Translations under genes and position numbers: made by a program
The notes under the pieces: generated by a model
The model's database searches: none
Told to the model about the DNA's origin: nothing
The model's input: only the letters and a program-made list of their open reading frames with translations
Part shown: in pieces, positions 1-64,000 of the stretch
How the letters are laid out: each line of letters starts with the position of its first letter
Position numbering within the stretch: the first letter of the stretch is position 1
Source of the DNA: a virus
Length of the DNA stretch: 64,000 nucleotides
Direction: 5' to 3' (one strand)
IMG/VR virus record: IMGVR_UViG_3300030329_005959
Span: 40,266 to 104,265 of that record

Positions 1-23
1 CGATTGATTGAGTCAGGCTTAAA

Positions 24-1280
24 ATGTTAACATCAGAAGAAATATTATGGCAAAACGCCATTAGACTAATGCCGCGAGGGACGCAAACAATGAGTAAGTG
101 TCCCGATCAGTTTGTAGAGGGGGTCTATCCCAAGTTCGCTAAAAAATCTAAAGGAGCTTATATCCAAGCTCTAGACAACAAGTGGTATTTGGACTACATG
201 TGTGGGTTGGGTCCAATTATTTTAGGCTTTAATCACAAGAAAACAAACAAGGCTATATCCAACCAACTCAAAAAAGGAATTATTCATTCTCTCCCTACGC
301 TGTTGGAGCAAGAACTGGCTGCTTTAATATGTGATAGTGTTCCGTGTGCGGAGCAGGTTAGATTTGCTAAAAATGGAACTGATGTAGATCTCGCTGCGGT
401 GCGAATAGCCCGTTCATACACTGGTAGAGAACATATTGTTAAGTGTGGATATCATGGATGGGGAGACTGGCACGGCATCACTCTTCGTCCCCACGGCATA
501 CCTAAGTGTCTAGAAGAATGTGTTTCTGAGTTTGAATACAACAACCTCGCCAGTTTAGAGAGCGAACTTTCTAAGCGCCCTGTGGCGGGGGTAATAATGG
601 AAGCTCAAGCTCTGACAAAACCACAAGAAGGCTTCTTGCAGGGGGTTAAGGACTTATGTAGGAAGCATGGAGCGGTGTTGATATTTGATGAAGTAGTCAC
701 AGGGTTTCGTTGGGCACTGGGGGGCGCTCAAGAACATTATGGAGTCACTCCTGACTTATGTTGTTTAGGGAAAGGAATGGCTAACGGAATGCCTCTTAGT
801 GCCATCGCTGGAAAAAAAGAATATATGCAAGAACTTAATCATGCATTTTTTTCTATGACTTTTGGAGGAGAATGTTTATCTTTAGCCGCGTCTATAGAAA
901 CAATAAAAGAGCTTAAAAATAAAAACTATAAACATATTTGGGATCTAGGAAACAAGCTGGACAAAGGAATAAAAGAAGCCGCCAAAAAGCACGGGTTAGA
1001 AATTAATTTTAGTGGAAGCGCCCCTCGACACAATCTATCATTTAGCGACAAATACGATGATCCTCAAGGCATGAAAGCTCTTTTTTATCAAGAAATGTTC
1101 AGAGAGGGTGTTCTTTTCCCTAATGTCATTTATATACAATTTTCTCACACTTTGAAAGACATAGAAAAAACTATAACAGCAGCAGACAAATCTTTTTCTT
1201 TTCTGAAAAAAAATCTCAATAAAATAGATTTAGTTTTGAGAGGAAAAAGGAGCATTAACATTTTTAGAAAAAACACTTAA
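24..1280 (+). CDS. Class III PLP aminotransferase (glutamate-1-semialdehyde aminomutase-like) of the sugar-modification cluster
   Basis: Motifs LIFDEVVTGFR, PDLCCLGKGMANG (PLP lysine) and TFGG; 418 aa. Confidence 0.85.
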   Translation: MLTSEEILWQNAIRLMPRGTQTMSKCPDQFVEGVYPKFAKKSKGAYIQALDNKWYLDYMCGLGPIILGFNHKKTNKAISNQLKKGIIHSLPTLLEQELAALICDSVPCAEQVRFAKNGTDVDLAAVRIARSYTGREHIVKCGYHGWGDWHGITLRPHGIPKCLEECVSEFEYNNLASLESELSKRPVAGVIMEAQALTKPQEGFLQGVKDLCRKHGAVLIFDEVVTGFRWALGGAQEHYGVTPDLCCLGKGMANGMPLSAIAGKKEYMQELNHAFFSMTFGGECLSLAASIETIKELKNKNYKHIWDLGNKLDKGIKEAAKKHGLEINFSGSAPRHNLSFSDKYDDPQGMKALFYQEMFREGVLFPNVIYIQFSHTLKDIEKTITAADKSFSFLKKNLNKIDLVLRGKRSINIFRKNT

Positions 1281-2221
1281 TGAAAGAAAAAATTAAAGAA
1301 ATAGAACAGGCTCTTGATGCCCTTTTGCTCGATCAAGAAAACAGAGTAGATAGGTTTGATGCAAATTACATTGATGACTTTCACTTTATTCTGAAAGAAA
1401 CCCATTCAATTAAAAAAACCGAAGACGAACACAACGACAGTTTCAACAAACTTAAAAAGCTCGTTGGTGGGAATTCAAAATCTGTTAAAGAACTAGGCGA
1501 AACTATAAAAACCATAGAAGGATTAAACATATCTAAATATAAGCCAAAGGAATCTGACTCATCTACTAAATCTGAGCATAAGTATGATCAAACTTCTAGT
1601 TGGGACTCAGCTAAAGACCTCAAAGTTAATGACCAAAATAAAGATAAACTTAATCAACTTCAGGTCGATTATTCGGTTCTTAGTCATGCTAATCAAAAAG
1701 TCGCCCCTTCAGTTTTTTGGAGGCGCGACGGTTTAACTGATGAAAAAAACCAGCTATTTAAGGATTTTTGTGCTGGAAAAAAAGTCCTATGCATAGGGCC
1801 AAGATGGGCCGAAGAGGTTTCATATATATCTAACACCTTTAAGTGTGAAGCTCTTGGGTTAGATCTTTTTTCGAATAACAAAGATCTAGTAAAAGTCGGT
1901 GATATGCACGATATGCCTTTTGAGGATAACACCTTCGATGTAGTATATCAAAAGAACACTTTTAACAAATCTTACGACATTAGAAAATGTTTAGACGAGT
2001 GCGTGAGGGTTTTAGTCAATGGTGGCGTTATAATTTCTGACGAACTATTAGGATATAATATTGGAGTCAATGAAATTGCCCGAACGAGTATAAACAGGAA
2101 TTCTTGGTATACCTCCTATCTTGATAAAACAGTAGATGAGATTTTGTGTGACAAAGAAGTGTCCATAAACGCAAGCTGGGTGGATCTTGTTGGACTATAT
2201 GCTGTTAAAATAAAAAAATAG
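1280..2221 (+). CDS. Class I SAM-dependent methyltransferase with N-terminal extension
   Basis: KVLCIGPR..., GLDLF and GDMHDMPFEDNTFDVVY (Methyltransf_11-like). Confidence 0.7.
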   Translation: MKEKIKEIEQALDALLLDQENRVDRFDANYIDDFHFILKETHSIKKTEDEHNDSFNKLKKLVGGNSKSVKELGETIKTIEGLNISKYKPKESDSSTKSEHKYDQTSSWDSAKDLKVNDQNKDKLNQLQVDYSVLSHANQKVAPSVFWRRDGLTDEKNQLFKDFCAGKKVLCIGPRWAEEVSYISNTFKCEALGLDLFSNNKDLVKVGDMHDMPFEDNTFDVVYQKNTFNKSYDIRKCLDECVRVLVNGGVIISDELLGYNIGVNEIARTSINRNSWYTSYLDKTVDEILCDKEVSINASWVDLVGLYAVKIKK

Positions 2222-2223
2222 CT

Positions 2224-2913
2224 ATGAAGTCTATAGAAAACACTCTTTTTTTTATTCAAGCGAGGACTCAATCGACAAGAGTGCCTAACAAAATGTTAAG
2301 GCCGTTTGCTGATTCGAACTTATTTGAAATAGCTGTTAAAAAACTACTCAAGTCAGAGGTCATACCTAAAGATAATTTTTATTTATCTATAATGGATGAG
2401 GAGTTGATTAAAATAGCAGAAAAGTATAATGTAAACTATTTTACGAGAAGCGAAGAGTCTACTCAAGAACCAGTTACTTTACCGAAAGTGTTTGAGTGGC
2501 ACGACAAGCTACCGTTTACACACTATGTGAATGTAAACGCTTGCAATCCACTTCTTAAAATAGAAACCATAGACAGTTTTATCCAAAAATTTTTACAAAC
2601 CAAATCAAGGGGACTGTTTGGTGTCTTTGAGAAAAAAACTTTTCTTTTTGGGTGTAATCACTCAATGTTAAATGAGTTTTATGGAGGCGAAAGACATTTA
2701 TCCACACTGGAAACCAAGTTTGTGGAGACCTGTTATGAGGCAGCTCATTCTTTGTATGCTGGTTGCGTAGAAGATATCAAAAAGCACATTTATATGGGCT
2801 CATTTACTAGCGAAAATGATCCTGAGTTCTTTATTCTTGATGAAAAAGAGTGTCTAGACATTGATTGGCCTTGGCAATTTGAAATGGCGGAAAAACTTTA
2901 TTCAAATTCATGA
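2224..2913 (+). CDS. neuA: Acylneuraminate/nonulosonate cytidylyltransferase (NeuA/PseF-like)
   Basis: IQARTQSTRVPNKMLRPF N-terminal motif; C-terminal LDIDWPWQFEMAE. Confidence 0.8.
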   Translation: MKSIENTLFFIQARTQSTRVPNKMLRPFADSNLFEIAVKKLLKSEVIPKDNFYLSIMDEELIKIAEKYNVNYFTRSEESTQEPVTLPKVFEWHDKLPFTHYVNVNACNPLLKIETIDSFIQKFLQTKSRGLFGVFEKKTFLFGCNHSMLNEFYGGERHLSTLETKFVETCYEAAHSLYAGCVEDIKKHIYMGSFTSENDPEFFILDEKECLDIDWPWQFEMAEKLYSNS

Positions 2914-3719
2914 AAGCAGTAATAATTGGTGGAGGCTCCATTGGTCAGCGACATGCGGGGAACTTAAAAGGTTTGGGTGTTAATACTAGAATTGTAGATA
3001 TTGATGAAATAGAAACCATAGACTCTATCTTAAATAATGGCTTTGATTTTGGTTTGGTTTGCTCACCGAATCTATATCATATAGAACATTGCACAAAATT
3101 AGCGGAATATAACATTCCAACCTTCTGTGAAAAACCTTTTTATTCTGACGTTGACGGAGTGGCTTCTCTTTTAAAAACTGTTGAAGAAAAAAAATTAATC
3201 ACAATGGTAGCGGCGAACTTAAGATTCGCGGACGAGGTGAAATCTATTGATTCTACAGCTAGCTATATTAATGTCCACTTTGGCTATGACCTAAAAAAAT
3301 GGAGACCAGATTCGGACCACTTGCTTTCTTATAGTGCCAATAAAGCTTTAGGTGGAGGCATTCTCCTAGACGCTATACACGAACTAGATTACCTTTATTT
3401 TAAATTTGGTAAAATACAAGACATTTTTTATAACAAAAGCAAGTTAACAAATATCACAAATGATACCGAAGATTTGGTTGTCGGGCGCATTTATTTCGAA
3501 AGCGGAACTATAGCTGATTTTTCTCTTAACTATCTCTCGGAGGATTATCAAAGATATTACGATATTTTAGAGGACGGCGTTTTAAAAAGAAAAAACATAA
3601 ATATCAGCAACCAGATGTATATAGACGAAATGACTTATTTTATTGATTGCGTGGTATCAAATACCCAAGGTATGAATAGTTTTAATGAGGCAAACACACT
3701 GTTAACTACAATTATTTAA
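2910..3719 (+). CDS. Gfo/Idh/MocA family oxidoreductase
   Basis: IIGGGSIGQRH, CEKP and GGGILLDAIHELD motifs. Confidence 0.85.
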   Translation: MKAVIIGGGSIGQRHAGNLKGLGVNTRIVDIDEIETIDSILNNGFDFGLVCSPNLYHIEHCTKLAEYNIPTFCEKPFYSDVDGVASLLKTVEEKKLITMVAANLRFADEVKSIDSTASYINVHFGYDLKKWRPDSDHLLSYSANKALGGGILLDAIHELDYLYFKFGKIQDIFYNKSKLTNITNDTEDLVVGRIYFESGTIADFSLNYLSEDYQRYYDILEDGVLKRKNINISNQMYIDEMTYFIDCVVSNTQGMNSFNEANTLLTTII

Positions 3720-4544
3720 ATGGAAAATTGGGTCGAAAATAAAAAAGTGCATGATGCAGAATGGGGTATGCTCTATGCTTATTGTATGGCTAATGCTGCC
3801 AAATATACCAACATAAAAGAAGAGTGGGCGAATTTATTCAGTTTTGAAATGGGGCACCCCCTTACCTTGAGATATATTTCAGAAGGTAAGCATAAGATTA
3901 ACGGGAAGGAAGGATATTTTAAAAGCAAAAATAAACATCTGCAAAACAGAATTGATAAATATATCACCCCAACGACTGATGCTATACTAGACTTAGGCGC
4001 TGGCTGGGGAAGGCACAGCATTCAGTTGGCCTTTAATAATCCCGATTACAATATAATCTCGGGCGAACTATCAGATACAGGGAAGGCTATCCTAGAATAT
4101 TTTATCGAAAAATATGATTTGTCTATCACAATCGTTGATTTTAATTGGCATGACCATAAATCTATAATTGATTTTTTGTCTCAGCAGTTTAGCTACGACG
4201 AAGGCAAAACTTGGTCTAACTTTAAAGAGATAATTATTTTTACTAGCAATGCTATAGAGCAGATACCCAACATTAAGTTGGAATTCTTTACAGATTTATT
4301 GAGTTTGCCTATTAAAAAAATTAGCGCTATTCACATCGAGCCTGTGAAGTTTCAATATGATAATGCTGATTTTCCCTTCTCCGAGGAAAATGCTCATTAC
4401 AACCGAAACCTTAAAACGGTATTAGATAGTTTAGTATCTTTGGGTCTTATTAAGATCAAAGATGTGATACCGCTCTATTGGGGGCACAGTTTAAATATAG
4501 CATCACAAAACAACACTCTAATAGAATGGGTAAAACTTTTATAA
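3720..4544 (+). CDS. Putative SAM-dependent methyltransferase
   Basis: ILDLGAGWGR motif I. Confidence 0.65.
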   Translation: MENWVENKKVHDAEWGMLYAYCMANAAKYTNIKEEWANLFSFEMGHPLTLRYISEGKHKINGKEGYFKSKNKHLQNRIDKYITPTTDAILDLGAGWGRHSIQLAFNNPDYNIISGELSDTGKAILEYFIEKYDLSITIVDFNWHDHKSIIDFLSQQFSYDEGKTWSNFKEIIIFTSNAIEQIPNIKLEFFTDLLSLPIKKISAIHIEPVKFQYDNADFPFSEENAHYNRNLKTVLDSLVSLGLIKIKDVIPLYWGHSLNIASQNNTLIEWVKLL

Positions 4545-5521
4545 TAGCTGAAGCAGGGGCAAATCACAATAGAAATTTTGACCAAGCGCTTTCTTTAATA
4601 GATGTAGCAAAAGAATCAGGGGCAACTGCGGTAAAGTTCCAAACTTATTCTTCAGAAACCCTCTATGCAGCAAGCACCCCAGATTTTGCGGGTTACAAAA
4701 ACATAAGCAAACTAATAAAAGATATAGAGCTTCCCAGATCTTGGCAAAAAGATCTGAAGGATTACTGTGATGAGAGTGGGATTGAGTTTATGTCTACGCC
4801 TTTTGACGAGAAAGCTGTAGAAGAGCTTGTTGATTTAGGGGTTAAAAGACTTAAAATCTCAGGCTTTGAATCTACAGATCCTCGCTTTGTAAAATTAGTG
4901 GCGTCTACGGGTTTGCCAATTATAATGAGCATTGGAATAGGGTTTGACCTTAAATACGTAGAGTCTTTTTTAGAAATTTTTTCAGCGTATAACAATCACC
5001 TAACATTACTACACTGTAACAACGCTTACCCCACCCCCATGCAAGATGCAAACCTGCGGCAGATGGGGGTTTTATCGACGTATAAAGGTGTTGACGCAGT
5101 AGGTTTTTCTGACCATACAATTTCGACCCTAACCCCTTCTTGGGCGGTTGCTTTAGGAGCAACTGTTATTGAAAAACATTTTACTATAAGCCGCAAACTA
5201 CGAGGACCAGACCACCCTTTTGCTCTTGAGCCTCTTGAACTTAAAGAAATGGTGGACAACATCCACTTGGCTGAACTAGCAATTAAAAACAAAGGTTCTG
5301 GCTTTACAAAATCTGAGAGGCCGTTTTCTAAAGCAATGAGATCGGTGGTCTCTCTAGGGTCTATAAAAAAAGGAGAGGTTTTAACAGTTACTAACACTAC
5401 TACCAAAAGGCCGTTTTTGGAGAATTCGGTTCCTGCATTTGATTATTTTAAGGTATTAGGTAAAATAGTTACAGAAGATATAGAAGACGACCAAATCTTA
5501 AACAAAAATCAAATCAAATGA
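4526..5521 (+). CDS. neuB: Nonulosonic acid synthase (NeuB/PseI/LegI family) with C-terminal SAF domain
   Basis: FIIAEAGANHN, AVKFQT, STPFD, GFSDHT, IEKHFT; start moved to ATG 4526 (MGKTFII). Confidence 0.9.
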   Translation: MGKTFIIAEAGANHNRNFDQALSLIDVAKESGATAVKFQTYSSETLYAASTPDFAGYKNISKLIKDIELPRSWQKDLKDYCDESGIEFMSTPFDEKAVEELVDLGVKRLKISGFESTDPRFVKLVASTGLPIIMSIGIGFDLKYVESFLEIFSAYNNHLTLLHCNNAYPTPMQDANLRQMGVLSTYKGVDAVGFSDHTISTLTPSWAVALGATVIEKHFTISRKLRGPDHPFALEPLELKEMVDNIHLAELAIKNKGSGFTKSERPFSKAMRSVVSLGSIKKGEVLTVTNTTTKRPFLENSVPAFDYFKVLGKIVTEDIEDDQILNKNQIK

Positions 5522-6345
5522 GCGACTTACAAAAAAGAATTGTAGAAGAATTAAAAGAAGACGGGATTTCTATCACTCATGTAGACGAATTATTTGGAGA
5601 TACCTCTCGAAACTATTTTTCTAATTCTTTGTTGTATTTTAATGAATTTCTATCCTCTCCACACATTAAAGAAAGATGTGATAGGATATCTTCAGGAAAT
5701 CCCATCCAAGACAAGAATAAATGGTTTGAGGTAACGGTTTATGAGTATTTGAACAGGGGCCTGAGTCTGGATGACGGAGATGTAATAAGAATGAACTTGT
5801 CTCCCGAAATTCTTTCTATCGCGGAAGCTTTTTACGGGACTCTCCCTAAAGTTAGGAACATTCTTACTTGGGTTCACCCACAAAACCCCTCTACATCAGA
5901 AATTGGATCGCAGCGTTGGCACCGAGACAAAGAAGATGAATCCATTTTAAAAGTTTTTATTTTATTTTCTGAAGTTGGCCCTAAAAACGGTCCCACGCAA
6001 TTTATCAAGAAGTCGCAAGCGGGTGGAAAATATCAAGATATTTCATCTTTAGGAGGCGACGGATATGGGGGGTTAAACTATGAAATTCCAGAGGGAGAGC
6101 TTGTCTCTTGTGAGGGGACGGTAGGGACAATAATTTTTATGAACAACAATGGGGTTCATAAAGGAGGGTTGGTAAAAGACGGTATCAGAAGCCTAACTCA
6201 CGCTTGTTTTCTAAAGCCTACAGCTCCCTTTCTCAATAATGGAGTGTTGCCCTGTTTTGAATATGATTCCCAAGTTAATCTTTTAGACAGAGAGGGTGAG
6301 TCCTATCAAAATTTAAGCGATACCCAAAAATTTGTTCTCTCATGA
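5518..6345 (+). CDS. PhyH-like 2OG-Fe(II) dioxygenase
   Basis: WHRD (HxD), NGPTQFIKKS, and distal H followed by R. Confidence 0.7.
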   Translation: MSDLQKRIVEELKEDGISITHVDELFGDTSRNYFSNSLLYFNEFLSSPHIKERCDRISSGNPIQDKNKWFEVTVYEYLNRGLSLDDGDVIRMNLSPEILSIAEAFYGTLPKVRNILTWVHPQNPSTSEIGSQRWHRDKEDESILKVFILFSEVGPKNGPTQFIKKSQAGGKYQDISSLGGDGYGGLNYEIPEGELVSCEGTVGTIIFMNNNGVHKGGLVKDGIRSLTHACFLKPTAPFLNNGVLPCFEYDSQVNLLDREGESYQNLSDTQKFVLS

Positions 6346-7004
6346 CCGCTTTGGTAATATCGCAAGATAGACCTTGGACTCGCCAACTAATTAATAGTCT
6401 GGATAACGAGGAACATGAGATTTTTTATTCTTCTTTAATATCTCAGGAGTTAATTGAAAATATCGGCCCTGATTGGATATTTTTCTTTCACTGGTCCGAA
6501 ATTGTTCCTAAAACTATATACAAAAATTATAAGTGTTGCGTAATCCACACTGGCAATTTACCTAAGGCGAGAGGAGGAAGTCCTCTGCAAAATCAAATAT
6601 TAGAGGGCGTGACCGACACCCAAGTAAATATTATTGAAATGTCAGGTGAGATAGATGCTGGCGGGATATATTGCTCTGCTCCTATTTCTTTACAAGGGAG
6701 TATTACTGATATATGGCTTTCAATAGCTGATGTAACCTCTAATTTAATAAACTTTTGTATGTCTGCAAACCCGAAAGCGGCTCCACAAAGGGGGAAGTCC
6801 CAAACATATAAACGCATTAAAAATAATAGTGTTAACTTTAATATTGAAAAGCCACTTTCCTTCGTTTATGATCAGATTAGAATGGTGGATGATGATTTTT
6901 ATCCTAAATGCCATTTGGACATCAATGGTTTTAGGTTAGAGTTTAGCAGGGCAAAACTGAAAACAGATAAAATTTTAGCCGATGTTACAATTACCAAAAA
7001 ATAG
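6342..7004 (+). CDS. Sugar N-formyltransferase (Fmt-like)
   Basis: IHTGNLPKARGGSPLQNQI and IDAGGIY motifs. Confidence 0.8.
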   Translation: MTALVISQDRPWTRQLINSLDNEEHEIFYSSLISQELIENIGPDWIFFFHWSEIVPKTIYKNYKCCVIHTGNLPKARGGSPLQNQILEGVTDTQVNIIEMSGEIDAGGIYCSAPISLQGSITDIWLSIADVTSNLINFCMSANPKAAPQRGKSQTYKRIKNNSVNFNIEKPLSFVYDQIRMVDDDFYPKCHLDINGFRLEFSRAKLKTDKILADVTITKK

Positions 7005-7647
7005 CGACATATTAATTTTAGCTGCTCATCCCGATGATGAAACATTAGGGTGTGGCGCTACTGCGGCTAAACTCTCAGAGGAAGGTCACAATATCCACTT
7101 AATGACATTCACTGACGGGGTTGATGCCAGAGACGAAAAAGGAAAGGAAAACAGAAACAACAGGCTGGGCCGTATCTCCGAGATACTAGGAATTAATTCG
7201 TTTAATCATGGAGATTTTCCCGATAACAGCATGGACGTTGTTCCCTTGTTAAAACTTTGCAAATACATAGAAAATCACTGTCCTTTTGCACCTGATTTAA
7301 TTTTTACCCACCACCCCGATTGTCTTAATATAGATCATGAAATGGTTTACCGAGCCACTTTAACCGCCTTTAGGCCGCAGTTTGGGTTAAGACAAACAAT
7401 TTTGTCTTATTTTGTCCCGTCTTCAACCGATTACAATCCTCAGGCTAACTTTAACGGGAATGTCTATGTTGACATCAAAGGCTATGTGGATAAAAAGCTA
7501 AAAGCGTTATCGGTTTATGACGAAGAGATGAGAGAACACCCTCACAGCAGAAGCTACACTAATGTAAAAAATTTGTCTTCTACATGGGGAAGCGAAGTCG
7601 GCTTAGAGTCTGCTGAGAAATTTCAACTAATAAGATCTGTTTCTTAA
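6982..7647 (+). CDS. PIG-L/LmbE family N-deacetylase
   Basis: AAHPDDETLGCG and THHPDCLNIDH; exact start uncertain. Confidence 0.85.
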   Translation: MLQLPKNSDILILAAHPDDETLGCGATAAKLSEEGHNIHLMTFTDGVDARDEKGKENRNNRLGRISEILGINSFNHGDFPDNSMDVVPLLKLCKYIENHCPFAPDLIFTHHPDCLNIDHEMVYRATLTAFRPQFGLRQTILSYFVPSSTDYNPQANFNGNVYVDIKGYVDKKLKALSVYDEEMREHPHSRSYTNVKNLSSTWGSEVGLESAEKFQLIRSVS

Positions 7648-7648
7648 A

Positions 7649-8179
7649 ATGATAGAAGGCAAGAAAGTAAATTTAACTAAAGTTGACAGAGAGAATATCG
7701 AACAACTTAGGGAATGGAGAAACAACCCGTTGTTGAGAAAATATTTTAGAGAACACCGAGAGATCAACAAAGATAATCAATCTTGTTGGTATGAAAGCAA
7801 GGTGTTGGGAGATCCTAATCAATATAACTTTGAAATAAGGGCCAACAAAAACTCTGAACTAATCGGGCATTGCGGCCTTTATTATATTAATTGGATTAGC
7901 AGGACTGCTGAGTTTGGCATTTATATTGGAGATAGAGCCTATAGAAATGGAGGTTATGGTTCGGACACCCTTAGAACTTTAATTGGTTATGGATTTAAAG
8001 ATTTAAATTTAAATAGAATTTGGTGCGAAGTTTACGACAACAATAAATCCATTGAAGTATATAAGCATATTGGCTTTAAATACGAGGGCACATTAAGACA
8101 AAACTATTACAACGAAGGCCGCTATTGGGATGCTCATGTTCTCGGTATGCTGAAAAGTGAATATGAATCAATCTCTTAA
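7649..8179 (+). CDS. GNAT N-acetyltransferase (PseH/RimJ-like)
   Basis: REWRNNP, AEFGIYIG, YRNGGYG and YKHIGFKYEG. Confidence 0.85.
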   Translation: MIEGKKVNLTKVDRENIEQLREWRNNPLLRKYFREHREINKDNQSCWYESKVLGDPNQYNFEIRANKNSELIGHCGLYYINWISRTAEFGIYIGDRAYRNGGYGSDTLRTLIGYGFKDLNLNRIWCEVYDNNKSIEVYKHIGFKYEGTLRQNYYNEGRYWDAHVLGMLKSEYESIS

Positions 8180-8930
8180 AGACAGCAAAGTATTAATTGT
8201 AGGGACTTCCAGTTCGGTAGCCCAATACGATAAAAAATTCCTCCAAGAAAAACGAGAAAACGGATATAAGATATTATCTTATTCTGGCAACTCTCTTATT
8301 TATTTATACGACATTGGATTTAAGCCTGATTTTTTCATTTTTTTCGACCCTTTTGCCTATACTATTGGAATAGGAAATATGGGGGAGCGATGCAAAGATT
8401 GGCTAAAGGAAACGACATATATAGGGTATGAAAACAGCTCCTTTGAGTCTTTGTTGGCTACTAATAAATTCTTAAACGGAAGCGAAAGTTTTGGATTCAC
8501 TGATTTTTTAAGAAACGACTCTTTGGTTAACCTCTATAAAGACAATCCTCCTTCAGAAATCTTTAAAGAGTGTTTGTGTGAAAATCCCACAACCGTAAAT
8601 TTTGATCAGATAGAAAATTTAAACTTGTCAGACAGGCTTTACATGATAAGAAACTATGGTAATGAATTAGACAAATTTACCTATTATCTTCTGCCAGTAA
8701 TTTTTAATTTCTTCAAAAACCTTTCGACTTTAGAGTGTTTGGGTTTTGGGACATTTGGGTTCGACCGATACAGGGGAACATCAGGGTCTTATTCCGAATA
8801 TGTAAGAGCATATGATCAAATCTTACCTCATTTGAATAATGTCAAAATAAACCAAAATGTTGACATTAAATTAGAGGATGATAGTTATTTCAAAAAAGTC
8901 GAAACTCTCTTTTCTAAAGATATTTCATGA
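8163..8930 (+). CDS. Hypothetical protein, possibly a Maf/GT29-like nonulosonate transferase
   Basis: VLIVGTSSS start, 'GFKPDF' and 'CLGF' recall Maf/DUF115-type folds; located in the NulO cluster. Confidence 0.4.
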   Translation: MNQSLKDSKVLIVGTSSSVAQYDKKFLQEKRENGYKILSYSGNSLIYLYDIGFKPDFFIFFDPFAYTIGIGNMGERCKDWLKETTYIGYENSSFESLLATNKFLNGSESFGFTDFLRNDSLVNLYKDNPPSEIFKECLCENPTTVNFDQIENLNLSDRLYMIRNYGNELDKFTYYLLPVIFNFFKNLSTLECLGFGTFGFDRYRGTSGSYSEYVRAYDQILPHLNNVKINQNVDIKLEDDSYFKKVETLFSKDIS

Positions 8931-9973
8931 AAAAAATAATTATAACAGGGGTGACAGGTCAAGATGGTAGCCATATGGCAGACTATTTACTCCAGAATAC
9001 AGAGCACACCGTCATTGGTGGAGTAAGAAGGTTAAGTGTTGAAAACCACAAGAACATCAAGCATTTAGAAAAAAACCCTCGTTTTTATCTTATTGATTTA
9101 GATGTAACGGATGCTCATAACACTGATAATGTAATTTCTAGGGAAAAACCCGATTATTTTATTAATTTTGCTGCGAATTCTTTTGTGGGCAGCAGTTGGG
9201 ATATGCCTGTAAATCACATGCAGACTAATTGCATGGCGGTTCTCTACCAGTTAGAAGCGCTTCGAAAGCATACCCCTCACTGCCGTTATTACAACGCAGG
9301 TAGCTCTGAGGAGTTTGGGAACGTTGTGACGACTCCGCAAGCAGAAGATCATCCCTTGCGCCCCAGAAGCCCATATGGAGCCTCTAAATGCGCTGCCCGA
9401 CATTTGGTAAAAGTTTACCGAGACTCTTACAAACTTTACGCGGTTCAGGGTTGGTTATTTAATCACGAAGGTGTTCGCAGAGGGGAAGAATTTGTTACTA
9501 GGAAGATCACAAAAAATGTCGCCAAAATTTTAGCACAATATGAAACGGGCAAAGTTGTGGTCCCGATGCAATTAGGCAATTTAGACGCGAAGAGGGACTG
9601 GAGCGATGCGGAAGATTTTATTAGAGGCGTCTGGTTGATGTTAAATCAAGATAGAGAAAACCCGAAGGACTACGTTCTTTCCTCTAATGAAACACACACT
9701 ATAAGAGAATTTATTGAGGAAGCTTTTAATTTTGTAGGTTTCCACAGAAACGCTTGTGAATGGAAAGGGGAAGGTCTTGAAGAAAAATACATGCACGGTC
9801 GAGATTGTTTTGTGGAAATTAATTCAGATTTTTATAGGCCAGCAGAGGTTGACTTGCTTTTGGGCGACTCAACAAAAGCGCGTGATGAGCTTGGGTGGAA
9901 ACCAAAAACCACATTTATCCAGCTTATCAAAAAAATGGTTGACAAGGATGTGGCGTCAGTTATTACTGGGTAG
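8927..9973 (+). CDS. gmd: GDP-mannose 4,6-dehydratase
   Basis: ITGVTGQDGS, PRSPYGASK, FNHE, FVTRKIT, LGNLDAKRDW and RPAEVDLLLGD. Confidence 0.95.
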   Translation: MKKIIITGVTGQDGSHMADYLLQNTEHTVIGGVRRLSVENHKNIKHLEKNPRFYLIDLDVTDAHNTDNVISREKPDYFINFAANSFVGSSWDMPVNHMQTNCMAVLYQLEALRKHTPHCRYYNAGSSEEFGNVVTTPQAEDHPLRPRSPYGASKCAARHLVKVYRDSYKLYAVQGWLFNHEGVRRGEEFVTRKITKNVAKILAQYETGKVVVPMQLGNLDAKRDWSDAEDFIRGVWLMLNQDRENPKDYVLSSNETHTIREFIEEAFNFVGFHRNACEWKGEGLEEKYMHGRDCFVEINSDFYRPAEVDLLLGDSTKARDELGWKPKTTFIQLIKKMVDKDVASVITG

Positions 9974-10320
9974 TGCCGAAGTCTAAAGGCCCGAATAAAC
10001 GGGATATCATTTTTCGTCTTATAGAAGTTCCCGACAAAGGGAGGCGACCATTTTTCGCGAGGGAAATGAAGTTGCTTAACGATCTTTGTGATCGCTATTC
10101 TTTGGAGTTTATGAATATTGTAAACTTTGGGAAAAAGTTTGATTCTCTGGCTTATCTTGTTAGCCCGAAACTTAAGAACTCTCTTGATGAAAAGTTTAGA
10201 GCCTTCAATTTTAAGGTTGATTTATCCAAGTATGAAACCTATGATATAGGGGAAAAAATAGGTGACGATGCGGTCATTTCACAAACCCCCAAAACAGTAA
10301 AAGATTTTTTAGATGAGTAA
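9973..10320 (+). CDS. Hypothetical protein at the head of the replication operon
   Basis: 115-aa ORF with GTG start; overlaps neighbouring genes. Confidence 0.65.
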   Translation: MPKSKGPNKRDIIFRLIEVPDKGRRPFFAREMKLLNDLCDRYSLEFMNIVNFGKKFDSLAYLVSPKLKNSLDEKFRAFNFKVDLSKYETYDIGEKIGDDAVISQTPKTVKDFLDE

Positions 10321-11425
10321 AGAGATTCAACCACAAGAACTTCTTGGCAATTATTTGAAAGCGCACAAGGAAGATCACTATAATTTCGAAGATAGCATAG
10401 ATTATAAAATCTCCAGCGGCTCTCTTCAATTTGACATGCATCTGGAGGGTGGCTTTGGGCCTGGGTTGCATCGTTTCACAGGAGTCAACGAAGGCGGCAA
10501 AACTTCAGAGTCTTTACAGGTTATGAAAAACTTTCTTAAGGGACTCCCCAAATCACGGGGGCTATATGTAAAAGCGGAAGGACGATTAGGGCCAGAGGTT
10601 CAAAAGCGCTCTGGTGTTAAGTTTGTTTTTTCTCCTGAAGAGTGGGTAGACGGAACTTGTTTTGTTTTTGAAAGCAATATTTATGAAACAGTAATGGGAC
10701 TAATACGACAACTCATTACTAATAACGAGGACAAGGTTAAATATTGTTTTATTTTAGATTCTGTGGACGGTTTAATCCGCAAAGATGACCTAGACAAAAA
10801 CTTCGAAGAGAGCACTAAAGTCGCTGGGGGTGCGGTTGTTGCCTCTAATTTCTGCAAAAAAACGAGCACCGCTCTGGGCAAGCGAGGGCACATGGCTATC
10901 TTCATTAGTCAAGTCCGTGCGGACATTAAACTCGACCCTTATTCCAAGGCTCCTGTTCGCCAAACCACAGCTACAGGGGGGAACGCTCTCTTGCATTTTG
11001 CGAACAACATTTTAGAGTTCGAACCTCGCTTTAAAGGAGATTTAATTTTGAAAAACCCTTCCGTCAAAACAATGGATGCGAAGAAGAATCCAATTATTGG
11101 ACACCATGCCAAGGTTACTATTAAAAAATCCGCTCACGAAAACACCAACACAACCCTTTCTTATCCTATTCGTTATGGGCGCATAGACGGCAACTCAATA
11201 TGGGTGGAGAAGGAAATCGTAGATCTCCTCTATGCGTGGGAATTTGTGGAAAAGAAAGGCGCGTGGATTAAGCCTAGCGATGACTTTAAAGAGTTAGTTG
11301 ACTCCAAAGGATTTGGTTTTCCTGATAAAATTCAGGGCGATAACAATCTCTTTAAAACTATAGAAGATAACAAAGAATTGTCTGCATTTCTAATAGACTA
11401 TTTCAAGGAACAGATAAATGCATGA
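10313..11425 (+). CDS. recA: RecA/UvsX-like recombinase
   Basis: Walker A GVNEGGKT, Walker B FILDSV, FISQVR and TGGNALLHFA. Confidence 0.85.
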   Translation: MSKEIQPQELLGNYLKAHKEDHYNFEDSIDYKISSGSLQFDMHLEGGFGPGLHRFTGVNEGGKTSESLQVMKNFLKGLPKSRGLYVKAEGRLGPEVQKRSGVKFVFSPEEWVDGTCFVFESNIYETVMGLIRQLITNNEDKVKYCFILDSVDGLIRKDDLDKNFEESTKVAGGAVVASNFCKKTSTALGKRGHMAIFISQVRADIKLDPYSKAPVRQTTATGGNALLHFANNILEFEPRFKGDLILKNPSVKTMDAKKNPIIGHHAKVTIKKSAHENTNTTLSYPIRYGRIDGNSIWVEKEIVDLLYAWEFVEKKGAWIKPSDDFKELVDSKGFGFPDKIQGDNNLFKTIEDNKELSAFLIDYFKEQINA

Positions 11426-11829
11426 AGTTTATTGACTCATATGGCAAACAGAGAAATCTAAAGAACGCAAAGAAGTATTTAATAGATTGGGACAAGCCTA
11501 GCCGCAGCAAGTTCCAAACCCAAGTTAAAAGGTTTCTAAGAAGGTATTGGAAGAATGATATTGTGTTCGAAGAGTTTAGGGTCGTAGGCACTCGCCTTAC
11601 CTTAGACTTTTATAATGCCAATAAAAAGATAGCAGTTGAAGTTCAAGGGGCACAGCACACAAAATTTGTTAAGTTTTTCCATAAAAATCGTTTCAAGTAT
11701 AGAGAGCAACTCAAAAGGGATGAAAAAAAGCTCGACTTTTGTAAAGCTAATGATATAAAGTTGGCAGAAGTTTATCCACAGGACAAAATAGTAGCCTCAT
11801 TATTTAAAAAACAGGATATTTATTTATGA
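11422..11829 (+). CDS. DUF559/Vsr-like endonuclease
   Basis: LDFY...IAVEVQGAQH...RDEKK pattern. Confidence 0.7.
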   Translation: MKFIDSYGKQRNLKNAKKYLIDWDKPSRSKFQTQVKRFLRRYWKNDIVFEEFRVVGTRLTLDFYNANKKIAVEVQGAQHTKFVKFFHKNRFKYREQLKRDEKKLDFCKANDIKLAEVYPQDKIVASLFKKQDIYL

Positions 11830-12059
11830 ATTTAGAAGAAAATGACGAATTCTCTATCCCGTCTGAGATGGTAGAAAAAATTTACGAGCTGTCAGGGGGC
11901 GTGGATAAATATAAAGGTGTGATATTGGCGGTTTCTTCTGAAAATGGCAAACCTTTAATATATTGTAAATTTGATTGTGGGATGACTGAGTTTGCTTTGA
12001 CTAAAGCTCTTGAAAACCACTTTACATCCCCTCTTGAAAGAAGGGAAGAAGACCGATGA
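11826..12059 (+). CDS. Hypothetical protein
   Basis: 77-aa ORF coupled to both neighbours by ATGA overlaps. Confidence 0.65.
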   Translation: MNLEENDEFSIPSEMVEKIYELSGGVDKYKGVILAVSSENGKPLIYCKFDCGMTEFALTKALENHFTSPLERREEDR

Positions 12060-13573
12060 TTTATAACTTTGAACTAGAAAAGCAGCTATTGGCGGGTTTG
12101 ATTAAAGAGCCTGACACTTTAGCAGAAATATCCAATTTTATTGGCACTTCTGATTTTTACTCCAAGCAAAGCTCTTTGCACTCAGCCATTTTCAGGATTG
12201 TTAAACAAGCTATAGATGCAGGAGACGAGGTAGACGAAGTTATTATAGCTCAAAGGGTTAACGACGTAGGGTTGTCATTCGAAGATAATTTAAACCCCTC
12301 GGATTATATTAAATCCTTAGCTCTCAGAAAAGTCCCCAAAGGCAACACCCTCAAAACAGCTAAGGAATTAAAAAAATATTCAATTAGGCGTGAAATCTTG
12401 GATTCTTCTCAAGATATCGCCAAAAAGATGAAAAACATGGCTCCTGAGGCGTCCTATAGAGCCATTATAGAAGCCGCTGATTCCGCATACAATTCCCGCA
12501 TTAACCTCTACGAGATGGGCAATGACACGCCTGAAAATATTTATGAGGAAATGGAGGCTCTTATAGAAGAGCGCGGCAACAATCCCGTTACAGAGTTCGG
12601 GATGATGGGTCCGCACCCTAAAGTCAACGAAATTTACGGCTCATTGCTCCGCGCAGGAAATATTACCGTTATAGTAGCCAGATCGGGAGTTGGTAAAACA
12701 AATTTCTGCATGGATTACAGCACGAAGGTGAGTCTTAAGTATGATGTCCCAGTTTTGCATTTTGATAACGGCGAGATGAGCAAAGAAGAGCTTATTATGC
12801 GCCAGTGCGCTGCCCTTTCAGGGGTTTCCATGCATCTACTGGAGAGTGGTAAATGGAGGCAAGCTGGCGAGAAAGTGGTAGATAAAGTCCGCTCGGTTTG
12901 GCCAGTGGTTAAAAACTTAAAATTTTATTATTATAATGTGGGAGGAATGGACGTAGACTCTATGGTCAACACTCTTAAAAGATTTTATTATTCCAAGGTA
13001 GGTCGAGGCAAATCAATGGTATTTTCCTTTGATTACATTAAAACCACCTCAGAAAATATCGCCAACAAGTCAGAGTGGCAGGTAGTGGGGGAGATGGTGG
13101 ACAAGTTTAAGAAGTGTGTGCAGAAGGAAATTCTTCATGACGGTAATCCCGTTATTCCTATGATCACTTCTGTCCAGTCCAACAGATACGGCATCACCAA
13201 TAACAGAAACTCTCAAAACATTGTAGATGACGAGTCTATTGTTTCTCTTTCAGATCGCATTACCCAATTCTGTTCCCACATGTTTATTTTGCGGAACAAG
13301 ACCACTGATGAGATAGAGACTGAAGGGGGTAGATTTGGCACTCATAAGCTGATTAACGTCAAATCTCGACATTTAGGAAGTGATATTGCTGGTGCTATTG
13401 AACCAGTTAGGATTGGAGACGCGCTGCGTAAAAATTCTATAAACTTAGAATTTAATAACTTTAATATCGCGGAAAGGGGAGACTTGAGAGATATCGCTAG
13501 AATGCTAGATGGCGAAGAAGATTTAGATGGTGATGGAGTCCAACAAACAATCCCAGATTTCGATGAGTTCTGA
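12056..13573 (+). CDS. dnaB: Replicative DNA helicase, DnaB-like
   Basis: DnaB N-domain (EKQLLAGL), Walker A ARSGVGKT, EM motif, FDYI and SVQSNR. Confidence 0.9.
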   Translation: MIYNFELEKQLLAGLIKEPDTLAEISNFIGTSDFYSKQSSLHSAIFRIVKQAIDAGDEVDEVIIAQRVNDVGLSFEDNLNPSDYIKSLALRKVPKGNTLKTAKELKKYSIRREILDSSQDIAKKMKNMAPEASYRAIIEAADSAYNSRINLYEMGNDTPENIYEEMEALIEERGNNPVTEFGMMGPHPKVNEIYGSLLRAGNITVIVARSGVGKTNFCMDYSTKVSLKYDVPVLHFDNGEMSKEELIMRQCAALSGVSMHLLESGKWRQAGEKVVDKVRSVWPVVKNLKFYYYNVGGMDVDSMVNTLKRFYYSKVGRGKSMVFSFDYIKTTSENIANKSEWQVVGEMVDKFKKCVQKEILHDGNPVIPMITSVQSNRYGITNNRNSQNIVDDESIVSLSDRITQFCSHMFILRNKTTDEIETEGGRFGTHKLINVKSRHLGSDIAGAIEPVRIGDALRKNSINLEFNNFNIAERGDLRDIARMLDGEEDLDGDGVQQTIPDFDEF

Positions 13574-14597
13574 AGACTTCCAAGGTGTTTTGGAGTCGAT
13601 AGGATACAATCTAATTGACTGCGGGGACCATTGGAGAACACAAGCTCTATATCGAGATGGCGACAACAAAACTGCTGTAAAAATTTATAAGAATACAGGA
13701 GTATGGATGGACTTTGTAGAGAACAAAGGGTCGATGCCTTTTGAAGCATTGATCCGCTTAACAGTCAAAGACGACAAACAAGTAAAAGAGATCATTGGTG
13801 ACACCAAACTAGAAACCTCTACGCTTTACTCCCCTAAAGAAACAATAGAAATGGAAAAAATTTACCCCCCATCTTCCTTAGACCGACTTTTCCCAAATTA
13901 TCATTTTTATGAGAAAAGGGGTATTTCTAAGCAGACACAGCAAGCCTTCCAAGCTGGCTTGGCTGGGGTGGGTAAAATGTATAGAAGGATGGTTTTTCCT
14001 GTTTTCAACGAACACGATCAGATAATTGGCTTTTCTGGCAGGAAAGTGGACTCAAATAACGATTACCCCAAGTGGAAACACATCGGGAGGCGCAACAACT
14101 GGGTTTATCCCGCTTACAATAAAAAGACAGGTGTAGACGAAGAAATAACAGCCCAAGAGCAAGTGGTTCTAGTAGAAAGCATAGGAGATGCAATGGCATT
14201 ATATGAACAAGGTATTAAAAACGTTTTGGTTATTTTTGGTCTCTCTGTTAACAATAATATCGTTAACTATCTTAGTGGTAAGCCTATTAATCATATTTTT
14301 ATTTCGACTAACAATGACGCGGCTAGTCAAGAAAATAGGGGCTTTATTGCGGCCATCAAAAGCTTCATAAAGCTTTCTAAGTATTTCGACCTAGACAGGT
14401 TGACTGTAAAATTCCCCCCGAAACCCTATAATGATTTTGGTGACGCTCATTTGTCGGAATACGACCTTACTGCTTGGCTTGGCAAAGACATAGATAAAGC
14501 TGCACAACTAGATTACATCTTAGAGTTTGTTAGAAACAACCCATCTTGCTTCACTAAGAAAGAAATAAAAACATCCTTAATACTTAGTGATGCCTGA
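13563..14597 (+). CDS. dnaG: DNA primase (TOPRIM)
   Basis: RMVFPV...IIGFSGR, PKWK, VLVESIGDAM and NDFGD; follows helicase; start moved to ATG 13563. Confidence 0.85.
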   Translation: MSSEDFQGVLESIGYNLIDCGDHWRTQALYRDGDNKTAVKIYKNTGVWMDFVENKGSMPFEALIRLTVKDDKQVKEIIGDTKLETSTLYSPKETIEMEKIYPPSSLDRLFPNYHFYEKRGISKQTQQAFQAGLAGVGKMYRRMVFPVFNEHDQIIGFSGRKVDSNNDYPKWKHIGRRNNWVYPAYNKKTGVDEEITAQEQVVLVESIGDAMALYEQGIKNVLVIFGLSVNNNIVNYLSGKPINHIFISTNNDAASQENRGFIAAIKSFIKLSKYFDLDRLTVKFPPKPYNDFGDAHLSEYDLTAWLGKDIDKAAQLDYILEFVRNNPSCFTKKEIKTSLILSDA

Positions 14598-15615
14598 ACT
14601 CCAAACGCCGTTATCTGCTAGTAGAATAAAAACGGCGCAGTCGTGTTCGTGGCTCTATTGGTGCAAGTATAAGTTAAAGCTGCCCGATAAAAGCAATGAT
14701 GGAGCCCGAAGAGGCTCCATTTGCCATTTAGTTTTTGAAGTGCTTGGGGCAAAGGGAAGGAAGAAATATTATAATAAAATAATAAAAAGTCAAGATGTTT
14801 TTGCTGTCCCTTCGATAGAGCGATTAATTCTTAAACATGCTACTAGAGAGGGTATAGATGACCCTGAGAATGTAGAGCTAATGAAAGACATGATCTTCAA
14901 TGGTCTTTCGTATGATTTTTTTGGCTGTGATCTAGGAAAGCCCACAGAGGAATACTCAGAGAAGGATTTTGATATCATAAAAAATGATGGCAATATAAAA
15001 TACAAAATAAGAGGCTTTATAGATAAGTTATTTTTGTATAAAAAAAAGAAATTTGCTATCATACGAGACTTCAAGACGAGCAAAGAAGTTTTTAAAGGTA
15101 AAGACCAAACCGACAACCTGCAAGACCTTATGTATAGCCTTGCGGTTAAAAACCTGTTCCCCGAGTATTCTGAGAGAGTTAGCGAATTTCTCTTCCTTAA
15201 GTTCGACCTAGACCCCGATGCAGCAAAATCAGGTGTTGTCCGCATGAAGGCCCTTGACGAGAACGAGCTAGAGGGTTTTGAAATGCAGTTATCTGAAATA
15301 CAAAAATATTTAGACAACTTTTCTGAAAAAGATGCCAAGAAAAACTATGCCGCTCATCAAGGTTTTCCCAAAGACAACTCCTTTAGCGGAAAACTTCTAT
15401 GTGGATTTGCGACAAAGAAAGGAGAACTAAAGTTGGATGGCAGTCCCAAATGGCATTGCCCCATGAAGTTTGATTTCTTTTATTATCAAGTCACAAATTC
15501 AGAAGGAAAATTTGTGGCCTCATATTTTGAAGATGAGTTTTCCGAGGACTTGGTGCCTGAGGATTGCAGCTACGAAATGATGTATTATCAGGGTTGTCCC
15601 GCACATTCTTCTTGA
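14590..15615 (+). CDS. PD-(D/E)XK RecB/Cas4-like exonuclease
   Basis: LSASRIK, GSICH, RGFIDK, IIRDFKTSK and Q..MY motifs. Confidence 0.8.
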   Translation: MPELQTPLSASRIKTAQSCSWLYWCKYKLKLPDKSNDGARRGSICHLVFEVLGAKGRKKYYNKIIKSQDVFAVPSIERLILKHATREGIDDPENVELMKDMIFNGLSYDFFGCDLGKPTEEYSEKDFDIIKNDGNIKYKIRGFIDKLFLYKKKKFAIIRDFKTSKEVFKGKDQTDNLQDLMYSLAVKNLFPEYSERVSEFLFLKFDLDPDAAKSGVVRMKALDENELEGFEMQLSEIQKYLDNFSEKDAKKNYAAHQGFPKDNSFSGKLLCGFATKKGELKLDGSPKWHCPMKFDFFYYQVTNSEGKFVASYFEDEFSEDLVPEDCSYEMMYYQGCPAHSS

Positions 15616-15646
15616 CCTTTCAAGGAAAAGGTCCAATATACAGGAG

Positions 15647-16384
15647 ATGACTCCAGTATTCAAGTCAACCTACTCTATAGGGAAGAGCATTCTAACTCTC
15701 GATAAGGAAGAGACAGAGGGCGGTCCAGATAGTATAATTGAAATATGCAAAGAAAACTCCATCAAGTCTCTTGTTCTTGTGGAAGATTCAATGACAGGAT
15801 TTGTTACTGCCCACAATCGCTGCAAAGAGGCTGGTATTGATCTAGTCTTCGGCTTGAGAATTACCTGCTGCAATGATACTTATGAAGACGATGATTCTGA
15901 TCACAAGATTATAATTTTTGCTAAGAACGATGAGGGTTGCCGTTTACTCTACCGAATTTATTCATACGCTTACACAGGACAAAACGGTAAAGTAGATTTT
16001 GGGTTTCTGTTCGGTATTTGGGACGACAATATTGAATTAGTTATTCCTTTTTATGATTCTTTTATATATAATAATAACTTTCACTTTAAAAAGTGTGTCC
16101 CCGATTTTTCCACAATACTCCCGACTTTTTGGCTGGAAGCGAACGACTTACCCTTCGATGGCTTGTTAGCTGAGAAGGTATTAAAGTTTGCCCAAGGAAT
16201 GATGAGGCCAGTTAAGCGGGTAAAAACTATTCTATATAAAAACAGAGACGATGCTGAAGCTCTTCAAACTTACAAGATTCTCTGTAACCGAAATTTTGGC
16301 CGAGCCGCCTCTTTAAGTAGTCCTAACCTTAATCACTTCGGCAGTAAGGAGTTCTGCCTTGAATCTTATTTGCAATATGAATGA
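15647..16384 (+). CDS. Stand-alone PHP domain of DNA polymerase III alpha
   Basis: STYSIGKSIL, 'EDSMTGFV', 'VFGL' and 'IFAKNDEG...L' match the DnaE N-terminus. Confidence 0.8.
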   Translation: MTPVFKSTYSIGKSILTLDKEETEGGPDSIIEICKENSIKSLVLVEDSMTGFVTAHNRCKEAGIDLVFGLRITCCNDTYEDDDSDHKIIIFAKNDEGCRLLYRIYSYAYTGQNGKVDFGFLFGIWDDNIELVIPFYDSFIYNNNFHFKKCVPDFSTILPTFWLEANDLPFDGLLAEKVLKFAQGMMRPVKRVKTILYKNRDDAEALQTYKILCNRNFGRAASLSSPNLNHFGSKEFCLESYLQYE

Positions 16385-17009
16385 GTCATTACTTAGATTT
16401 AACAAAAAGCAAAGATATCTTGTTTTTGACACTGAGACGGAGGGGCTGAATTTAGTTACCTCTAGGCCGTGGCAAATCGCTTGGTTGGTAGTGGAGGGAG
16501 ATACAATTCTTTCCCGTCATGACAAGTTTATAGATTGGCCTGACTTAAACGTTTCTGAAGGTGCAGCCAAAGTCACAGGCTTTTCTCGCAAAGAGTATGA
16601 AAAGAAAGCTGAAGCTCCCGACCAAGTGTGGTGCCAATTTTCTGCCCAACTTTATAATGAAGACAACTTAGTTATCGGGCAAAACCTTTTAGGTTTTGAT
16701 GTTTACATAATTAATGTGTGGCGCAAATTGATGGGTATGCAAAGTGATTACTCTTTTGTAAACCGAATCATAGATACTAAATCCTTGGCGACAGCTATTG
16801 CTAAACAAATCCCCGTAGAGAAGCAGAACTTTCTACCTTGGCAGTATAGGTTGCTGAACTACAGAGAAAGAGGCTTAAAAACCTCTCAAGCCACCCTTCT
16901 AAAAAAATACAGCATCCCCCACGATCCGAAGAGGCTCCACGATGCCCTTTATGATATTGAAATGAATTTTAAAGTTTTTCGTAAGCAACTTTTTGAGCTG
17001 GAGATATGA
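16377..17009 (+). CDS. DEDDh 3'-5' exonuclease (DnaQ-like proofreader)
   Basis: VFDTETEGL, GQNLLGFD and HDALYD. Confidence 0.85.
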   Translation: MNESLLRFNKKQRYLVFDTETEGLNLVTSRPWQIAWLVVEGDTILSRHDKFIDWPDLNVSEGAAKVTGFSRKEYEKKAEAPDQVWCQFSAQLYNEDNLVIGQNLLGFDVYIINVWRKLMGMQSDYSFVNRIIDTKSLATAIAKQIPVEKQNFLPWQYRLLNYRERGLKTSQATLLKKYSIPHDPKRLHDALYDIEMNFKVFRKQLFELEI

Positions 17010-19561
17010 ATTCCACTAAATATACAGGCTATAAAACCCCCTTTCCTGTAGGGGTTAAGCTGCCAAAAATCAAAATCGAAAAAAAATATTACGAAGAAGT
17101 CTCTTGCGTAGACCTGGAAGATAACTTCCAATTCCTTAGAAAGCTGTGTTTTAAAAAGGTCAAAGAAAAAGGTATAGACCAACAGGACAATGCTCAAATC
17201 TATTATGACCGTATTAAAGAAGAGTTGGCGATCTTCCAAGACTTAGGGTTTGTTGATTATATTCTTCTGAACTGGGACATCCTTAACTATTGCAAGGAAA
17301 ACGATATCCCCACGGGTGCGGGTCGCGGCAGTGCGGCGGGGTCTCTAGTTTTGTATGTTATAGGAGTCACTAACATTGACCCTATCGAGCATGATTTATT
17401 TTTTGAGCGCTTTGTGTCTAAGAGCAGAGCCAAAAAGATAGAACATGAAGGTGAAACTTATTTAGACGGCAGCTTGCTCGCTGATGTAGATAATGACATC
17501 TCTTATGATCGACGCGCCGAGGTCATTAAATATATTGAGAAAAAATTCGAAGGGCGAACTTCCAAGATTCTCACTTTAAACACTTTAAGCAGTAAGCTCT
17601 GCATGAAAGAGTGTGGTAAAATAGTTGAAGAATTAAGCGAGGGAGAGGTGAACCAAATCAGTGATACAATTCCCAAACACTTTGGGATAGTCGCCAAGCT
17701 AGACACAGCCTATGAGGAAAGTGAGACTTTTAAGGCTTATGCTGATAAATACCCCAAAGTCTTTAGGATAGCGCAGAAGCTCCAAGGACTAAACAAAAAT
17801 ACAGGGGTTCACCCTTCAGGTATTTGCATTTCTTATTATGATTTAGATGATATCATGCCGTTACAAACCACTAATGACGGGGCGTTGGTTTCTGGTTATG
17901 ACATGAATGATGTGGCTAGCCTAAGCGTTAAGTTTGATATCCTTGGTTTAAGGACTTTATCTGTAGTTCATGATGTCTGTAAGCAAATAGGGATAGATGC
18001 CTCTGAGATCGACCCCCATCACCATTCCATCTATGCAGCCTTGTCTTGTCTGCGGTCTCCGCAAGGGCTTTTTCAGATCGAAGCAGACACTAACTTCAAG
18101 GTATGCCAACAAATAGCTCCACGCGATCTTGAGCAACTTTCTGCGGTGGTCGCTATTGCTAGACCTGGGGCACTAGACTTTAAGGATAGATATGCAGAAT
18201 ATGCGCGAACAGGTGAATCTCAGTCGGTTCATGAATTTTTTGATGACATTCTTAGTTATACGGGTGGCATCCCCTTGTATCAGGAGCAGTTAATGAAAAT
18301 GGCTGTTAAAGTAGGATTCAGTCTGGATGAATCCGAGCAGCTTCGACGCATCGTGGGCAAGAAAAAGGTGGATCAAATGCCAGCGTGGAAAGCGAAGATC
18401 GAAGAGAAGATAGAAAAGAATAATCTCGATCCAGCCATCGGAGACGTTTTATGGAGCGTGGCAGAAGACTCTGCTAATTACTCTTTTAACAAATCTCACT
18501 CTATTAGTTACGCTTATCTTGCAGCTTGCACGGTGTATCTTAAATTTAACTACCCCAAGGAGTTCTTTTTAAGTCTTTTAAAATACACTAAATATGAGCC
18601 TAATTCTCATGAAGAGATAGCTAAAATTACCCAAGAATTAGGTAATTTTGGCATAAAGCTTTTACCTCCCGATCTTAATAAGTCTGATATTGATTTTAAG
18701 ATTGAAGAAGACAACATAAGATATGGCCTTAATTCTATCAAAGGCGTTTCCACCAAGGTTTTGGAGTCTTTATTAGAATTTAGAGAGGACTCGTTTGCTA
18801 ACAAGTATGAAGTATTTTTATCCGCGAAGCAAGCTGGGTTAAACATAGGGACTCTCTCTGCCTTAATACAAGCAGGACTTCTTGATTCATTTGTTTCTAG
18901 CAATCGGTGTCGATTAGTTTTAGAGGCTCAAACTTTTAACATTCTTACTGACCGAGAGAAGAGAAACCTGATTGCGTTAGGCCCTAAATACGACTACGAC
19001 ATTATCACAGCCATTCATGAGGCTAGGAAAGAGGAGATGGTGGGCGATGACAACCGCCAAATGTTTACAGAGAAGCGTTTCGGGACATTCCGCAAAAAAT
19101 TTAATCCATATAAAGAAATATATGAGATGAATTCAAAACACATCAAATATGCTAATTGGTATTTTGAAGAGAAACTTCTGGGCTATAGCTACTCTCACAA
19201 CATAAGGCAGGTTTTTAGTTACGAAGATGATTTTCACTCATCTGCGGTCGTGAGAGATTTACCTGATAGAGCAAACGTTAAGTTTGTGGGTATTCTGACT
19301 GACATTATCCGCAGGACTAGTAGAAATGGCAACAAATATGCCCGTCTGGACTTGCAAGACGAAGCGGGAAAAGTAGATGGTTTATTTCTTGACAGTCAAC
19401 GCGCACCGCGCCTCACTAATTATCTAGATTCTGGTAAGAAATTACCCAAAAAAGGGGAAATTATGATAATTTATGGCTCAAAGGGTGATGATGTTGTTTT
19501 TGTTGACAAACTCTTTCCATTAAAGGATAAAATCTACATGAAGTTATCTGAACTTAAATAG
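17006..19561 (+). CDS. dnaE: DNA polymerase III alpha catalytic core, lacking the PHP domain
   Basis: GRGSAAGSLV, FERF, DVDND, HPSG, KFDILGL, YQEQ, FNKSH and C-terminal OB fold. Confidence 0.95.
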   Translation: MNSTKYTGYKTPFPVGVKLPKIKIEKKYYEEVSCVDLEDNFQFLRKLCFKKVKEKGIDQQDNAQIYYDRIKEELAIFQDLGFVDYILLNWDILNYCKENDIPTGAGRGSAAGSLVLYVIGVTNIDPIEHDLFFERFVSKSRAKKIEHEGETYLDGSLLADVDNDISYDRRAEVIKYIEKKFEGRTSKILTLNTLSSKLCMKECGKIVEELSEGEVNQISDTIPKHFGIVAKLDTAYEESETFKAYADKYPKVFRIAQKLQGLNKNTGVHPSGICISYYDLDDIMPLQTTNDGALVSGYDMNDVASLSVKFDILGLRTLSVVHDVCKQIGIDASEIDPHHHSIYAALSCLRSPQGLFQIEADTNFKVCQQIAPRDLEQLSAVVAIARPGALDFKDRYAEYARTGESQSVHEFFDDILSYTGGIPLYQEQLMKMAVKVGFSLDESEQLRRIVGKKKVDQMPAWKAKIEEKIEKNNLDPAIGDVLWSVAEDSANYSFNKSHSISYAYLAACTVYLKFNYPKEFFLSLLKYTKYEPNSHEEIAKITQELGNFGIKLLPPDLNKSDIDFKIEEDNIRYGLNSIKGVSTKVLESLLEFREDSFANKYEVFLSAKQAGLNIGTLSALIQAGLLDSFVSSNRCRLVLEAQTFNILTDREKRNLIALGPKYDYDIITAIHEARKEEMVGDDNRQMFTEKRFGTFRKKFNPYKEIYEMNSKHIKYANWYFEEKLLGYSYSHNIRQVFSYEDDFHSSAVVRDLPDRANVKFVGILTDIIRRTSRNGNKYARLDLQDEAGKVDGLFLDSQRAPRLTNYLDSGKKLPKKGEIMIIYGSKGDDVVFVDKLFPLKDKIYMKLSELK

Positions 19562-19575
19562 TGTAATTAATTATG

Positions 19576-22002
19576 ATGGGTCTAACTGATTTCAATTTAA
19601 CACCAAAAGCAAAAAAAGGGTTAAAAGACGCCAAAAAATTCGCAGAAGCCAACGGACACGCGCTTGTAACTACCGAGCACCTAATTTACGGGTGCTTAGT
19701 TAATTTATCAGATAGCTGTGCCTTAAAACTTAAAGGATATGGGGTTCCTCTTGAACAAAAGGAATTTGTTAAAATCTTCAAAGATTACGCCTCTAAAAAT
19801 ACAAAGATTTTTGAATCTACAAAGGGGCAAGGAGGCTGGCACGAAGATGTTAACGAAGTAATTCTTTTCGCCAAAGAGTTTTCCGACCAGTTTGACAGTT
19901 ACTTTATTGGTGTTGAGCACATTTTGTATGTGATTTTAGACATGGAAGGCCCGTTTATCGCGCATTTGCGGGAAAACGCCATTGATCCCCTTCACGCAAA
20001 AGATGTAATAGAAACTCATGTTTTAGAAAGTAGCATCCCCCCCACAGACCAAATAAAAAATATTTTACAGATTCAGGGTAAAAGAAATTTTTCCCTCCAA
20101 GAAGAGGAGCAGCGCCCCGTAAGCCACTTAAGCAAGTATTGCATCAATCTTAATGAACGCTTTCTAGATAAACAATCCTCTAAAATTTCAGGTAGAGACG
20201 ATGAGACTAACGAACTAATAGAAATCCTCTCCAAAAAAAATAAAAGTAACGCTATTTTGGTCGGGGAGGCTGGAGTCGGTAAAACTGCGATTGTGGAGGG
20301 GTTAGCCCAACGTATAGTTTCCCAAACGGTGCCTCCCCACATGTCCCTAATGCAAATCTGTGGGGTTGATATCAGCGCTATGGTTGCTGGCACTAAATAC
20401 AGGGGAGAGTTTGAGGAGAGATTCAAGTCCCTTATCTCAGAAGCAGAAAAAGAACCTAATATAATTTTATTTTTTGACGAAATACACACAATCATCGGAG
20501 CGGGTAATTCGGAAGGGGCCGTAGACGCATCTAATATGTTAAAACCTGCTTTAGCAAGGGGCGACATAAAATGCATAGGCGCTACTACCTCCCAAGAGTA
20601 TAAGAAGTTTTTTGAGAAGGATACAGCCATGAAAAGAAGGTTTGACAAAATCGTGGTGGAGGAACCTTCCAAAGCAGATACTAAAAAAATAGTAATGGAG
20701 GCTCTTCCTTTTTATGAGGATTTTCACCACGTTGATTACAAAGAAGAAGATATCGACACCATCCTAGATCTGGCTGAAAAATTTTTAAGCAATAAAAGGT
20801 TTCCCGATAAAGCTTTTGATTTAGTGGATCAAATCGGAGCGAGGACTAGAATCAAGTATGTCCCCGTTTCCTCTCAAATGGCTTCTGCGAGGAAAAAATT
20901 CTGTGACTTCTTAGTCAAGAACGGGGAGGACAAAGAATTAAATGAGGAACAATTTACCGTTCTCTTAAAAGATTACCTGCAAGAACTCGCGGCGAGCGGG
21001 AAACCAAAAGGACGTAAGCAAAAAATACGACAGAAGGATATAATCGCTGTCTTTACTGAAAAAACAGGCTTGTCGCCCAAGACTATTGCTAAAAACAATT
21101 CAGCGTTTATCAATTTCCCCAAACACATGAATAGTGAGATATTTGGTCAAGAAGAGAATATCGAGACCATCCATAATGCTTTGTCTTGCGCTAAAGCGGG
21201 GCTGAATGACCCCCAGAAACCACTTTCTAACTTTTTGTTTATAGGGGGCACCAGTGTAGGTAAAACTTTCACTGCTAAGAAAATAGCTAAATATTTTTAT
21301 GGCAATGAAAAGTCCTTTTTACAACTTAACATGAGCGAATACCAAGATAAAACAGCTATCTCTAAGCTTATAGGAGCCAACGCAGGTTATGTGGGTTACG
21401 AGGACGGAGGACTTTTGACAGAGTTTGTTCGTAATAACCCCAACTGTGTCGTTCTATTTGATGAGGTGGAAAAATGCGACCCTAAAATCTTGGACTTATT
21501 ACTACATATTTTGGATGAAGGTTATGCCACAGACAACTTAAATAGAGAAATTGATTTTCGAAGAACAGTTATTGTTATGACCTCTAATATTGGTCACAGC
21601 GAAAAATCTAAACGAAGTATGGGATTCGTTCCTACCCAAGAAACAGACTCGGACATTTACAAAAAATCTCTAGAAAAGCATTTGCGTCCTGAATTACTAG
21701 CCCGATTAGACGAAATACTTTTCTTTAACGAGTTAAATGATAGCCACCTTCTTAAGATTATTAACCAAGAACTTAAGCATATTGCGACTCGTCTCTTAGA
21801 TAGAGGTATCGAACTAAGCTATAACTCCAGTGTAAAAAAACTTATTTTTAATAAAGCGAAAAGGAAAAACAGTCATGCTAGGCAGATTAAAAACCTAGTT
21901 AAAAGCACTATTCAAGTTCCTCTGTCTGAGTTTATTGTAAAAAATCGCAAAATAGAGAAAATTTCTCTTAAAGTAGTTGACAAATCGCTAGCATTTATAT
22001 AA
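19576..22002 (+). CDS. ClpA/ClpC-like Hsp100 ATPase (N-domain and two AAA+ modules)
   Basis: GEAGVGKT, FFDEIH, RFPDKA, GGTSVGKT, LFDEVEK and MGF loop; start is ATG 19573 or 19576. Confidence 0.92.
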   Translation: MGLTDFNLTPKAKKGLKDAKKFAEANGHALVTTEHLIYGCLVNLSDSCALKLKGYGVPLEQKEFVKIFKDYASKNTKIFESTKGQGGWHEDVNEVILFAKEFSDQFDSYFIGVEHILYVILDMEGPFIAHLRENAIDPLHAKDVIETHVLESSIPPTDQIKNILQIQGKRNFSLQEEEQRPVSHLSKYCINLNERFLDKQSSKISGRDDETNELIEILSKKNKSNAILVGEAGVGKTAIVEGLAQRIVSQTVPPHMSLMQICGVDISAMVAGTKYRGEFEERFKSLISEAEKEPNIILFFDEIHTIIGAGNSEGAVDASNMLKPALARGDIKCIGATTSQEYKKFFEKDTAMKRRFDKIVVEEPSKADTKKIVMEALPFYEDFHHVDYKEEDIDTILDLAEKFLSNKRFPDKAFDLVDQIGARTRIKYVPVSSQMASARKKFCDFLVKNGEDKELNEEQFTVLLKDYLQELAASGKPKGRKQKIRQKDIIAVFTEKTGLSPKTIAKNNSAFINFPKHMNSEIFGQEENIETIHNALSCAKAGLNDPQKPLSNFLFIGGTSVGKTFTAKKIAKYFYGNEKSFLQLNMSEYQDKTAISKLIGANAGYVGYEDGGLLTEFVRNNPNCVVLFDEVEKCDPKILDLLLHILDEGYATDNLNREIDFRRTVIVMTSNIGHSEKSKRSMGFVPTQETDSDIYKKSLEKHLRPELLARLDEILFFNELNDSHLLKIINQELKHIATRLLDRGIELSYNSSVKKLIFNKAKRKNSHARQIKNLVKSTIQVPLSEFIVKNRKIEKISLKVVDKSLAFI

Positions 22003-22005
22003 TAT
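21977..22005 (+). promoter_or_regulatory. sigma70-like promoter for the 22012 gene (near-leaderless)
   Basis: TTGACA at 21977 and TATAAT/TAATAT at 21998-22005; ATG at 22012. Confidence 0.65.
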
Positions 22006-22011
22006 ACCCAT

Positions 22012-22236
22012 ATGAAACGAGTAAACACTAGAGTCATGAGAGCGATCCGCAACACCAAAGGTAGGTTTTTCGGTCTCTACACTTCGCAGGGTGAAACCTT
22101 GAATGCCCAGCTGTCAGGAGAAACCGATAACTACGTTAAGGTCTATGATCGCAATGCTCGCGAAGATCGCACTTTTGCTAAGACCAGCATTTGTGGGGTG
22201 CGTATCGCAGAACAAAATTTCGGCAAGGTATTTTAA
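22012..22236 (+). CDS. Small basic hypothetical protein
   Basis: 74-aa ORF with its own promoter and downstream hairpins. Confidence 0.7.
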   Translation: MKRVNTRVMRAIRNTKGRFFGLYTSQGETLNAQLSGETDNYVKVYDRNAREDRTFAKTSICGVRIAEQNFGKVF

Positions 22237-22291
22237 CCTCTGTCATACCTTACCGATATAAGAAGAAGTTGTTGCATCCTTCTTCTAAGAG

Positions 22292-22321
22292 TCAACCCCC
22301 TTGAAAAAGGGGGTTGATTTA
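22292..22321 (+). terminator. Intrinsic terminator-like hairpin
   Basis: TCAACCCCCTT-GAAA-AAGGGGGTTGA followed by T/A-rich run. Confidence 0.6.
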
Positions 22322-22333
22322 TTATTATAAGTA

Positions 22334-23398
22334 GTGAAACTCTCTTCTTTATTTAAAGACAAGGCTTATGCCTTTGCTCAGTCAGGCGACCCTGAAGACG
22401 ATTGTAAGTTCGCTACAGCTCTTCTCAAAAAAACCAACCCTGAACTTAACATAAAACATCTCGCCCTGTGGTCAGTCACGGATTATTACGATGTTTTCAT
22501 GATTTTAACTGCTAATCAAGAGCTTTTAAAATTAAAAATTTCTTTAAGTGATCCCGATCACGTTTTGGAAAAAGAAAGTGTTGTTTTAAGAAGAAGCCAT
22601 TGTCCTGCTCTCCCTATTTTGGTGGATTACGGAACAAGCAAAATAGGAGAAGAGGTTACTTATTTGTTGGCGCGTGTTCCTGCGGGAGAAAACGTGAGAA
22701 GTCAGGGCAGATCATGCTTAATAAATAATTTAGATTTATTTCTTAAGAGTTATTGGGTGTTTGCTAAAAGCCACAACGTTAAACCCACTTATAAAAAAGT
22801 CATAACTTATTTTACAAAAAATTTAATACCTCAGAATGTTTTAGGAAAAGAGTCTCTGGAGGCTTTAGAAGATTATACTGATTCTGATTTGTGCGAAAAA
22901 TTTCTCTTAGATCTCCGTGCAGATATTCTATCTCGCTTTAAAGACATACAGAAAAAACTAAACAAAAAATGTCATGCGGCCTTGTCCCTTGATTCAATTT
23001 TTTATTATGGTGGGGGTTTTTATTTTGATGAACTGCATAATGTTTGTATGGGTCATCCTTATATAGACTTTTGTGATATGGTGATTGAATCAGGCAGTCC
23101 TCCCGAAAATGATATTTATTTATGGAAACAATTTTGTGACAGCGGCTCTTTCCCGCAGGACAGAGATCTGTATGATAAGATTTATCAACTATGCCTAAGA
23201 AAAAAGCTCGCTGATTTATTAATTTCATACATCAAAGAGGTTTATGTTTATGATTCTTTTCGATACGAAGAAATCTTCCATGTAGCTGATAGCTTTTCCC
23301 ATGCCTATACTCGATTCCAAGAGATAGAATCTTTCTCAGAAAACAAAGATTTCATCATGAAAACGATTTGCGAGCCTATTTTTGGTGTAAAAGCATAG
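22334..23398 (+). CDS. APH/choline-kinase-like fold protein with degenerate active site
   Basis: LKLKI...EKE, CHAALSLDSIF (HGD-like position), FDE and GHPYIDF. Confidence 0.5.
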   Translation: MKLSSLFKDKAYAFAQSGDPEDDCKFATALLKKTNPELNIKHLALWSVTDYYDVFMILTANQELLKLKISLSDPDHVLEKESVVLRRSHCPALPILVDYGTSKIGEEVTYLLARVPAGENVRSQGRSCLINNLDLFLKSYWVFAKSHNVKPTYKKVITYFTKNLIPQNVLGKESLEALEDYTDSDLCEKFLLDLRADILSRFKDIQKKLNKKCHAALSLDSIFYYGGGFYFDELHNVCMGHPYIDFCDMVIESGSPPENDIYLWKQFCDSGSFPQDRDLYDKIYQLCLRKKLADLLISYIKEVYVYDSFRYEEIFHVADSFSHAYTRFQEIESFSENKDFIMKTICEPIFGVKA

Positions 23399-23400
23399 GT

Positions 23401-23613
23401 ATGCCCCTCCCCTCTCCAAGAGACAAAGAGAAACGTTCTGACTTTATGAACAGATGTATGCTTGATCTTGCGGGTAAAGAGGAGTTTAAGGACAACAAAC
23501 AAAGAGCCGCTGTCTGCTATTCTCAGTTTAAGAAAGGGGCCAGTAAAGCCTCTGCAATAGTTGACGATGATGATGAGACTTTTTATTGTTTTTTAAAGGA
23601 GCCAAACAAATAA
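23401..23613 (+). CDS. Small conserved phage protein
   Basis: MPLPSP...FMNRCM...KQRAAVCYSQF; GTGTAA motif 10 nt upstream. Confidence 0.7.
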   Translation: MPLPSPRDKEKRSDFMNRCMLDLAGKEEFKDNKQRAAVCYSQFKKGASKASAIVDDDDETFYCFLKEPNK

Positions 23614-23623
23614 CCAAAGAAAA

Positions 23624-23965
23624 ATGCCCGAAAACAAAGAAACCAAATCAATTGACAGCAAGTTCTTAATCTCTTTAGGTATCGGGCTTGCTGTTCAAGC
23701 AGCGGGAATTGTATGGTGGGCTAGCAACTTACAAAGTTCTGTGCAGCATAACGATTACCAGCTCCAGATGTTAAAAAAGGATGTCGATGCTCACGCAATT
23801 TTTGTCCGCGACTGGCCAGCTGGCAAATGGGGTAGCGGAAGTCTCCCAGATGACGTAAAACAAAATTTAAAAATTTCGATGCTAGAGCTTGATGTGGAGA
23901 AGATTATGGAAAAGCTGTATAACGGCAGTCACTCTCCCCCTCCACAAGCCTCCAAAAATAATTGA
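23624..23965 (+). CDS. Single-pass membrane protein with coiled coil
   Basis: Hydrophobic stretch FLISLGIGLAVQAAGIVWW. Confidence 0.65.
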   Translation: MPENKETKSIDSKFLISLGIGLAVQAAGIVWWASNLQSSVQHNDYQLQMLKKDVDAHAIFVRDWPAGKWGSGSLPDDVKQNLKISMLELDVEKIMEKLYNGSHSPPPQASKNN

Positions 23966-23994
23966 ATTTCATTCTGTGATACATACAATCTTAC

Positions 23995-24501
23995 ATGATT
24001 GTTCAGTATTATAAGCCTAATTCCAAGAACACGGGATGCGCCTTCAGTTTCGATATTGGAGCTAACAATAAAAACCAAGAGCCCTGTGTCTACGTCAGGG
24101 CGGTAAAGCAATATTCTTGGGATAGCTCTAAGAGGAGTGGTTCTTTTTCAGGTAATGCTAAAGATCCAGAAAAATCTATTTCTATTAAATTAAATGAGAT
24201 TGAGGTGGGAGGACTTATAAATGCAGTCACTAACTATAAGGAATTTTCTGCCTTTCATTCCTACGAGGACAACAAAACAAGTATTTCCTTTAAGCCTTAT
24301 ACCAAAAAAGATGGCACAGAGGCTTTTTCTTTCGGGGTAACTCGTAATTCTAGCAACAAATTCGGCATTGGAGTAGAAATGTCTGAAGCTTATGGGTTAC
24401 TTGAATTTTGTAAATTTTTTCTTTCAGAACTTTATATCTGTAGGTTGCAAAATAATTTGAAACAACGAAAACTAACCGATCTTCGGTCGAGTGGGGTCTG
24501 A
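23995..24501 (+). CDS. Putative Whirly/PC4-like ssDNA-binding protein
   Basis: YK..., KQYSW, IKLNEIEVGGLI, FH and E..GL helix pattern resembles Whirly. Confidence 0.45.
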   Translation: MIVQYYKPNSKNTGCAFSFDIGANNKNQEPCVYVRAVKQYSWDSSKRSGSFSGNAKDPEKSISIKLNEIEVGGLINAVTNYKEFSAFHSYEDNKTSISFKPYTKKDGTEAFSFGVTRNSSNKFGIGVEMSEAYGLLEFCKFFLSELYICRLQNNLKQRKLTDLRSSGV

Positions 24502-24544
24502 TATCACAAGCTACACTATATTCTGAATCACAAAAAACTCTCTC

Positions 24545-26437
24545 ATGAGTAAAAAAACAGTCTTAATACATTCTAATTTTTGTAGGGCTTTTACTGGATT
24601 CGGTAAAAACAAAAAAAATATTATGCGGTATCTTTTTAATACTGGCAAATATAATCTTGTGGAGTTAGCTAATGGGATTCATTGGGATGATCCCGTGACC
24701 CAAACTCTTCCGTGGACATGCCGAGGCTCTCTATCACCTCCTCAAGAGTTAAACAACTTAAACCCAGAAGAAAAACGGGCTGCGGGTTATGGAGCCAAGC
24801 TTGTAGATCGGGCCATAAAAGAATTTAAGCCTGATGTTTATATAGGCATAGAAGACATTTGGGCGTTTAATAATTTTCACAGAAAGTCATGGTGGAATAA
24901 AGTTAACACCATGATTTGGACTACATTAGACAGCCTTCCTATCTTACCTCAAGCGGTGGAGTATGCCCCTAAAATAAAAAACTATTATGTGTGGTCTTCT
25001 TTCGCTGAAGAAGCTTTTAAGAAAAAAGGTTATACTCACATTAAAACTCTGCGAGGATCTTTAGAGGGCTCTAATTTTTTTAGAATGCCTGATGAAAAAC
25101 GAGCGGAACTTAGGGAAGCTCATAAACTAAATGACCAGTATCTGGTAGGGTTTGTTTTCCGTAATCAATTAAGAAAAAGTGTTCCGAATCTTTTGGAGGG
25201 TTTTAAAATCTTCAAAGAAAAAGAGCCCAAAGCAAAACTCCTTCTCCACACTCATTGGTCTGAAGGGTGGGATATACCTCGATTGCTTGCAGAAAAACAG
25301 ATAAATCATGTCGATGTATTAACAACTTATGTCTGCTCGAAATGCGGCTCTTACGAAGTGCGTCCCTTTTCAGGTCAAGGACAGAAGTGCAACAAATGTC
25401 GTTCTGAAGGGACGGTCAATACCACCAATCCAAGCAGGGGGGTCACTGAAGAACAATTAAACGAAATTTACAATCTTATGGATGTTTATTGCCACCCCTT
25501 TACTAGCGGAGGTCAAGAGATACCCATCCAAGAAGCTAAACTAACCGAACTTATAACCCTAGTCACTAATTATTCTTGTGGAGAAGACACTTGCACTTCA
25601 GATTCAGGAGGGCTCCCCTTGGAGTGGAGTGAATACAGGGAGCCTGGGACTCAGTTTATTAAAGCTTCCACTTCCGCTCAAAGTATCGCAGACCAATTAA
25701 CTAAGGTGCATGGACTAGAAGAAGAAGAAAAAAAAGAGTGGGGCCGCAAAGCTCGGCAATGGACTATTGATAATTTTTCCGTTGAGGTAATAGGGAAGAA
25801 ACTAGAAGAGATAATCGACGCCATGCCTGATGTAGATTATGATTATGACAGTGCGAGCATTCTTAAATTTGATCCAAGTTATGAACCAAAAGCCCACTAC
25901 CCAGAATCTAAAAATTTTATTATAGATATCTATAAAAATATTTTAAAGGAAGACGTTGATGAAAATTCTGAAGGTTTTAAGCATTGGCTTAATGAATTAA
26001 ACAATGGGAAAACCGCTACCGAAATTGTAAATCATTTTAGGAAAGTGGCCATGGATGAAAACAATAAAACAAATCTTCCTGATCTTTCCTCTCTACTTGG
26101 AGATAGCGACAAAGGAAAAAGGATTGCTGTTGTAATACCGCAAAGCGAAACGGATGTATTTCTAGTAAATTCTCTCTTGAAAAACCTCAAGAAACAACAT
26201 AAGAACTACAACCTTTATATTTTTACGCAGCCTCAATACTTTAGTTATATAGACGATAATCCTTATATTCACAAAATAATGCCTTATTCTCCTGTTTTGG
26301 AAAATTCTTTTTTAATGGAAGGGGCTGGTGACCATGAGGGATTTTTTGAAATGGTTTTTTATCCACATACAACGACACAAAAACAAGCGTCTTATATGCA
26401 TAACGGTTTAAATAAACACCAATTTTCTCTTCGTTAG
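24545..26437 (+). CDS. GT4-like glycosyltransferase with Zn-ribbon insert and C-terminal GT9-like domain
   Basis: TGFG, RNQLRK, LNEIYNLMDVY, GGQEIPIQEA; CxxC...CxxC insert. Confidence 0.8.
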   Translation: MSKKTVLIHSNFCRAFTGFGKNKKNIMRYLFNTGKYNLVELANGIHWDDPVTQTLPWTCRGSLSPPQELNNLNPEEKRAAGYGAKLVDRAIKEFKPDVYIGIEDIWAFNNFHRKSWWNKVNTMIWTTLDSLPILPQAVEYAPKIKNYYVWSSFAEEAFKKKGYTHIKTLRGSLEGSNFFRMPDEKRAELREAHKLNDQYLVGFVFRNQLRKSVPNLLEGFKIFKEKEPKAKLLLHTHWSEGWDIPRLLAEKQINHVDVLTTYVCSKCGSYEVRPFSGQGQKCNKCRSEGTVNTTNPSRGVTEEQLNEIYNLMDVYCHPFTSGGQEIPIQEAKLTELITLVTNYSCGEDTCTSDSGGLPLEWSEYREPGTQFIKASTSAQSIADQLTKVHGLEEEEKKEWGRKARQWTIDNFSVEVIGKKLEEIIDAMPDVDYDYDSASILKFDPSYEPKAHYPESKNFIIDIYKNILKEDVDENSEGFKHWLNELNNGKTATEIVNHFRKVAMDENNKTNLPDLSSLLGDSDKGKRIAVVIPQSETDVFLVNSLLKNLKKQHKNYNLYIFTQPQYFSYIDDNPYIHKIMPYSPVLENSFLMEGAGDHEGFFEMVFYPHTTTQKQASYMHNGLNKHQFSLR

Positions 26438-26439
26438 TT

Positions 26440-27582
26440 ATGTCTCACTTACTAGAAGAATATGCCAAAAATTTAGGAGTGAAAATTTCCACTCCTATTG
26501 TGAAGGATCACTTTTTCCCTTTGGTGGCGCAGAAATACATCACACTCTCTAATGATGACGTTGTTGAGTCCAAACATTATCCTGATTACGATATTGTATT
26601 AAATTTGCTCCGACCGTTCCTGCAACATGAAAACATCAAAGTTATCCAACTTGGGGGTAAATCAAAAATAGAAGGAGTGGATGCTGCTTTAAACCTCTCT
26701 TTCAAACAGCAAAGTTTTATTATCTCTAGGTCTTTACTGCATGTGGGATCTGATAGTGTATTGAATCATCTGGCAAGCTCCAAACAAATACCTACAGTTA
26801 ACATATTTGGTAATACCTTCCCTGAAATTAATCGACCTATTTTCTCTAGATCCTCTTCTAATATAAATTTAACTCCAGTGTGGGACAAGAAACCGTGTTT
26901 TATCAACATCGACCCTAAAAACCAAATAAATACCATCAAACCTGAGGAGATAGCGGGAAGCATATTAGATTTATTAAAAATAGACAAAAAACAACTTACT
27001 TTTAAAACTCTTTTTGTCGGGAAACATTTTAAACAGAAAATCCTAGAGGTTGTCCCTACTGTTTTCGCGCCCCTTAAACTCGCCGCAAATCAAATACCTT
27101 TAATACGAGCTGATTATGGCTTCGATGAGGATTCGTTTTTAAAGTTTTGTCAAAGCTACAAAGTATCTGTTTACTTAGACAAACTTATTCAGCCACAAGC
27201 TTTAACCAATATAGCAGCTAACATTCAAAGTCTTTCTATTTTTGTAGACTCTACTTGGGACACTATCCCCGACAAATATTTTAAAATATTAAAAGACTTG
27301 CAGATTGAATGTATTCTTTTTGTTAAAAACGAAAAAGAAATAGCTGCGATACGCAACAAATATTTTGATGTCCCCGTGCGCCCTTACCTTCCAGAAAAAA
27401 AACCCCCATGCACTGTTAGCGATGGGTCTAGGTTTATTTGTGATAAACGCATAGTCGAAGGCTCCAAAGAGTATTTAAGTTACGCTCATTGGAAAAAAGG
27501 GCTTGACAGAAACAACGAAGTGATAGATACTCCTGAATATTGGAGAGAATCAGATCACTTTTATATTTATGAGTCAGACTAA
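26440..27582 (+). CDS. GT9-like glycosyltransferase
   Basis: KHYPDY, VIQLGG and LHVGSDSVLNHLASS...PTVNIFG. Confidence 0.7.
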   Translation: MSHLLEEYAKNLGVKISTPIVKDHFFPLVAQKYITLSNDDVVESKHYPDYDIVLNLLRPFLQHENIKVIQLGGKSKIEGVDAALNLSFKQQSFIISRSLLHVGSDSVLNHLASSKQIPTVNIFGNTFPEINRPIFSRSSSNINLTPVWDKKPCFINIDPKNQINTIKPEEIAGSILDLLKIDKKQLTFKTLFVGKHFKQKILEVVPTVFAPLKLAANQIPLIRADYGFDEDSFLKFCQSYKVSVYLDKLIQPQALTNIAANIQSLSIFVDSTWDTIPDKYFKILKDLQIECILFVKNEKEIAAIRNKYFDVPVRPYLPEKKPPCTVSDGSRFICDKRIVEGSKEYLSYAHWKKGLDRNNEVIDTPEYWRESDHFYIYESD

Positions 27583-28345
27583 AACAGCCAAAAAGAAGGC
27601 AGCAAAGAAGTTCTACGGTCCCGATGTTTATAAGCGTAACAGCCACGGGTTGTTAGAAAACGCGGAGTATATCTTTAACGAAGATGGCTCTGTAAACTGG
27701 AGGGCGATGATCAAGCCTGAGTTTCTTTACCCTAACAAGGGGTGGTTCGATTCTCGTAATCAACCTGTGCCGACATCTCCAGAGGGTTTAGAAGATAAGC
27801 AGCTACTTATTATGCTTGGAGGTATCAAGGAGCTAGCTAAAATGCGCGGGTATTCTACGGTTGCTTTTGACGTAGTTCACTCTTCAGATGGTTATGTCAC
27901 TGCTAAATGCATGATAAACTGGAATAAAAACTACGAAACACAAGATGAGGTTGTTTATGAAGACTACGCGAATGCCACTCTTTCTAATACAGATAGTTTT
28001 TGCGCTAAGTTCTTAGAAACGATTGCCTGTAATCGTGCTTTTGTTCGTTGCGTCCGCAACTATTTGAATATCCACATTGTAGGCGCAGATGAAATAGATA
28101 AATCCCAAGCCAGCGCTCAATCCTATGAGTCCGATGCTGTCGCTACTCCTATCACCCCTGTAGACCTCTTGGAAAAGACCCTTAGGGAGAAGCATAATGT
28201 TGATTCCTTTGAGGGGTGCAAGAATGTTCTCAGAGATCTGTGGAAGACTGAAAGCTACAGGAACGAAAAGGCTAAGGAGTGGTCTTGCTTCAAAGACATC
28301 CCCGCTAAAGAAGCTCGCAAGCTAATTGTTGTCTTAAATAAATGA
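27569..28345 (+). CDS. Putative ssDNA annealing protein (Rad52/Sak/Erf-like)
   Basis: LGGIKELAKMRGY...LETIACNRAFVRCVRNYLNI...GADE pattern. Confidence 0.45.
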   Translation: MSQTKTAKKKAAKKFYGPDVYKRNSHGLLENAEYIFNEDGSVNWRAMIKPEFLYPNKGWFDSRNQPVPTSPEGLEDKQLLIMLGGIKELAKMRGYSTVAFDVVHSSDGYVTAKCMINWNKNYETQDEVVYEDYANATLSNTDSFCAKFLETIACNRAFVRCVRNYLNIHIVGADEIDKSQASAQSYESDAVATPITPVDLLEKTLREKHNVDSFEGCKNVLRDLWKTESYRNEKAKEWSCFKDIPAKEARKLIVVLNK

Positions 28346-28800
28346 TTAAGAGATTAACAAATCCTTCTGAATTCAAAAGGGCTTTAGATGACATTTTTGA
28401 TCTTTTCGAATATGAAAATGAAAATCAAGGTCACCAGTTTTTGAGGCATAACAAAGAACACATTTCCAATTCTTTTGCACATCAAAAAGTGTTAGTTTGG
28501 GATTTTTTTGTGTGGGCTAATTTAAATGAACATAATAAATATGATGCCACAATCGCTTTTTTAAACCAAAAAAACGAAAAATTTGGAGAGGAGATTTTTT
28601 CAGAATATATTTGGATGTCAGCGAATCCCAATGTAGGCTACAAACTCTTAGCCACAGCGTTAAAATTCGCCAAAGAAAAAGAATTCAAACATGTGACCAT
28701 GACTTGCGCTATGCGGCACCCAAAAGCAGAGAAAATAGGTCGCTTCTATGAAAAAATGGGTTTCGTAAAAGATTCTGAAACCTATATAGTCAAGCTATGA
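28342..28800 (+). CDS. GNAT-fold acetyltransferase
   Basis: VGYKLL...FYEKMGF. Confidence 0.65.
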   Translation: MIKRLTNPSEFKRALDDIFDLFEYENENQGHQFLRHNKEHISNSFAHQKVLVWDFFVWANLNEHNKYDATIAFLNQKNEKFGEEIFSEYIWMSANPNVGYKLLATALKFAKEKEFKHVTMTCAMRHPKAEKIGRFYEKMGFVKDSETYIVKL

Positions 28801-28994
28801 ACAATAAAATAGCCAGAGAATTAAGAAAGCTTTGCGATCCTGTAGATCCAGTATCTACAAGAGTTTACCGACGTTTAAAAAAACAATACAAGAAACTACC
28901 CCACCATGCCAGAAGAGACTTTATCGACCTCCTTAGACAAACAACCTTCAAATTGGACGAAGAACAAGGTGGGAGCCTTTTGGATAAAGACTAA
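28797..28994 (+). CDS. Small basic hypothetical protein
   Basis: 65-aa ORF with ATGA overlap to the upstream gene. Confidence 0.5.
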   Translation: MNNKIARELRKLCDPVDPVSTRVYRRLKKQYKKLPHHARRDFIDLLRQTTFKLDEEQGGSLLDKD

Positions 28995-29136
28995 AGAAAA
29001 TGGTCGAAGTTACCTTTCAGGTAATATCGAAATCAATGGTAAGTCGGTGCCTTGTTTAATCTTTAAAAATGATTATCAAGAGGGCAACACTCCGCACTTT
29101 CATATCTACGCTGTCGATCAAACAACAGCTAAATAA
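28906..29136 (+). CDS. DUF736-like small beta protein
   Basis: VGAFWIK...YLSG.I...FKN...P.F.I pattern. Confidence 0.6.
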   Translation: MPEETLSTSLDKQPSNWTKNKVGAFWIKTKENGRSYLSGNIEINGKSVPCLIFKNDYQEGNTPHFHIYAVDQTTAK

Positions 29137-29422
29137 TTTCGTTTTCTTCTCTTTCTTCTCGGACTGATTCTGGCTGATATTGTTCACGCCAGTCTTGATA
29201 ATCTGCTTCTGATTCCAGAGCGAGCTTTTCATCATCGCTTAGGGTCATGCCATCGTCCTCTATTAAGAGATACGATCCTCCTTGATCGCTTTCAGAGACT
29301 TCCCAACCATACATGAATTCTGATTCATCTTCTTCCTTCTTAGGTCGCCCCAATTTTTCCTCCCAAAGCTCTCTGCTTCTTTGTTCGGCACCATCAATAT
29401 TTTCGAATTTTAAATATCTCAT
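29129..29422 (-). CDS. Small acidic protein downstream of the tail fibre/lectin genes (possible chaperone)
   Basis: 97-aa ORF coupled to the upstream gene. Confidence 0.6.
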   Translation of the reverse strand: MRYLKFENIDGAEQRSRELWEEKLGRPKKEEDESEFMYGWEVSESDQGGSYLLIEDDGMTLSDDEKLALESEADYQDWREQYQPESVREEREENEII

Positions 29423-30399
29423 GCGTAATTAATCTCGTTATATATTGCGGCATTTGTCTCTAATGCAAGTTTAAGGTCATCATCTAATGCCGCTTCCCCC
29501 GATCCCGCGCTTGAATCAAATACATAAACTTCTCTGATTATTCCATTAAAAGGATTGTTGCTTATTCTTCTACAACCAATTCTAAATCTATCCGATCTAC
29601 CAATATGTTTATCTTCATTTACGTCTCTAGTGGTTTCGGTCCCGCTCACTCTAAGTATCATGGATTTTCCATCTCCTCCTGCGGCAGTTGATCTTTGCCT
29701 GTCGTAGTATGAACCCACTATTGTGCGTGTATATGTTGGATAACCACTAGCACTATCTTCGTCATAAGCATCTACAGCTAACCTGTAACTTCCACCAGAT
29801 AAATAAATCATTTCTACTCCATCATTAAAATTATCTAAATTAGTAATGAGACCGCCAGCTCCTGTAAAATTAAATACTTCACAAGCCATAACTAAACTAA
29901 AATTATCGTCAGTATTAGGTAATCTGTATTGGTTTACTTGCAAATAATCTCCAGAAGCGCTATATCCCCCAGAGGTAACACATTTAAGCCCTCTGTTAAA
30001 CACTCCAGAAGAAATTAACTCAGGCTGTCTACTTGTAGTTGTTTGGACTGCATCTGGTGCAGTTGGATATCCGCTCCAAGATCCTCCACCTTGTTGAGTG
30101 CTTGTATTGCCACTTTGGTTATACCACTTGGTAACGAAAGCTGAGTTGCTTCCTACAAAATCTCTAAGGGTGCTCCCTGCGCTAGTCAAACTGTTAAGGG
30201 TCACCTCTTTTTGATTGTAAAAATAAACATCTGCTTCGGTGCTATCAGAATCTCTTCTAACTCTTATAGCAGCACCAGTGTAAGCCGCACGAAGCAGCCT
30301 TAATCCATAGGCTAGCCTTGCGGTGGGCATACCGCTTATATCTAGAGGAGTTTCTACATGTTTTTCGAATATCCCCGACATTGAGGGTCTTATAATCAT
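29419..30399 (-). CDS. Lectin/ConA-like virion protein (AbfB-like N-terminus)
   Basis: AYGLRLLRAAYTGAAIRVRR, VTKWYNQSGN, QP and FNGIIREVYVF. Confidence 0.65.
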   Translation of the reverse strand: MIIRPSMSGIFEKHVETPLDISGMPTARLAYGLRLLRAAYTGAAIRVRRDSDSTEADVYFYNQKEVTLNSLTSAGSTLRDFVGSNSAFVTKWYNQSGNTSTQQGGGSWSGYPTAPDAVQTTTSRQPELISSGVFNRGLKCVTSGGYSASGDYLQVNQYRLPNTDDNFSLVMACEVFNFTGAGGLITNLDNFNDGVEMIYLSGGSYRLAVDAYDEDSASGYPTYTRTIVGSYYDRQRSTAAGGDGKSMILRVSGTETTRDVNEDKHIGRSDRFRIGCRRISNNPFNGIIREVYVFDSSAGSGEAALDDDLKLALETNAAIYNEINYA

Positions 30400-33300
30400 A
30401 ATAAATTACCGAATACTGCGTAGGTGTTTGTAGCTAGTCTTACTATAGACCCAGGTTGATATCCAGATGCTAAGGTCACAGTCCCATTAGTGGTCCCATT
30501 AATAATCATATTGCTCGACCCTACAATGTCTACATCTTGTCCAGTATGTAATACTGATGCATTAAACCCTGCTCCCAAATCACTAGATATCGTTATTTGG
30601 TCAAATGAGGTAGAGGTTCCGTTAATAAATGTCCCGTTATCTGCGACCCTCAAAGTGAAGTCTGCGCTTTTTTCAGACAAACTAAACCCACCTTTAATTG
30701 CCCCTGAGACATCCAGCTCGGTAGTGGGGGCGCTGTTTCCAATCCCGACATTTCCTTGAACTATTAACCCATTAGAAGGCGCGGCAGTCCCTATATAAGA
30801 TGTCCCCACACTAGCGTTTCCGTATAATCCCAGTGTGCTACTGGTTGAATAATAACCTAATGCAGTTTTTCCTTCTACTGTTAATCCGTTCTCAATCGAA
30901 GCACCAACTAGACTGCTTCCTACAACCATTCCCGTTGCATAGATACATCCCTGCGTATGGAGTTTATATAGAGCGTTGGGAGAGTCTGTCCCCACACCGA
31001 CATTGCTATTGGAAGCTACTGTAAGTGCTGTAGTCCCTGCCGTAGCAAGCTGAATTGTGTCTGTGCTGACATCTATACGAGTATCGGTATCTCCATCATG
31101 AAAAATTGTATTTTGAAGATAGATACTATTAAAAGTCGGAGAACCACCATCAGCAACCCCTCCAATGTCAGACAAAACTTCAGAAGTAGAGCGACTCTCT
31201 AATCCATCAGCAGTAAATCTAGCGTATTCGTTATCGGCTACGGTCGCGCTGTCAATCTTAACGGCATTTGTGTCTGCTATCCCGAAAGTCAAGGATGCTT
31301 GTTTTGCATCCAATTGAGTTTGTATGTTTGAGGATACGCCATCAAGATAATCAAATTCAGTGCTTGTAACGTCTGTCGCATATAAAGCTTCTAAGTAGTC
31401 GATCTCACCAGAAGAAAGATTTTGAAGCTCACTATCTAAAGATAGATCACCGAGAAGTTCAGATGTTGAGCGCCCCTCAAGACCAGCAGATGTGAACCTA
31501 GCATATTCATCGTCAGCGACTGATGCGCTGTCGATTTTTACAGCATTTGTATTTGAGATGCCAAATGTCAAAGAGGCTTGCGCCCCGATATCACTAAGAA
31601 CCTCTGATGTTGAACGACTCTCTAAACCGTCAGCAGTAAACCGTGCGTATTCGTCGTCGGCAACGTCTGCACTGTCGATTTTAACAGCGTTTGTGTTTGC
31701 TATCCCGAAGGTAAGTGAAGCCTGTCCTCCAATGTCTGAAAGAACTTCTGATGCCGATCTACCTTCTACTTGAGTTCCGTCTATGCGGAGAAAATCGTTA
31801 TCAACAAGTGTGCTGTTTGCTTGGATAACGTTATTATTACTTATCCCTACGTCTTTTGTGGCAGCAGTGCCGAGTCCTAAAGATGTCGATGCGTCTCCAG
31901 AAAGCAAATATCCTGTTCCATTTAAGGTCAGTCTGTTTTCAAGCCCTGTGCCGTAAAAATCTCCACCTCCTGATATCCCTCCTGCTCCTGTAGTAATTAA
32001 ACTATTAAAAGTGGGAGAATCACTAGTGCTTAATCCTATATCGCTTCGGACTTCAGAAGTAGAGCGGCTTTCTAAACCATTAGATGTAAATCTAGCGTAT
32101 TCATTGTCAGCTACTGACGCGCTATCTATTTTGACTGCATTGGTATTTGCTATACCAAAGGTAAGCGAAGCTTGCGCCCCGATATCCGAAAGCACTTCTG
32201 AAGTAGACCTGCTTTCTAAACCGTCAGCTGTAAATCTCGCATATTCGTCATCAGCAACGTCTGCACTGTCAATCTTTACTGCGTTTGTATTTGATATACC
32301 AAACGTAAGAGAAGCTTGTCCTCCGATGTCAGACAAGACTTCAGAGGCAGATCTTCCTTCGATTTGAGTGCCATCTATTCTGAGGAAGTCGTTATCTACT
32401 AAGGTGTTATTCGCTTGTAAAAGGTTTGTATTGCTAATACCCACGTTCAACGGAGCAGCTGCACCAGTGGCGCTACTTAAAACAAAACGTCCGTCTAGAT
32501 CTGTAGTAACAGTGGACGCATCGTTGCGACTTAATGTAATAACACCATCACTTGTGTTAAAAGATGCACCAGTAACAAAGGTGTTTGTATCAGGTGGAGA
32601 ATCTCCTGATAGGAGATAAGGAGTTCCGTTGTTCGTAATTCTATTCCCGACTCCAGTCCCTAGAACACTCCCCGTAACTGTGAGTGTAGATGTGCCAGTT
32701 ATATCAATACTCTCAAATACACCTGACACCCCAGACAAATATTGCCCTTGGACGGCCATAGAAGTCGTTGTCGTATTACCTCTAGCTGAGACCGTCTGAA
32801 GAGTGTCTGTTTCTGTCGCAGACCCCGTAGAAACAGCGTTTCCATTCACAAAAAGTCCACTTGTCGATTCAACGTAGACTCCATTAACAAAATCTAAAGT
32901 CGCAGTATGCGCTCCACTCGACGCATGAACTCTATCTTGCCCATCTGCTAATACTGCGGCTCCGCTGTGTCCAGTTGGTATTTCAGCTTTATTACCTAAA
33001 GCAAAAGCATAGTCTCCGCTTACCTTTGAAGCTTTTCCTGGGCCTACAAGTGCGAATCGTCCTGAGGATTCGGTAAACCAGCCACCAAGGGTAACAGAAT
33101 CGTTAGCGTAAATTTTATTTCCTTCTCCACCTAATACAGAACTGAATGTGCCATGCACTTCATTTTCTTCTCCTCCTCCGATAAAAGCGTAACCATTACC
33201 TCCTGAAATAATGTTTGATACACCGCCACCTATGGCAGAAATGCCAGCGTATATCTCGTTACTTTGACCTCCTCCAACAAAAGAAGTGGTAGCACTTTCT

Positions 33301-35309
33301 ATTTTATTATTTTGGCCACCCCCAACTATTGAATAGTTAGAATTAAAAATATCATTATTCTTTCCTCCAATGCTGGAGGAATAATCTGAACCCGTTAGAT
33401 CAATTTGTGAACCACCTCCAATAAAGTTAAAGTCACCCCCTGATATGTTATTAGTGACTCCTCCCGCGATTACATCATAATCTCCCGAAATCTGATGCCC
33501 ACTACCGCCGCCGATCAAACAACCTGACGAATTAAGCATGGAATCGTAAGCAGCTATGATGGCTGAAGTCTCAGTTTGAAGTGAGTAACCATCCTTGCCT
33601 ATCTCTACAGCCGACTTACCGAGAGGGTCATACATAGTTGCCCCATCGCTAGTGAAATCCAACCTAGACTGTCCGTTTGTCACAAGTCTAAATTCGTCGT
33701 TGTCGGGAAAGCCAAAGTAAGAATTAGCGTCCCCAACGTGTCGAATCCAACTATTAATATAAAAGATACTACTACCATTCATATAAATGTCGGTAGTGCT
33801 TGTGTTTCCTAAGTCAACAACCTCCTGTAAGGGGCAACAACCAGTCGTAATATCTGTAGTCAACGCATACTCTACAGTATCTGAATATTTTAATCTTCCC
33901 GTCATGGAGGTGGCTTTTCCCGAAACGATTAAGTTCCCTCCCTCTCCCGTTAGGTCGGTTATTTTTAGGTTTCCTGCGAGGTTCCCACTCCCTTCGATTG
34001 GGAGATAAATAGGAACTGGAGATTCATAGTCCGCTATGACAACCCCCGACCCCGAAACGGGATACAGTCCCGTAGTCATTGAGTAAGGAGTCCCGAAGGC
34101 TAATTTAAGATCTAAAGGTGTGCCTTCTGGCACACCGTCTTTTAGAGTGATGGAAAAATCTTGTTGCTGCCTTTGGTTAAGATTATAAACCCCTAGCAAA
34201 TTTCCCTCATTAGTTGGAGAGTTCGCGGACCAGATTGCCATATCGCCAAATTCGGTGTATCTGGGGTCATTCATGAATGACAGGTCTAATCTTATATCTC
34301 CTGTAGTGCCTGTAGTATTAATTAACTGGTTATTGAAATACTTTCTTGCGTCCGCAGCGTCAGCAGCACTCATCCCACCTGTGTCGGGCGCTGGAAAGTT
34401 CTCGCTGTTATCAGATTCGTTTAGGTAGGTTCCTCCCGAAGCTCTGTAGTATAGGTGGTCTAAGTATAAATCATTTGCATACAAATAAATTTCACTTCTG
34501 TGGGTGGTTCCGTCGTAATTAACAACATCGTTTCTTACGCCAAAATTTGGTGTATAGACTCCAAATACATCTGCATTTTGGGCTACAGTGAAAGGAAAAG
34601 TGGAAGCGGTAGTGGTTCGATAACTAGGATACACCAAACCTCCTGTAATATCAAGAATACTTATTATTTGTCCACTAATATATGGTGATGCATTTATAGA
34701 AGCAGAGGAATTCACCAATCCTCCAGCGGGGTCTCCTAATCCAAACTGGAGGGTGACATCTCCCCTTAGGTGTATGCCGCTCCCCGTGGTTGTAGATATG
34801 AGATCACCTGTATCCACATCAAAAACAGTTTCAAATTCTTTGATGTCTAGCGTAGTGAATGGTCCCTCATAAAAACCACTAGCGGTGATTTCACTGGTGG
34901 TTGTTCCTATCCCTACTTTACCTGTGTATGTATTAGTCCCCTCATACACGGCATATAAAGCTCCACTATAATTAGTCCCCCTAACCAAAGTGTGTGAGGT
35001 GGCACCCCCCACATTCACATACCCAGTGCCTTCGCCCCTAACGTCTCCGTTGGGGGTAGCCCCTCCGATTAACGTCCCTGTGGACATATATTGGTCGGCT
35101 AGCGGAGTGGTGTAGCCCGAAGGCAATCCCGCGCTCCCGCTCTCTACTATATTAATAAAACGAACACTTGCCCACGAACCATAAACAGCTTCAGAATTAA
35201 GCGCACCTCCTGCGCCCGTAATTCCTGTCGCGTAGGTATAAGCTCCCGAGCCATAAACATAAGCACCATCGTCTTTCGTATGTTTTAAAACTGTGTATCC
35301 TGCGTCCAT
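30396..35309 (-). CDS. Long tail fibre / receptor-binding protein
   Basis: 1637 aa, G/S/T-rich; GGG beta-roll repeats, 48-aa shaft repeats and NVGIG motifs; follows gpJ. Confidence 0.8.
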   Translation of the reverse strand: MDAGYTVLKHTKDDGAYVYGSGAYTYATGITGAGGALNSEAVYGSWASVRFINIVESGSAGLPSGYTTPLADQYMSTGTLIGGATPNGDVRGEGTGYVNVGGATSHTLVRGTNYSGALYAVYEGTNTYTGKVGIGTTTSEITASGFYEGPFTTLDIKEFETVFDVDTGDLISTTTGSGIHLRGDVTLQFGLGDPAGGLVNSSASINASPYISGQIISILDITGGLVYPSYRTTTASTFPFTVAQNADVFGVYTPNFGVRNDVVNYDGTTHRSEIYLYANDLYLDHLYYRASGGTYLNESDNSENFPAPDTGGMSAADAADARKYFNNQLINTTGTTGDIRLDLSFMNDPRYTEFGDMAIWSANSPTNEGNLLGVYNLNQRQQQDFSITLKDGVPEGTPLDLKLAFGTPYSMTTGLYPVSGSGVVIADYESPVPIYLPIEGSGNLAGNLKITDLTGEGGNLIVSGKATSMTGRLKYSDTVEYALTTDITTGCCPLQEVVDLGNTSTTDIYMNGSSIFYINSWIRHVGDANSYFGFPDNDEFRLVTNGQSRLDFTSDGATMYDPLGKSAVEIGKDGYSLQTETSAIIAAYDSMLNSSGCLIGGGSGHQISGDYDVIAGGVTNNISGGDFNFIGGGSQIDLTGSDYSSSIGGKNNDIFNSNYSIVGGGQNNKIESATTSFVGGGQSNEIYAGISAIGGGVSNIISGGNGYAFIGGGEENEVHGTFSSVLGGEGNKIYANDSVTLGGWFTESSGRFALVGPGKASKVSGDYAFALGNKAEIPTGHSGAAVLADGQDRVHASSGAHTATLDFVNGVYVESTSGLFVNGNAVSTGSATETDTLQTVSARGNTTTTSMAVQGQYLSGVSGVFESIDITGTSTLTVTGSVLGTGVGNRITNNGTPYLLSGDSPPDTNTFVTGASFNTSDGVITLSRNDASTVTTDLDGRFVLSSATGAAAPLNVGISNTNLLQANNTLVDNDFLRIDGTQIEGRSASEVLSDIGGQASLTFGISNTNAVKIDSADVADDEYARFTADGLESRSTSEVLSDIGAQASLTFGIANTNAVKIDSASVADNEYARFTSNGLESRSTSEVRSDIGLSTSDSPTFNSLITTGAGGISGGGDFYGTGLENRLTLNGTGYLLSGDASTSLGLGTAATKDVGISNNNVIQANSTLVDNDFLRIDGTQVEGRSASEVLSDIGGQASLTFGIANTNAVKIDSADVADDEYARFTADGLESRSTSEVLSDIGAQASLTFGISNTNAVKIDSASVADDEYARFTSAGLEGRSTSELLGDLSLDSELQNLSSGEIDYLEALYATDVTSTEFDYLDGVSSNIQTQLDAKQASLTFGIADTNAVKIDSATVADNEYARFTADGLESRSTSEVLSDIGGVADGGSPTFNSIYLQNTIFHDGDTDTRIDVSTDTIQLATAGTTALTVASNSNVGVGTDSPNALYKLHTQGCIYATGMVVGSSLVGASIENGLTVEGKTALGYYSTSSTLGLYGNASVGTSYIGTAAPSNGLIVQGNVGIGNSAPTTELDVSGAIKGGFSLSEKSADFTLRVADNGTFINGTSTSFDQITISSDLGAGFNASVLHTGQDVDIVGSSNMIINGTTNGTVTLASGYQPGSIVRLATNTYAVFGNLL
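31160..32450 (-). repeat. Internal coding repeats of the tail fibre: five 144-bp (48-aa) A units and two B units, arranged B-A-A...B-A-A...A
   Basis: QASLTFGI(S/A)NTNAVKIDSA.VADDEYARFT..GLESRSTSEVLSDIG repeated; block period 594 bp (31711 vs 32305). Confidence 0.9.
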
Positions 35310-38300
35310 TATAAAATTGCTATCTGGTTAACAAAAGATTTATTGAATATTAAAAGGTCATCATAAACTACAAATATTCCTGAACAGTCATAATTAGAAT
35401 CAAAGTAAAAATTAGCCAGCGCTTTGCCGCCCTTTTGCCCTAAGGCATTAACACAATAGTTGTAAACCCCTACTTGACCTAAATTTGAAAACTGGTAACC
35501 TGTGTCTGCAACTGTAGTTTCAGTTACTCGTCCGTTAGGATGCGTTAAACGCACATTAAAGCCCGTGCTGTTTGTTATGTCGGTCCATCTCCCTGTGATA
35601 GTAAAAGTGTCAGTAACGGAGTCTGGAACCCCTGTAGAAAGATACTCTAGAACTGGTGATGCTAGAGTTTCATAAGTGACGTTATTAATAGTTTGGGCGA
35701 CTTGATAACTATAAGTATCCGCTTTGTTTTCTATACTTATATCTTTTTCTATTAAATTAAATTTGCCTGTATCGTATTTAGTGGCGCTGACAAGATATTC
35801 ATTGGGAGCCTCCTCCTGCATCGAAATTACTTTATAAATAAAGGGGCTGGCATCTCTGATTTCAAATTTTGCAGGACTGCCTAATTTTATAAAAGGCAGT
35901 AACTGTGGTTTATCAAACCCCGAAAGCACACTGCCGTATGGGTTGTAACCAGACAATTCTAAGTCGGAAGCACTTTCTACAATAACTCCAGTAACAGATA
36001 GCACAGCCATTTGGTTGGGCGAACTTCCTGAAATTTCTGAGTTAAGAACTCCGTGACCTCCTCCGAAAGCACTGTCAAAGTCAATTCCTGAAAAGGGGAA
36101 ATGATGAGTTGTAGAACGTCCCGATGTTATGCTCATGTCCACCTCCGTGATTGCGCCTGTATTGAAACTAAACAAAGTTTGAGCACCAGTTCCTGATGCA
36201 ATAAAATCTCCAGAACCCAAAGCGAAGGCTCCTGTCCTCTGGTTGGCTGGCTCTGATTCTGGCGACGATCCTGATGCCAACGTCCATCCCGTAAACCCTG
36301 TGTTAAAATAAAGAAACTTCCCACTTTCGGCATGATTTCCACTAACGCCTGTGTATAGACCGTATTGCTGAGAAAGTTGCCTAGTATCTGGTAGGCTTAC
36401 ATCATAACCTGAGGTGTAACCCGAGAATCCGTAATCTCCTGTATACGCGGCCCATGCGTCAGTCACTTGTCCTGTAACGGTGAAGCCTTGGTAGCGGCTT
36501 CTAAGAATGTTATTTAAACTGTCTATATCTTCTATCGTATCTCGACCTGTGGGGTTATAAACGGTCAAGGTCGATTCCATGTCTCCTGAAATATAGCTAT
36601 TACTTATTCTTATTGTTTCATTCTCAAGGTCTACAGCTAGAATTTTACCAAAATTAGCTTTATTGGTTTTTAGTTCATCCTCGATGGTTATTAGGTCTCC
36701 AGGTTGGCAAAGGAGACTCTCTAGTCCTGCTGTGAAAGCAACGGTTTGGTTTTCATCAATCGTGTTAAAGATGGCGTGTTGACCCATGCGCCTAGCCATT
36801 GCGCGAGAAGTTATACCTACGCCTTCTATCGTTGTTTTAAATACCCCTCTCTCCTTTATATCTTCTTCGTCTTCTATTACTTCTATTTTGGGAGTGAACT
36901 TATCAAAGCGGTCTCTAAAGCTCACCTCTATAGTATTGTATTGCTGATCTCTCCTAGTGTTTGAATAGTAAAACTGACCGTCTTTCACCGACTCATTAGT
37001 AAACAAATTAATAGAGCCTCTTGGCCGATCATCTACAAAATTTATTTCCGAGTTCCCAAAGAAAACTCGACCCCTAAATAGGGAAGCAATAGTATTAATG
37101 GCGTCGTAAAGTTTTTGTCCCCTATCGAAAACAACATTACACGAAAATCTAGGCTCTAAACCTCCACGGCCATCTGTTACCCCTTCAAAGTAACCATTAT
37201 CGTCTACCGCATCACAAAACCGCCCTATTTTATATAACTGCCATTTATTAATTTTTGACTCATCAATATGGCTTCCCATCCCATAACGAGAATTAGTGAG
37301 AAGGTCATATAAAATCCACGCAGGGTTATCAGTCCACTTTAAAACGGGAGCGAAGTTTCCGTCCCAATCTCCATTATATACAGCTTTGCTACTTGCTGGA
37401 GCGGCTTCAAACTCCTCAACAGTATTCCAATACCTTTTATCAGTGCGCCCACGTTCGGGGTAATAATTAGAGGGCACTTTTACTAATTTTAATTTACAAT
37501 CGTAAGTGCGCTTTGGAATGTTGCCGAAAGCTCTGGAGTCAAGTTTGGTTCCTACAATTGCCGAGAAGGGATAAGGCATATCTACCTCGATAATTTCAGT
37601 AACCTTGTTGAGATTGACTATTTTATTTAATAAGACAGAGTTACTCTCGTAAGATAGCTTAGTTACTTTCACATAACGCTTTTGCACACTATCTTGGTCG
37701 ATAGTCCCCACTTCAATCCCCGTGAGCCCATCCTCGCTTAATTCTTGATTTTCTTTTATAAGAACCTCAGGCAATTCAAATGGGATGTTTAAACTCTCCC
37801 TTCGGTCTAAATTAACAACATAGTCATTGTTGTTTGGTCCTGAAGCGCTATCAGGATTGCCTAAATCAACCAATGTTTGCCCTTCTATTAAAGCTACTAT
37901 TCTAAAAGTATAAGTTTTAAAGGGTATTTCGGCTCCCACTCCCTTGTCATATTTGCCTGTTTCTACTTGGATGTTTAAAACCGCTGGGAATTTACTTCCT
38001 GGGTTTTTGTCCCCTCCATCTCCCGTTAGGTGAGGGATGGTAATTTTTTTCAAGAGAGTGTCTGATAAAGCTTCTATATTTAATGTAATAAAAACCTTCG
38101 CTACATTAGGGTTGTATACGGTGTGAACACAGGGAATTGCCTTTTCATCCCAATTTACTAGAGAACCTTCTGCCCATTTCGAGTAGTTGAATGTGCGAGC
38201 GTCGTTATCACCCGCATATCTCTCGTCGTCGCTTCCTTCCATAAGGGGCAAGTTAGTGCTTGGGTCTATTTGTAAATTAAAATTTGCCGCTCCCAGAGCC

Positions 38301-40114
38301 AATACTTCGCTGCGGGTAAGCGAATCCGACCCCGCGTTGATTCTTTGTGGCGCGTTTCCTTGAGCACCCGCAGCACGGCGATTGATGGCCGCAGCAGGGC
38401 CAAGTCCAGCAGGTCTTGTTGTGAACGGGCCAAAAAGTTCCTTATTGTAAACGTGATCTATAAATACTCTACGGAACGCCTTTAAAGGTGTTTGATCTTC
38501 TGTCCCTTGTTTAAATTCAGCTAAAACGTTGGTGTAATTAAATTTTAAATTAGAAGAAACTTCGGTTTCGGTTACATTTGGAATGCCATTTCGCCAATCT
38601 TGTCCAAACCCCACCGTGGTCGTATATTGTAGGGTATTTATATCTGTCATGTGTTGCACGGTTTGTCGGTGGAAAGAAACTATCTTGGACTCCACTCCCT
38701 CTCCCGAGAATATCGCGTTCTGCATCGGCAATGTAAAAACTATAAACCCGTGCATTTTGCCTGTGAGATTGCCCAGAGAATCAATTTCTGGGCAAGTAAT
38801 ATCTAATTTCCTTCCATAGCTCATCCTTGCCAGTGTCCCGATCATCCAGTCGATTGGAATTCCGTTCAACCAACCATCCATAGCCCAGCCCGAGCCAAGC
38901 ACGAGAGGATCGGCTCCGACAACCATAGTTGTCATGTCGAGCACATTGCTCCCATCTTCATCCAAAATGTTTCTACCGACGATGTTGGGGTTATCCTCTT
39001 CGACTTTAACTATAAAAGTGAAACCTAAGTTTAACCATTCGGTAGTCTGCTCCTTTACCCAGTTGCTCAGTAGTCCTGCGATATTTTGGTTTCCCTCTGC
39101 GCCCCACCCCAGATTAGTAAGAGCTTTTGCTGCTAAGGTTTTTTGAAAGTTATTAGCTTCAGGGTTTAATCCGTCAGGACTATTATTATCGTTCCATAAA
39201 GCAAGGATTTCGGTCAGCTCTGACCTTACAAAATTTTCAGCGTCGTCAAGGGTTCTACTGAATCCCCCCATCCAACCAATAGGGTTCTCTGCGCTATTTC
39301 TCTCTTTGGGAGTAAATCCGCAAAAAAACTTGGAGGACGCCAAGGTGTTTTGGTCCGTCCAATACATAGATTGAGGTCTGACTCCTTCTCCATCCTCACC
39401 ATTCCATAGTCCCCGAGGAAAGCGGTCATTTCTGAAAGCAGCATCTACTTGGCTGTCGCCGTCCCCCCCGTAATTCAGTTCTCCATCCAGATACCAATAA
39501 AATCTTACTCCGCTAGAGCTTTCTAGATAAGCCCTAATATACAGGGAGGATTCTAAATGATCAGGAGCTTCTTCAGGATTTTCGTCACCCACTCTTATCT
39601 TCTGGAAGATCATGTTCAGGGTATGCCACGGAGTCCAGTTAGCGTCTGCCCATTCTACCCGCATCTGCGATTCATAGTTATTTGGTTCCCCTCCTACCCC
39701 GTTATGATTTAAGGTAGATATCAGTCCGTCTTGACTTAAATCTATTTGCCTAGTGAGGGCTTTACAAAACTCCTTGAGCGCCCGTATACCCGTCCCCGTT
39801 CCACTCGCTAATTCTCTAGCGTTCTGTTCTGCGCCTTGCTGAGATAACGTGTTGTTTGCGCCCTCGTTATCTATCGCCACTGCCGTATCCTCAAAGTAGA
39901 TTCCTTTTAGGATATTTAACCCTTCCAATAGGTCTCCCTCAGGTCCGACCAATCCCGCGATAGGCCCATCACTAATCAAATCAATAGTTTCAGCATAGCT
40001 GTGCGAAGCCCCATACTGTAACTCTCCCATTACGGGAGGCAAGTAAACTGGAGGCTGGGGTTTTTTCTTTTTCTTCGCCCCAGCGACCTGCAACTTTTTT
40101 AGTATATGGCTCAT
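35309..40114 (-). CDS. Tail tip / host-specificity protein J (lambda gpJ-like) with large insertions
   Basis: DLISDGPIAG, YP.SA, WTDNPAWILYDLLTNSRYG, EPRFSCN, PGDLI and C-terminal FN3. Confidence 0.9.
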   Translation of the reverse strand: MSHILKKLQVAGAKKKKKPQPPVYLPPVMGELQYGASHSYAETIDLISDGPIAGLVGPEGDLLEGLNILKGIYFEDTAVAIDNEGANNTLSQQGAEQNARELASGTGTGIRALKEFCKALTRQIDLSQDGLISTLNHNGVGGEPNNYESQMRVEWADANWTPWHTLNMIFQKIRVGDENPEEAPDHLESSLYIRAYLESSSGVRFYWYLDGELNYGGDGDSQVDAAFRNDRFPRGLWNGEDGEGVRPQSMYWTDQNTLASSKFFCGFTPKERNSAENPIGWMGGFSRTLDDAENFVRSELTEILALWNDNNSPDGLNPEANNFQKTLAAKALTNLGWGAEGNQNIAGLLSNWVKEQTTEWLNLGFTFIVKVEEDNPNIVGRNILDEDGSNVLDMTTMVVGADPLVLGSGWAMDGWLNGIPIDWMIGTLARMSYGRKLDITCPEIDSLGNLTGKMHGFIVFTLPMQNAIFSGEGVESKIVSFHRQTVQHMTDINTLQYTTTVGFGQDWRNGIPNVTETEVSSNLKFNYTNVLAEFKQGTEDQTPLKAFRRVFIDHVYNKELFGPFTTRPAGLGPAAAINRRAAGAQGNAPQRINAGSDSLTRSEVLALGAANFNLQIDPSTNLPLMEGSDDERYAGDNDARTFNYSKWAEGSLVNWDEKAIPCVHTVYNPNVAKVFITLNIEALSDTLLKKITIPHLTGDGGDKNPGSKFPAVLNIQVETGKYDKGVGAEIPFKTYTFRIVALIEGQTLVDLGNPDSASGPNNNDYVVNLDRRESLNIPFELPEVLIKENQELSEDGLTGIEVGTIDQDSVQKRYVKVTKLSYESNSVLLNKIVNLNKVTEIIEVDMPYPFSAIVGTKLDSRAFGNIPKRTYDCKLKLVKVPSNYYPERGRTDKRYWNTVEEFEAAPASSKAVYNGDWDGNFAPVLKWTDNPAWILYDLLTNSRYGMGSHIDESKINKWQLYKIGRFCDAVDDNGYFEGVTDGRGGLEPRFSCNVVFDRGQKLYDAINTIASLFRGRVFFGNSEINFVDDRPRGSINLFTNESVKDGQFYYSNTRRDQQYNTIEVSFRDRFDKFTPKIEVIEDEEDIKERGVFKTTIEGVGITSRAMARRMGQHAIFNTIDENQTVAFTAGLESLLCQPGDLITIEDELKTNKANFGKILAVDLENETIRISNSYISGDMESTLTVYNPTGRDTIEDIDSLNNILRSRYQGFTVTGQVTDAWAAYTGDYGFSGYTSGYDVSLPDTRQLSQQYGLYTGVSGNHAESGKFLYFNTGFTGWTLASGSSPESEPANQRTGAFALGSGDFIASGTGAQTLFSFNTGAITEVDMSITSGRSTTHHFPFSGIDFDSAFGGGHGVLNSEISGSSPNQMAVLSVTGVIVESASDLELSGYNPYGSVLSGFDKPQLLPFIKLGSPAKFEIRDASPFIYKVISMQEEAPNEYLVSATKYDTGKFNLIEKDISIENKADTYSYQVAQTINNVTYETLASPVLEYLSTGVPDSVTDTFTITGRWTDITNSTGFNVRLTHPNGRVTETTVADTGYQFSNLGQVGVYNYCVNALGQKGGKALANFYFDSNYDCSGIFVVYDDLLIFNKSFVNQIAIL

Positions 40115-40764
40115 GTTTGTCGTGTGCTACTGGTGGTCATAATAAATCCCCTTTTAAGACCCAAAGCATCTAGATCGGAGTGGGGAGCGGGTTGGGGAGT
40201 TAATGCTTTTTCAGTTCTCTCATGTTGGGGGTAAGATTTAATGCTAGACTGTATCACTTGTGACCCCACTCTTAAGCGCCCATATCCCAGAGGTAAGGGG
40301 GCTCCTTGACTAGCCACATTCGCTAGATTACTGAAAACTTGAGACGCTTTAGCTGCTTGCGCTTCTGCGGTCTGTTGTTCTACCTCAGGTTGAGGGCTTA
40401 AAGCAAAAGAAAGAGCGGCCCAAACCACCGCAGCTGCGATTTTACCTATAAGCACTGCCGCTCCCCCCCCTCCAAGGAGAGCCGCAACTCCCGCAGCTAT
40501 TGGCCCACTCCCTGCGATAGCGGGAACCAAATCAATAGTTTGGGGGTTATTTTGATTATGGAGTTCTTCTTCAATGTTAATCCTTTTTTTATTAATAATA
40601 ACCTCATATACACACCCCTCTTTATGCAATTGCATAATTCTTTGGACAAAACCGCCCCTATTGGCATCAATAGCGTGTAGCACATTCTTTGGCCTTCCTA
40701 TATTTAAATAGAAATTTTTCCCGTATTCCTTGGCCAAAACTCCGTGTAATCTTATGTTTGTCAT
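40111..40764 (-). CDS. Tail assembly protein I (lambda gpI-like)
   Basis: IRLHGVL...G, VPAIAGSG and QGAPLPLGYGRLRVGSQVI. Confidence 0.85.
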   Translation of the reverse strand: MTNIRLHGVLAKEYGKNFYLNIGRPKNVLHAIDANRGGFVQRIMQLHKEGCVYEVIINKKRINIEEELHNQNNPQTIDLVPAIAGSGPIAAGVAALLGGGGAAVLIGKIAAAVVWAALSFALSPQPEVEQQTAEAQAAKASQVFSNLANVASQGAPLPLGYGRLRVGSQVIQSSIKSYPQHERTEKALTPQPAPHSDLDALGLKRGFIMTTSSTRQT

Positions 40765-41162
40765 GCTACAGCCTTAATCCTTTCTAGTTTCTTTACATCT
40801 GCTTCACAAGTTTCGGGAGTATAAATATTTATTTTTTTACTGTTTAAACTGTATATCAAAAAGGGTTGGCAGCAATTATCAGCCATTTTCACATCGAACT
40901 CGGACGCTGTTTCATCTCCTACTATATGACTGTGGAAAATAGCCACCATTCCGTAGGCATCCTTAAAGAGTAAATAATTTAAAGGATTAATTAAAAAAAG
41001 AGAAGAAGGGTCAGGTGCGATATTTTCTTCTTTTTGAATTACATATTGGTTTGAGTTGTAATCATATCCTACAAAGCCGCAAATTTCCTCTTTAAAATTT
41101 TTCTGAGAAATTTTCTTGATGTGTTCAAGCACTTGGTTTTCTTTTTTAAATCGTTCTTCCAT
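40761..41162 (-). CDS. Tail assembly protein K, JAB/MPN domain only
   Basis: EEICGF and AIFHSH...SEFD (JAMM motif); start uncertain. Confidence 0.8.
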   Translation of the reverse strand: MEERFKKENQVLEHIKKISQKNFKEEICGFVGYDYNSNQYVIQKEENIAPDPSSLFLINPLNYLLFKDAYGMVAIFHSHIVGDETASEFDVKMADNCCQPFLIYSLNSKKINIYTPETCEADVKKLERIKAVA

Positions 41163-43254
41163 GGCTAAATCCATCAGTTCCTGGGAACCCTCCAAATCGG
41201 GGGTTGGAGGGAGTATAGTTATCTAATCCTACGAAAGTTGAGGAGCTATAATCTTTAGTGACCCCTGAAAAAGCTCCGCTTCCTGTTAAGTGAAACTCAC
41301 CCGTATGGATATCGAGCATCCCACTATTAATAGCGGGACTCCCTGTCGTCCCGTCCCACCACGCGACCAAGCTGTCTTTGCCATACAAAAGTGGCTCTGT
41401 TCCTTCGGGCAATCCGTCACCCGTCCCCCCTGTCAATGTGCTCATCAGCCCTATGCACTCGCTGTATAATCGTGGAACATGAGTAAAAGAATTAGTTATT
41501 TCCCATGGAGAAACGATACGCTTTCTTAAAAAACGTATTTCTTCTTCCTTTAAAGCCCTCTTCCACAACCCCCACATTCCTAGATTTCCGTTCATTGTGG
41601 TAACATGCTTAGTCCCCTCAGGCCAGTTAAAAGGATCAACATCGGCGGTGGGGAAATATTCCACAGCTCCAAGCATAAACGTTTCTGGTAATGCTGCATA
41701 AGGTGTTCCGTCTGATTGCCAACCCTCATACCGTTGATTCCACGAAGCAAAGTTTCCTAAATTATTTTGTAAAACCTCTGCATCTATCGGCAAGAATTGC
41801 TTTACCCCATCTACAAAGAATTCTATCATTGTGGTAGCGTCATCTCCTTCTCCATTAATAAAAGGAGCTGTCCCCGTCCGATGTCTAATGATATATTGAC
41901 GCCATTCTTCATTCTCTTCTCTAGCTAGTTGCGGGGCACCTAAAGCTTGAGTGCGCCAAGCTGTTTCGTTAGTGTCTGTCGGATGAAGGGTGTGCCCAAT
42001 GTATTGAGCTTGGACATTGTAAGCGGGGCTTGAACTGAGGTTAATATTAAGGAATCTCCCCGCTGGCCACACCCCATTGTCGGCTTGAGAAGTGCTAAAA
42101 ACCCCCGCTCCCAACGGAGAGTTTTCATTGATGTTCGCCCACCCCACAATAGTCCAGTCACCTCTTGGATCTAACGCTCCAGTAACCTCAGGATCAGTGG
42201 TATGGAAAAGGCCGCTAAACTCTGGGGCTCCCCCTAATTGTGCCCCTGACAACTTAACACAAGGGAAAGATTCGGAGTTCTCACCCCCTGACCTAAAAAG
42301 CAATTGGTCTGCTGTGTTAAATCTCTTTCGGCACGCTGTTAACCTTTTAGTGCAACCATCTTTTTGCCAAAAACTGGGGTTTTTTTCAGGATGGTTTCCT
42401 GTGTTAAAATCTGCGACAGACACATAAACCGTCTTGAGAGGTGACCCAGCGGCATTGGGGTTTCCTCCACCATACGGGGGTAGTAAGATGGTGGGGCTTT
42501 CTACTATGACTATATCCCCTTTGCTATATCCTTTAGTTGCATTCCACCCGAGACTTTCATCAGCCAAAAAATCACTTTGGGATTGGTTTCCATCAGGATC
42601 AAGAGGGGCGTTATATTGAGGGACCACACCACTCCCACTTGAGTCTAGAAATGGTCGCCCATTTTCCATTTCCACGGGTAACCCTTGATAACGACATCCT
42701 TCCCCTCTATATTGCCAATAACAAAATCTACCTTGGACCCCTCTAGAATTAACACTAAAGTTTTCTATATCTAGGGGAGAATTCAGCTCAAACTCTACAA
42801 ATATCTTAGACTCTTGAGTCTTTCTCCCCATTATCCATTCCTCATCCAACAACTCAGCTTTACTATCGGCTACACCGAATGGGTTTCCTCCGTCAAAGTT
42901 GTCATCGTCTAAAAACTTAACTTGGACCTTTTTCCTGACGGTTTTTGCGTTTTTAAAATCTTTAAAATTTTGGAGTAGATTGGTGATAATATTATTTTTA
43001 TTACCAAGTCTTACTTTTGGGCGCGGCAACTTACCGTCTCCCAGCATATCAAATCCTTCGCTTTCGATAGCGATGGGCACATATTGGAGACCTTGCCATT
43101 TTATAGGGTCACTATAAATAGCCCCTCCATGAAAACCCACAAACAAGCTGGGCTTATTAATCCTATCGGGGTAAAACTTAAATAATTCAAGGACAGCTGT
43201 AGGCTGCAAATCTAGAAGACTACTTGCTGCCTTATTTTTTCCTTCTCCCGCCAT
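41146..43254 (-). CDS. Minor tail protein L with an inserted LamG-like domain
   Basis: CYWQYRGEGC, DGCTKRLTACRKRF and terminal FGGFPG. Confidence 0.88.
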   Translation of the reverse strand: MAGEGKNKAASSLLDLQPTAVLELFKFYPDRINKPSLFVGFHGGAIYSDPIKWQGLQYVPIAIESEGFDMLGDGKLPRPKVRLGNKNNIITNLLQNFKDFKNAKTVRKKVQVKFLDDDNFDGGNPFGVADSKAELLDEEWIMGRKTQESKIFVEFELNSPLDIENFSVNSRGVQGRFCYWQYRGEGCRYQGLPVEMENGRPFLDSSGSGVVPQYNAPLDPDGNQSQSDFLADESLGWNATKGYSKGDIVIVESPTILLPPYGGGNPNAAGSPLKTVYVSVADFNTGNHPEKNPSFWQKDGCTKRLTACRKRFNTADQLLFRSGGENSESFPCVKLSGAQLGGAPEFSGLFHTTDPEVTGALDPRGDWTIVGWANINENSPLGAGVFSTSQADNGVWPAGRFLNINLSSSPAYNVQAQYIGHTLHPTDTNETAWRTQALGAPQLAREENEEWRQYIIRHRTGTAPFINGEGDDATTMIEFFVDGVKQFLPIDAEVLQNNLGNFASWNQRYEGWQSDGTPYAALPETFMLGAVEYFPTADVDPFNWPEGTKHVTTMNGNLGMWGLWKRALKEEEIRFLRKRIVSPWEITNSFTHVPRLYSECIGLMSTLTGGTGDGLPEGTEPLLYGKDSLVAWWDGTTGSPAINSGMLDIHTGEFHLTGSGAFSGVTKDYSSSTFVGLDNYTPSNPRFGGFPGTDGFSHGRTI

Positions 43255-43295
43255 ATTTTTATTTACACTTTATTACCCTATTATATAATAAAGAA

Positions 43296-44021
43296 ATGAA
43301 AATTAAAGACCTAAACGACGCTGCCACAGTATGGCCCTTTTTTTACGATTACTCTGTGAGGTCTAAGCCCTATAGCGGCTGTGAGTCCCCGTCTGCTATC
43401 CTGAGGAAAGAAAAAATAAAAGGTTTCTTTGAGGATTTAGGGCACTCTTGTGAAATATACAGAGCGGAAGAAGATGGAGAGCCCTTTGGTTTCATGTTTA
43501 CCAAAGTAGAGAAAGATTTCATGTATCTCAGCTTTGCTTTCGGGATTAGTTCTAGCAGTAAATTCTCCCATACAAAATGGACGGAGTGTATTTACCGTCT
43601 TTTTGACTTACTTCTAGAAAAATACAAAAAAAATTATTTTGTAGCAGAAATAAGAAGAGAACACAAAGTGGAAGCATTTAAAAAGTGGATTGAAAAATAT
43701 CAAAAAAAAGCTATACTCTTTAAAGATCCAAAAAATACTATTGTTTGGTGTAAATCAGAACGTATGAGTGTAATATTTAAAGTTGTCGGGACAAATAAGA
43801 CAACAGAACATTTGATGGGCAAAGAAGCCTCGTTAGGATATACCCGTAAAGGGCCGCGTTGTGTAGTGCGGGAGCTTCTTTTCGAAGATCAGCGTTATAT
43901 TTTAGATGAAAAAAGTATTGACTTCCTTTCTGATCATGTTTTAATCCACGGGTTGCTGTCAGACGACAAAGAAAATGTCGGAAGAATAGCGCTTAAATTT
44001 GAGCCACAAAAGATAAAATGA
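43296..44021 (+). CDS. Hypothetical protein, possible GNAT-like N-terminus
   Basis: ATG 43296 lies 6 nt after TATAAT of a TTTACA-N16-TATAAT promoter. Confidence 0.6.
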   Translation: MKIKDLNDAATVWPFFYDYSVRSKPYSGCESPSAILRKEKIKGFFEDLGHSCEIYRAEEDGEPFGFMFTKVEKDFMYLSFAFGISSSSKFSHTKWTECIYRLFDLLLEKYKKNYFVAEIRREHKVEAFKKWIEKYQKKAILFKDPKNTIVWCKSERMSVIFKVVGTNKTTEHLMGKEASLGYTRKGPRCVVRELLFEDQRYILDEKSIDFLSDHVLIHGLLSDDKENVGRIALKFEPQKIK

Positions 44022-44215
44022 ATTGCGTTAACTATAGAGTATATAACCGCAAAGGACAATACCACCACTGCTACAGCCCATCTCTAGAGGGAGCTTTGGA
44101 TTGGGCAATCGACTGCGCTAAAGTAGTCCACGGATCGGTGCGAGAAGTTTATCCCGATGGAGAAGAAAAAGAGATCTTTTCAGTAAAAGAAAAAGCCAGT
44201 GCTAAAGGCAATTAA
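44018..44215 (+). CDS. Hypothetical protein
   Basis: 65-aa ORF with ATGA coupling. Confidence 0.6.
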   Translation: MNCVNYRVYNRKGQYHHCYSPSLEGALDWAIDCAKVVHGSVREVYPDGEEKEIFSVKEKASAKGN

Positions 44216-44453
44216 ATCACTTATAAAATCTGTAGAGCTTTTTTTGACTTTAAAAAACAAAAAGTTCTATTATGACTTACACAAAGAACACAGAAAAACA
44301 GAAGATGAACTTATTAAAGAAATCGAAAAACTTAGGGATACTGGTGATAGCAATGACGCTTCCCGCGCTGACCTCTTGCGGAAACGGCTCCGTATGGAAA
44401 ATGAGCAATTTGAACATTTATCAGCCTTCTACTCTAAGATTGAAGAAGAATAA
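44199..44453 (+). CDS. Coiled-coil protein, possible i-spanin partner
   Basis: Amphipathic N-terminus and coiled coil; overlaps a lipoprotein ORF out of frame. Confidence 0.45.
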   Translation: MLKAIKSLIKSVELFLTLKNKKFYYDLHKEHRKTEDELIKEIEKLRDTGDSNDASRADLLRKRLRMENEQFEHLSAFYSKIEEE

Positions 44454-44583
44454 CCCTGTTCATACCCAAGATGGCCTTTATACCCCTCAGACTGACGAAG
44501 TGTGGCACTCTGACGCTCGATATAGAGAACTAGAGAGAGAGGTTTACTACTTGCCACGGCATCAAATACTAGCTGACAAATAA
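44305..44583 (+). CDS. Lipoprotein (o-spanin-like)
   Basis: MNLLKKSKNLGILVIAMTLPALTS-C: basic n-region, h-region and lipobox LTSC. Confidence 0.6.
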   Translation: MNLLKKSKNLGILVIAMTLPALTSCGNGSVWKMSNLNIYQPSTLRLKKNNPVHTQDGLYTPQTDEVWHSDARYRELEREVYYLPRHQILADK

Positions 44584-44632
44584 TCCCATTTAGGGGTTGA
44601 CAAAGATTTTCCACTAACTAATATACATAAAT

Positions 44633-45322
44633 ATGAAGACACTACTGTTTAGTCTCGTAACACTGTTGGGCGTTACTCTTGGTAACGCAGGTCTTAGCGC
44701 TGTAGATCTTGCAGAAAACATTTCTGTGGACGCTAGCGTTTCTTACAGCAATCTTTCCACTAGTGGCGGCTTGGCTGTCAGGGAGGATTCTTTGGGTTAC
44801 TCCGTGCTTCTTGGCACTTCGTTTGAAGGTGGGGTTGCTTCGGTCGGCGTTGATATCTACGATGCTGACGGAGGAACTGACACTGACCTTTCGATTTCTT
44901 GGGCGCGTCCAGTAACTATTCTGGGGCAATCTCTTGAAGCAGAGATTTATTTTCAGCAAATCGAATCTTCTTACGGAGGTTGGGAGGAAGCTGGTCTTGG
45001 TCTGACCTATTCTAATGAATGGGCAGATGTAACTGCTACTTTGTGGCATGAACTAGGGACCGATGCTTCTTATGGAGTTGAAATCACTGTTTCCCGTGAC
45101 TTTACTGTTCCTGTAGAGAATCTTACCGTTAGTCCATTCGTTGCTGTAAATATTGCTAACGATTATAATGCAGTAGAGGTGGGGGTTTCTGCTGATTATG
45201 ATTTTGGTAACAATCTTTCTGTAGGTGCAAAAGTTTCTTATAACCACAATGATGTAGATGGATCTGCCTACTCCCTCGATAACGATTGGGTCGTAGGTGC
45301 AGGGTTTAACTACAAATTCTGA
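44633..45322 (+). CDS. Outer-membrane beta-barrel protein (TorF/TIGR02001-like)
   Basis: Signal peptide, alternating amphipathic strands, C-terminal AGFNYKF; own promoter (TTGACA 44597) and terminator. Confidence 0.8.
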   Translation: MKTLLFSLVTLLGVTLGNAGLSAVDLAENISVDASVSYSNLSTSGGLAVREDSLGYSVLLGTSFEGGVASVGVDIYDADGGTDTDLSISWARPVTILGQSLEAEIYFQQIESSYGGWEEAGLGLTYSNEWADVTATLWHELGTDASYGVEITVSRDFTVPVENLTVSPFVAVNIANDYNAVEVGVSADYDFGNNLSVGAKVSYNHNDVDGSAYSLDNDWVVGAGFNYKF

Positions 45323-45346
45323 TTGTAATCCCCAACAAATAATAAG

Positions 45347-45377
45347 AAAAGCCTCCCTTTTTTGGGAGGCTTTTTTT
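45347..45377 (+). terminator. Intrinsic terminator
   Basis: AAAAGCCTCCC-TTTTTT-GGGAGGCTTTTTTT. Confidence 0.85.
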
Positions 45378-45400
45378 GTATTCGGTGTAAATAAATAAAC

Positions 45401-45718
45401 ATGGAACCCGAAAAGTCTATTTTAAAGGAGTTTCTTAACGGCGGGTGGTTGGTCCCATTAGTGGGCGCTGCGGCGATGTTAGCTAGGCTTTTGTCGGGCA
45501 ACAATGAACTGTCGTGTAAACAGCAATTAAAAAGAATATTAACGGCAGCTATAGCTGCTGGTGTTGCTTGGTTTGTCTTAGAGCAAACTGATGTTTCGTC
45601 GTTAACCAAGGCTATTACATATGGCATTATCGGTGTTGTGAGCCCCGAAGTCATATCTGGTATAGTGCGACTAGGAGAAAAGTTCGCCAAGAACCCAGAA
45701 AAATTTATTAAAAAATGA
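45401..45718 (+). CDS. Putative holin (three TM segments)
   Basis: Three hydrophobic helices and a basic C-terminus; first gene of the unit ending in the endolysin. Confidence 0.65.
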   Translation: MEPEKSILKEFLNGGWLVPLVGAAAMLARLLSGNNELSCKQQLKRILTAAIAAGVAWFVLEQTDVSSLTKAITYGIIGVVSPEVISGIVRLGEKFAKNPEKFIKK

Positions 45719-46320
45719 GACCCAAGTTCATAGTCTATTGCCTCGCAGCTATTTGTTTAACTTTTGCTTTTAAAGGTTTGCTTCTCACTGAAGATATTGA
45801 CGAAACTCTAAAGGAAAACGCTCGCCAGTCTGAGTCCTCTATTATGGAAATAGGAATGTGCTTTGATTGGTATGGAGTTATTATAGTAGATTCTGTGGTT
45901 AAAACATCTAACGGTGTTATCACACCAGCAGAAATGGTGGAGGTTTTGGAAGAAGAGAGTGCCTATAAAGATGAGTATTTAGAAGGATACAAAAAAGATA
46001 TCACTCCTCAAGAGGTGGAGTTCGCTGAATTTGTTTTCGAACAAGAAAAAAAAATAAGCGTTTATGTAGAAAGGCTTATTGCTTGGGGAAAGGGTAACGA
46101 TATAGACAGTATCCGAGCTTCTATTCCTGTTATGTATGAAATGACTGACCCCACAATTGAGGCCATTAACAACATAATGGACACAAAAATGTATTACAAT
46201 GAGGAACAGTCAGCAATTCTTCACGGAAAAATAAAACTTTACTCTGACTTTATGATTTTAGCGGTTGTTCTATCGGTTGTAATGTCAGTGTGTGCGTCAC
46301 TTAGTAGGAGGTGTAGATGA
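45715..46320 (+). CDS. Two-TM membrane protein with a chemoreceptor-like four-helix-bundle (4HB_MCP-like) periplasmic domain and no signalling domain
   Basis: TM, then YGVIIVDSVVKTSNG...TPQE...MYEMTDPTIEAINNIMD, then TM and a short cytoplasmic tail. Confidence 0.55.
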   Translation: MRPKFIVYCLAAICLTFAFKGLLLTEDIDETLKENARQSESSIMEIGMCFDWYGVIIVDSVVKTSNGVITPAEMVEVLEEESAYKDEYLEGYKKDITPQEVEFAEFVFEQEKKISVYVERLIAWGKGNDIDSIRASIPVMYEMTDPTIEAINNIMDTKMYYNEEQSAILHGKIKLYSDFMILAVVLSVVMSVCASLSRRCR

Positions 46321-46937
46321 ATTTTAAAGGTAAAAAAGAAGTAGTCAAAGCAGTCCAAAAGCTTTTGGGTGTTTCTTCTGACGGGGCAGATGGCCCTGTG
46401 ACATGGAATGCTATCTTAGCTAAACTCTCCACAAAGGAAACTACAGCGCCTAAGGGGACCATTCCTGAAAAAATGGTTTCATTAGCAAGGGAAGAAATAG
46501 GAGTATCCGAAGTGGATGGCAGTAATTGTGGACCTAGAGTGGATGAATACAAAGCGGCTACATGGCTGGACGCTGATAAGGGTTGGCCTTGGTGTGCTGC
46601 CTTTATTTGTTGGTTAGTCAGGGAAGCTATGGAGGGAGAGGCCGTATCGTTTAAACGCCCTAGAACGGCGGGTGCATGGGATTTTGAAAACTGGGCTAAA
46701 CAAGAATCAAATAGAGGTGTAGAATTGCGTAAGCCTACAAACGAAGATATTAAAGCTGGTGATATTGTTGTGTTTACATTCTCTCATATTGGTATCGCCG
46801 TAGCTGACGTAGACTCAAGCGGTTACGTTAAAACTATTGAAGGTAATACCAATGGTGCTGGTAGCCGAGAGGGTGGCTCAGTCTTGGAAAAAAATAGGCA
46901 CGTTTCTAAGATCAGAAGTAGGATAAGAATTCTGTAG
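46317..46937 (+). CDS. Endolysin: PG-binding domain plus CHAP amidase/peptidase
   Basis: VQKLLGV..DG.DGP.T; PWCAAF, SHIGI and TIEGNT. Confidence 0.88.
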   Translation: MNFKGKKEVVKAVQKLLGVSSDGADGPVTWNAILAKLSTKETTAPKGTIPEKMVSLAREEIGVSEVDGSNCGPRVDEYKAATWLDADKGWPWCAAFICWLVREAMEGEAVSFKRPRTAGAWDFENWAKQESNRGVELRKPTNEDIKAGDIVVFTFSHIGIAVADVDSSGYVKTIEGNTNGAGSREGGSVLEKNRHVSKIRSRIRIL

Positions 46938-46980
46938 ATTTTTATTGACACCGAGGCTCAAACCTCTACTATTGGTGTTG

Positions 46981-47475
46981 ATGAAAGAACAAGCGATTCA
47001 AGTCCGCAAACAAGACATCCTCAAGTATGTATTGGGGGAGTCTGGTTACCATCCTATCGAGATCTCCCTTGATGAAGAGTATCTGCTCAATGAGAGATAC
47101 GAGGTTTTCGACCTCTTCATTTATGATTGTTCTTCGAAGAAAAAAATTGTTCAAGGAGTTGACTATATTAATTTCTTTAAAGAAGTTGATAAATTGAGAC
47201 AGAAAATATTGAGTGGAGAACACATAAGCAAGAGAGAAATCTTCTCGATGTGCGTTGAATTGGCTGAAATCGCCCCCAAGAAAGTTTTAATTGACAACTC
47301 TCTTGATTTGTCTGATATGCCTGTGGTTGACAGTGAGGCAATTAAAAAAGTATTTGGCTTAGATAAGCCTCGACCCAAGTTCGCTGATTTTAAAATGAGC
47401 GAAGAAGATCACGCCTTGGAAGAATACGAGGCAGAAAAAAGGAAACTATTTGATGGACTTGAAGAAGATGAATAA
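46981..47475 (+). CDS. Hypothetical protein
   Basis: ATG 46981 is 8 nt after TTGACA-N16-TACTAT (46945-46972). Confidence 0.6.
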   Translation: MKEQAIQVRKQDILKYVLGESGYHPIEISLDEEYLLNERYEVFDLFIYDCSSKKKIVQGVDYINFFKEVDKLRQKILSGEHISKREIFSMCVELAEIAPKKVLIDNSLDLSDMPVVDSEAIKKVFGLDKPRPKFADFKMSEEDHALEEYEAEKRKLFDGLEEDE

Positions 47476-47836
47476 ATTTTCAGAATTAGAAAGCAACGTA
47501 ATCCGTTGGGCGCAAGAACGAGGCATTTTTGATCGAGGGGATGCCTTGGCTCAGTTAGACAAGACAGAGGAAGAACTTGACGAAACAATCCATGCTGTAA
47601 AAGCTCTGCGAAACTGGGAGCTTGCTATGAAGCACGACCCCAAAAATGTTAACCCCCAAACAATAGAGTCTTTGAAGAATGAGGTCGCTGATGGCATTGG
47701 TGATATGCTGGTGACAATCATTATTGCGGCTGAAATGCTCAACCTTGAGAGTATCGAGTGTTTGCAGTTGGCCTACGATGAGATCAAAGACAGGACGGGT
47801 AAGATGGTGGGAGGCCAGTTTGTGAAAGACAAATGA
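47450..47836 (+). CDS. mazG: MazG-like nucleotide pyrophosphohydrolase
   Basis: WAQERGI, KTEEELDE, DGIGDMLV and AYDEIKDRTG; true start may be 47468. Confidence 0.8.
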   Translation: MMDLKKMNKFSELESNVIRWAQERGIFDRGDALAQLDKTEEELDETIHAVKALRNWELAMKHDPKNVNPQTIESLKNEVADGIGDMLVTIIIAAEMLNLESIECLQLAYDEIKDRTGKMVGGQFVKDK

Positions 47837-47973
47837 AGAAAAAACAATCATCCTCTTATCAAGAGAAAAAAAAGAAGAGTTTCAAAGGATTTAATTCTCG
47901 CAAGAAAACTTCTTTCCTGAAAGGAAGCAAACATTACAAGAAAAAATATCGCGGTCAGGGCAGAGTCAAGTGA
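47833..47973 (+). CDS. Small highly basic peptide (46 aa, KKYRGQGR) missed by the ORF track
   Basis: MKKKQSS...KHYKKKYRGQGRVK; ATGA/GTGA coupling on both sides. Confidence 0.65.
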   Translation: MKKKQSSSYQEKKKKSFKGFNSRKKTSFLKGSKHYKKKYRGQGRVK

Positions 47974-48497
47974 ACCTAGTTAATGACATTCCTATCACTG
48001 TCGATGATTTCGATCATGTAAGCTGCATTGTAGAAATCCCCAAGGATACTAATACAAAATACGAATATAACGAAAGATTAAATATCTTTGAGTTAGATAG
48101 GTGTTTAGTATCCTCTTTGCAATATCCAATAAACTACGGTTTCATTACTCAAACTTTAGCGTTAGATGATGATCCTTTAGATGTTCTGATTTTCAATCAT
48201 GATCCCATCGACAGGGCTAGTCTAGTCAGGTGCAGGGTGATGGGTGTGTTAGGTTTCGAAGATGGCGGTAAGATAGACAATAAGGTAATTGCCGTTCCCC
48301 ATTGGTCTCCTCAAGAAAAATATTCTAAACTTGGTGATATCGAATCCGCGCATCTAAAAATATTTAGGCAGTTTTTTAAAATATATAAAATAGATCGCAA
48401 CTCAGAAACTAAAGTAGGAGAGTGGAGATGCGCTAATACTGCTTTAAAAACAGTAAAAGAGTCACATCGCAGGTGGCTCAATGGAGCTTGGAATTAA
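47970..48497 (+). CDS. ppa: Family I inorganic pyrophosphatase
   Basis: VEIPK..NTKYE, LDR, YPINYGFI, DDDPLDVL and DNKVIAV. Confidence 0.92.
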   Translation: MNLVNDIPITVDDFDHVSCIVEIPKDTNTKYEYNERLNIFELDRCLVSSLQYPINYGFITQTLALDDDPLDVLIFNHDPIDRASLVRCRVMGVLGFEDGGKIDNKVIAVPHWSPQEKYSKLGDIESAHLKIFRQFFKIYKIDRNSETKVGEWRCANTALKTVKESHRRWLNGAWN

Positions 48498-48553
48498 AAA
48501 TTCTGTTGAAATTCTATAAAAAGTGTAGATAATAGTAACAACAAATAAATATC

Positions 48554-48742
48554 ATGGATGTCATTTTACAATTATTTCAGGATAACCCTTGGTTTGGCGT
48601 GGTAGCAGCTGGTATTGCCTTTGCTTCTGCTATTACTGCTGCTACTCCTACCCCTAAAAAGGGTAGCTTTTGGGCTAAAGTTTATGGGATCATCGACTGG
48701 GCTGCTCTGAACATCGGGAAAGCCAAAGATAAGGGAGAATAA
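48554..48742 (+). CDS. Small membrane protein (holin-like)
   Basis: TM followed by ASAITAATPTPK...IDWAALNIGKAK. Confidence 0.55.
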   Translation: MDVILQLFQDNPWFGVVAAGIAFASAITAATPTPKKGSFWAKVYGIIDWAALNIGKAKDKGE

Positions 48743-48760
48743 ATTACTTAATCTTTCATA

Positions 48761-48793
48761 AAAACCTCCGCCCCTTGTGGTCGGGGGTTTTTT
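48761..48793 (+). terminator. Intrinsic terminator
   Basis: AAACCTCCG...CGGGGGTTTTTT. Confidence 0.7.
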
Positions 48794-48828
48794 GTTGCTA
48801 TAATAGAGCCAACAGATATAATAAGCGT

Positions 48829-49362
48829 ATGATTTCAGATAAGGCACGGGGCTTGTCAGGCTCCAAGCATGTAGCTCACACTCAGAAGCTAATGGACGAG
48901 TCTACCGAAAGGTATCACCATTCTTGTTTGTCTGCTGGCCTGACGATCAAAAAAGCCACTAAAAAGCAGGACATTGGCCATGTCGATTTTGTAGTAGAGG
49001 GCGAGACTGTAGATTTAAAAGGATTAAAAAACTCTACCAGAGAGGGTAAAATCCTATTAGAATTCCTTAACGTTCTTGGTAAAACGGGTTGGTGCAATGA
49101 AAACGGCACCCCTTTGTGGATAGCTTTTGATTTTGGAGCTTTCTTCCTCCATGTTAAAAACATCGACCTCTATAACCTAGCAAAAGAAAAATGTGATTTA
49201 AGGGACACCGTTAGCCGAGTAGACGCTTGCCTCCACAAAGGATATCGCCGCAAAGGAAGAAAAGATTTAATGTCAATGGTTCTTTTGAAAGATGTTCTGG
49301 GGAGTTGCGAGCATTGGTTTTTGCCCTACACAAAATACCAAATACCTATTGAAGAAATTTAG
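48829..49362 (+). CDS. PD-(D/E)XK-like nuclease-fold protein
   Basis: HVDF...VDLKG...ILLEF.NV.GK.GW; promoter TTGCTA-N16-TATAAT ends 6 nt upstream. Confidence 0.6.
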   Translation: MISDKARGLSGSKHVAHTQKLMDESTERYHHSCLSAGLTIKKATKKQDIGHVDFVVEGETVDLKGLKNSTREGKILLEFLNVLGKTGWCNENGTPLWIAFDFGAFFLHVKNIDLYNLAKEKCDLRDTVSRVDACLHKGYRRKGRKDLMSMVLLKDVLGSCEHWFLPYTKYQIPIEEI

Positions 49363-49376
49363 GTGTAATAGAAAGT

Positions 49377-49634
49377 ATGTCTAAAACAGTTCGACAATTA
49401 ACAATGGAACAAAACGGTGTTCCAGGTGGTCAATATGTGACAGGGGACACTACCGATGTCACGGGGAATTGGTTTGCTATTCAAGCGTTAGAAGCGACAA
49501 CCATGAACGATGGAACCACTTCTAATCTGGAAAACATAGGCTCCTCTTCGGGTGTTATTCCTGCTGGCTCTACTATTTTTGGTGATTTTACCGTTATCAA
49601 ATGTTCTGGCAAAGCCATATTGTATAATGCTTAA
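49377..49634 (+). CDS. Small beta-rich probable virion protein
   Basis: FAIQALE...IPAG.TIFG.F; GTGTAA motif 8 nt upstream. Confidence 0.6.
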   Translation: MSKTVRQLTMEQNGVPGGQYVTGDTTDVTGNWFAIQALEATTMNDGTTSNLENIGSSSGVIPAGSTIFGDFTVIKCSGKAILYNA

Positions 49635-50532
49635 ATTAGGGCAAAGTTTAGGAACCCGTGCAAAACCAGTGGCGGGTCTACCTATAGATGAGATTTCTTC
49701 CGCTCCTCAGGGTGCTTGGAGTTTAAGGAAGCTATCGTCAACTTATACTGGCCCCGTCCTTATCGCTAACAGCACCAGTGGTTACACAGCTACCGTTTAT
49801 TTTGATGCTAATGGAGAATTAAGCCTAAATAGCCCCACTAACATGGGGAGTTATGGGTATCCAACGCTGAAGGACTGGGCTTGGAACGAAGGGGATGGCA
49901 ATCTGTGGGTGAGCACTTGGTATGACCAGTCAGGAGGGACGACTCGCAATGCGACTCAAACTATCGCGGGTGACATGCCTATTCTTACTGAGGGGGGAGT
50001 TTTAGTAAAACAAGGGAGCTTTCTCTTTGCTGATGATTATTTTAAGGTTTTAAATTATAAATTTCCTAACCCTAATGATAGCTGCACTATTTTAGCTGTC
50101 GCTCGCCCCACAAATTCAGACGCAATGGGAATCGTCACGGACATCGAGAGTTTTAATGATGGGGTAGAATTAATTTATGCTAGCAATAGCTGGGACTGGC
50201 GTATTAAAAATTCAGATTTAAATAATAACCCCATAGACCCCGTGATAAATGGCAAATTCCAAATAGCCATCGCAGTCTATGATACAAGCTTGGGTTCTAA
50301 TCAACAAAAGCTTTATGTGAATGGGATATTAACGCAGCAAAACTGCACAGAAGACAAACATGTTGCTAGCACAGATAGGTTCAGAATCGGAGCCAGAATA
50401 ACCACAAGCAATCAAATGGATGGCAATATTGCTGAAGCCATGATTTGGGACGCTGCTTTATCTGAGGCAGATATTCACAAGCTTCAGCATAATATTTTTA
50501 TGCACTATTCTATTCCGAAAGGTTCGCCGTAG
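49627..50532 (+). CDS. Lectin/ConA-like virion protein, paralog of 29419-30399
   Basis: AWSLRKLSSTYTGP, VSTWYDQSG, FNDGVELIY and DRFRIGAR. Confidence 0.65.
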   Translation: MLKLGQSLGTRAKPVAGLPIDEISSAPQGAWSLRKLSSTYTGPVLIANSTSGYTATVYFDANGELSLNSPTNMGSYGYPTLKDWAWNEGDGNLWVSTWYDQSGGTTRNATQTIAGDMPILTEGGVLVKQGSFLFADDYFKVLNYKFPNPNDSCTILAVARPTNSDAMGIVTDIESFNDGVELIYASNSWDWRIKNSDLNNNPIDPVINGKFQIAIAVYDTSLGSNQQKLYVNGILTQQNCTEDKHVASTDRFRIGARITTSNQMDGNIAEAMIWDAALSEADIHKLQHNIFMHYSIPKGSP

Positions 50533-50584
50533 GCTAAAATTTCCCTTGACTTTTGTTTCAGTAGGCAGATAATGGTTACTGACT

Positions 50585-50815
50585 ATGGACCTTGATGATT
50601 GCGACTTGTATTTTGCTGATGATGCCATTCGCTTCACTGGCTTAGATGAATGTGCCATAGGTGTTGACCAGAGAGGTTATATAGTCTACTCCTATCAAAA
50701 GATGCTTGAGCATTTTATGAAGGACATGAGTTACGAAGAAGCCGAGGAGTGGATCGGTTTCAATGTCGTGGGTATCAAACCTGATACATATACTGTTGTA
50801 TATAATGAACATTAA
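50585..50815 (+). CDS. Conserved phage hypothetical protein
   Basis: GLDECAIG...VYS...MSYEEAEEWIGFNV. Confidence 0.7.
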   Translation: MDLDDCDLYFADDAIRFTGLDECAIGVDQRGYIVYSYQKMLEHFMKDMSYEEAEEWIGFNVVGIKPDTYTVVYNEH

Positions 50816-51065
50816 ATTAATTAAATTGTCGTATGCGATACTTTCTATTATCGCAGGGTTAACGGTAGGGGTTGTCTTGTCCCTGTATGTGGGGCTAATG
50901 TCTTGCATCCAAACACTTATTGTGTTTCCTTTTCAGATCTATACCAACTGCGTGGCCAATGCCATAGAGAAGAAAATAAAAGCTATGGGCTCCCCCGCCC
51001 AAGGTGACGAGGATATGTGGGATCGACACATCCAAAGGATGGAAGAACAGAGCAAAAATAACTGA
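50805..51065 (+). CDS. Small membrane protein
   Basis: Long hydrophobic N-terminus; start moved to ATG 50805. Confidence 0.55.
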   Translation: MNIKLIKLSYAILSIIAGLTVGVVLSLYVGLMSCIQTLIVFPFQIYTNCVANAIEKKIKAMGSPAQGDEDMWDRHIQRMEEQSKNN

Positions 51066-51066
51066 T

Positions 51067-51618
51067 ATGGTTGATCTATCACAAGCAAAACAAATAGAAG
51101 GTCACGAAGACTATTGGGTATTTCCTGATGGAAGGGTTTACAGCAACAAATTATGGAGAGGCAAAAGGGGTAGGTTTTTGAATCCTCCACTTAGAACTTG
51201 TGGAAAGAAAAAATATCGCACTGTGAGTTTGTGCGGGAAGAAAGGTAGGGTTTTAAAATCATTACATGTTTTAGTAGCTGAAGCCTTTATTGGCCCTCGA
51301 CCAACTATAAATGGAAAAAGAACAGAGGTAGACCATATAGATGGTAACTCTTTAAATAATCACGTAGACAATCTTAGATATGGCACTAGAGCAAACAATC
51401 AAATTAACAGACCGCCAGAAGAAAACTGTTTATCGAAATATAAAGGTGTTTCTCTCAACGTTAGGGGGCGACCATTTGCTCAATTAAGTATTAATAACAA
51501 AACTAAATATCTAGGAGAGTTTAACACTGAAATAGAAGCTGCAAAAGCTTACGATAAAAAAGCTTATGAAGTTCACGGTGAGTTCGCTTACCTTAACTTC
51601 CCAGAAGACTACAGATGA
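51067..51618 (+). mobile_element. Free-standing NUMOD4-HNH-AP2 homing endonuclease
   Basis: YWVFPDGRVYS, HVLVAEAF, VDHIDGNSLNNHVDNL, SKYKGV and YLGEF..E.EAAKAYD. Confidence 0.85.
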
Positions 51619-52004
51619 ACACAAAAGAACTACTCCAACTCCACGATGATACCTGCGAGGCTTGCAAGGCAATCATGCAACAGAAAAATAGCGATTACAC
51701 TGGAGGCAAGAATGCTACAGATATATTTGCTAATTTTAATTCCTCTAAGATCTTAAACATCCATCCAGTTCAAGGCTTGCTTCTGCGATTAATTGACAAA
51801 GTTCAAAGGATTCGTTCCTTTACCAACGACAAGGAATTGAAAGTCGCAAATGAGTCTGTAGATGATGCTTGCGATGATATCGTAAACTATGCTATCTTGG
51901 CTAAGGCGATGTTGCGGGAGGAAAGATCCCAGATTGAACAGGACCGCCGAAATAAAGCAGGGCCGACACCAGATCAAGGAGGCCATCCAGCAGGGTGGTG
52001 CTAA
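51615..52004 (+). CDS. DUF1599/Nmad1-like all-alpha nucleotide-modification-associated protein
   Basis: KNSDY, FANF, RLIDKVQR and ESVDD...DIVNYAIL. Confidence 0.7.
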   Translation: MNTKELLQLHDDTCEACKAIMQQKNSDYTGGKNATDIFANFNSSKILNIHPVQGLLLRLIDKVQRIRSFTNDKELKVANESVDDACDDIVNYAILAKAMLREERSQIEQDRRNKAGPTPDQGGHPAGWC

Positions 52005-52017
52005 ACATATAAGGTAA

Positions 52018-52263
52018 GTGAAAAAGAAGATTCATATAAACCAACACAAAATTCGGCGCAACGCCAAAACAGGAGAGCGCGAGCCTGTGATTACAGTCAA
52101 AACTTACAAGACAAACGATTATTGTCATGCTGTTACCATCACTTCTCCATGCAGGGTTATATATTCTCCCGACAAACCTTTACCATGTGGCGCAAAAGTC
52201 TGGATCGAAACCGAGGGGGACGTAATATGTTCCCAGATCGAAGAGGATTCGCCAAATAAGTAA
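52018..52263 (+). CDS. Conserved phage hypothetical protein
   Basis: IHINQH.IR.N.K...PL.CGAKVWIET. Confidence 0.7.
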   Translation: MKKKIHINQHKIRRNAKTGEREPVITVKTYKTNDYCHAVTITSPCRVIYSPDKPLPCGAKVWIETEGDVICSQIEEDSPNK

Positions 52264-52265
52264 AT

Positions 52266-52342
52266 GGGTGCGTAGTCCAACTGGCAGAGACAACGGACTT
52301 AAAATCCGTCCAGTGCGGGTTCGAATCCCGCCGCGCCTACCA
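52266..52342 (+). tRNA. trnL: tRNA-Leu(TAA), short variable arm, encoded CCA
   Basis: Acceptor GGGTGCG/CGCGCCT, anticodon arm ACGGA-CTTAAAA-TCCGT, T arm GCGGG-TTCGAAT-CCCGC. Confidence 0.92.
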
Positions 52343-52385
52343 CACAATATATTTATATTCGCGCAGTTTATGTGTAAATATATAT

Positions 52386-53507
52386 ATCAAGCTACTATCT
52401 ACCATAGCGAGCCTACTTGTTTTTACATTTTCATCTTTAGGGTTATCTCAAGAGTCTAAATCTAACCTATTTGGGTTTCATTCAGAAATAGTAAGAGCAA
52501 ATACTTATAATTTAATAGGTATTAATGTCGCTACTCAACCTCACGGTAGATTAATAAGAACTATAGGGCAAGCTTTCGGCCTTGAAAACGCGGCGGGTTT
52601 AAAAAGTCCTACGTTTGGATTTGATAGTAACGATCCGACAGAGGCAGATGTAGTATGGATTTGGCGTGATGACGGTTCTTGGTTGGGAATATACTACAAT
52701 GACCAAGACTTAAGAACCGAAACCCCTCCGATGACAAGGGGTTGGAAAGCGATTGGTTTCGGGGACACTGATGCATCCCGAGTTGTTATACCTGAAAACG
52801 GGGGATTTTTACTACAATCTAGACAAGAAAGAGATTGGTTGTTAGTTTTTGGAGGAAATGTAAATGCATCCCCTAAATTTTTAAACATTAAAAATGGTTA
52901 CAACATTGTAAATAGAGGAACTCCTTGGCCTTTGAGGTTAGATGAATGTGATATAGAGAACTCTCACAGCTTCCGTAAAGGTGCTAATGGTGATTTGATT
53001 GGGTTCGATAACTCTGATGGAAAATGGGAGCAATATTATTTTGATGGTGAGTGGAAGAAAACAGACTCACCAGATGGCGATTACGGTCATGTAGAGCTAC
53101 CCTCTGCGTTCTTTGTATACAGAAGAGGTAAGCAGGGTTATATCTGGATACGACCCCCCGTGGGCGTTTCTCCGACGAAAAATAAATTGGGCAACACTCC
53201 ACCAGCACCCGATGTATCTGCAAGATTGGGTCTTAACGAGTGGGGTAATCCAATTTTTGAGATTTCATGGCACTCAAGTAGCCCTAAAATCATTTACAGA
53301 ACTGAAGTCTTTGGTTCCCACCCAGATTTACCACCCGAGGAAGCAGGAGACAGAAGCAGTTGGTTTTATTTACCCCCTCGTCGTGGCACTTGGGGCGATC
53401 ACTTATCCGATCACGCCCTGTTACGTTGGTTGCGCTATGGAATAGTTAGAGTTTCTGCCGAATGGGAATATGATAATACGTCTCAGCTAAAAGCCCAGAT
53501 CGAATGA
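52386..53507 (+). CDS. Secreted/periplasmic beta-rich protein (373 aa) with an apparent ATC start
   Basis: Frame is open ~300 nt upstream of the tracked start and encodes the signal peptide (I)KLLSTIASLLVFTFSSLG; GTGTAA lies 8 nt upstream. Confidence 0.6.
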   Translation: MKLLSTIASLLVFTFSSLGLSQESKSNLFGFHSEIVRANTYNLIGINVATQPHGRLIRTIGQAFGLENAAGLKSPTFGFDSNDPTEADVVWIWRDDGSWLGIYYNDQDLRTETPPMTRGWKAIGFGDTDASRVVIPENGGFLLQSRQERDWLLVFGGNVNASPKFLNIKNGYNIVNRGTPWPLRLDECDIENSHSFRKGANGDLIGFDNSDGKWEQYYFDGEWKKTDSPDGDYGHVELPSAFFVYRRGKQGYIWIRPPVGVSPTKNKLGNTPPAPDVSARLGLNEWGNPIFEISWHSSSPKIIYRTEVFGSHPDLPPEEAGDRSSWFYLPPRRGTWGDHLSDHALLRWLRYGIVRVSAEWEYDNTSQLKAQIE

Positions 53508-53508
53508 T

Positions 53509-54192
53509 TTGGCCCAAATAATGGATAATGATATCCTAGAATTTCTTCAAGCGTCCTTATCTGCCCCTTTTAGCAGCATGGATTCTTTATTGTTTCTCCG
53601 CATACCGAAGAATGCGAGTTCTTCTATCATGGAAAGCCTTGGCACTAGAAACATAGTTAAAAAGTATGAAAAAAAACTACAAGAATCCTTAGATAAAAAT
53701 ATTTATAAAGATTTCTTCACTGCTACTCATGCTCGCCCCCACGAACTACAAACAGTTATCGGTGCAATAGAGCTTGATTGTTTTTCTTTCGCTGTTGCTC
53801 GAAATCCTTGGGACAGGGCTGTTTCTATGTATCATTTTGCCAAAAAACTGGGGCTAGGGGATCTGTTTGGGTTCTCTAACGACTTATCTTTCGAGCGTTT
53901 TTGTGAAGTTCTTGAATCCCGAGATGGGGACCGTTTGTTTATGCCTGTCTTTAAGCAAACCGAATGGACCCATAGTTCCATAAAGGTTAATGAAATATTA
54001 AAATTTGAAAATCTGAGCGAGGATTTCTCAACTATGGTAAAAAAGCACCAAATAAAACATATTTCCCCTGATCTACCCCACATTAATAGCACCGTTCACA
54101 AACCTTATCGGGATTATTTTAATTCCAACACTCAAAAAATTATAAAAAAAGTATTTGAAGAGGATTGCGATCTTCTTAAATATGTTTTTTGA
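53509..54192 (+). CDS. Sulfotransferase family 2 protein
   Basis: RIPKNASSS (5'-PSB), RNPWDRAVSMY (3'-PB) and KFENL; start may be ATG 53521. Confidence 0.8.
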   Translation: MAQIMDNDILEFLQASLSAPFSSMDSLLFLRIPKNASSSIMESLGTRNIVKKYEKKLQESLDKNIYKDFFTATHARPHELQTVIGAIELDCFSFAVARNPWDRAVSMYHFAKKLGLGDLFGFSNDLSFERFCEVLESRDGDRLFMPVFKQTEWTHSSIKVNEILKFENLSEDFSTMVKKHQIKHISPDLPHINSTVHKPYRDYFNSNTQKIIKKVFEEDCDLLKYVF

Positions 54193-54285
54193 TCCCAGAT
54201 CGACTGCGATTTTCCCAAATAAGCGCGTGAGTCCCAGATCGAATGATATTTTTCCAAATAAGTGATTAGATTTTTTAATCGACTG

Positions 54286-54615
54286 TTATATTTTTTTCTT
54301 TACAGAAACTAAGTTTTGTATTTGAACGATTAAACTCATCACATTATCAACAGAAATTTTTTCTGCGATTACACTTAGGGGAAAGTTCATCTCCGTATCT
54401 AATCTTATTCCTTCTTCTCTTTCCTCTGGCGTGACGATCTCCATGACGTAATCATACAAACCTTTTCTCTTTAACAGGTTAAAATAATAATCTCTTTGTT
54501 GTTGTTGCGACTCCACCAATACATCGAGTCCGAGGTTCATGCTGGTCACCATTGTGAGATACCTAAAATATAATCCTTCGTTTGTAGTCAGATGAGAAAC
54601 CACAATAAGATTCAT
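54286..54615 (-). CDS. Hypothetical protein
   Basis: MNLIVVSH...; GTGTAT motif 8 nt upstream of ATG 54615. Confidence 0.55.
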   Translation of the reverse strand: MNLIVVSHLTTNEGLYFRYLTMVTSMNLGLDVLVESQQQQRDYYFNLLKRKGLYDYVMEIVTPEEREEGIRLDTEMNFPLSVIAEKISVDNVMSLIVQIQNLVSVKKKI

Positions 54616-54672
54616 ACTATTATATACACTATGGTCGGGGTGAAAAAAATTCGAATTAAGGCAAAAAAATGC

Positions 54673-54700
54673 TTGCGCCCCCATTTCCCTAGTATATAGT
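54673..54700 (+). promoter_or_regulatory. sigma70-like promoter with upstream A-tract
   Basis: TTGCGC-N16-TATAGT; ATG 8 nt downstream. Confidence 0.65.
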
Positions 54701-54708
54701 GTCTCCAT

Positions 54709-54945
54709 ATGAACGAAACACCTAAGAAGCGGGGTCGCCCAAAGGGTTCCACATCATTCACTAGGGTTAGACTTGGTGACCTACTGGATTCCTTCGGACC
54801 CGATGCTGCTATTGTTGTATCCAAGAAGTGGATGGATGAGGTTGGTCTGACCGTTGCTCCTGCTCCTGTCAAGACACTCCCTGCTGCTTCTGCTCCCGAG
54901 CAACCAGAAGAGAAGATTGAGTTCTCTGTTAATACGTTTGAGTAA
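54709..54945 (+). CDS. AT-hook-like small DNA-binding protein
   Basis: KKRGRPKG at the N-terminus. Confidence 0.65.
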   Translation: MNETPKKRGRPKGSTSFTRVRLGDLLDSFGPDAAIVVSKKWMDEVGLTVAPAPVKTLPAASAPEQPEEKIEFSVNTFE

Positions 54946-55865
54946 TGAGTCAACCTGTTGATATGTTTGAGGGTCTTATCGGACAGGATACCCTCAAGAG
55001 TCGCCTCCACTTCTATAGCAAAGCAAAGGAGGCTACTGGCACACTTCCTTTTCTTCTGTTTAATGGAGCAAAGGGTCTGGGCAAGACTGAGTTCGCAAAA
55101 TCATTTGCGAAGTCTCTGGGCAAGCCGATGATAGAAATTAATTGTTCTACTATTCGCAATGCCGAGCAGTTCTTTGAGCAGGTTTTTATTCCTGCGATTC
55201 TGGACAAGGATGTGACCGTTCTGTTAGATGAGGCTCATGCCTTACCGAAAGATTTAGAGATGGCGTTTCTCACCATCTTTAATATCGAAGGTGCCAAGAC
55301 AAAACGATTTGAATTTGGTGAAAACAGTTTCCTGTTCGACTTCCAAAGGCAGACTTTCTTGTTTGCTACTACAGAGTTGGATAAATTGTTTCCTCCTTTC
55401 AAGGACCGTCTCACTCAGCTTGACTTCGAACCATACAACGGAAAAGAGTTGGCTGGAATCATCCAGAAGAAACTCGACTGGATTACTTTTGGTGATAACG
55501 TCCTTGCTACGGTCGCTGAGACAGTGCGAGGTAATGCTCGCTCCGCAATTAAACGCGCATTAGAAATCAGTGCGTATGCCGAGGTCAATAACAGGGCTAA
55601 GTTCAATCTAGAAGACTGGAAGAAACTTTGCGATCTGTTGGGCATCTTGCCATACGGCATCAATGCGACTGAGTTGCAGGTGATGCGTATCCTGAAGGAC
55701 CGTGGTGCTTGCACGTTGCAGATGTTGTGTGCTGTCACTGGAATGTCGAGGACGGCAATCCAGAAGGATGCCGAAATCTACCTGCTGAAGAATGGGTTCA
55801 TGCGAATAGACGGCAAGCGGGAGATCACAGGCAAGGGAACCCAGGCATTAGAAAGGATAGGTTAA
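54945..55865 (+). CDS. ruvB: RuvB-like Holliday-junction branch-migration ATPase
   Basis: LIGQ, GAKGLGKT, LDEAH, ATT, PFKDR, RGNAR and C-terminal wHTH (E.YLL..GF...GR). Confidence 0.8.
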   Translation: MSQPVDMFEGLIGQDTLKSRLHFYSKAKEATGTLPFLLFNGAKGLGKTEFAKSFAKSLGKPMIEINCSTIRNAEQFFEQVFIPAILDKDVTVLLDEAHALPKDLEMAFLTIFNIEGAKTKRFEFGENSFLFDFQRQTFLFATTELDKLFPPFKDRLTQLDFEPYNGKELAGIIQKKLDWITFGDNVLATVAETVRGNARSAIKRALEISAYAEVNNRAKFNLEDWKKLCDLLGILPYGINATELQVMRILKDRGACTLQMLCAVTGMSRTAIQKDAEIYLLKNGFMRIDGKREITGKGTQALERIG

Positions 55866-56173
55866 TGGCAAAAAAACAATACTCACTTCCCTCTACCATT
55901 AAAGTCGGGGACATCGAATTTAAAGTAATTTTAAAGAAGATGAAAGACTTTGGTGATATGGATATCGACAAGAAGGTCATAAGAGTGCGTGAGGGAATGA
56001 CATCAGAGGAAACATTCGATACCCTGATGCATGAGGTGACCCATGCTGCTCTCGCAATCAGTGGCTTAACTAACATTTTAGATGATGAGAATCTGGAGGA
56101 GGCTATTGTTCGCCTAACAGATTACGTGCTGTTCCCTGTATACAAAAGAGAATATGACAACTACAGAAAATAA
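55865..56173 (+). CDS. Small HEXXH metallopeptidase-like protein
   Basis: TLMHEVTHA; start ATG 55865. Confidence 0.65.
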   Translation: MAKKQYSLPSTIKVGDIEFKVILKKMKDFGDMDIDKKVIRVREGMTSEETFDTLMHEVTHAALAISGLTNILDDENLEEAIVRLTDYVLFPVYKREYDNYRK

Positions 56174-56327
56174 CAAGAAGAAGTTTGGGGTCTGTATAAA
56201 ATTCCTCAACAAATTTGATATTGAGGCGACCTCAGAAGAGGAAGCAGTAAGGATAGTGAATAATATGGACAACCAAGATTTGCTAAACGACTCTTATTTT
56301 AACATTGAATATATTTACGAATCGTGA
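56154..56327 (+). CDS. Small hypothetical protein (57 aa, not in ORF track)
   Basis: MTTTENN...IEATSEEEAVR; fills the gap and overlaps both neighbours. Confidence 0.5.
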   Translation: MTTTENNKKKFGVCIKFLNKFDIEATSEEEAVRIVNNMDNQDLLNDSYFNIEYIYES

Positions 56328-56632
56328 AGATGACAAAGCATCAGAAAGACACAATTAAAAACATCATTATCGGATTTTTAATTGGGGTAATAATTGCCTT
56401 GTGGTTAACCATCATGCGAGTCTGCATAGAGAAGGATGCCATAGAGGAGATGATGACGCCCCCCACTCCACCTAAAATTAAACGGGAGTTTCCTAAAGAC
56501 TACGAGAGAGCAAAAAGAAAGATGCCTGTTGTTCCTGATGCTGAGTTGACTCCAACCGAATATTTAAAAATAGCGAGTCTGTATCCAGAACTTTTTACCG
56601 ATGAAGAAATTGTTAACCTGTTAATCCAATGA
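56324..56632 (+). CDS. Single-pass membrane protein
   Basis: IIIGFLIGVIIALWLTI. Confidence 0.6.
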   Translation: MKMTKHQKDTIKNIIIGFLIGVIIALWLTIMRVCIEKDAIEEMMTPPTPPKIKREFPKDYERAKRKMPVVPDAELTPTEYLKIASLYPELFTDEEIVNLLIQ

Positions 56633-56955
56633 AAAAGACATTATTGTTTGTGTTGTTTTGTGGTAGCGTTGTTGGTGCTGCTGCTATTTTAAAGACAAAA
56701 AAGGAACCTGTGGTTAAAGAAATCACTGTCTCCTATGATAATAAAAAACAAAAAGAAATACCAGTTACGGTAACTTTGACGAAGTTTCAACTTGAAAAGA
56801 TGTTGGACATGGTGGATGATGAGTATGGATACGGTGGTCCCGCTTCCCCGCAAGACAGTCTCACCTTCACTTCAATAGCTAAAGCTAAGGCCCCTCCTCA
56901 TTCGCAGGAATACAGCATCTCCTCGACTCATTTAGCTAAAGAACCAATAAGATAA
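56629..56955 (+). CDS. Membrane-anchored/secreted hypothetical protein
   Basis: MKKTLLFVLFCGSVVGAAAIL. Confidence 0.6.
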   Translation: MKKTLLFVLFCGSVVGAAAILKTKKEPVVKEITVSYDNKKQKEIPVTVTLTKFQLEKMLDMVDDEYGYGGPASPQDSLTFTSIAKAKAPPHSQEYSISSTHLAKEPIR

Positions 56956-57278
56956 TGAATACCGCATTAATTAATGTAACTGATACGATGCTCAAGAAAA
57001 GCATCATCGACGCAAACAAAAGCGTTTGCGAATTCGCCAAAACCTTTTCCTTCGATTATAACGAAGCTGAGTGTGGCGACCGCAAGCCTTTCGAGGCATC
57101 CTACCCTGATGGCACTCCCGCAAAGGTGACCTTCTACCGTGCCAAGACCAGAGGGGACAAGCGCATCTCCATCACCAAGCTGAAGAAGTTTGCCGATGCT
57201 GGAGACAAAGTAACCCTCCTCAATACTGATGATGATGAGGTAATTAAAATTCTTATTAATGTCACGGTCGATGAGTAA
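56955..57278 (+). CDS. Hypothetical protein
   Basis: 107-aa ORF with TAATG coupling. Confidence 0.6.
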   Translation: MNTALINVTDTMLKKSIIDANKSVCEFAKTFSFDYNEAECGDRKPFEASYPDGTPAKVTFYRAKTRGDKRISITKLKKFADAGDKVTLLNTDDDEVIKILINVTVDE

Positions 57279-57456
57279 GATATACAATTATATGTTTGAT
57301 GTGGCAGCATCACTCGAAACATCGAAAGCTTTTGATGATATTACTGTGCCAGAGTTTTGTGCTGTCATGCGGGACCGTCTCGATAGACTTGAGAACGATA
57401 ACGAGATCGAAGCGTTTGGTCTTTGTGATTCAGTTGTAGTTGAAGGAGATGAATAG
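57271..57456 (+). CDS. Hypothetical protein
   Basis: Short ORF in the operon. Confidence 0.5.
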   Translation: MSKIYNYMFDVAASLETSKAFDDITVPEFCAVMRDRLDRLENDNEIEAFGLCDSVVVEGDE

Positions 57457-57715
57457 AGAACTAGAAGCAAGATATTTGCACTTAGAAATTGGTGACGAAA
57501 TCGAGGTGCAGGTCAAGCTAGATGATGATGGAGTAGTGGTCGATGCCTTTAGGGGCGAGCCGATGGAGGGAATCCCTCACCATATCGGGTCCACTTGGAA
57601 AACCTATGCAGAGATGGGAGTGGAAGTAAATGAAATTAGGAAGGCAACCCCTGAAGCATTAACAGAATCTGTTTTAGAGGATATGAGCATCGAGTTTTTG
57701 GAGGATAGCGAATGA
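57449..57715 (+). CDS. Acidic hypothetical protein
   Basis: Short ORF in the operon. Confidence 0.55.
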   Translation: MNRELEARYLHLEIGDEIEVQVKLDDDGVVVDAFRGEPMEGIPHHIGSTWKTYAEMGVEVNEIRKATPEALTESVLEDMSIEFLEDSE

Positions 57716-58386
57716 AAAAATTTCTTAAATCAAGAAAGCAACTCACGGTTAATCCTACCGACATCACCGATTTTAATCGGGACACTAATCAACTGGAAGC
57801 TTTTTGGTTGTTCTGTATGTTTGTGGCGGGGAAGAACAGTGACTATGCCTCCCGTTGCCTGAGCAAATTAATTCATGCGGCAAAACTTGGTCAAGACATA
57901 GGAGAGGAGGGGGTTTTTAATTATTTTAAATCCATAGGTGAAGTAGGAGTCCACAATGCACTGGTCGCAAGCAAGGTCGGACAGTATGGTAGACTAACAA
58001 AAGGTATCATGCAGTCTCTTGATCTTGATTTGGAGGCTTGCACTCTGGATGATCTGCTTGCCATACATGGTGTGGGTAATAAAACTGCTAGATTCTTCTT
58101 GCTTCACACCAGACAGGGTTGTGACTACGCAGTCTTAGACACCCACATCCTCTCATGGATGAGGAGTCATGGAGTTCCCGATGCCCCCAAGAATACTCCG
58201 ACCAACAGTAAGAAATACAAAGACCTAGAGAAACAGTTTAGGTATTTGTCTCGACTCAAGTTTCCCTACCTGTCAGATGCACAAATTGATTTGTTGATTT
58301 GGTTAGACCAGAGCAACAGGATATCAAGAGACGAAGTATTTGATATGGAGTTTCCCTTTGAGTCTAGAGATGGTGTAGATGATTAG
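57712..58386 (+). CDS. HhH-GPD DNA glycosylase (Ogg2/8-oxoG glycosylase-like)
   Basis: IHGVGNKTARFFL (HhH with Lys), AVLDTH and IDLLIW. Confidence 0.75.
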   Translation: MKKFLKSRKQLTVNPTDITDFNRDTNQLEAFWLFCMFVAGKNSDYASRCLSKLIHAAKLGQDIGEEGVFNYFKSIGEVGVHNALVASKVGQYGRLTKGIMQSLDLDLEACTLDDLLAIHGVGNKTARFFLLHTRQGCDYAVLDTHILSWMRSHGVPDAPKNTPTNSKKYKDLEKQFRYLSRLKFPYLSDAQIDLLIWLDQSNRISRDEVFDMEFPFESRDGVDD

Positions 58387-58387
58387 T

Positions 58388-58543
58388 ATGGACAAAAAAG
58401 AAGGTTTGTTTGCTGCTAGTTGCTTCTTGTTTTGCTTCGGGGGAGTAGTTCTTGCTACCACCAAATTAGAATGGTTGAGTTGGTGTATGATGGCAACGGC
58501 AGTAGGCTTTTGGTTTGCGGGTCTTTATAGAGGATTAAAATAA
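58388..58543 (+). CDS. Small two-TM protein (51 aa, not in ORF track)
   Basis: MDKKEGLFAASCFLFCFGG...; GTGTAG motif 9 nt upstream. Confidence 0.5.
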   Translation: MDKKEGLFAASCFLFCFGGVVLATTKLEWLSWCMMATAVGFWFAGLYRGLK

Positions 58544-58890
58544 ATTCTTTTAAATTATATCAAACCCCGTTTGCAATTACTAAAACCCCCCTTCCCCCTT
58601 ACATTACCACACAATAACAACACTCATCCTACATACAATACATAGGATAGACAATAGACTAGAAATAAAGAGGTGAACAGATTCTGTCCAGTTAGATGGG
58701 AAAGTGGATACAACCTACCCTTTTTAATTATTTAAATACCATTTAAACACATTTTACTTAAAAAGTGGACGATTATAGCCCAGTTACACTACTTGTTTTG
58801 TTTTTTTCTTTACTTTTACTTAGCTTATGTAGCGGAGCAAAAACCTCACATAGAGACGAAGAGATAGACGATTACTGGTCGGACGGTTAG

Positions 58891-59070
58891 CCAGATCGTG
58901 CAGATCAACTGAAATAATCTAAATAAACAAAGGGCGCGGATCGACTGGATCGAACGAAATAACCTAAATAAACAAAAAGTTCCAGATCCCCAGATCTATC
59001 GCAAATAATTAAATAAGCGATTGGCCGCAGATCAAACGCACAATACTAAATAAGTGATTGGCCGCAGTCA
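58891..59070 (+). repeat. Tandem array of four ~45-bp units built from GATC-N14-AAATAA motifs
   Basis: GATC at 58894/58903, 58939/58948, 58985/58993 and 59030, each followed exactly 14 nt later by AAATAA. Confidence 0.85.
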
Positions 59071-59178
59071 CCACCTGTCGAGCGGATCGACACGTTGCCA
59101 CGACCTGTCGAAATGGTGGCCGAAAATCGACACGTTTCTTTTGTTAGGTTGCGCCCGAATTTTTTCTCATTTAAATGC

Positions 59179-59207
59179 TTGACCCCCACCGTAGGTGGGG
59201 GTAGAGT
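59179..59207 (+). promoter_or_regulatory. sigma70-like promoter with a palindrome in the spacer
   Basis: TTGACC-N17-TAGAGT; CCCCCACC-GTA-GGTGGGGG; ATG 6 nt downstream. Confidence 0.65.
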
Positions 59208-59213
59208 GCAGCC

Positions 59214-59501
59214 ATGACTCAAACAGAAGAGTATCCACTACCGACAGTCCACCTTAACGGCACCTCGAAAGAGATGTTACTTGAGGGTAACGAGGGAATC
59301 ATCCGTGCAATACACAGGCTCAAAGAAGCAATTCAGAATTGTCAGTTCCACCCCAGAGACTACTATGTGCATCCCCTTGAGGACACCGTTATCGGAGGGG
59401 CCTATGGTCTAGCAGCAGATGAACGGCAGAAGCACCTCCAGGCATTGGCAGACTTCGAAGCATACATCCTCAAGCACTACGATCATATCAGCGGACAGTG
59501 A
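59214..59501 (+). CDS. Hypothetical protein
   Basis: PTVHLNGTS...HPRDYY; own promoter and terminator. Confidence 0.7.
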   Translation: MTQTEEYPLPTVHLNGTSKEMLLEGNEGIIRAIHRLKEAIQNCQFHPRDYYVHPLEDTVIGGAYGLAADERQKHLQALADFEAYILKHYDHISGQ

Positions 59502-59581
59502 TCGAAATAATCATTCTGATTTGTTTGATTTTACTCGCCATCACTAGAAGCTAGGATCAAACGAAACAAACTAAATAAGTG

Positions 59582-59611
59582 GGTCGCGGAAACGCGGCCT
59601 TTCTTTTTTTT
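59582..59611 (+). terminator. Intrinsic terminator
   Basis: GGTCGCG-GAAA-CGCGGCC-TTTCTTTTTTTT. Confidence 0.75.
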
Positions 59612-59630
59612 GGTATGCGAATCTTGCGTC

Positions 59631-59707
59631 ATAAGTCGTTGATACTTAGGGAGTTACGGCGAGCGGCGGGGCGCGTCCTCGTAACTCGTTGACGCTTAGT
59701 GACTTAT
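59631..59707. repeat. 77-bp double-palindrome element, copy 1
   Basis: ATAAGTCGTTGATACTTAGGGAGTTAC-N23-GTAACTCGTTGACGCTTAGTGACTTAT. Confidence 0.9.
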
Positions 59708-59901
59708 GACTTCTTTCTCCTCCTAAAACTCTCGTTCTTTTTGCTGCGCCAGTCTTGGGGACCAACCCCACGCTTACGCAACCACTCATCACAGGCTTTG
59801 CCTACTGTAGTAGATAGCCCACGCATGTAATTCATTTGTTTCTCCTCTGGAGCTACTTCCTTTTTTGGTCTGCCTCGACCTCTGTTATTCGTCGTGTTCA
59901 T
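59704..59901 (-). CDS. AT-hook-like small basic protein
   Basis: RGRGRPKK. Confidence 0.6.
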   Translation of the reverse strand: MNTTNNRGRGRPKKEVAPEEKQMNYMRGLSTTVGKACDEWLRKRGVGPQDWRSKKNESFRRRKKS

Positions 59902-60220
59902 AAAAGGGATGATTGTATTCTTCTGGTTCCTTCCACTGATGGCATTCCTCGGGCCTATGATTCATAGAAGCGCAAACTAGAGCCTGTCTGCTCATCTGTA
60001 TCTTTTGCCACACACTCTTTTTCCACGTTTGCCAGTCTGGGCTATATGCTTTTTGCCACAACCCATCTACTAAAAAGTAGGTAGTCGCATGAATTATTTC
60101 ACACGTTATGGGATCGTAGTAAGTCCGCAACAAGGCTTGCGTGTTCTCGCATGGGAGAATGTGATCTGCGATGAACTTGCTCTGCCCGTTGCCAAGGGCT
60201 ATATGCTCGTTGTCGTTCAT
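59885..60220 (-). CDS. Hypothetical protein
   Basis: 111-aa ORF in the minus-strand operon. Confidence 0.55.
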   Translation of the reverse strand: MNDNEHIALGNGQSKFIADHILPCENTQALLRTYYDPITCEIIHATTYFLVDGLWQKAYSPDWQTWKKSVWQKIQMSRQALVCASMNHRPEECHQWKEPEEYNHPFYEHDE

Positions 60221-60221
60221 G

Positions 60222-60398
60222 TTAAAATTCTTCTACTCTATGCCCGTCCTCGCAAGTCTCTTCGTATCTAGTGCCGTTACCGTATTGACCTTCACCATCC
60301 AATACTTTCTGGATAGCATCGGCTCGGCTCACGGCATCCACGACAGCTTCCTGCCAGTGGATCTCTCTAAGGTATACTTTGTAGGGTCGTTCTTCCAT
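60222..60398 (-). CDS. Small hypothetical protein
   Basis: MEERPYKVYL...; start moved to ATG 60398. Confidence 0.55.
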   Translation of the reverse strand: MEERPYKVYLREIHWQEAVVDAVSRADAIQKVLDGEGQYGNGTRYEETCEDGHRVEEF

Positions 60399-60399
60399 C

Positions 60400-60744
60400 T
60401 TACCACCACGAATCGTATGCAACTTCGTATCCCTTGGCAAGATATTCTCTCGCCACCCTGATAAACTCCAACGTCTGAGCTTGGTAATGCTCACAGAAAC
60501 GAGAGTCACCACCGAAAAACAAACCACCTGTCTCGGGCAACATCTTATTGGTTACAACCAACTCCAGCATCTCAAGGTCTGCCTCGACCAACTCCAGAGG
60601 AACACAATTAAACTGTTTGGTCCCACCCTTCTTGCGATAGAGTTTCTCCATCCAACCGTGCAAGGCATTGTGCTTGCGCCAATAGGCGATTTCTTTTACT
60701 TCGCCCTCTGGACTCCTAACTTTCCCGTATGCGTCTAATCCCAT
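60400..60744 (-). CDS. Conserved phage early protein
   Basis: MGLD.Y...EIAYWRKHNALHGWM...Y.SWW. Confidence 0.75.
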   Translation of the reverse strand: MGLDAYGKVRSPEGEVKEIAYWRKHNALHGWMEKLYRKKGGTKQFNCVPLELVEADLEMLELVVTNKMLPETGGLFFGGDSRFCEHYQAQTLEFIRVAREYLAKGYEVAYDSWW

Positions 60745-60753
60745 AACGCGGCT

Positions 60754-60781
60754 ATTATATCAGGGTATCGGGTCTGTGCAA
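60754..60781 (-). promoter_or_regulatory. Strong early sigma70-like promoter (extended -10, UP A-tract)
   Basis: TTGCAC-N16(TGn)-TATAAT; ATG 9 nt downstream. Confidence 0.8.
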
Positions 60782-60808
60782 GCCCTTTTTTATTCTTTTT
60801 TATCCTTT

Positions 60809-60885
60809 ATAACTCGTTGAAACTCAACGAGTTACGGGCGCGGGGCGGGGCCGCAGCCGTAAGTCCTTGAGGGTGAGTGAGTTGT
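60809..60885. repeat. 77-bp double-palindrome element, copy 2
   Basis: ATAACTCGTTGAAACTCAACGAGTTAC-N23-GTAAGTCCTTGAGGGTGAGTGAGTTGT. Confidence 0.9.
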
Positions 60886-60961
60886 GGCGGGAGCAACGGG
60901 ACTTGAACCCGTGACCTCTAGCGTGACAGGCTAGCGCTCTAACCTACTGAGCTACGCCCCC
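60885..60961 (-). tRNA. trnD: tRNA-Asp(GTC), encoded CCA
   Basis: GGGGGCG acceptor; CTAGC-CTGTCAC-GCTAG anticodon arm; TTCAAG T loop. Confidence 0.93.
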
Positions 60962-60987
60962 TAACCAAGAAGCATTGTGAGGATGAG

Positions 60988-61185
60988 TCAACCAAAGATT
61001 AAAAGTCCTTCTTGTGAGCCATAGACTTCCCTCTCGCCACAGCATTCACATTCATATTTGGTAGCATCAGGCTCAACCCCCGCTTGCACTTCACCGCAAG
61101 ACATACATAACCCTTCGTTGCTGTCTGCCATTGCTAGATCAAGCAACAGTTCTATTTTGTCGTGGCTAGTCATTGGATGGGTCAT
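60988..61185 (-). CDS. Small Zn-ribbon protein
   Basis: CMSCG...EPDA..YECECCG. Confidence 0.7.
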   Translation of the reverse strand: MTHPMTSHDKIELLLDLAMADSNEGLCMSCGEVQAGVEPDATKYECECCGEREVYGSQEGLLIFG

Positions 61186-61388
61186 ACTGGTGGGTGTAGC
61201 TCTTGTGCCATATCGTATAGATTTTTTTCTGCTTCGTCAAGCAACTTTCCAATCGCTATGATCTGATTTCGGACCTCCCTTGCGTTGCCCTTGCTTTCTT
61301 CATCTCTCGTAATTGCGAGAGACTTCATAGACATCTCGTAGTAGTTAAGAAGTTTTTCTGTGTGTTCTTCCCAGTTTGGAGTTTTCAT
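61182..61388 (-). CDS. Hypothetical helical protein
   Basis: 68-aa ORF with ATGA coupling. Confidence 0.6.
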   Translation of the reverse strand: MKTPNWEEHTEKLLNYYEMSMKSLAITRDEESKGNAREVRNQIIAIGKLLDEAEKNLYDMAQELHPPV

Positions 61389-61401
61389 TTTTAAAAGAGA
61401 T

Positions 61402-61556
61402 GAGAGGAAGGATTTATATTATTACCTTCAACTTTCAGCTTACACATGTTTCAGTTTAGCCTACTCGCACTCCACACATAAAAACTCAGTCGGTTGACCC
61501 CTGTCTAAATGCACAGATACCTTATCGCTGTGTTGGACGATTATTCAGTCACTCTC
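61402..61556 (-). ncRNA. Structured ncRNA resembling the manA RNA motif
   Basis: 5' GAGAGTGACTGAATAA...AAGGT...ACCGAC...TGTAAG...GTTGAAGGTA...AATCCTTCCTCTC; closing GAGAG/CTCTC stem and GAAGG/CCTTC stem; no ORF; downstream of its own promoter. The family match is from memory. Confidence 0.55.
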
Positions 61557-61606
61557 GATTGGGGAGCTACCCCAAAGTAGAAATTGTTATCGTTGAAGCT
61601 GCGAGT

Positions 61607-61634
61607 ATTATAGCAGGTTTCGGGGTGGGGTCAA
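61607..61634 (-). promoter_or_regulatory. Strong early sigma70-like promoter
   Basis: TTGACC-N16(TGn)-TATAAT with upstream A-tract. Confidence 0.8.
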
Positions 61635-61670
61635 GCACTTTCGGCTATTTATTTTCTTTTTTTTTCATTT

Positions 61671-61747
61671 ATAACTCGTTGATCCTCAACGAGTTACGGG
61701 GATCGGCCCCGCCCCCCGCCGTAACTCACTGATACTCAGTCAGTTAC
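61671..61747. repeat. 77-bp double-palindrome element, copy 3
   Basis: ATAACTCGTTGATCCTCAACGAGTTAC-N23-GTAACTCACTGATACTCAGTCAGTTAC. Confidence 0.9.
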
Positions 61748-61870
61748 GTCCAACTTGGCGAAGTTTTCTACTACGATATCGCAAAGATGCCCGATGATTC
61801 CATCGTCCATTCCATCAAGGAAGGTTATGATGTCTTGCTGGATCTGTTCCCTGCACTCTTCTTTGTTCAT
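61736..61870 (-). CDS. Small hypothetical protein (44 aa, not in ORF track)
   Basis: MNKEECREQIQQDIITFLDG...; ATGA coupling; stop codon lies inside element 3. Confidence 0.5.
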   Translation of the reverse strand: MNKEECREQIQQDIITFLDGMDDGIIGHLCDIVVENFAKLDVTD

Positions 61871-62076
61871 CTTATGTTAGCTACATCTTTTTTGATCTGC
61901 GCTATGCGCTTTGCGAGTAGACTGCCCTTGTCGTTGGGTTCATCGGTGTGACCCTCTAACAAGTCATCTAGTTGGTCATAAACAAGCTGGTAACTACATG
62001 CCCGTCTCATCTGCGGCAACCACCTAGCCACATTGATTAAACCTTTCGTTTTGCGTGGTCGTCCTCCCTTGTTCAT
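61867..62076 (-). CDS. Small protein with AT-hook-like N-terminus
   Basis: KGGRPRK. Confidence 0.55.
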   Translation of the reverse strand: MNKGGRPRKTKGLINVARWLPQMRRACSYQLVYDQLDDLLEGHTDEPNDKGSLLAKRIAQIKKDVANIR

Positions 62077-62279
62077 ATAGACTCTAGCAATTCTTTTGTT
62101 TTTTCGCGGTCAGCAATCAGCTTGTCAATGAGACCGCCCATCTTGACAAACTCTTTCTTAGCCCAAAGGACATCTTCACTGTCCTCGCTCCGATCAATGA
62201 TGAGGAGCAACGCTTGAGCGGTGCCTCTCCAAGTCGGGGAAACCCGAATGGTTTTTTTGATTTTTTCTACTTCGGTCAT
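62073..62279 (-). CDS. Hypothetical protein
   Basis: 68-aa ORF with ATGA coupling. Confidence 0.6.
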   Translation of the reverse strand: MTEVEKIKKTIRVSPTWRGTAQALLLIIDRSEDSEDVLWAKKEFVKMGGLIDKLIADREKTKELLESI

Positions 62280-62337
62280 CTATTTCGATATGTGCATATT
62301 ACTAAGAGCAGACTGGTTACGATTACGAAGGTGATGT

Positions 62338-63030
62338 CTAGCATGGCTCCACAACAAACCCCGTTTCGTCCTTCTTTGCAAGTCCTTTTTCAAGCAACCC
62401 GACAATCACACCCCGTGGATCTTGAAAGCGCAAGTCACTATCATCACCATCAACAACCTTTATACCTTGCCAATGGCTTGGTAGGTGGTCACGAAAGACT
62501 ATCGCCACGTTGCCTCGGATTCCTGGCCTTTTGCATATCTCATGGATGAGTTCATCAGGTGTCTCTTCACTCCGTGAGTATGTCAGGTGGTAATTGTTCG
62601 GGAGCTTACCGTCTAAGAACCTAAAGAATCTTTTCAAGTGTTTGGTGTAGTCGTAGAATTGAATCGTAGGAAAGTATTTAACAACCAGATTTTCCCACGG
62701 TAAGTCACTTGTGAGATTCAAACGGAAGCAACTCTTTAATTCCTTTCGCGATGCGCTTTTAACCGAGCTTTGGATTTCTTTGTATAGCTGCGATAGGAAT
62801 CCATCCCTATCCTCGAAAAACCTTCGTGTCTTTTTAATTCGGGCATCTTGAACGGTATGCATGATGCCACGACCTGCCGTATTGAGACAAGCAGCAGAAC
62901 AACCAGCAGTAGCAGAAGAACAAACATTTTTTCCTGATAGGTTATATGGTGCAAGGTGCAAGCCGTAGGTTTTCCAACCATACTTCTCACCCTTGATTGT
63001 TTTATGGTTTCCTGCGTTAAGCAATTTCAT
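62338..63030 (-). CDS. GP88-like protein (Cys-cluster, radical-SAM-related)
   Basis: C...GC...CL, RLNLTSDL, FYDYTK, NYHLTYS and DGD.SDLRF.D. Confidence 0.75.
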   Translation of the reverse strand: MKLLNAGNHKTIKGEKYGWKTYGLHLAPYNLSGKNVCSSATAGCSAACLNTAGRGIMHTVQDARIKKTRRFFEDRDGFLSQLYKEIQSSVKSASRKELKSCFRLNLTSDLPWENLVVKYFPTIQFYDYTKHLKRFFRFLDGKLPNNYHLTYSRSEETPDELIHEICKRPGIRGNVAIVFRDHLPSHWQGIKVVDGDDSDLRFQDPRGVIVGLLEKGLAKKDETGFVVEPC

Positions 63031-63301
63031 TTGTGGTAGGTGTCTTGTGGTTTGCTGTGTTGTCGAAGCCGCTAATTTTTCTTTGCTTCGGTCCTTCTTC
63101 TTCCTCCTCTATGATATTGATATCCCAAAGCACAAGTCCATCATATTCTGGCTTGCAGTCAATAGCAGATTGCACACTGTCCTTTACTTTCCCCGTGTTA
63201 TTAAAGAAAGCGGTGTTTGATATAACTTCCCCTGTGTTGCCGTCATAATAGCAAATGGAAAACGATTTGGTAGTGAGTCTCGGTGGTGTAATTCCTGACA
63301 T
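63017..63301 (-). CDS. Hypothetical protein
   Basis: ATG 63301 is 7 nt downstream of the -10 box. Confidence 0.6.
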   Translation of the reverse strand: MSGITPPRLTTKSFSICYYDGNTGEVISNTAFFNNTGKVKDSVQSAIDCKPEYDGLVLWDINIIEEEEEGPKQRKISGFDNTANHKTPTTNEIA

Positions 63302-63308
63302 GGTGGGG

Positions 63309-63337
63309 AGTATAGCACGGGGGTGCGGGTCTGTCAA
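63309..63337 (-). promoter_or_regulatory. Strong early sigma70-like promoter
   Basis: TTGACA-N17(TGn)-TATACT. Confidence 0.8.
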
Positions 63338-63363
63338 TTTTAATGCATTAAAAAACCTCCTTC

Positions 63364-63440
63364 ATAAGTCGTTGTCCCTCAACGACTTACGAGCGCGGGG
63401 TGGCCCCGCCGCCGTAACTCCTTGATACTCAACGAGTTAC
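63364..63440. repeat. 77-bp double-palindrome element, copy 4
   Basis: ATAAGTCGTTGTCCCTCAACGACTTAC-N23-GTAACTCCTTGATACTCAACGAGTTAC. Confidence 0.9.
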
Positions 63441-63463
63441 GAGGGTTAAAACCCAAGCATGAG

Positions 63464-63510
63464 AAAACCCCGCCCCCCGCTAGTAACCCGAAGGCGCGGA
63501 AGACGGGGTT
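63464..63510 (-). terminator. Intrinsic terminator after the DUF932-like gene
   Basis: Minus strand CCCCGTCTTCCGC...GCGGGGGGCGGGG-TTTTC. Confidence 0.6.
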
Positions 63511-63528
63511 GGGTTGGCTACAAGAAAG

Positions 63529-63999
63529 CTATGCAGGGAGGGCGATCTCCTGGGCGTCTACGATCTCGGGGGCATGACCTGCGATCTTGTCGAACACCGA
63601 CTGCACCGTCATGGTGCGTTGCGGCAACTTGGACAGATCGCCGCCCTTGAGATGCTCGGTGATCCCGTTGTAGAGAGTCCAAAGGGAACCACCCTTAAAC
63701 TCCTCATGGCTCGGAGCTTCAAACTCCTTCACAGCCTTGTAAACGTCACGGGCGGGGAACGCCTTTGCGTCTACGAGGTCGATCACCATGTCGGCAGCAC
63801 TTGCCTTGGGAACCTCAACACTCTTGTAAGCGTCGATGCGCTTGCCCATGTCGGTCCAATGAGACACAACGCGAGAGATGGCAGACGAGAGAACGCGAGG
63901 AAGATCCTTCACGATGTTCTTGGTGTGCCTACGGGCGAGCTTCACATCAGAAGAGAAGCAAAGGTTTTCGCAAACCATCATCTGGTTGCCGATACAGAT
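63529..63999 (-). CDS. DUF932-like protein (5' end outside the window)
   Basis: VCENL...RHT and SLWTLYNGITEHLK; frame open to the window edge. Confidence 0.7.
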   Translation of the reverse strand: MCIGNQMMVCENLCFSSDVKLARRHTKNIVKDLPRVLSSAISRVVSHWTDMGKRIDAYKSVEVPKASAADMVIDLVDAKAFPARDVYKAVKEFEAPSHEEFKGGSLWTLYNGITEHLKGGDLSKLPQRTMTVQSVFDKIAGHAPEIVDAQEIALPA

Positions 64000-64000
64000 G

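Follow-up and report, generated by a model that had tools for sequence, protein, structure and literature searches.

Which function would place one short DNA element, always in a single orientation, at the ends of unrelated genes and in a tandem array of the same phage genome? The question arises from a 64,000-nt stretch (the window) of a 104,265-bp virus genome, in which a preliminary description had listed 13 copies of the polar bipartite motif GATC-N14/15-AAATAA on one strand. That count holds: an exact pattern search of the window returns 12 matches, all on the + strand, and the thirteenth copy, at 51932, carries GATT instead of GATC. Shuffled windows contained 0.93 matches on average and 4 at most, and 12 were reached in none of 100 shuffles. 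Across the whole genome a loose pattern adds one match only, weak and on the minus strand, and a two-block weight matrix gives a strand count of 13 to 0: all strong matches are + and lie at window positions 51932-59578, with no strong minus-strand match and no comparable site elsewhere in the 104 kb. The excess over chance and the strand bias that had been suspected are both present.

Seven of the 13 matches are array copies that fall in four units, where nested pairs are offset by 8-9 bp in the layout GATC-N5-GATC-N5-AAATAA-N3-AAATAA; the 13 matches hence amount to 10 independent sites, namely five dispersed copies, four array units and one terminal copy (Table 1). The element is 28-29 bp long and asymmetric, and its two boxes are held at a fixed spacing of 14/15 bp by a spacer that varies among copies. 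The consensus, left box then right box, is CCCAGATCGAA-N9/10-CCAAATAAG and includes the CCCA that had been noted upstream of GATC. The right box (YYAAATA+A) has a TAAATA core, of which the dispersed copies carry AAATA only; in array unit 1 it reads TCTAAATA, one base from the octamer TGTAAATA discussed below. There is no inverted symmetry between the two boxes, and a consensus scan of every unit found no sigma-70-like site. When the 10 units were folded as RNA, eight did no better than their shuffled counterparts and the other two did better only through GATC self-pairing; this comparison led us to reject an RNA hairpin, an RNase III site or an intrinsic terminator inside the units; an Rfam search returned two tRNAs and no other RNA family. 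A mini-ORF running from a left-box ATG to the right-box TAA was likewise set aside, being in frame with N14 only and not conserved.

Table 1. Copies of the bipartite element and adjoining features, in window coordinates.
Feature	Position	Strand	Remark
Dispersed copy M1, GATT variant	51929..51955	+	Within the 3' portion of the gene for DUF1599 (51615-52004)
Dispersed copy M2	52233..52260	+	Encodes the final residues of an 81-aa ORF (52018-52263)
tRNA-Leu(taa)	52266..52342	+	
Dispersed copy M3	53495..53521	+	Contains the stop codon of a 274-aa ORF; the sulfotransferase gene has its first candidate starts within this copy's overlap
Doublet M4 + M5	54195..54261	+	Sharp left boundary of a conserved block
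41-aa hydrophobic ORF	58765..58890	+	Conserved; in every relative its stop codon adjoins the array
Array	58891..59053	+	Four units of ~45 bp each, three of them nested doubles
Host-type promoter-like site TTGACC-N17-TAGAGT	59179..59207	+	Palindrome in the spacer; conserved in relatives
95-aa gene	59214..59501	+	Found with the array in nearly all related loci
Terminal copy	59552..59578	+	3 nt before the intrinsic terminator
Intrinsic terminator, strong	59581..59610	+	Where + and - transcription converge

The placement of the copies is bound up with gene ends. Each copy starts no more than about 25 nt from the 3' end of a gene, motif orientation always matches the surrounding + genes, and copies accumulate at the ends of the + transcription block, by the terminator and by points of convergence, as the preliminary description had recognised for the last copy. 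At least six independent ORFs continue into the motif and reach their stop codon within it or further on, and the C-terminal peptides common to unrelated proteins, correctly described before as motif-encoded, are the products of these motif junctions. The accompanying claim that selection acts on the DNA rather than on the protein is borne out by orthologous sites, which keep both boxes and their spacing while the spacer varies, and by the same ORF occurring with or without a motif-encoded tail across relatives.

Such placement might reflect polar transcript punctuation, in which a bound protein halts RNA polymerase one way or the RNA is processed at gene and tRNA ends. Strand specificity would be expected of an element that works at the RNA level, GATC directly follows the tRNA discriminator base in relatives, and the way in which orientation tracks transcription recalls stoperators (PMC9283540). 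Read-through of the motif by ORFs, however, is harmless for a promoter, whereas a terminator, roadblock or cleavage site would yield stop-less mRNAs, and punctuation at M1-M3 would silence the genes downstream of them. Nor do the folding and Rfam results give any conserved RNA structure, and the sites are local rather than genome-wide, with no repressor or integrase found. We regard punctuation as unlikely.

Conservation in related phage, which had been left to be checked, is extensive: the element is kept in 51 related marine phage loci, with 311 matches on the array strand and one on the opposite strand. The lineage is an abundant uncultured marine siphovirus group, present in Tara and other ocean metagenomes. 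Phage records contain no near relative by DNA similarity, protein matches there being distant, and a comparison of bacterial species genomes with the unit-1 core gave one match only, a chance match in an AT-rich stretch. The array, which has 3 to 7 units in relatives, exceeds the neighbouring coding DNA in conservation, and its unit 1 scarcely differs between lineages that share only 70-85% identity in coding DNA. The surrounding hub of 670 bp is non-coding and also has A-tracts, a GATC cluster and other repeats; the spacers between the array units measure 12-13 nt. Downstream, the ATG of the 95-aa gene lies 6 nt past the host-type promoter-like site; its product is predicted to be a helical hairpin, a model with no significant PDB match, and we rejected it as a recognisable DNA binder. 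Elsewhere, a canonical TGnTATAAT precedes one early gene, and 20 of 94 genes carry a Shine-Dalgarno-like word.

The degree of conservation, the direct repeats in this hub and the nested 9-bp register, which suggests cooperative binding, might point to replication sites, the array acting as origin iterons and the dispersed copies as auxiliary sites; such an origin might be transcription-primed, like those of T7 or T4. Direct repeats and A-rich DNA are present, but no initiator gene adjoins them: the neighbouring AAA+ protein was rejected as an initiator because it is homologous to RuvB over its full length, and some 40 kb separate the array from the replication genes. GC skew, to which the preliminary description had looked for guidance, only tracks gene orientation. 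Since an origin also leaves the seam-exact dispersed copies and the tRNAs and ORFs between iterons unexplained, we hold it improbable. The same seam-exact copies, together with the adjacency to tRNAs, are left unexplained by the replication terminator and injection-pausing functions that had been suggested as well; we found no support for either. ParB or ParA-like partition genes were not found, which speaks against an origin and led us to reject a centromere or partition site. As to the idea that the GATC core makes binding sensitive to Dam methylation, the phage encodes no D12-class Dam methylase.

In relatives the element always marks seams. The dispersed copies flank a region of hypervariable accessory genes, and the similarity of one relative to another is interrupted at the motif or within it. 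In near-identical relatives the doublet M4 + M5 has at least four different left-hand contexts, with sharp breaks at the left edge of the motif, and to its right lies the conserved block of a 140-aa minus-strand gene, a 78-aa gene and the RuvB homologue. Similarity of the DUF1599 gene to those of two related loci, L021 and L049, ends inside M1. A contig from run X7 joins 52332 to 58891, and an X7 contig lacks one array unit, 58979 being joined to 59028. Between the array units of relatives we find tRNA-Leu, tRNA-Met, tRNA-Arg and a 34-aa ORF; a tRNA-Leu 96% identical to that of the window heads the array instead, so that this gene has two alternative motif-adjacent sites. Such tRNA and mini-gene cassettes, like the breaks in similarity, are context that the preliminary description did not include.

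These seams could also mark a dedicated recombination or capture site, at which a site-specific enzyme, encoded by phage or host, inserts and excises cassettes, the array being the landing pad. Cassettes are flanked by direct copies, and their ORFs, as in integrons, open a few nt past one site and close within the following one; 'empty' units occur as well. One crossover falls inside a copy, and both the sharp left-edge breaks and the two sites of tRNA-Leu fit, as does an HNH-AP2 endonuclease gene that adjoins the region in the window's genome only. Against this, no site-specific recombinase (tyrosine or serine; PF00589) was detected in the genome, the boxes are neither inverted repeats nor able to form an attC-like hairpin, and a well-resolved indel in L021 relative to L004 and L049 has the motif on one side only. 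Moreover, ordinary homologous or illegitimate recombination beside a selected regulatory site gives the same pattern, and we find a dedicated capture site unlikely. Very improbable, to our minds, is that the copies are neutral scars, functionless remains of successive duplications or of tRNA genes since lost. CCCA + GATC does form the tRNA 3' end/trailer junction in relatives, the DUF1599 genes of L021 and L049 natively hold a motif-like stretch and copy number is variable; neutral scars, however, should decay evenly, and here the spacers diverge, the boxes and the distance between them are preserved, and unit 1 hardly changes.

The reading that we favour, tentatively and with slightly less than even confidence, is that the element is a lineage-specific, oriented, bipartite promoter-type signal that is at the same time the seam of the hypervariable gene region. 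Its point of departure is a promoter-like, -10-only class, TGTAAWWW, found at about 16 genes and most often 5 nt before the start codon; no upstream box is common to this putative GTGTAA promoter class. The octamer TGTAAATA resembles the T4 late promoter TATAAATA, and the spacing of the class agrees with that of T4 late promoters, whose motif lies at -13 to -6 (PMC1524935); at 5 nt before start codons, it would probably give leaderless mRNAs. The octamer's presumed reader is a small sigma-like phage protein with a Sigma70_r2 match alone (24.6 bits, just above the cut-off) and no region 4 found. The right box of the element is a near copy of this putative main promoter octamer without its upstream TG, for which the GATC box may compensate: with the right box at -12 to -6, the GATC box would fall at about -32 to -22 and might be bound by some activator or sigma domain, much like the MotA box in T4 middle promoters. 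Small genes right behind a unit (tRNA-Leu in the window; tRNA-Met, tRNA-Arg and the 34-aa ORF in relatives) would then have transcripts whose leaders measure 0-5 nt. Under the same geometry, the ATG of the 34-aa ORF lies exactly at the predicted +1, and the tRNA-Leu of the window (6 nt past the right box of M2) and the tRNA-Met of relatives begin 6-9 nt past the box, so that their leaders would be 2-5 nt. Since these 28-29 bp are repeated with a single orientation, we propose that units also act as crossover points, at which accessory genes would be gained, lost and moved and upstream ORFs, running into the motif, would acquire its codons; the phage carries its own RuvB.

Several observations count against promoter activity. 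The right box makes a poor host -10 element, the left box corresponds to neither a known -35 element nor a known activator site, and no MotA homologue was found in the phage. A search for a single-subunit RNA polymerase gave no match, but its control search likewise matched nothing in any genome, so that this result carries no weight. Several copies lack an obvious gene in their own orientation that they could serve: the terminal copy leads directly into the terminator, a pairing also present in L008 and L025 and thus conserved in three genomes; L036-type arrays are oriented towards the convergence point; and the doublet of the window first meets a convergent gene, whereas in L021 the + strand 78-aa and RuvB genes directly follow it. 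Two or three cassettes have a start codon that overlaps the right box and hence cannot be served by that copy. Where tRNA-Leu heads the array there is no unit upstream and the leader is variable (0-19 nt), and the array would hence be transcribed from upstream anyway. Units 45 bp apart are too close for simultaneous occupancy by RNA polymerase, and spacers of 12-13 nt mean that any inserted gene starts near a right box, which weakens the argument from geometry. Among the functions listed in the preliminary description a phage-specific promoter class nonetheless fits best, although as 10 local sites rather than as a genome-wide class. The right box alone was rejected as a genome-wide promoter because YYAAATAAR is not enriched before genes elsewhere; a minus-strand promoter, with TTATTTG as a Bacteroidetes -7 element, was rejected because host-type promoters here are canonical, and its transcripts would be antisense to all local genes.

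If the units are promoters, they would constitute a second, activator-dependent class beside the T4-late-like, -10-only signal with its leaderless mRNAs, and would offer a simple rule for installing and exchanging tRNA and accessory genes in this marine siphovirus group. More speculatively, and as a view to which we attach a low probability, the array may be an integrase-free platform for gene capture and expression, its units serving as leaderless-expression sockets that double as crossover sites. Each socket would combine an activator box with a late-like -10 element. Its cargo of tRNA genes, mini-ORFs and glycan-modifying genes would be inserted, replaced or transferred to another socket throughout this widespread marine lineage, and gene-less units might also fire as a transcription-primed origin. 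In practice, metagenomic contigs of the lineage can be searched for the motif to locate their hypervariable region and tRNA platform.

Among known systems, integron attC arrays share the co-oriented cassettes framed by recombination-site-like repeats, the ORFs that run into the next site and the cassettes without an ORF, but differ in having an integron integrase, R''/R' inverted repeats and a folded bottom strand, whereas the cassettes here include tRNA genes. T4 middle promoters consist of a MotA box at -30 and a -10 element, and the upstream box of our element, about 12 bp from its -10-like box, recalls that arrangement. Late promoter motifs read TATAAATA in T4 and CTAAATA in Aeh1 (PMC1524935); the TAAATA core of the right box resembles them, its implied distance to gene starts fits -13 to -6, and the phage has a small sigma-like protein with region 2 only. 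This phage, however, is an unrelated siphovirus with different box sequences, and its 10 sites are local and do not form a genome-wide temporal class.

The stoperators of cluster A mycobacteriophages are likewise asymmetric sites oriented with transcription, often at gene boundaries where they overlap stop and start codons (PMC9283540). They are 13-mers spread genome-wide in temperate phages, in more than 20 copies, and bound by a cognate immunity repressor (PMC9283540), whereas here 10 bipartite, partly arrayed sites of 28-29 bp lie within 7.6 kb of a genome in which neither a repressor nor a tyrosine or serine integrase was found. Promoter-early stem-loops (PeSL elements) of T4-type phages join a sigma-70 consensus promoter to a stable stem-loop terminator, and recombination between their repeats yields mini-circles (PMC2839356, PMC4122927). 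Our element has neither such a promoter nor a hairpin and, unlike PeSLs, is bipartite, occurs in tandem arrays and frames tRNA genes. Both are nevertheless short regulatory repeats of one orientation that lie in hyperplastic regions and flank non-essential or orphan genes, both operate without a dedicated recombinase, and in both the breakpoints of indels and replacements between relatives fall at the repeats. If the units are promoters, the principle that regulatory repeats serve as recombination seams would extend beyond T4-type myoviruses to an element of different architecture.

The motif GATC-N14/15-AAATAA occurs 12 times in the window, every time on the + strand, against 0.93 matches expected from shuffled sequences (none of 100 shuffles approached 12), and a thirteenth copy is a GATT variant at 51932. 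A two-block weight matrix derived from these copies and applied to the whole genome, a single record of 104,265 bp of which the window spans bases 40266-104265, returned 13 strong matches, all on the + strand and within window positions 51932-59578, and none on the minus strand. The motif and the strand bias put forward in the preliminary description are therefore real, and the motif-encoded C-terminal peptides are as described there. The motif is also more structured than was first seen: seven matches are nested pairs within four array units of ~45 bp with the layout GATC-N5-GATC-N5-AAATAA-N3-AAATAA, and hence there are ten sites (five dispersed copies, the four array units and one terminal copy), with the fuller consensus CCCAGATCGAA-N9/10-CCAAATAAG. 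The terminal copy lies at the point where + and - transcription converge, as had been noted, and adjoins the only strong terminator there. Neither a conserved RNA fold nor an Rfam match was found for the motif. The right (AAATAA) box alone was rejected as a genome-wide signal by a genome scan.

The phage resembles a siphovirus and encodes a J-type tail fibre, a minor tail protein, a DnaE-type polymerase, DnaB helicase, TerL, PhoH and a RuvB homologue. Deposited phage genomes include no near relative, and the public runs that contain the phage are marine metagenomes. ParA/ParB-like genes, a D12-class Dam methylase and a MotA homologue were not found in the genome. From IMG/VR and metagenomes we took 51 related loci (233 kb in total), which keep the motif with 311 weight-matrix matches on the array strand versus one on the opposite strand; G001, a 91-kb relative, carries it only six times, on one strand and within ~1.3 kb. 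In the orthologous doublet (the dispersed copies M4 and M5) of six genomes, both boxes and their spacing are invariant and the spacer of the first copy differs, and array unit 1 is nearly invariant across lineages that share only 70-85% identity in coding DNA. Bacterial species genomes lack the motif except for one chance match. Conservation, strand bias and this near-absence from bacterial genomes show the motif to be a selected, lineage-specific and strictly polar element; neutral scars would be a highly improbable account of copies kept in this way. Relatives of the L006/L007 type lack the motif. In L006, where no GATC box is present, the right box occurs in its opposite-strand form TTATTTG in ~13 copies within 800 bp, next to the palindrome element described below, which suggests that the A-rich box can exist, and be inverted, independently.

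The dispersed copies mark the seams of a hypervariable region. The DNA from the DUF1599 gene to the doublet is 1.3-3.1 kb long and differs in gene content among the window and the relatives L004, L021 and L049, its genes including a sulfotransferase, glycosyltransferases, an SGNH-type enzyme, small ORFs and a tRNA. The window sequence ceases to resemble L021 and L049 inside the first dispersed copy (M1), at whose position the DUF1599 genes of these two relatives natively hold a motif-like stretch. The doublet forms the sharp left edge of a conserved block and has at least four different left neighbours, three of them among near-identical relatives. The same ORF ends in ...PSWFERVV in L021, without the motif, and in ...PSWFIAQIESSCAK in L004, where its reading frame enters the motif; the shared C-terminal tails are thus junction products, which bears out the original proposal of selection on DNA rather than on protein. 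A dedicated capture or recombination site is quite an unlikely reading of these seams; neither a tyrosine nor a serine recombinase was found in the genome. Directly upstream of the window's DUF1599 gene lies an HNH-AP2 endonuclease gene that is missing at the corresponding position in L004, L021 and L049, and so probably encodes a free-standing homing endonuclease. A conserved 78-aa protein, whose N-terminus (KKRGRPKG) is AT-hook-like, precedes the full-length RuvB homologue (306 aa) and may be its RuvA-like partner; the AAA+ neighbour of the array was rejected as a replication initiator, since it is this RuvB.

Coordinates of the motif copies and neighbouring features
Feature	Reference	Position	Strand
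HNH-AP2 endonuclease gene	window	51004-51618	
Dispersed copies M1, M2, M3	window	51929-51955, 52233-52260, 53495-53521	+
Doublet (M4 and M5)	window	54195-54261	+
78-aa gene and RuvB gene	window	54709-55865	
Four-unit array	window	58891-59053	+
TGTCGA ... TCGACA pairs	window	59066-59140	
Promoter-like site of 95-aa gene	window	59179-59213	
95-aa gene	window	59214-59501	
Double palindromes	window	59624-59712, 60786-60885, ~61671, ~63364	
tRNA-Asp	window	60885-60961	-
GTGTAA-class example	window	43268	-
GTGTAA-class examples	window	45385, 49363, 52372	
GTGTAA-class examples	genome	3064, 19522	
Sigma-like protein gene	genome	4217-4936	
TTATTTG copies	L006	10750-11650	

In all relatives a conserved 41-aa ORF precedes the array, which starts directly past its stop codon, and in many of them tRNA-Leu, tRNA-Met and tRNA-Arg sit between the array units. 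Where a tRNA precedes a unit in the relatives, the motif's CCCA consists of the final three bases of the acceptor stem and the discriminator, with GATC directly 3', and the start of tRNA-Met always lies 7-9 nt past a right box. One sub-lineage (array regions of L072, L074, L075, L076, L080, L083, L085, L092 and L097) has a conserved 33-34-aa transmembrane mini-ORF between units, which begins 4 nt past a right box and takes its stop codon from the TAA in the right box of the following unit. In the window no gene separates the array units, and tRNA-Leu, which shares 96% identity with its L021 counterpart, lies instead 6.6 kb upstream of the array, 6 nt past M2. Two variants occur in metagenome contigs: the alternative arrangement, in which 52332 is joined to 58891, and an array with a different number of units. 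This context was not visible from the sequence alone, and the motif is of interest because, in a widespread marine lineage, its tandem 'sockets' also frame tRNA genes and mini-genes.

The phage has a promoter-like class of its own with a -10 element only, the octamer TGTAAWWW, whose commonest end point is 5 nt ahead of a start codon; in the form GTGTAA(A/T)(A/T)(A/T) it precedes ~16 genes in the whole genome, again with 5 nt to the ATG as the commonest distance, and no conserved upstream box was found in this class. Its geometry is that of T4 late promoters, which have TATAAATA at -13 to -6 (CTAAATA in Aeh1; PMC1524935), and implies leaderless mRNAs. The phage's sigma-like protein comprises Sigma70_r2 only. 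Shine-Dalgarno-like words lie upstream of only 20 of the 94 genes in the genome, the sequence before start codons being simply A/T-rich, so the phage appears to use leaderless expression as a rule. The right boxes of the array are one or two bases off the octamer (TCTAAATA in unit 1). Were the octamer geometry applied to them, the mini-ORF ATG would fall exactly at +1, tRNA leaders would be 2-5 nt long and the GATC box would take the place of an activator box, at about -32 to -22. At least six ORFs reach a stop codon only by reading through the motif, which would be harmless if the motif were a promoter. With a constitutive terminator, roadblock or cleavage site, the mRNAs of these ORFs would lack a stop codon, and we consider polar roadblock or RNA-processing punctuation, for which the stoperator (PMC9283540) is an analogue, unlikely. 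Octamer likeness, start geometry and read-through lead us to favour, tentatively, a bipartite promoter-type signal that is simultaneously the region's recombination seam. The idea that the motif is an oriented binding site is supported; among the functions initially offered for it a promoter class fits best, and replication termination and injection pausing are without support.

Several points count against the promoter reading. Some copies have no useful target downstream: the terminal copy leads into the terminator, an array of the type found in the relative L036 is directed at the convergence point, and the window doublet meets a convergent gene first (in L021 the + strand 78-aa and RuvB genes lie directly past it). 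Some start codons overlap the right box. RNA polymerase could not occupy all units simultaneously at 45-bp distances. The short inter-unit spacers make nearness to gene starts partly trivial, and transcription in any case enters the array from upstream, since tRNA-Leu at the array head lacks a unit of its own. A rival reading of the units as origin iterons, possibly of a transcription-primed origin, is decidedly unlikely.

Other elements surround the array. A second repeat family, a GC-cored double palindrome of 77-99 nt, is interspersed in the minus-strand early block and also occurs at the convergence point; all relatives have it, in both orientations, with seven copies in L006, and one window copy abuts tRNA-Asp. 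Nearly every related locus pairs the array with a 95-aa protein (35-100% identity) in which many His, Tyr and Arg residues are invariant; its predicted fold is a long antiparallel helical hairpin, and neither a family nor a PDB match was found. The promoter-like site of its gene has a perfect palindrome between the -35 and -10 elements, whose arms show compensatory changes between relatives (orthologous sites in L008, L021, L025, L049 and others), and its ATG lies 6 nt past the -10 element, so its mRNA would be leaderless. Between array and promoter, two inverted-repeat pairs (TGTCGA ... TCGACA), accompanied by ~9-11-nt direct repeats, look like operators; some relatives keep them and others have a 37-41-aa hydrophobic ORF instead.

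In the hyperplastic regions of phages, repeats with a regulatory role that also act as recombination seams are already known in kind, and the motif would be a variant of them. The promoter-early stem-loop (PeSL) elements of T4-type phages show the principle (PMC2839356, PMC4122927), which the motif would follow with an architecture different from theirs.

Follow-up and report, generated by a model that had tools for sequence, protein, structure and literature searches.

Modules of 77 bp, each built from a 27-bp arm, a 23-bp GC-rich spacer and a second 27-bp arm, lie between the early genes of an uncultured marine phage. We read the whole as a boundary module, in which paired arms of the IHF/HU type would shape or insulate early transcription units, and give this complete reading a probability of about one half. 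The anatomy of the elements, the non-covariation of their arms, the IHF match and its register, their placement with respect to promoters and gene ends, and their occurrence across genomes were computed. The window referred to below is the whole stretch of DNA analysed, with a length of 64,000 nucleotides.

Element anatomy and copy number

Four copies are present in the window, and a fifth lies outside it:

59631..59707, no strand: copy 1 (arm 59631-59657, GC spacer 59658-59680, arm 59681-59707)
60809..60885, no strand: copy 2 (arm 60809-60835, spacer 60836-60858, arm 60859-60885)
61671..61747, no strand: copy 3 (arm 61671-61697, spacer 61698-61720, arm 61721-61747)
63364..63440, no strand: copy 4 (arm 63364-63390, spacer 63391-63413, arm 63414-63440)
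Genome 364-440 (L001:364-440), beyond the 64-kb window: copy 5, with the same 50-bp arm-to-arm spacing

A sequence-only reading of this DNA had placed four 27-23-27 copies at 59631, 60809, 61671 and 63364, where they are indeed found, and had proposed a scan of the whole genome. That scan returned exactly ten arms, all within five elements, the extra one being the copy at genome 364-440. With up to 3 mismatches allowed, the arm consensus is matched 3 times, versus 0.00 times expected (100 shuffles); no chance occurrence of such a palindrome is expected. None of the arms is a perfect palindrome; they differ from the consensus at 1-7 positions, and both extremes are found in copy 2 (1 mismatch at 60809-60835, 7 at 60859-60885). 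Arms and spacers differ sharply in composition (39-43% versus 87-96% G+C) and in mean pairwise identity (0.73-0.80 versus 0.57).

The module recurs in many related phage contigs (119 IMG/VR stretches), with a lineage-specific arm-to-arm spacing of 34, 38, 42, 48, 50-53 or 58 bp. The earlier description of a constant 23-bp spacer of variable sequence is, therefore, correct for this genome but does not extend to related phages, in which the spacer ranges from 7 to 31 bp. Across lineages the spacing keeps no common helical phase, so that a single three-dimensional architecture is not conserved, and orthologous copies differ by 1 bp. The fixed geometry proposed for the element is, in that form, not supported. 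Spacers are hairpin-like, with a G-run followed by a C-run, about 90% G+C and weak dyad symmetry. The hairpin potential of 23-bp spacers is only slightly above that of shuffled controls (-9.8 versus -8.9 kcal/mol), and the 31-bp spacers, which occur only in other lineages, are canonical terminators by sequence. In some genomes, the spacers are nearly identical among copies, whereas those of the present genome all differ.

Position relative to gene ends and promoters

A gene end, tRNA end or terminator precedes every copy, and all but one of the copies are followed by a strong promoter. The features concerned in the window are:

59581..59610, plus strand: terminator-like hairpin and T run, closing the rightward genes 20 bp from copy 1
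60754..60808, minus strand: promoter module after copy 2 (TTGCAC at 60781-60776, 16-bp spacer, TATAAT at 60759-60754)
60885..60961, minus strand: tRNA-Asp(GTC), last gene of the unit ending at copy 2 (Rfam tRNA, 71.5 bits)
61607..61670, minus strand: promoter module after copy 3 (36-bp A-rich tract, TTGACC, 16-bp spacer, TATAAT with TG extension)
63309..63363, minus strand: promoter module after copy 4 (26-bp A-rich tract, TTGACA, 17-bp spacer, TATACT with TG extension)
About 63459..63510, minus strand: intrinsic-terminator-like hairpin (-36.2 kcal/mol, z -3.17) with a U tract (UUUUCUC)

As had been noted from the letters alone, the copies abut the 3' ends of upstream minus-strand units. Arm 2 of copy 1 contains the stop codon of ORF 59704..59901, and arm 2 of copy 3 that of ORF 61736..61870 (both ORFs on the minus strand), and base 60885 is common to copy 2 and the 3' CCA of tRNA-Asp. 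Copy 4 is found just downstream (in the sense direction) of the hairpin at 63459..63510 that ends a DUF932-like gene; this hairpin was overlooked by a simple terminator scan and picked up by its folding energy. Copy 1 occupies the convergent end of the leftward early region, and no promoter follows it.

The other four of the five copies are each associated with a strong sigma70-type promoter preceded by an A/T-rich tract. Re-measurement of the gaps between element and -35 box gave the 27, 36 and 26 bp previously stated for copies 2, 3 and 4, to which copy 5 adds 37 bp; these values fall into two distance classes, one helical turn apart, in this phage. Among the element-linked promoters, those of copies 3 and 4, each with 11/12 matches, are the two best of the region in a promoter scan, and that of copy 3 leads into a manA-like RNA. 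The copy 2 promoter, with a 27-bp tract at 60782-60808 that is A-rich on the sense strand, was read from the sequence, its -35 hexamer being below the 4-of-6 rule of the scan. With an ATG at 60744, the mRNA issued from it would be nearly leaderless. In relatives, many -35-like boxes are directed into the element, not away from it, and the promoter relation seen in this phage is, thus, not general.

The arms as double-stranded DNA sites

Arm statistics were obtained from 559 distinct arms of the 119 stretches, and arm-to-arm pairing from 339 elements. The two halves of the arm show mirror-image conservation, which is lowest in the centre triplet. Mirrored positions vary independently, and they pair no more commonly than by chance: pairing amounts to 0.50 versus 0.48 expected at positions 5/23 (with 45% C:C or G:G), 0.51 versus 0.47 at 8/20, and 0.71 versus 0.74 at 9/19. 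Covariation between the two arms of an element was not found in the 339 elements. By this pattern of conservation, the arms behave as putative double-stranded protein sites rather than as RNA hairpins.

An action as RNA, in which hairpins would serve for transcription termination, for 3'-end protection or as RNase III substrates in the manner of the T7 early processing sites, is made attractive by the position of the elements at the 3' ends of units, by the very stable predicted folds (z -3.5 to -6.9), by the true terminators formed by the 31-bp spacers of other lineages, and by Bacteroidota genomes, in which tRNA genes are followed by one perfect palindrome and then a T run. We nevertheless hold it to be highly improbable, since across hundreds of copies it is the sequence that is conserved, not the pairing, and the would-be loop is the least conserved segment. 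The folds of the five copies are mutually discordant, and a hand count over the ten arms gives 10 G:T-type mismatches in favour of the plus strand, which is non-coding, versus 5 for the other. Furthermore, neither a terminator scan nor folding found a GC hairpin with a U tract within the five elements of this genome, no U tract follows them, copy 4 already has its own terminator upstream, and no Rfam family matches the elements (E up to 10).

The IHF-like signature of the arms

As double-stranded DNA, the arm reads as a symmetrised IHF consensus, with TCAA-N4-TTA in each half; the half-site TCAA-CGAS-TTA fits (W)ATCAR-N4-TTR. The invariant or near-invariant positions A3, A4, T10, A18, T24 and T25 correspond to the CAA and TTR of the consensus, and the centre base (position 14, on the dyad) is A or T in 79% of arms. 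The TCAR-N4-TTR core is present on at least one strand in 97% of the 559 arms, and the full 13-mer in 59%; for this genome, the figures are 10/10 and 4/10 arms. The exact 13-mer WATCARNNNNTTR occurs 7 times in the 64-kb window, and three of these seven occurrences are inside elements, all on the minus strand (copy 1 at 59632-59644, copy 3 at 61722-61734, copy 4 at 63415-63427). The bottom-strand matches claimed for arm 1 of copy 1 and arm 2 of copy 4 are, therefore, both exact.

IHF kinks DNA at two sites that are 9 bp apart (PMC8421141), the nearest kink being 6 bp from T44 of TTR (PMC5829579); by our reading of the H' numbering, this position is the last AA step of WATCAA. In the consensus arm, AA/TT steps at 9|10 and 18|19 are likewise 9 bp apart and symmetric about the dyad, which falls on the W of WATCAA. 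The predicted kink steps of the arms, then, have the spacing of the kinks made by IHF/HU-type proteins. The view that the arms resemble DNA-bending sites of this type is supported by both the consensus in its correct register and the lack of base-pair covariation. As for the two back-to-back IHF sites per arm that had been suggested, the IHF-type match stands, but the dyad on W and the 9-bp distance between the two AA/TT steps make a 27-bp arm look more like one symmetric site, occupied by a single dimer.

The arms also depart from the E. coli heterodimer site. The A/T-rich tract opposite the consensus half is absent and is replaced by a mirrored consensus, as might be expected if the protein were a homodimer or could bind in both orientations. 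G21 and A22, inside 'N4', are about 90% conserved, and the arms are more constrained than the E. coli IHF consensus.

Candidate binding proteins and bacterial occurrences

This phage and three relatives, including one whose genome is 100% complete, were searched for a PF00216 (DNABII) gene and yielded none, and no DNA-binding domain was found in ten conserved small proteins. As the phage genomes examined are without an IHF/HU protein, a host protein is the likeliest binder, judging from gene content. As the five large genomes tested are all from a single phage family, the binder may nonetheless be a conserved phage-encoded protein of a new kind.

The same palindrome was found in bacterial chromosomes, with 17 sites in Akkermansia and 15 in Fibrobacter, versus 0 for a control pattern. 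These are single copies in promoter regions, including those of dnaA and argS, and they precede unrelated housekeeping genes. One bacterial site is 16 bp upstream of a sigma54-type box, and in Bacteroidota a single palindrome is placed between a tRNA end and an integrase gene; sigma54 promoters and integrase genes are classical neighbourhoods of IHF sites. The exact palindrome was not found in Proteobacteria, the group from which IHF is best known. Within Verrucomicrobiota its occurrence is sporadic (6/81 genomes), which fits a lineage-specific factor better than a universal one.

Such a distribution could also be expected if the arms were operators of a dedicated dimeric regulator outside the IHF/HU group, of phage or host origin, serving as a switch of early promoters or as an RNA polymerase roadblock at unit ends. 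Palindromic sites with independently varying half-sites, a constraint tighter than the IHF consensus, several conserved small proteins of unknown fold in the one family tested, and the operator-like position of the arm in relatives, where it often overlaps or follows a -35-like box, would all agree with this. Nevertheless, the conserved blocks, TCAA at about 3.5 bp and TTA at about 11 bp from the dyad, are in the register of IHF, and a protein of unrelated fold is unlikely to match it by chance; the early and the conserved small proteins show no DNA-binding domain, whether HTH, RHH or other, and sites ahead of unrelated housekeeping genes are unlike a regulon. On balance, a dedicated regulator is rather unlikely, although it deserves consideration.

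Recombination and cassette shuffling

The elements were also proposed to be recombination sites that shuffle cassettes, and a mobile role, either as sites of a site-specific recombinase or as REPIN/MITE-like repeats moving promoter-gene cassettes, can draw on several observations. Elements occur in arrays, at a median distance of about 1 kb from one another, with small genes between them; assemblies break at them, and spacers are near-identical within some genomes. A 124-bp indel variant, seen in two metagenome runs, starts at 61748, exactly at the edge of copy 3, and one cassette is placed differently in a close relative. The arm, moreover, presumably resembles a loxP arm. Yet homology breakpoints within 10 bp of elements are barely enriched (7.5% versus 5.1%), none is inside an element, and no tyrosine recombinase (PF00589) was found in four phage genomes. 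The 3-bp variable centre is too short for the crossover region of such an enzyme, and the combination of all-different spacers and conserved arms in this genome points to selection on the arms, not to recent copying. A dedicated role of this kind appears weakly supported by the sequences and, as the explanation of the elements, very improbable; homologous recombination between copies is a likely by-product and at most a candidate function.

The integron attC site and the tyrosine-recombinase core site were considered as identities for the element and rejected, given the lack of PF00589 in the four genomes and a sequence conserved without covariation, where a folded single-strand hairpin would be preserved in its structure and not in its sequence.

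Proposed mechanism

In the boundary-module reading, the element would stand between early transcription units and act mainly as double-stranded DNA. An architectural protein of the IHF/HU (DNABII) kind, most likely the host's, would bind as a dimer and with high affinity to each symmetric 27-bp arm, and would kink the DNA at both AA/TT steps, which are separated by 9 bp. Between the arms, the short GC-rich segment with its G-run and C-run may serve as a stiff linker that is hard to melt and, once transcribed, may form a small hairpin attenuating or ending read-through, like a PeSL stem-loop. The bent nucleoprotein would then precede an A/T-rich tract and a strong sigma70-type promoter, at either of two distances that differ by a helical turn, and there it could favour promoter use and isolate adjoining, heavily transcribed units. 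Which protein binds, that it bends the DNA and how it acts on transcription are what we infer here.

More tentatively, and at clearly less than even odds, the palindrome could be the recognition code of a homodimeric IHF-like or unknown architectural protein common to phages, integrative elements and promoters, and a GC hairpin flanked by two such sites could represent a nucleoprotein insulator of a new class. If so, one code would span a family of uncultured phages of 100-150 kb from marine and freshwater habitats, Bacteroidota integrative elements, and Akkermansia and Fibrobacter promoters, and paired-site insulators would separate and boost phage early transcription units.

Comparison with known systems

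A literature search found no published description of the palindrome pair itself. By analogy, the closest known kind is the PeSL (promoter-early stem-loop) cassette of T4-type phages (Arbiol et al. 2010, PMC2839356; Comeau et al. 2014, PMC4122927), and the parallel already drawn by the sequence-only reading was apt. Both are repeated intergenic modules of a hyperplastic early region, placed after the stop codon of an upstream small gene, and both combine a GC segment with an A/T-rich tract and a strong sigma70-type promoter. The GC segment is a stem-loop of the Gn-loop-Cn type in PeSLs and a putative one here, and indels between relatives, a feature of PeSLs, may likewise be associated with the present elements. 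PeSL stem-loops, which are Gn-loop-Cn, terminate in vivo (PMC2839356, PMC4122927); their terminator activity and mini-circles are demonstrated, and would at most be candidate properties of the present elements. Neither flanking 27-bp palindromes nor a link to IHF are part of the published PeSLs, in which the promoter core is often overlapped by the stem-loop. The definition of PeSLs comes from T4-type myoviruses, but the tail genes of this phage are of the lambda J and minor-tail type; Gp23 had no match in it, a search whose Gp23 control was silent in every genome searched.

Compared with IHF sites (WATCARNNNNTTR; lambda H' site), the arms have equally spaced TCAA and TTR blocks, the dyad on W and putative kink steps 9 bp apart. 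As at IHF-assisted promoters, they are found upstream of strong promoters with A/T-rich tracts, and the bacterial palindromes have integrase genes or, in one case, a sigma54 box as neighbours. One half of an E. coli site is an A-tract, which makes the site asymmetric, whereas the arms, candidate sites by their sequence, are fully mirror-symmetric, have extra conserved bases inside N4 and are always paired around a GC segment.

The RIB/RIP elements of E. coli, said to have been described by Boccard and Prentki in 1993 and by Oppenheim et al. in 1993, are reportedly BIMEs with an IHF site between two REP palindromes. Compared by layout only, they are, like the present modules, repeated extragenic composites of GC-rich palindromic DNA and IHF sites at the 3' ends of transcription units. 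They are chromosomal, whereas the elements reported here are in a phage, and the order is inverted, two IHF-like sites flanking one GC segment.

Anatomy and genomic setting of the elements

The elements are real and, with a probability that we put at about one half, are most likely pairs of candidate docking sites for an architectural protein of the IHF type, set on either side of a GC-rich, attenuator-like segment. As such, they would mark boundaries and shape promoter architecture in the early region. In the window, four elements occur exactly where the sequence-only reading had placed them, each with a 27-bp imperfect palindrome (arm), a 23-bp spacer, and a second 27-bp palindrome. A fifth is found near the start of the contig, with the same 50 bp from arm start to arm start. 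The features concerned are the following (window numbering, unless marked as genome).

59631-59707: element, copy 1
60809-60885: element, copy 2
61397-61575 (minus strand): manA-RNA-like structure
61671-61747: element, copy 3
62338-63030: GP88-family protein
63364-63440: element, copy 4
63529-64000: DUF932-like protein, truncated
Genome 364-440: element, copy 5

Scanning the whole contig returns ten arms, every one within these five elements, and the arm consensus with up to three mismatches gives 3 matches in the window versus 0 in 100 shuffles. The arms of this genome (about 40% G+C) are 73-80% alike between copies, and the spacers (87-96% G+C) only 57%. The window comprises bases 40266-104265 of one viral contig of 104,265 bp. 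The source record is of the linear class, 94% complete, and has genes cut at both contig ends, so the five copies belong to one early region split by assembly. A metagenome contig extending beyond the window end carries at least one more element, about 450 bp past position 64000.

Genes around the elements are on the minus strand, and each element, read in their direction, is preceded by a gene end, a tRNA end, or a terminator. Four of the five copies lead into an A-rich tract and a strong sigma70-type promoter, with a start codon that leaves almost no leader. The neighbouring gene ends, tRNA end, and terminator described from the sequence are borne out, as are the gaps of 27, 36, and 26 bp to the downstream -35 hexamer (37 bp for copy 5). 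Copy 1 stands at the end of the leftward region, at its junction with the rightward genes. Copy 4 is closely preceded by an intrinsic terminator distinct from it, so that termination at this point does not require the element. The early region consists of small genes, for the most part of unknown function; only the GP88-family and DUF932-like proteins are widely shared. ORF-based strand calling is unreliable near the elements. The manA-RNA-like structure (Rfam RF01745; E 5e-10; its 47 bits fall short of the 55.2 gathering score) is placed between the promoter after copy 3 and a small ORF (61182..61388).

In relatives, a -35-like CTTGACA following an A/T tract is directed into the element in 155 of 678 flanks, at preferred distances of about 2, 21-23, 29-33, 39-43, and 50 bp, many of these boxes having no credible -10. 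The promoter relation seen in the source genome is, therefore, not the only one. As a separate observation, a heptamer, CTAACAG on the sense strand, recurs directly upstream of copy 5 (genome 441-545, L001:441-545 on the source contig) and also stands there one base ahead of a tiny hydrophobic ORF. TCTAAC, which resembles a variant -10 box, occurs exactly 17 bp after TTGACA in relatives, such as the element-bearing stretches L023, L050, L087, and L116.

The phage family and the spread of the elements

The source phage carries lambda-type tail genes, a DnaE-type polymerase, and a ClpB-like protein, and occurs in marine metagenomes of several studies; no RNA run with usable reads contains the region. 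The phage has no close cultured relative: megablast of the region and blastn of one element yielded nothing useful, and its DnaE is less than 30% identical to that of any isolate. A DnaE-type polymerase is common to five large element-bearing genomes at 49-70% identity, which makes them one broad phage family; in one relative (G089, the record of stretch L091), the core of this polymerase is split in two adjacent reading frames (query residues 4-497 and 493-851). Assigning a host by MAG binning was abandoned as inconsistent, element-bearing phage-like contigs being binned with Enterobacterales, Verrucomicrobiales, and Flavobacteriaceae.

The exact arm pattern is present in at least 119 stretches of IMG/VR contigs. 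Among the matches listed, there are 914 arms (559 distinct), doublets make up 81% of the arm groups, and elements lie a median of about 1 kb apart. In the same matches, 56% of the distinct elements have an arm-to-arm distance of 50 bp; the other spacings are lineage-specific (34, 38, 42, 48, 51-53, and 58 bp) and share no helical phase. Between close relatives, orthologous copies differ by 1 bp, with almost unrelated spacer sequences between conserved arms and flanks. The fixed 23-bp spacer claimed at first thus holds throughout the source genome, but is a trait of that genome rather than of the element class. The arm motif offers a sensitive marker for early regions of this family.

A probable double-stranded site and its candidate protein

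If the arms acted as hairpins, mirrored positions would be expected to co-vary. No such covariation is found at mirrored arm positions, Watson-Crick pairing equalling the product of column frequencies at each pair; positions 5 and 23, for example, take C or G independently, giving C:C or G:G in 45% of arms. Pairing from arm to arm is no better than chance. The predicted RNA folds of the copies are stable, yet differ from copy to copy, and no Rfam family matches the elements. Conservation along the arm is itself mirror-symmetric, the central triplet being the least conserved. The missing covariation, this symmetry, the differing folds, and the Rfam result together argue for a double-stranded site that a symmetric dimer probably reads.

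The IHF consensus WATCARNNNNTTR accommodates the half-site TCAA-CGAS-TTA, and its CAA and TTR blocks coincide exactly with the most conserved arm positions. At the arm centre, 79% of arms have A or T; the E. coli consensus is looser than the arms. IHF introduces two kinks in DNA, at steps 9 bp apart (PMC8421141), the nearest lying 6 bp from T44 of the TTR (PMC5829579), which, by our reading of the H' numbering, places the kink at the last AA of WATCAA. The corresponding arm steps, 9/10 and 18/19, are exactly 9 bp apart around the dyad. This spacing, with the consensus fit, suggests that each arm is a symmetrised IHF-type candidate site for one dimer. No IHF/HU gene is found in the source phage or in three relatives, one of them complete, and no DNA-binding domain in ten conserved small proteins.

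Other candidates were set aside. EbfC/YbaB sites (GTnAC) were rejected, as G1 and C5 are among the less conserved arm positions. We know of no match to the arm among the operators or sites of CIRCE, NrdR, LexA, parS, dif, Fur, and FNR, and a literature search with 10-mers of the arm returned unrelated primers only. The HU-bound 77-bp inverted repeat of Porphyromonas gingivalis (PMC3969353) is a different thing, having two 77-bp arms, and that study bears on the 9-bp kink spacing only.

The palindrome in bacterial genomes

Copies of the same palindrome number 17 in an Akkermansia genome and 15 in a Fibrobacter genome (control pattern, 0). Single copies in the Akkermansia genome (G003; loci L149-L164) stand in promoter regions of unrelated genes (dnaA, argS, argC-like, glycosyl- and acyltransferases), with a second palindrome, TACAGCATT-N3-AATGCTGTA, at a distance of 9 or about 20 bp, and one copy is 16 bp upstream of a sigma54-type box, TTGGCACGGCGTTTGCA. 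In Bacteroidota, the palindrome lies between a tRNA end and an integrase gene. Promoter regions, sigma54-type boxes, and tRNA/integrase junctions are classical contexts for integration host factor.

In seven Bacteroidota MAG loci (L123, L127, L130, L139, L141, L144, and L145), a perfect palindrome followed by a T run is found 5-12 bp past the tRNA 3' end, with a tyrosine integrase gene 80-180 bp away, an arrangement suggestive of the boundary of an integrated element.

With 6 of 81 Verrucomicrobiota genomes positive, the exact palindrome is of sporadic occurrence, and it was not seen in Proteobacteria. The palindrome-bearing Akkermansia genome has five IHF/HU-family (DNABII) genes versus one or two in five palindrome-free Verrucomicrobiota (G008, G009, and G012-G014), a difference that is suggestive only. 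Fibrobacter succinogenes has two DNABII paralogues. Searching the literature on Akkermansia promoter motifs gave nothing relevant. If the IHF-type reading holds, the arm gives IHF/HU-type proteins outside Proteobacteria a candidate recognition sequence of unusual sharpness and symmetry, and a direct test is possible in the culturable Akkermansia muciniphila and Fibrobacter succinogenes, where it lies at chromosomal promoters (e.g., dnaA).

Possible recombination and assembly breaks

The proposal that the elements shuffle cassettes has weak support. In two marine metagenome runs, a variant has 124 bp replaced by 4 bases (window 61748-61873), starting at the edge of copy 3 and taking out a whole 44-residue ORF (61736..61870); the upstream gene then appears to end in the arm of copy 3. 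One cassette sits at another location in a close relative, and assemblies of this family tend to end inside element arrays (both source contig ends, at window 64000 and genome 1, and IMG/VR stretches L011, L023, L049, L052, L090, and L097), probably because repeats tangle the assembly graph. However, homology breakpoints near elements are only slightly enriched (7.5% versus 5.1% within 10 bp), and no tyrosine recombinase is found in four genomes. This absence, together with a variable centre of only 3 bp, speaks against a loxP-like reading, which would draw on the resemblance of the arm to that of loxP. Element-to-element joints in metagenome contigs (e.g., 59665 to 63403) were rejected as deletions: one side spans only about 30 letters, and they are most likely other copies. 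Exchange between repeats is plausible as a by-product, by analogy with what has been proposed for PeSLs.

Spacers and comparison with PeSL cassettes

The 23-bp spacers are G-rich in their first half and C-rich in their second, on either strand; their dyad symmetry is weak, and their folding energies are slightly stronger than those of shuffles. Spacer hairpins are clearer in other lineages, and spacers of the 31-bp class are canonical terminators, with a T run and a tetraloop that varies. In this last lineage (L028, L035, L043, and L006), a further dyad is seen downstream of the element, TTGTCAAG - A-rich tract - TATGACAAA, and TTGACA-like boxes on either side of the element face inward.

If the docking-site reading holds, the early region of a large uncultured phage family is assembled from a standard module, by which a host DNA-bending protein is brought next to each strong promoter. 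The closest known parallel is the promoter-early stem-loop (PeSL) cassette of T4-type phages, whose Gn-loop-Cn stem-loops terminate transcription in vivo (PMC2839356, PMC4122927). The G-rich/C-rich spacers, and the 31-bp terminators of other lineages, resemble these stem-loops in sequence; terminator activity, shown for PeSLs, is here predicted. The element would be a variant of the PeSL kind of cassette, and under the docking-site reading the idea of a composite terminator-promoter cassette would reach beyond T4-type phages and gain a protein-binding layer.
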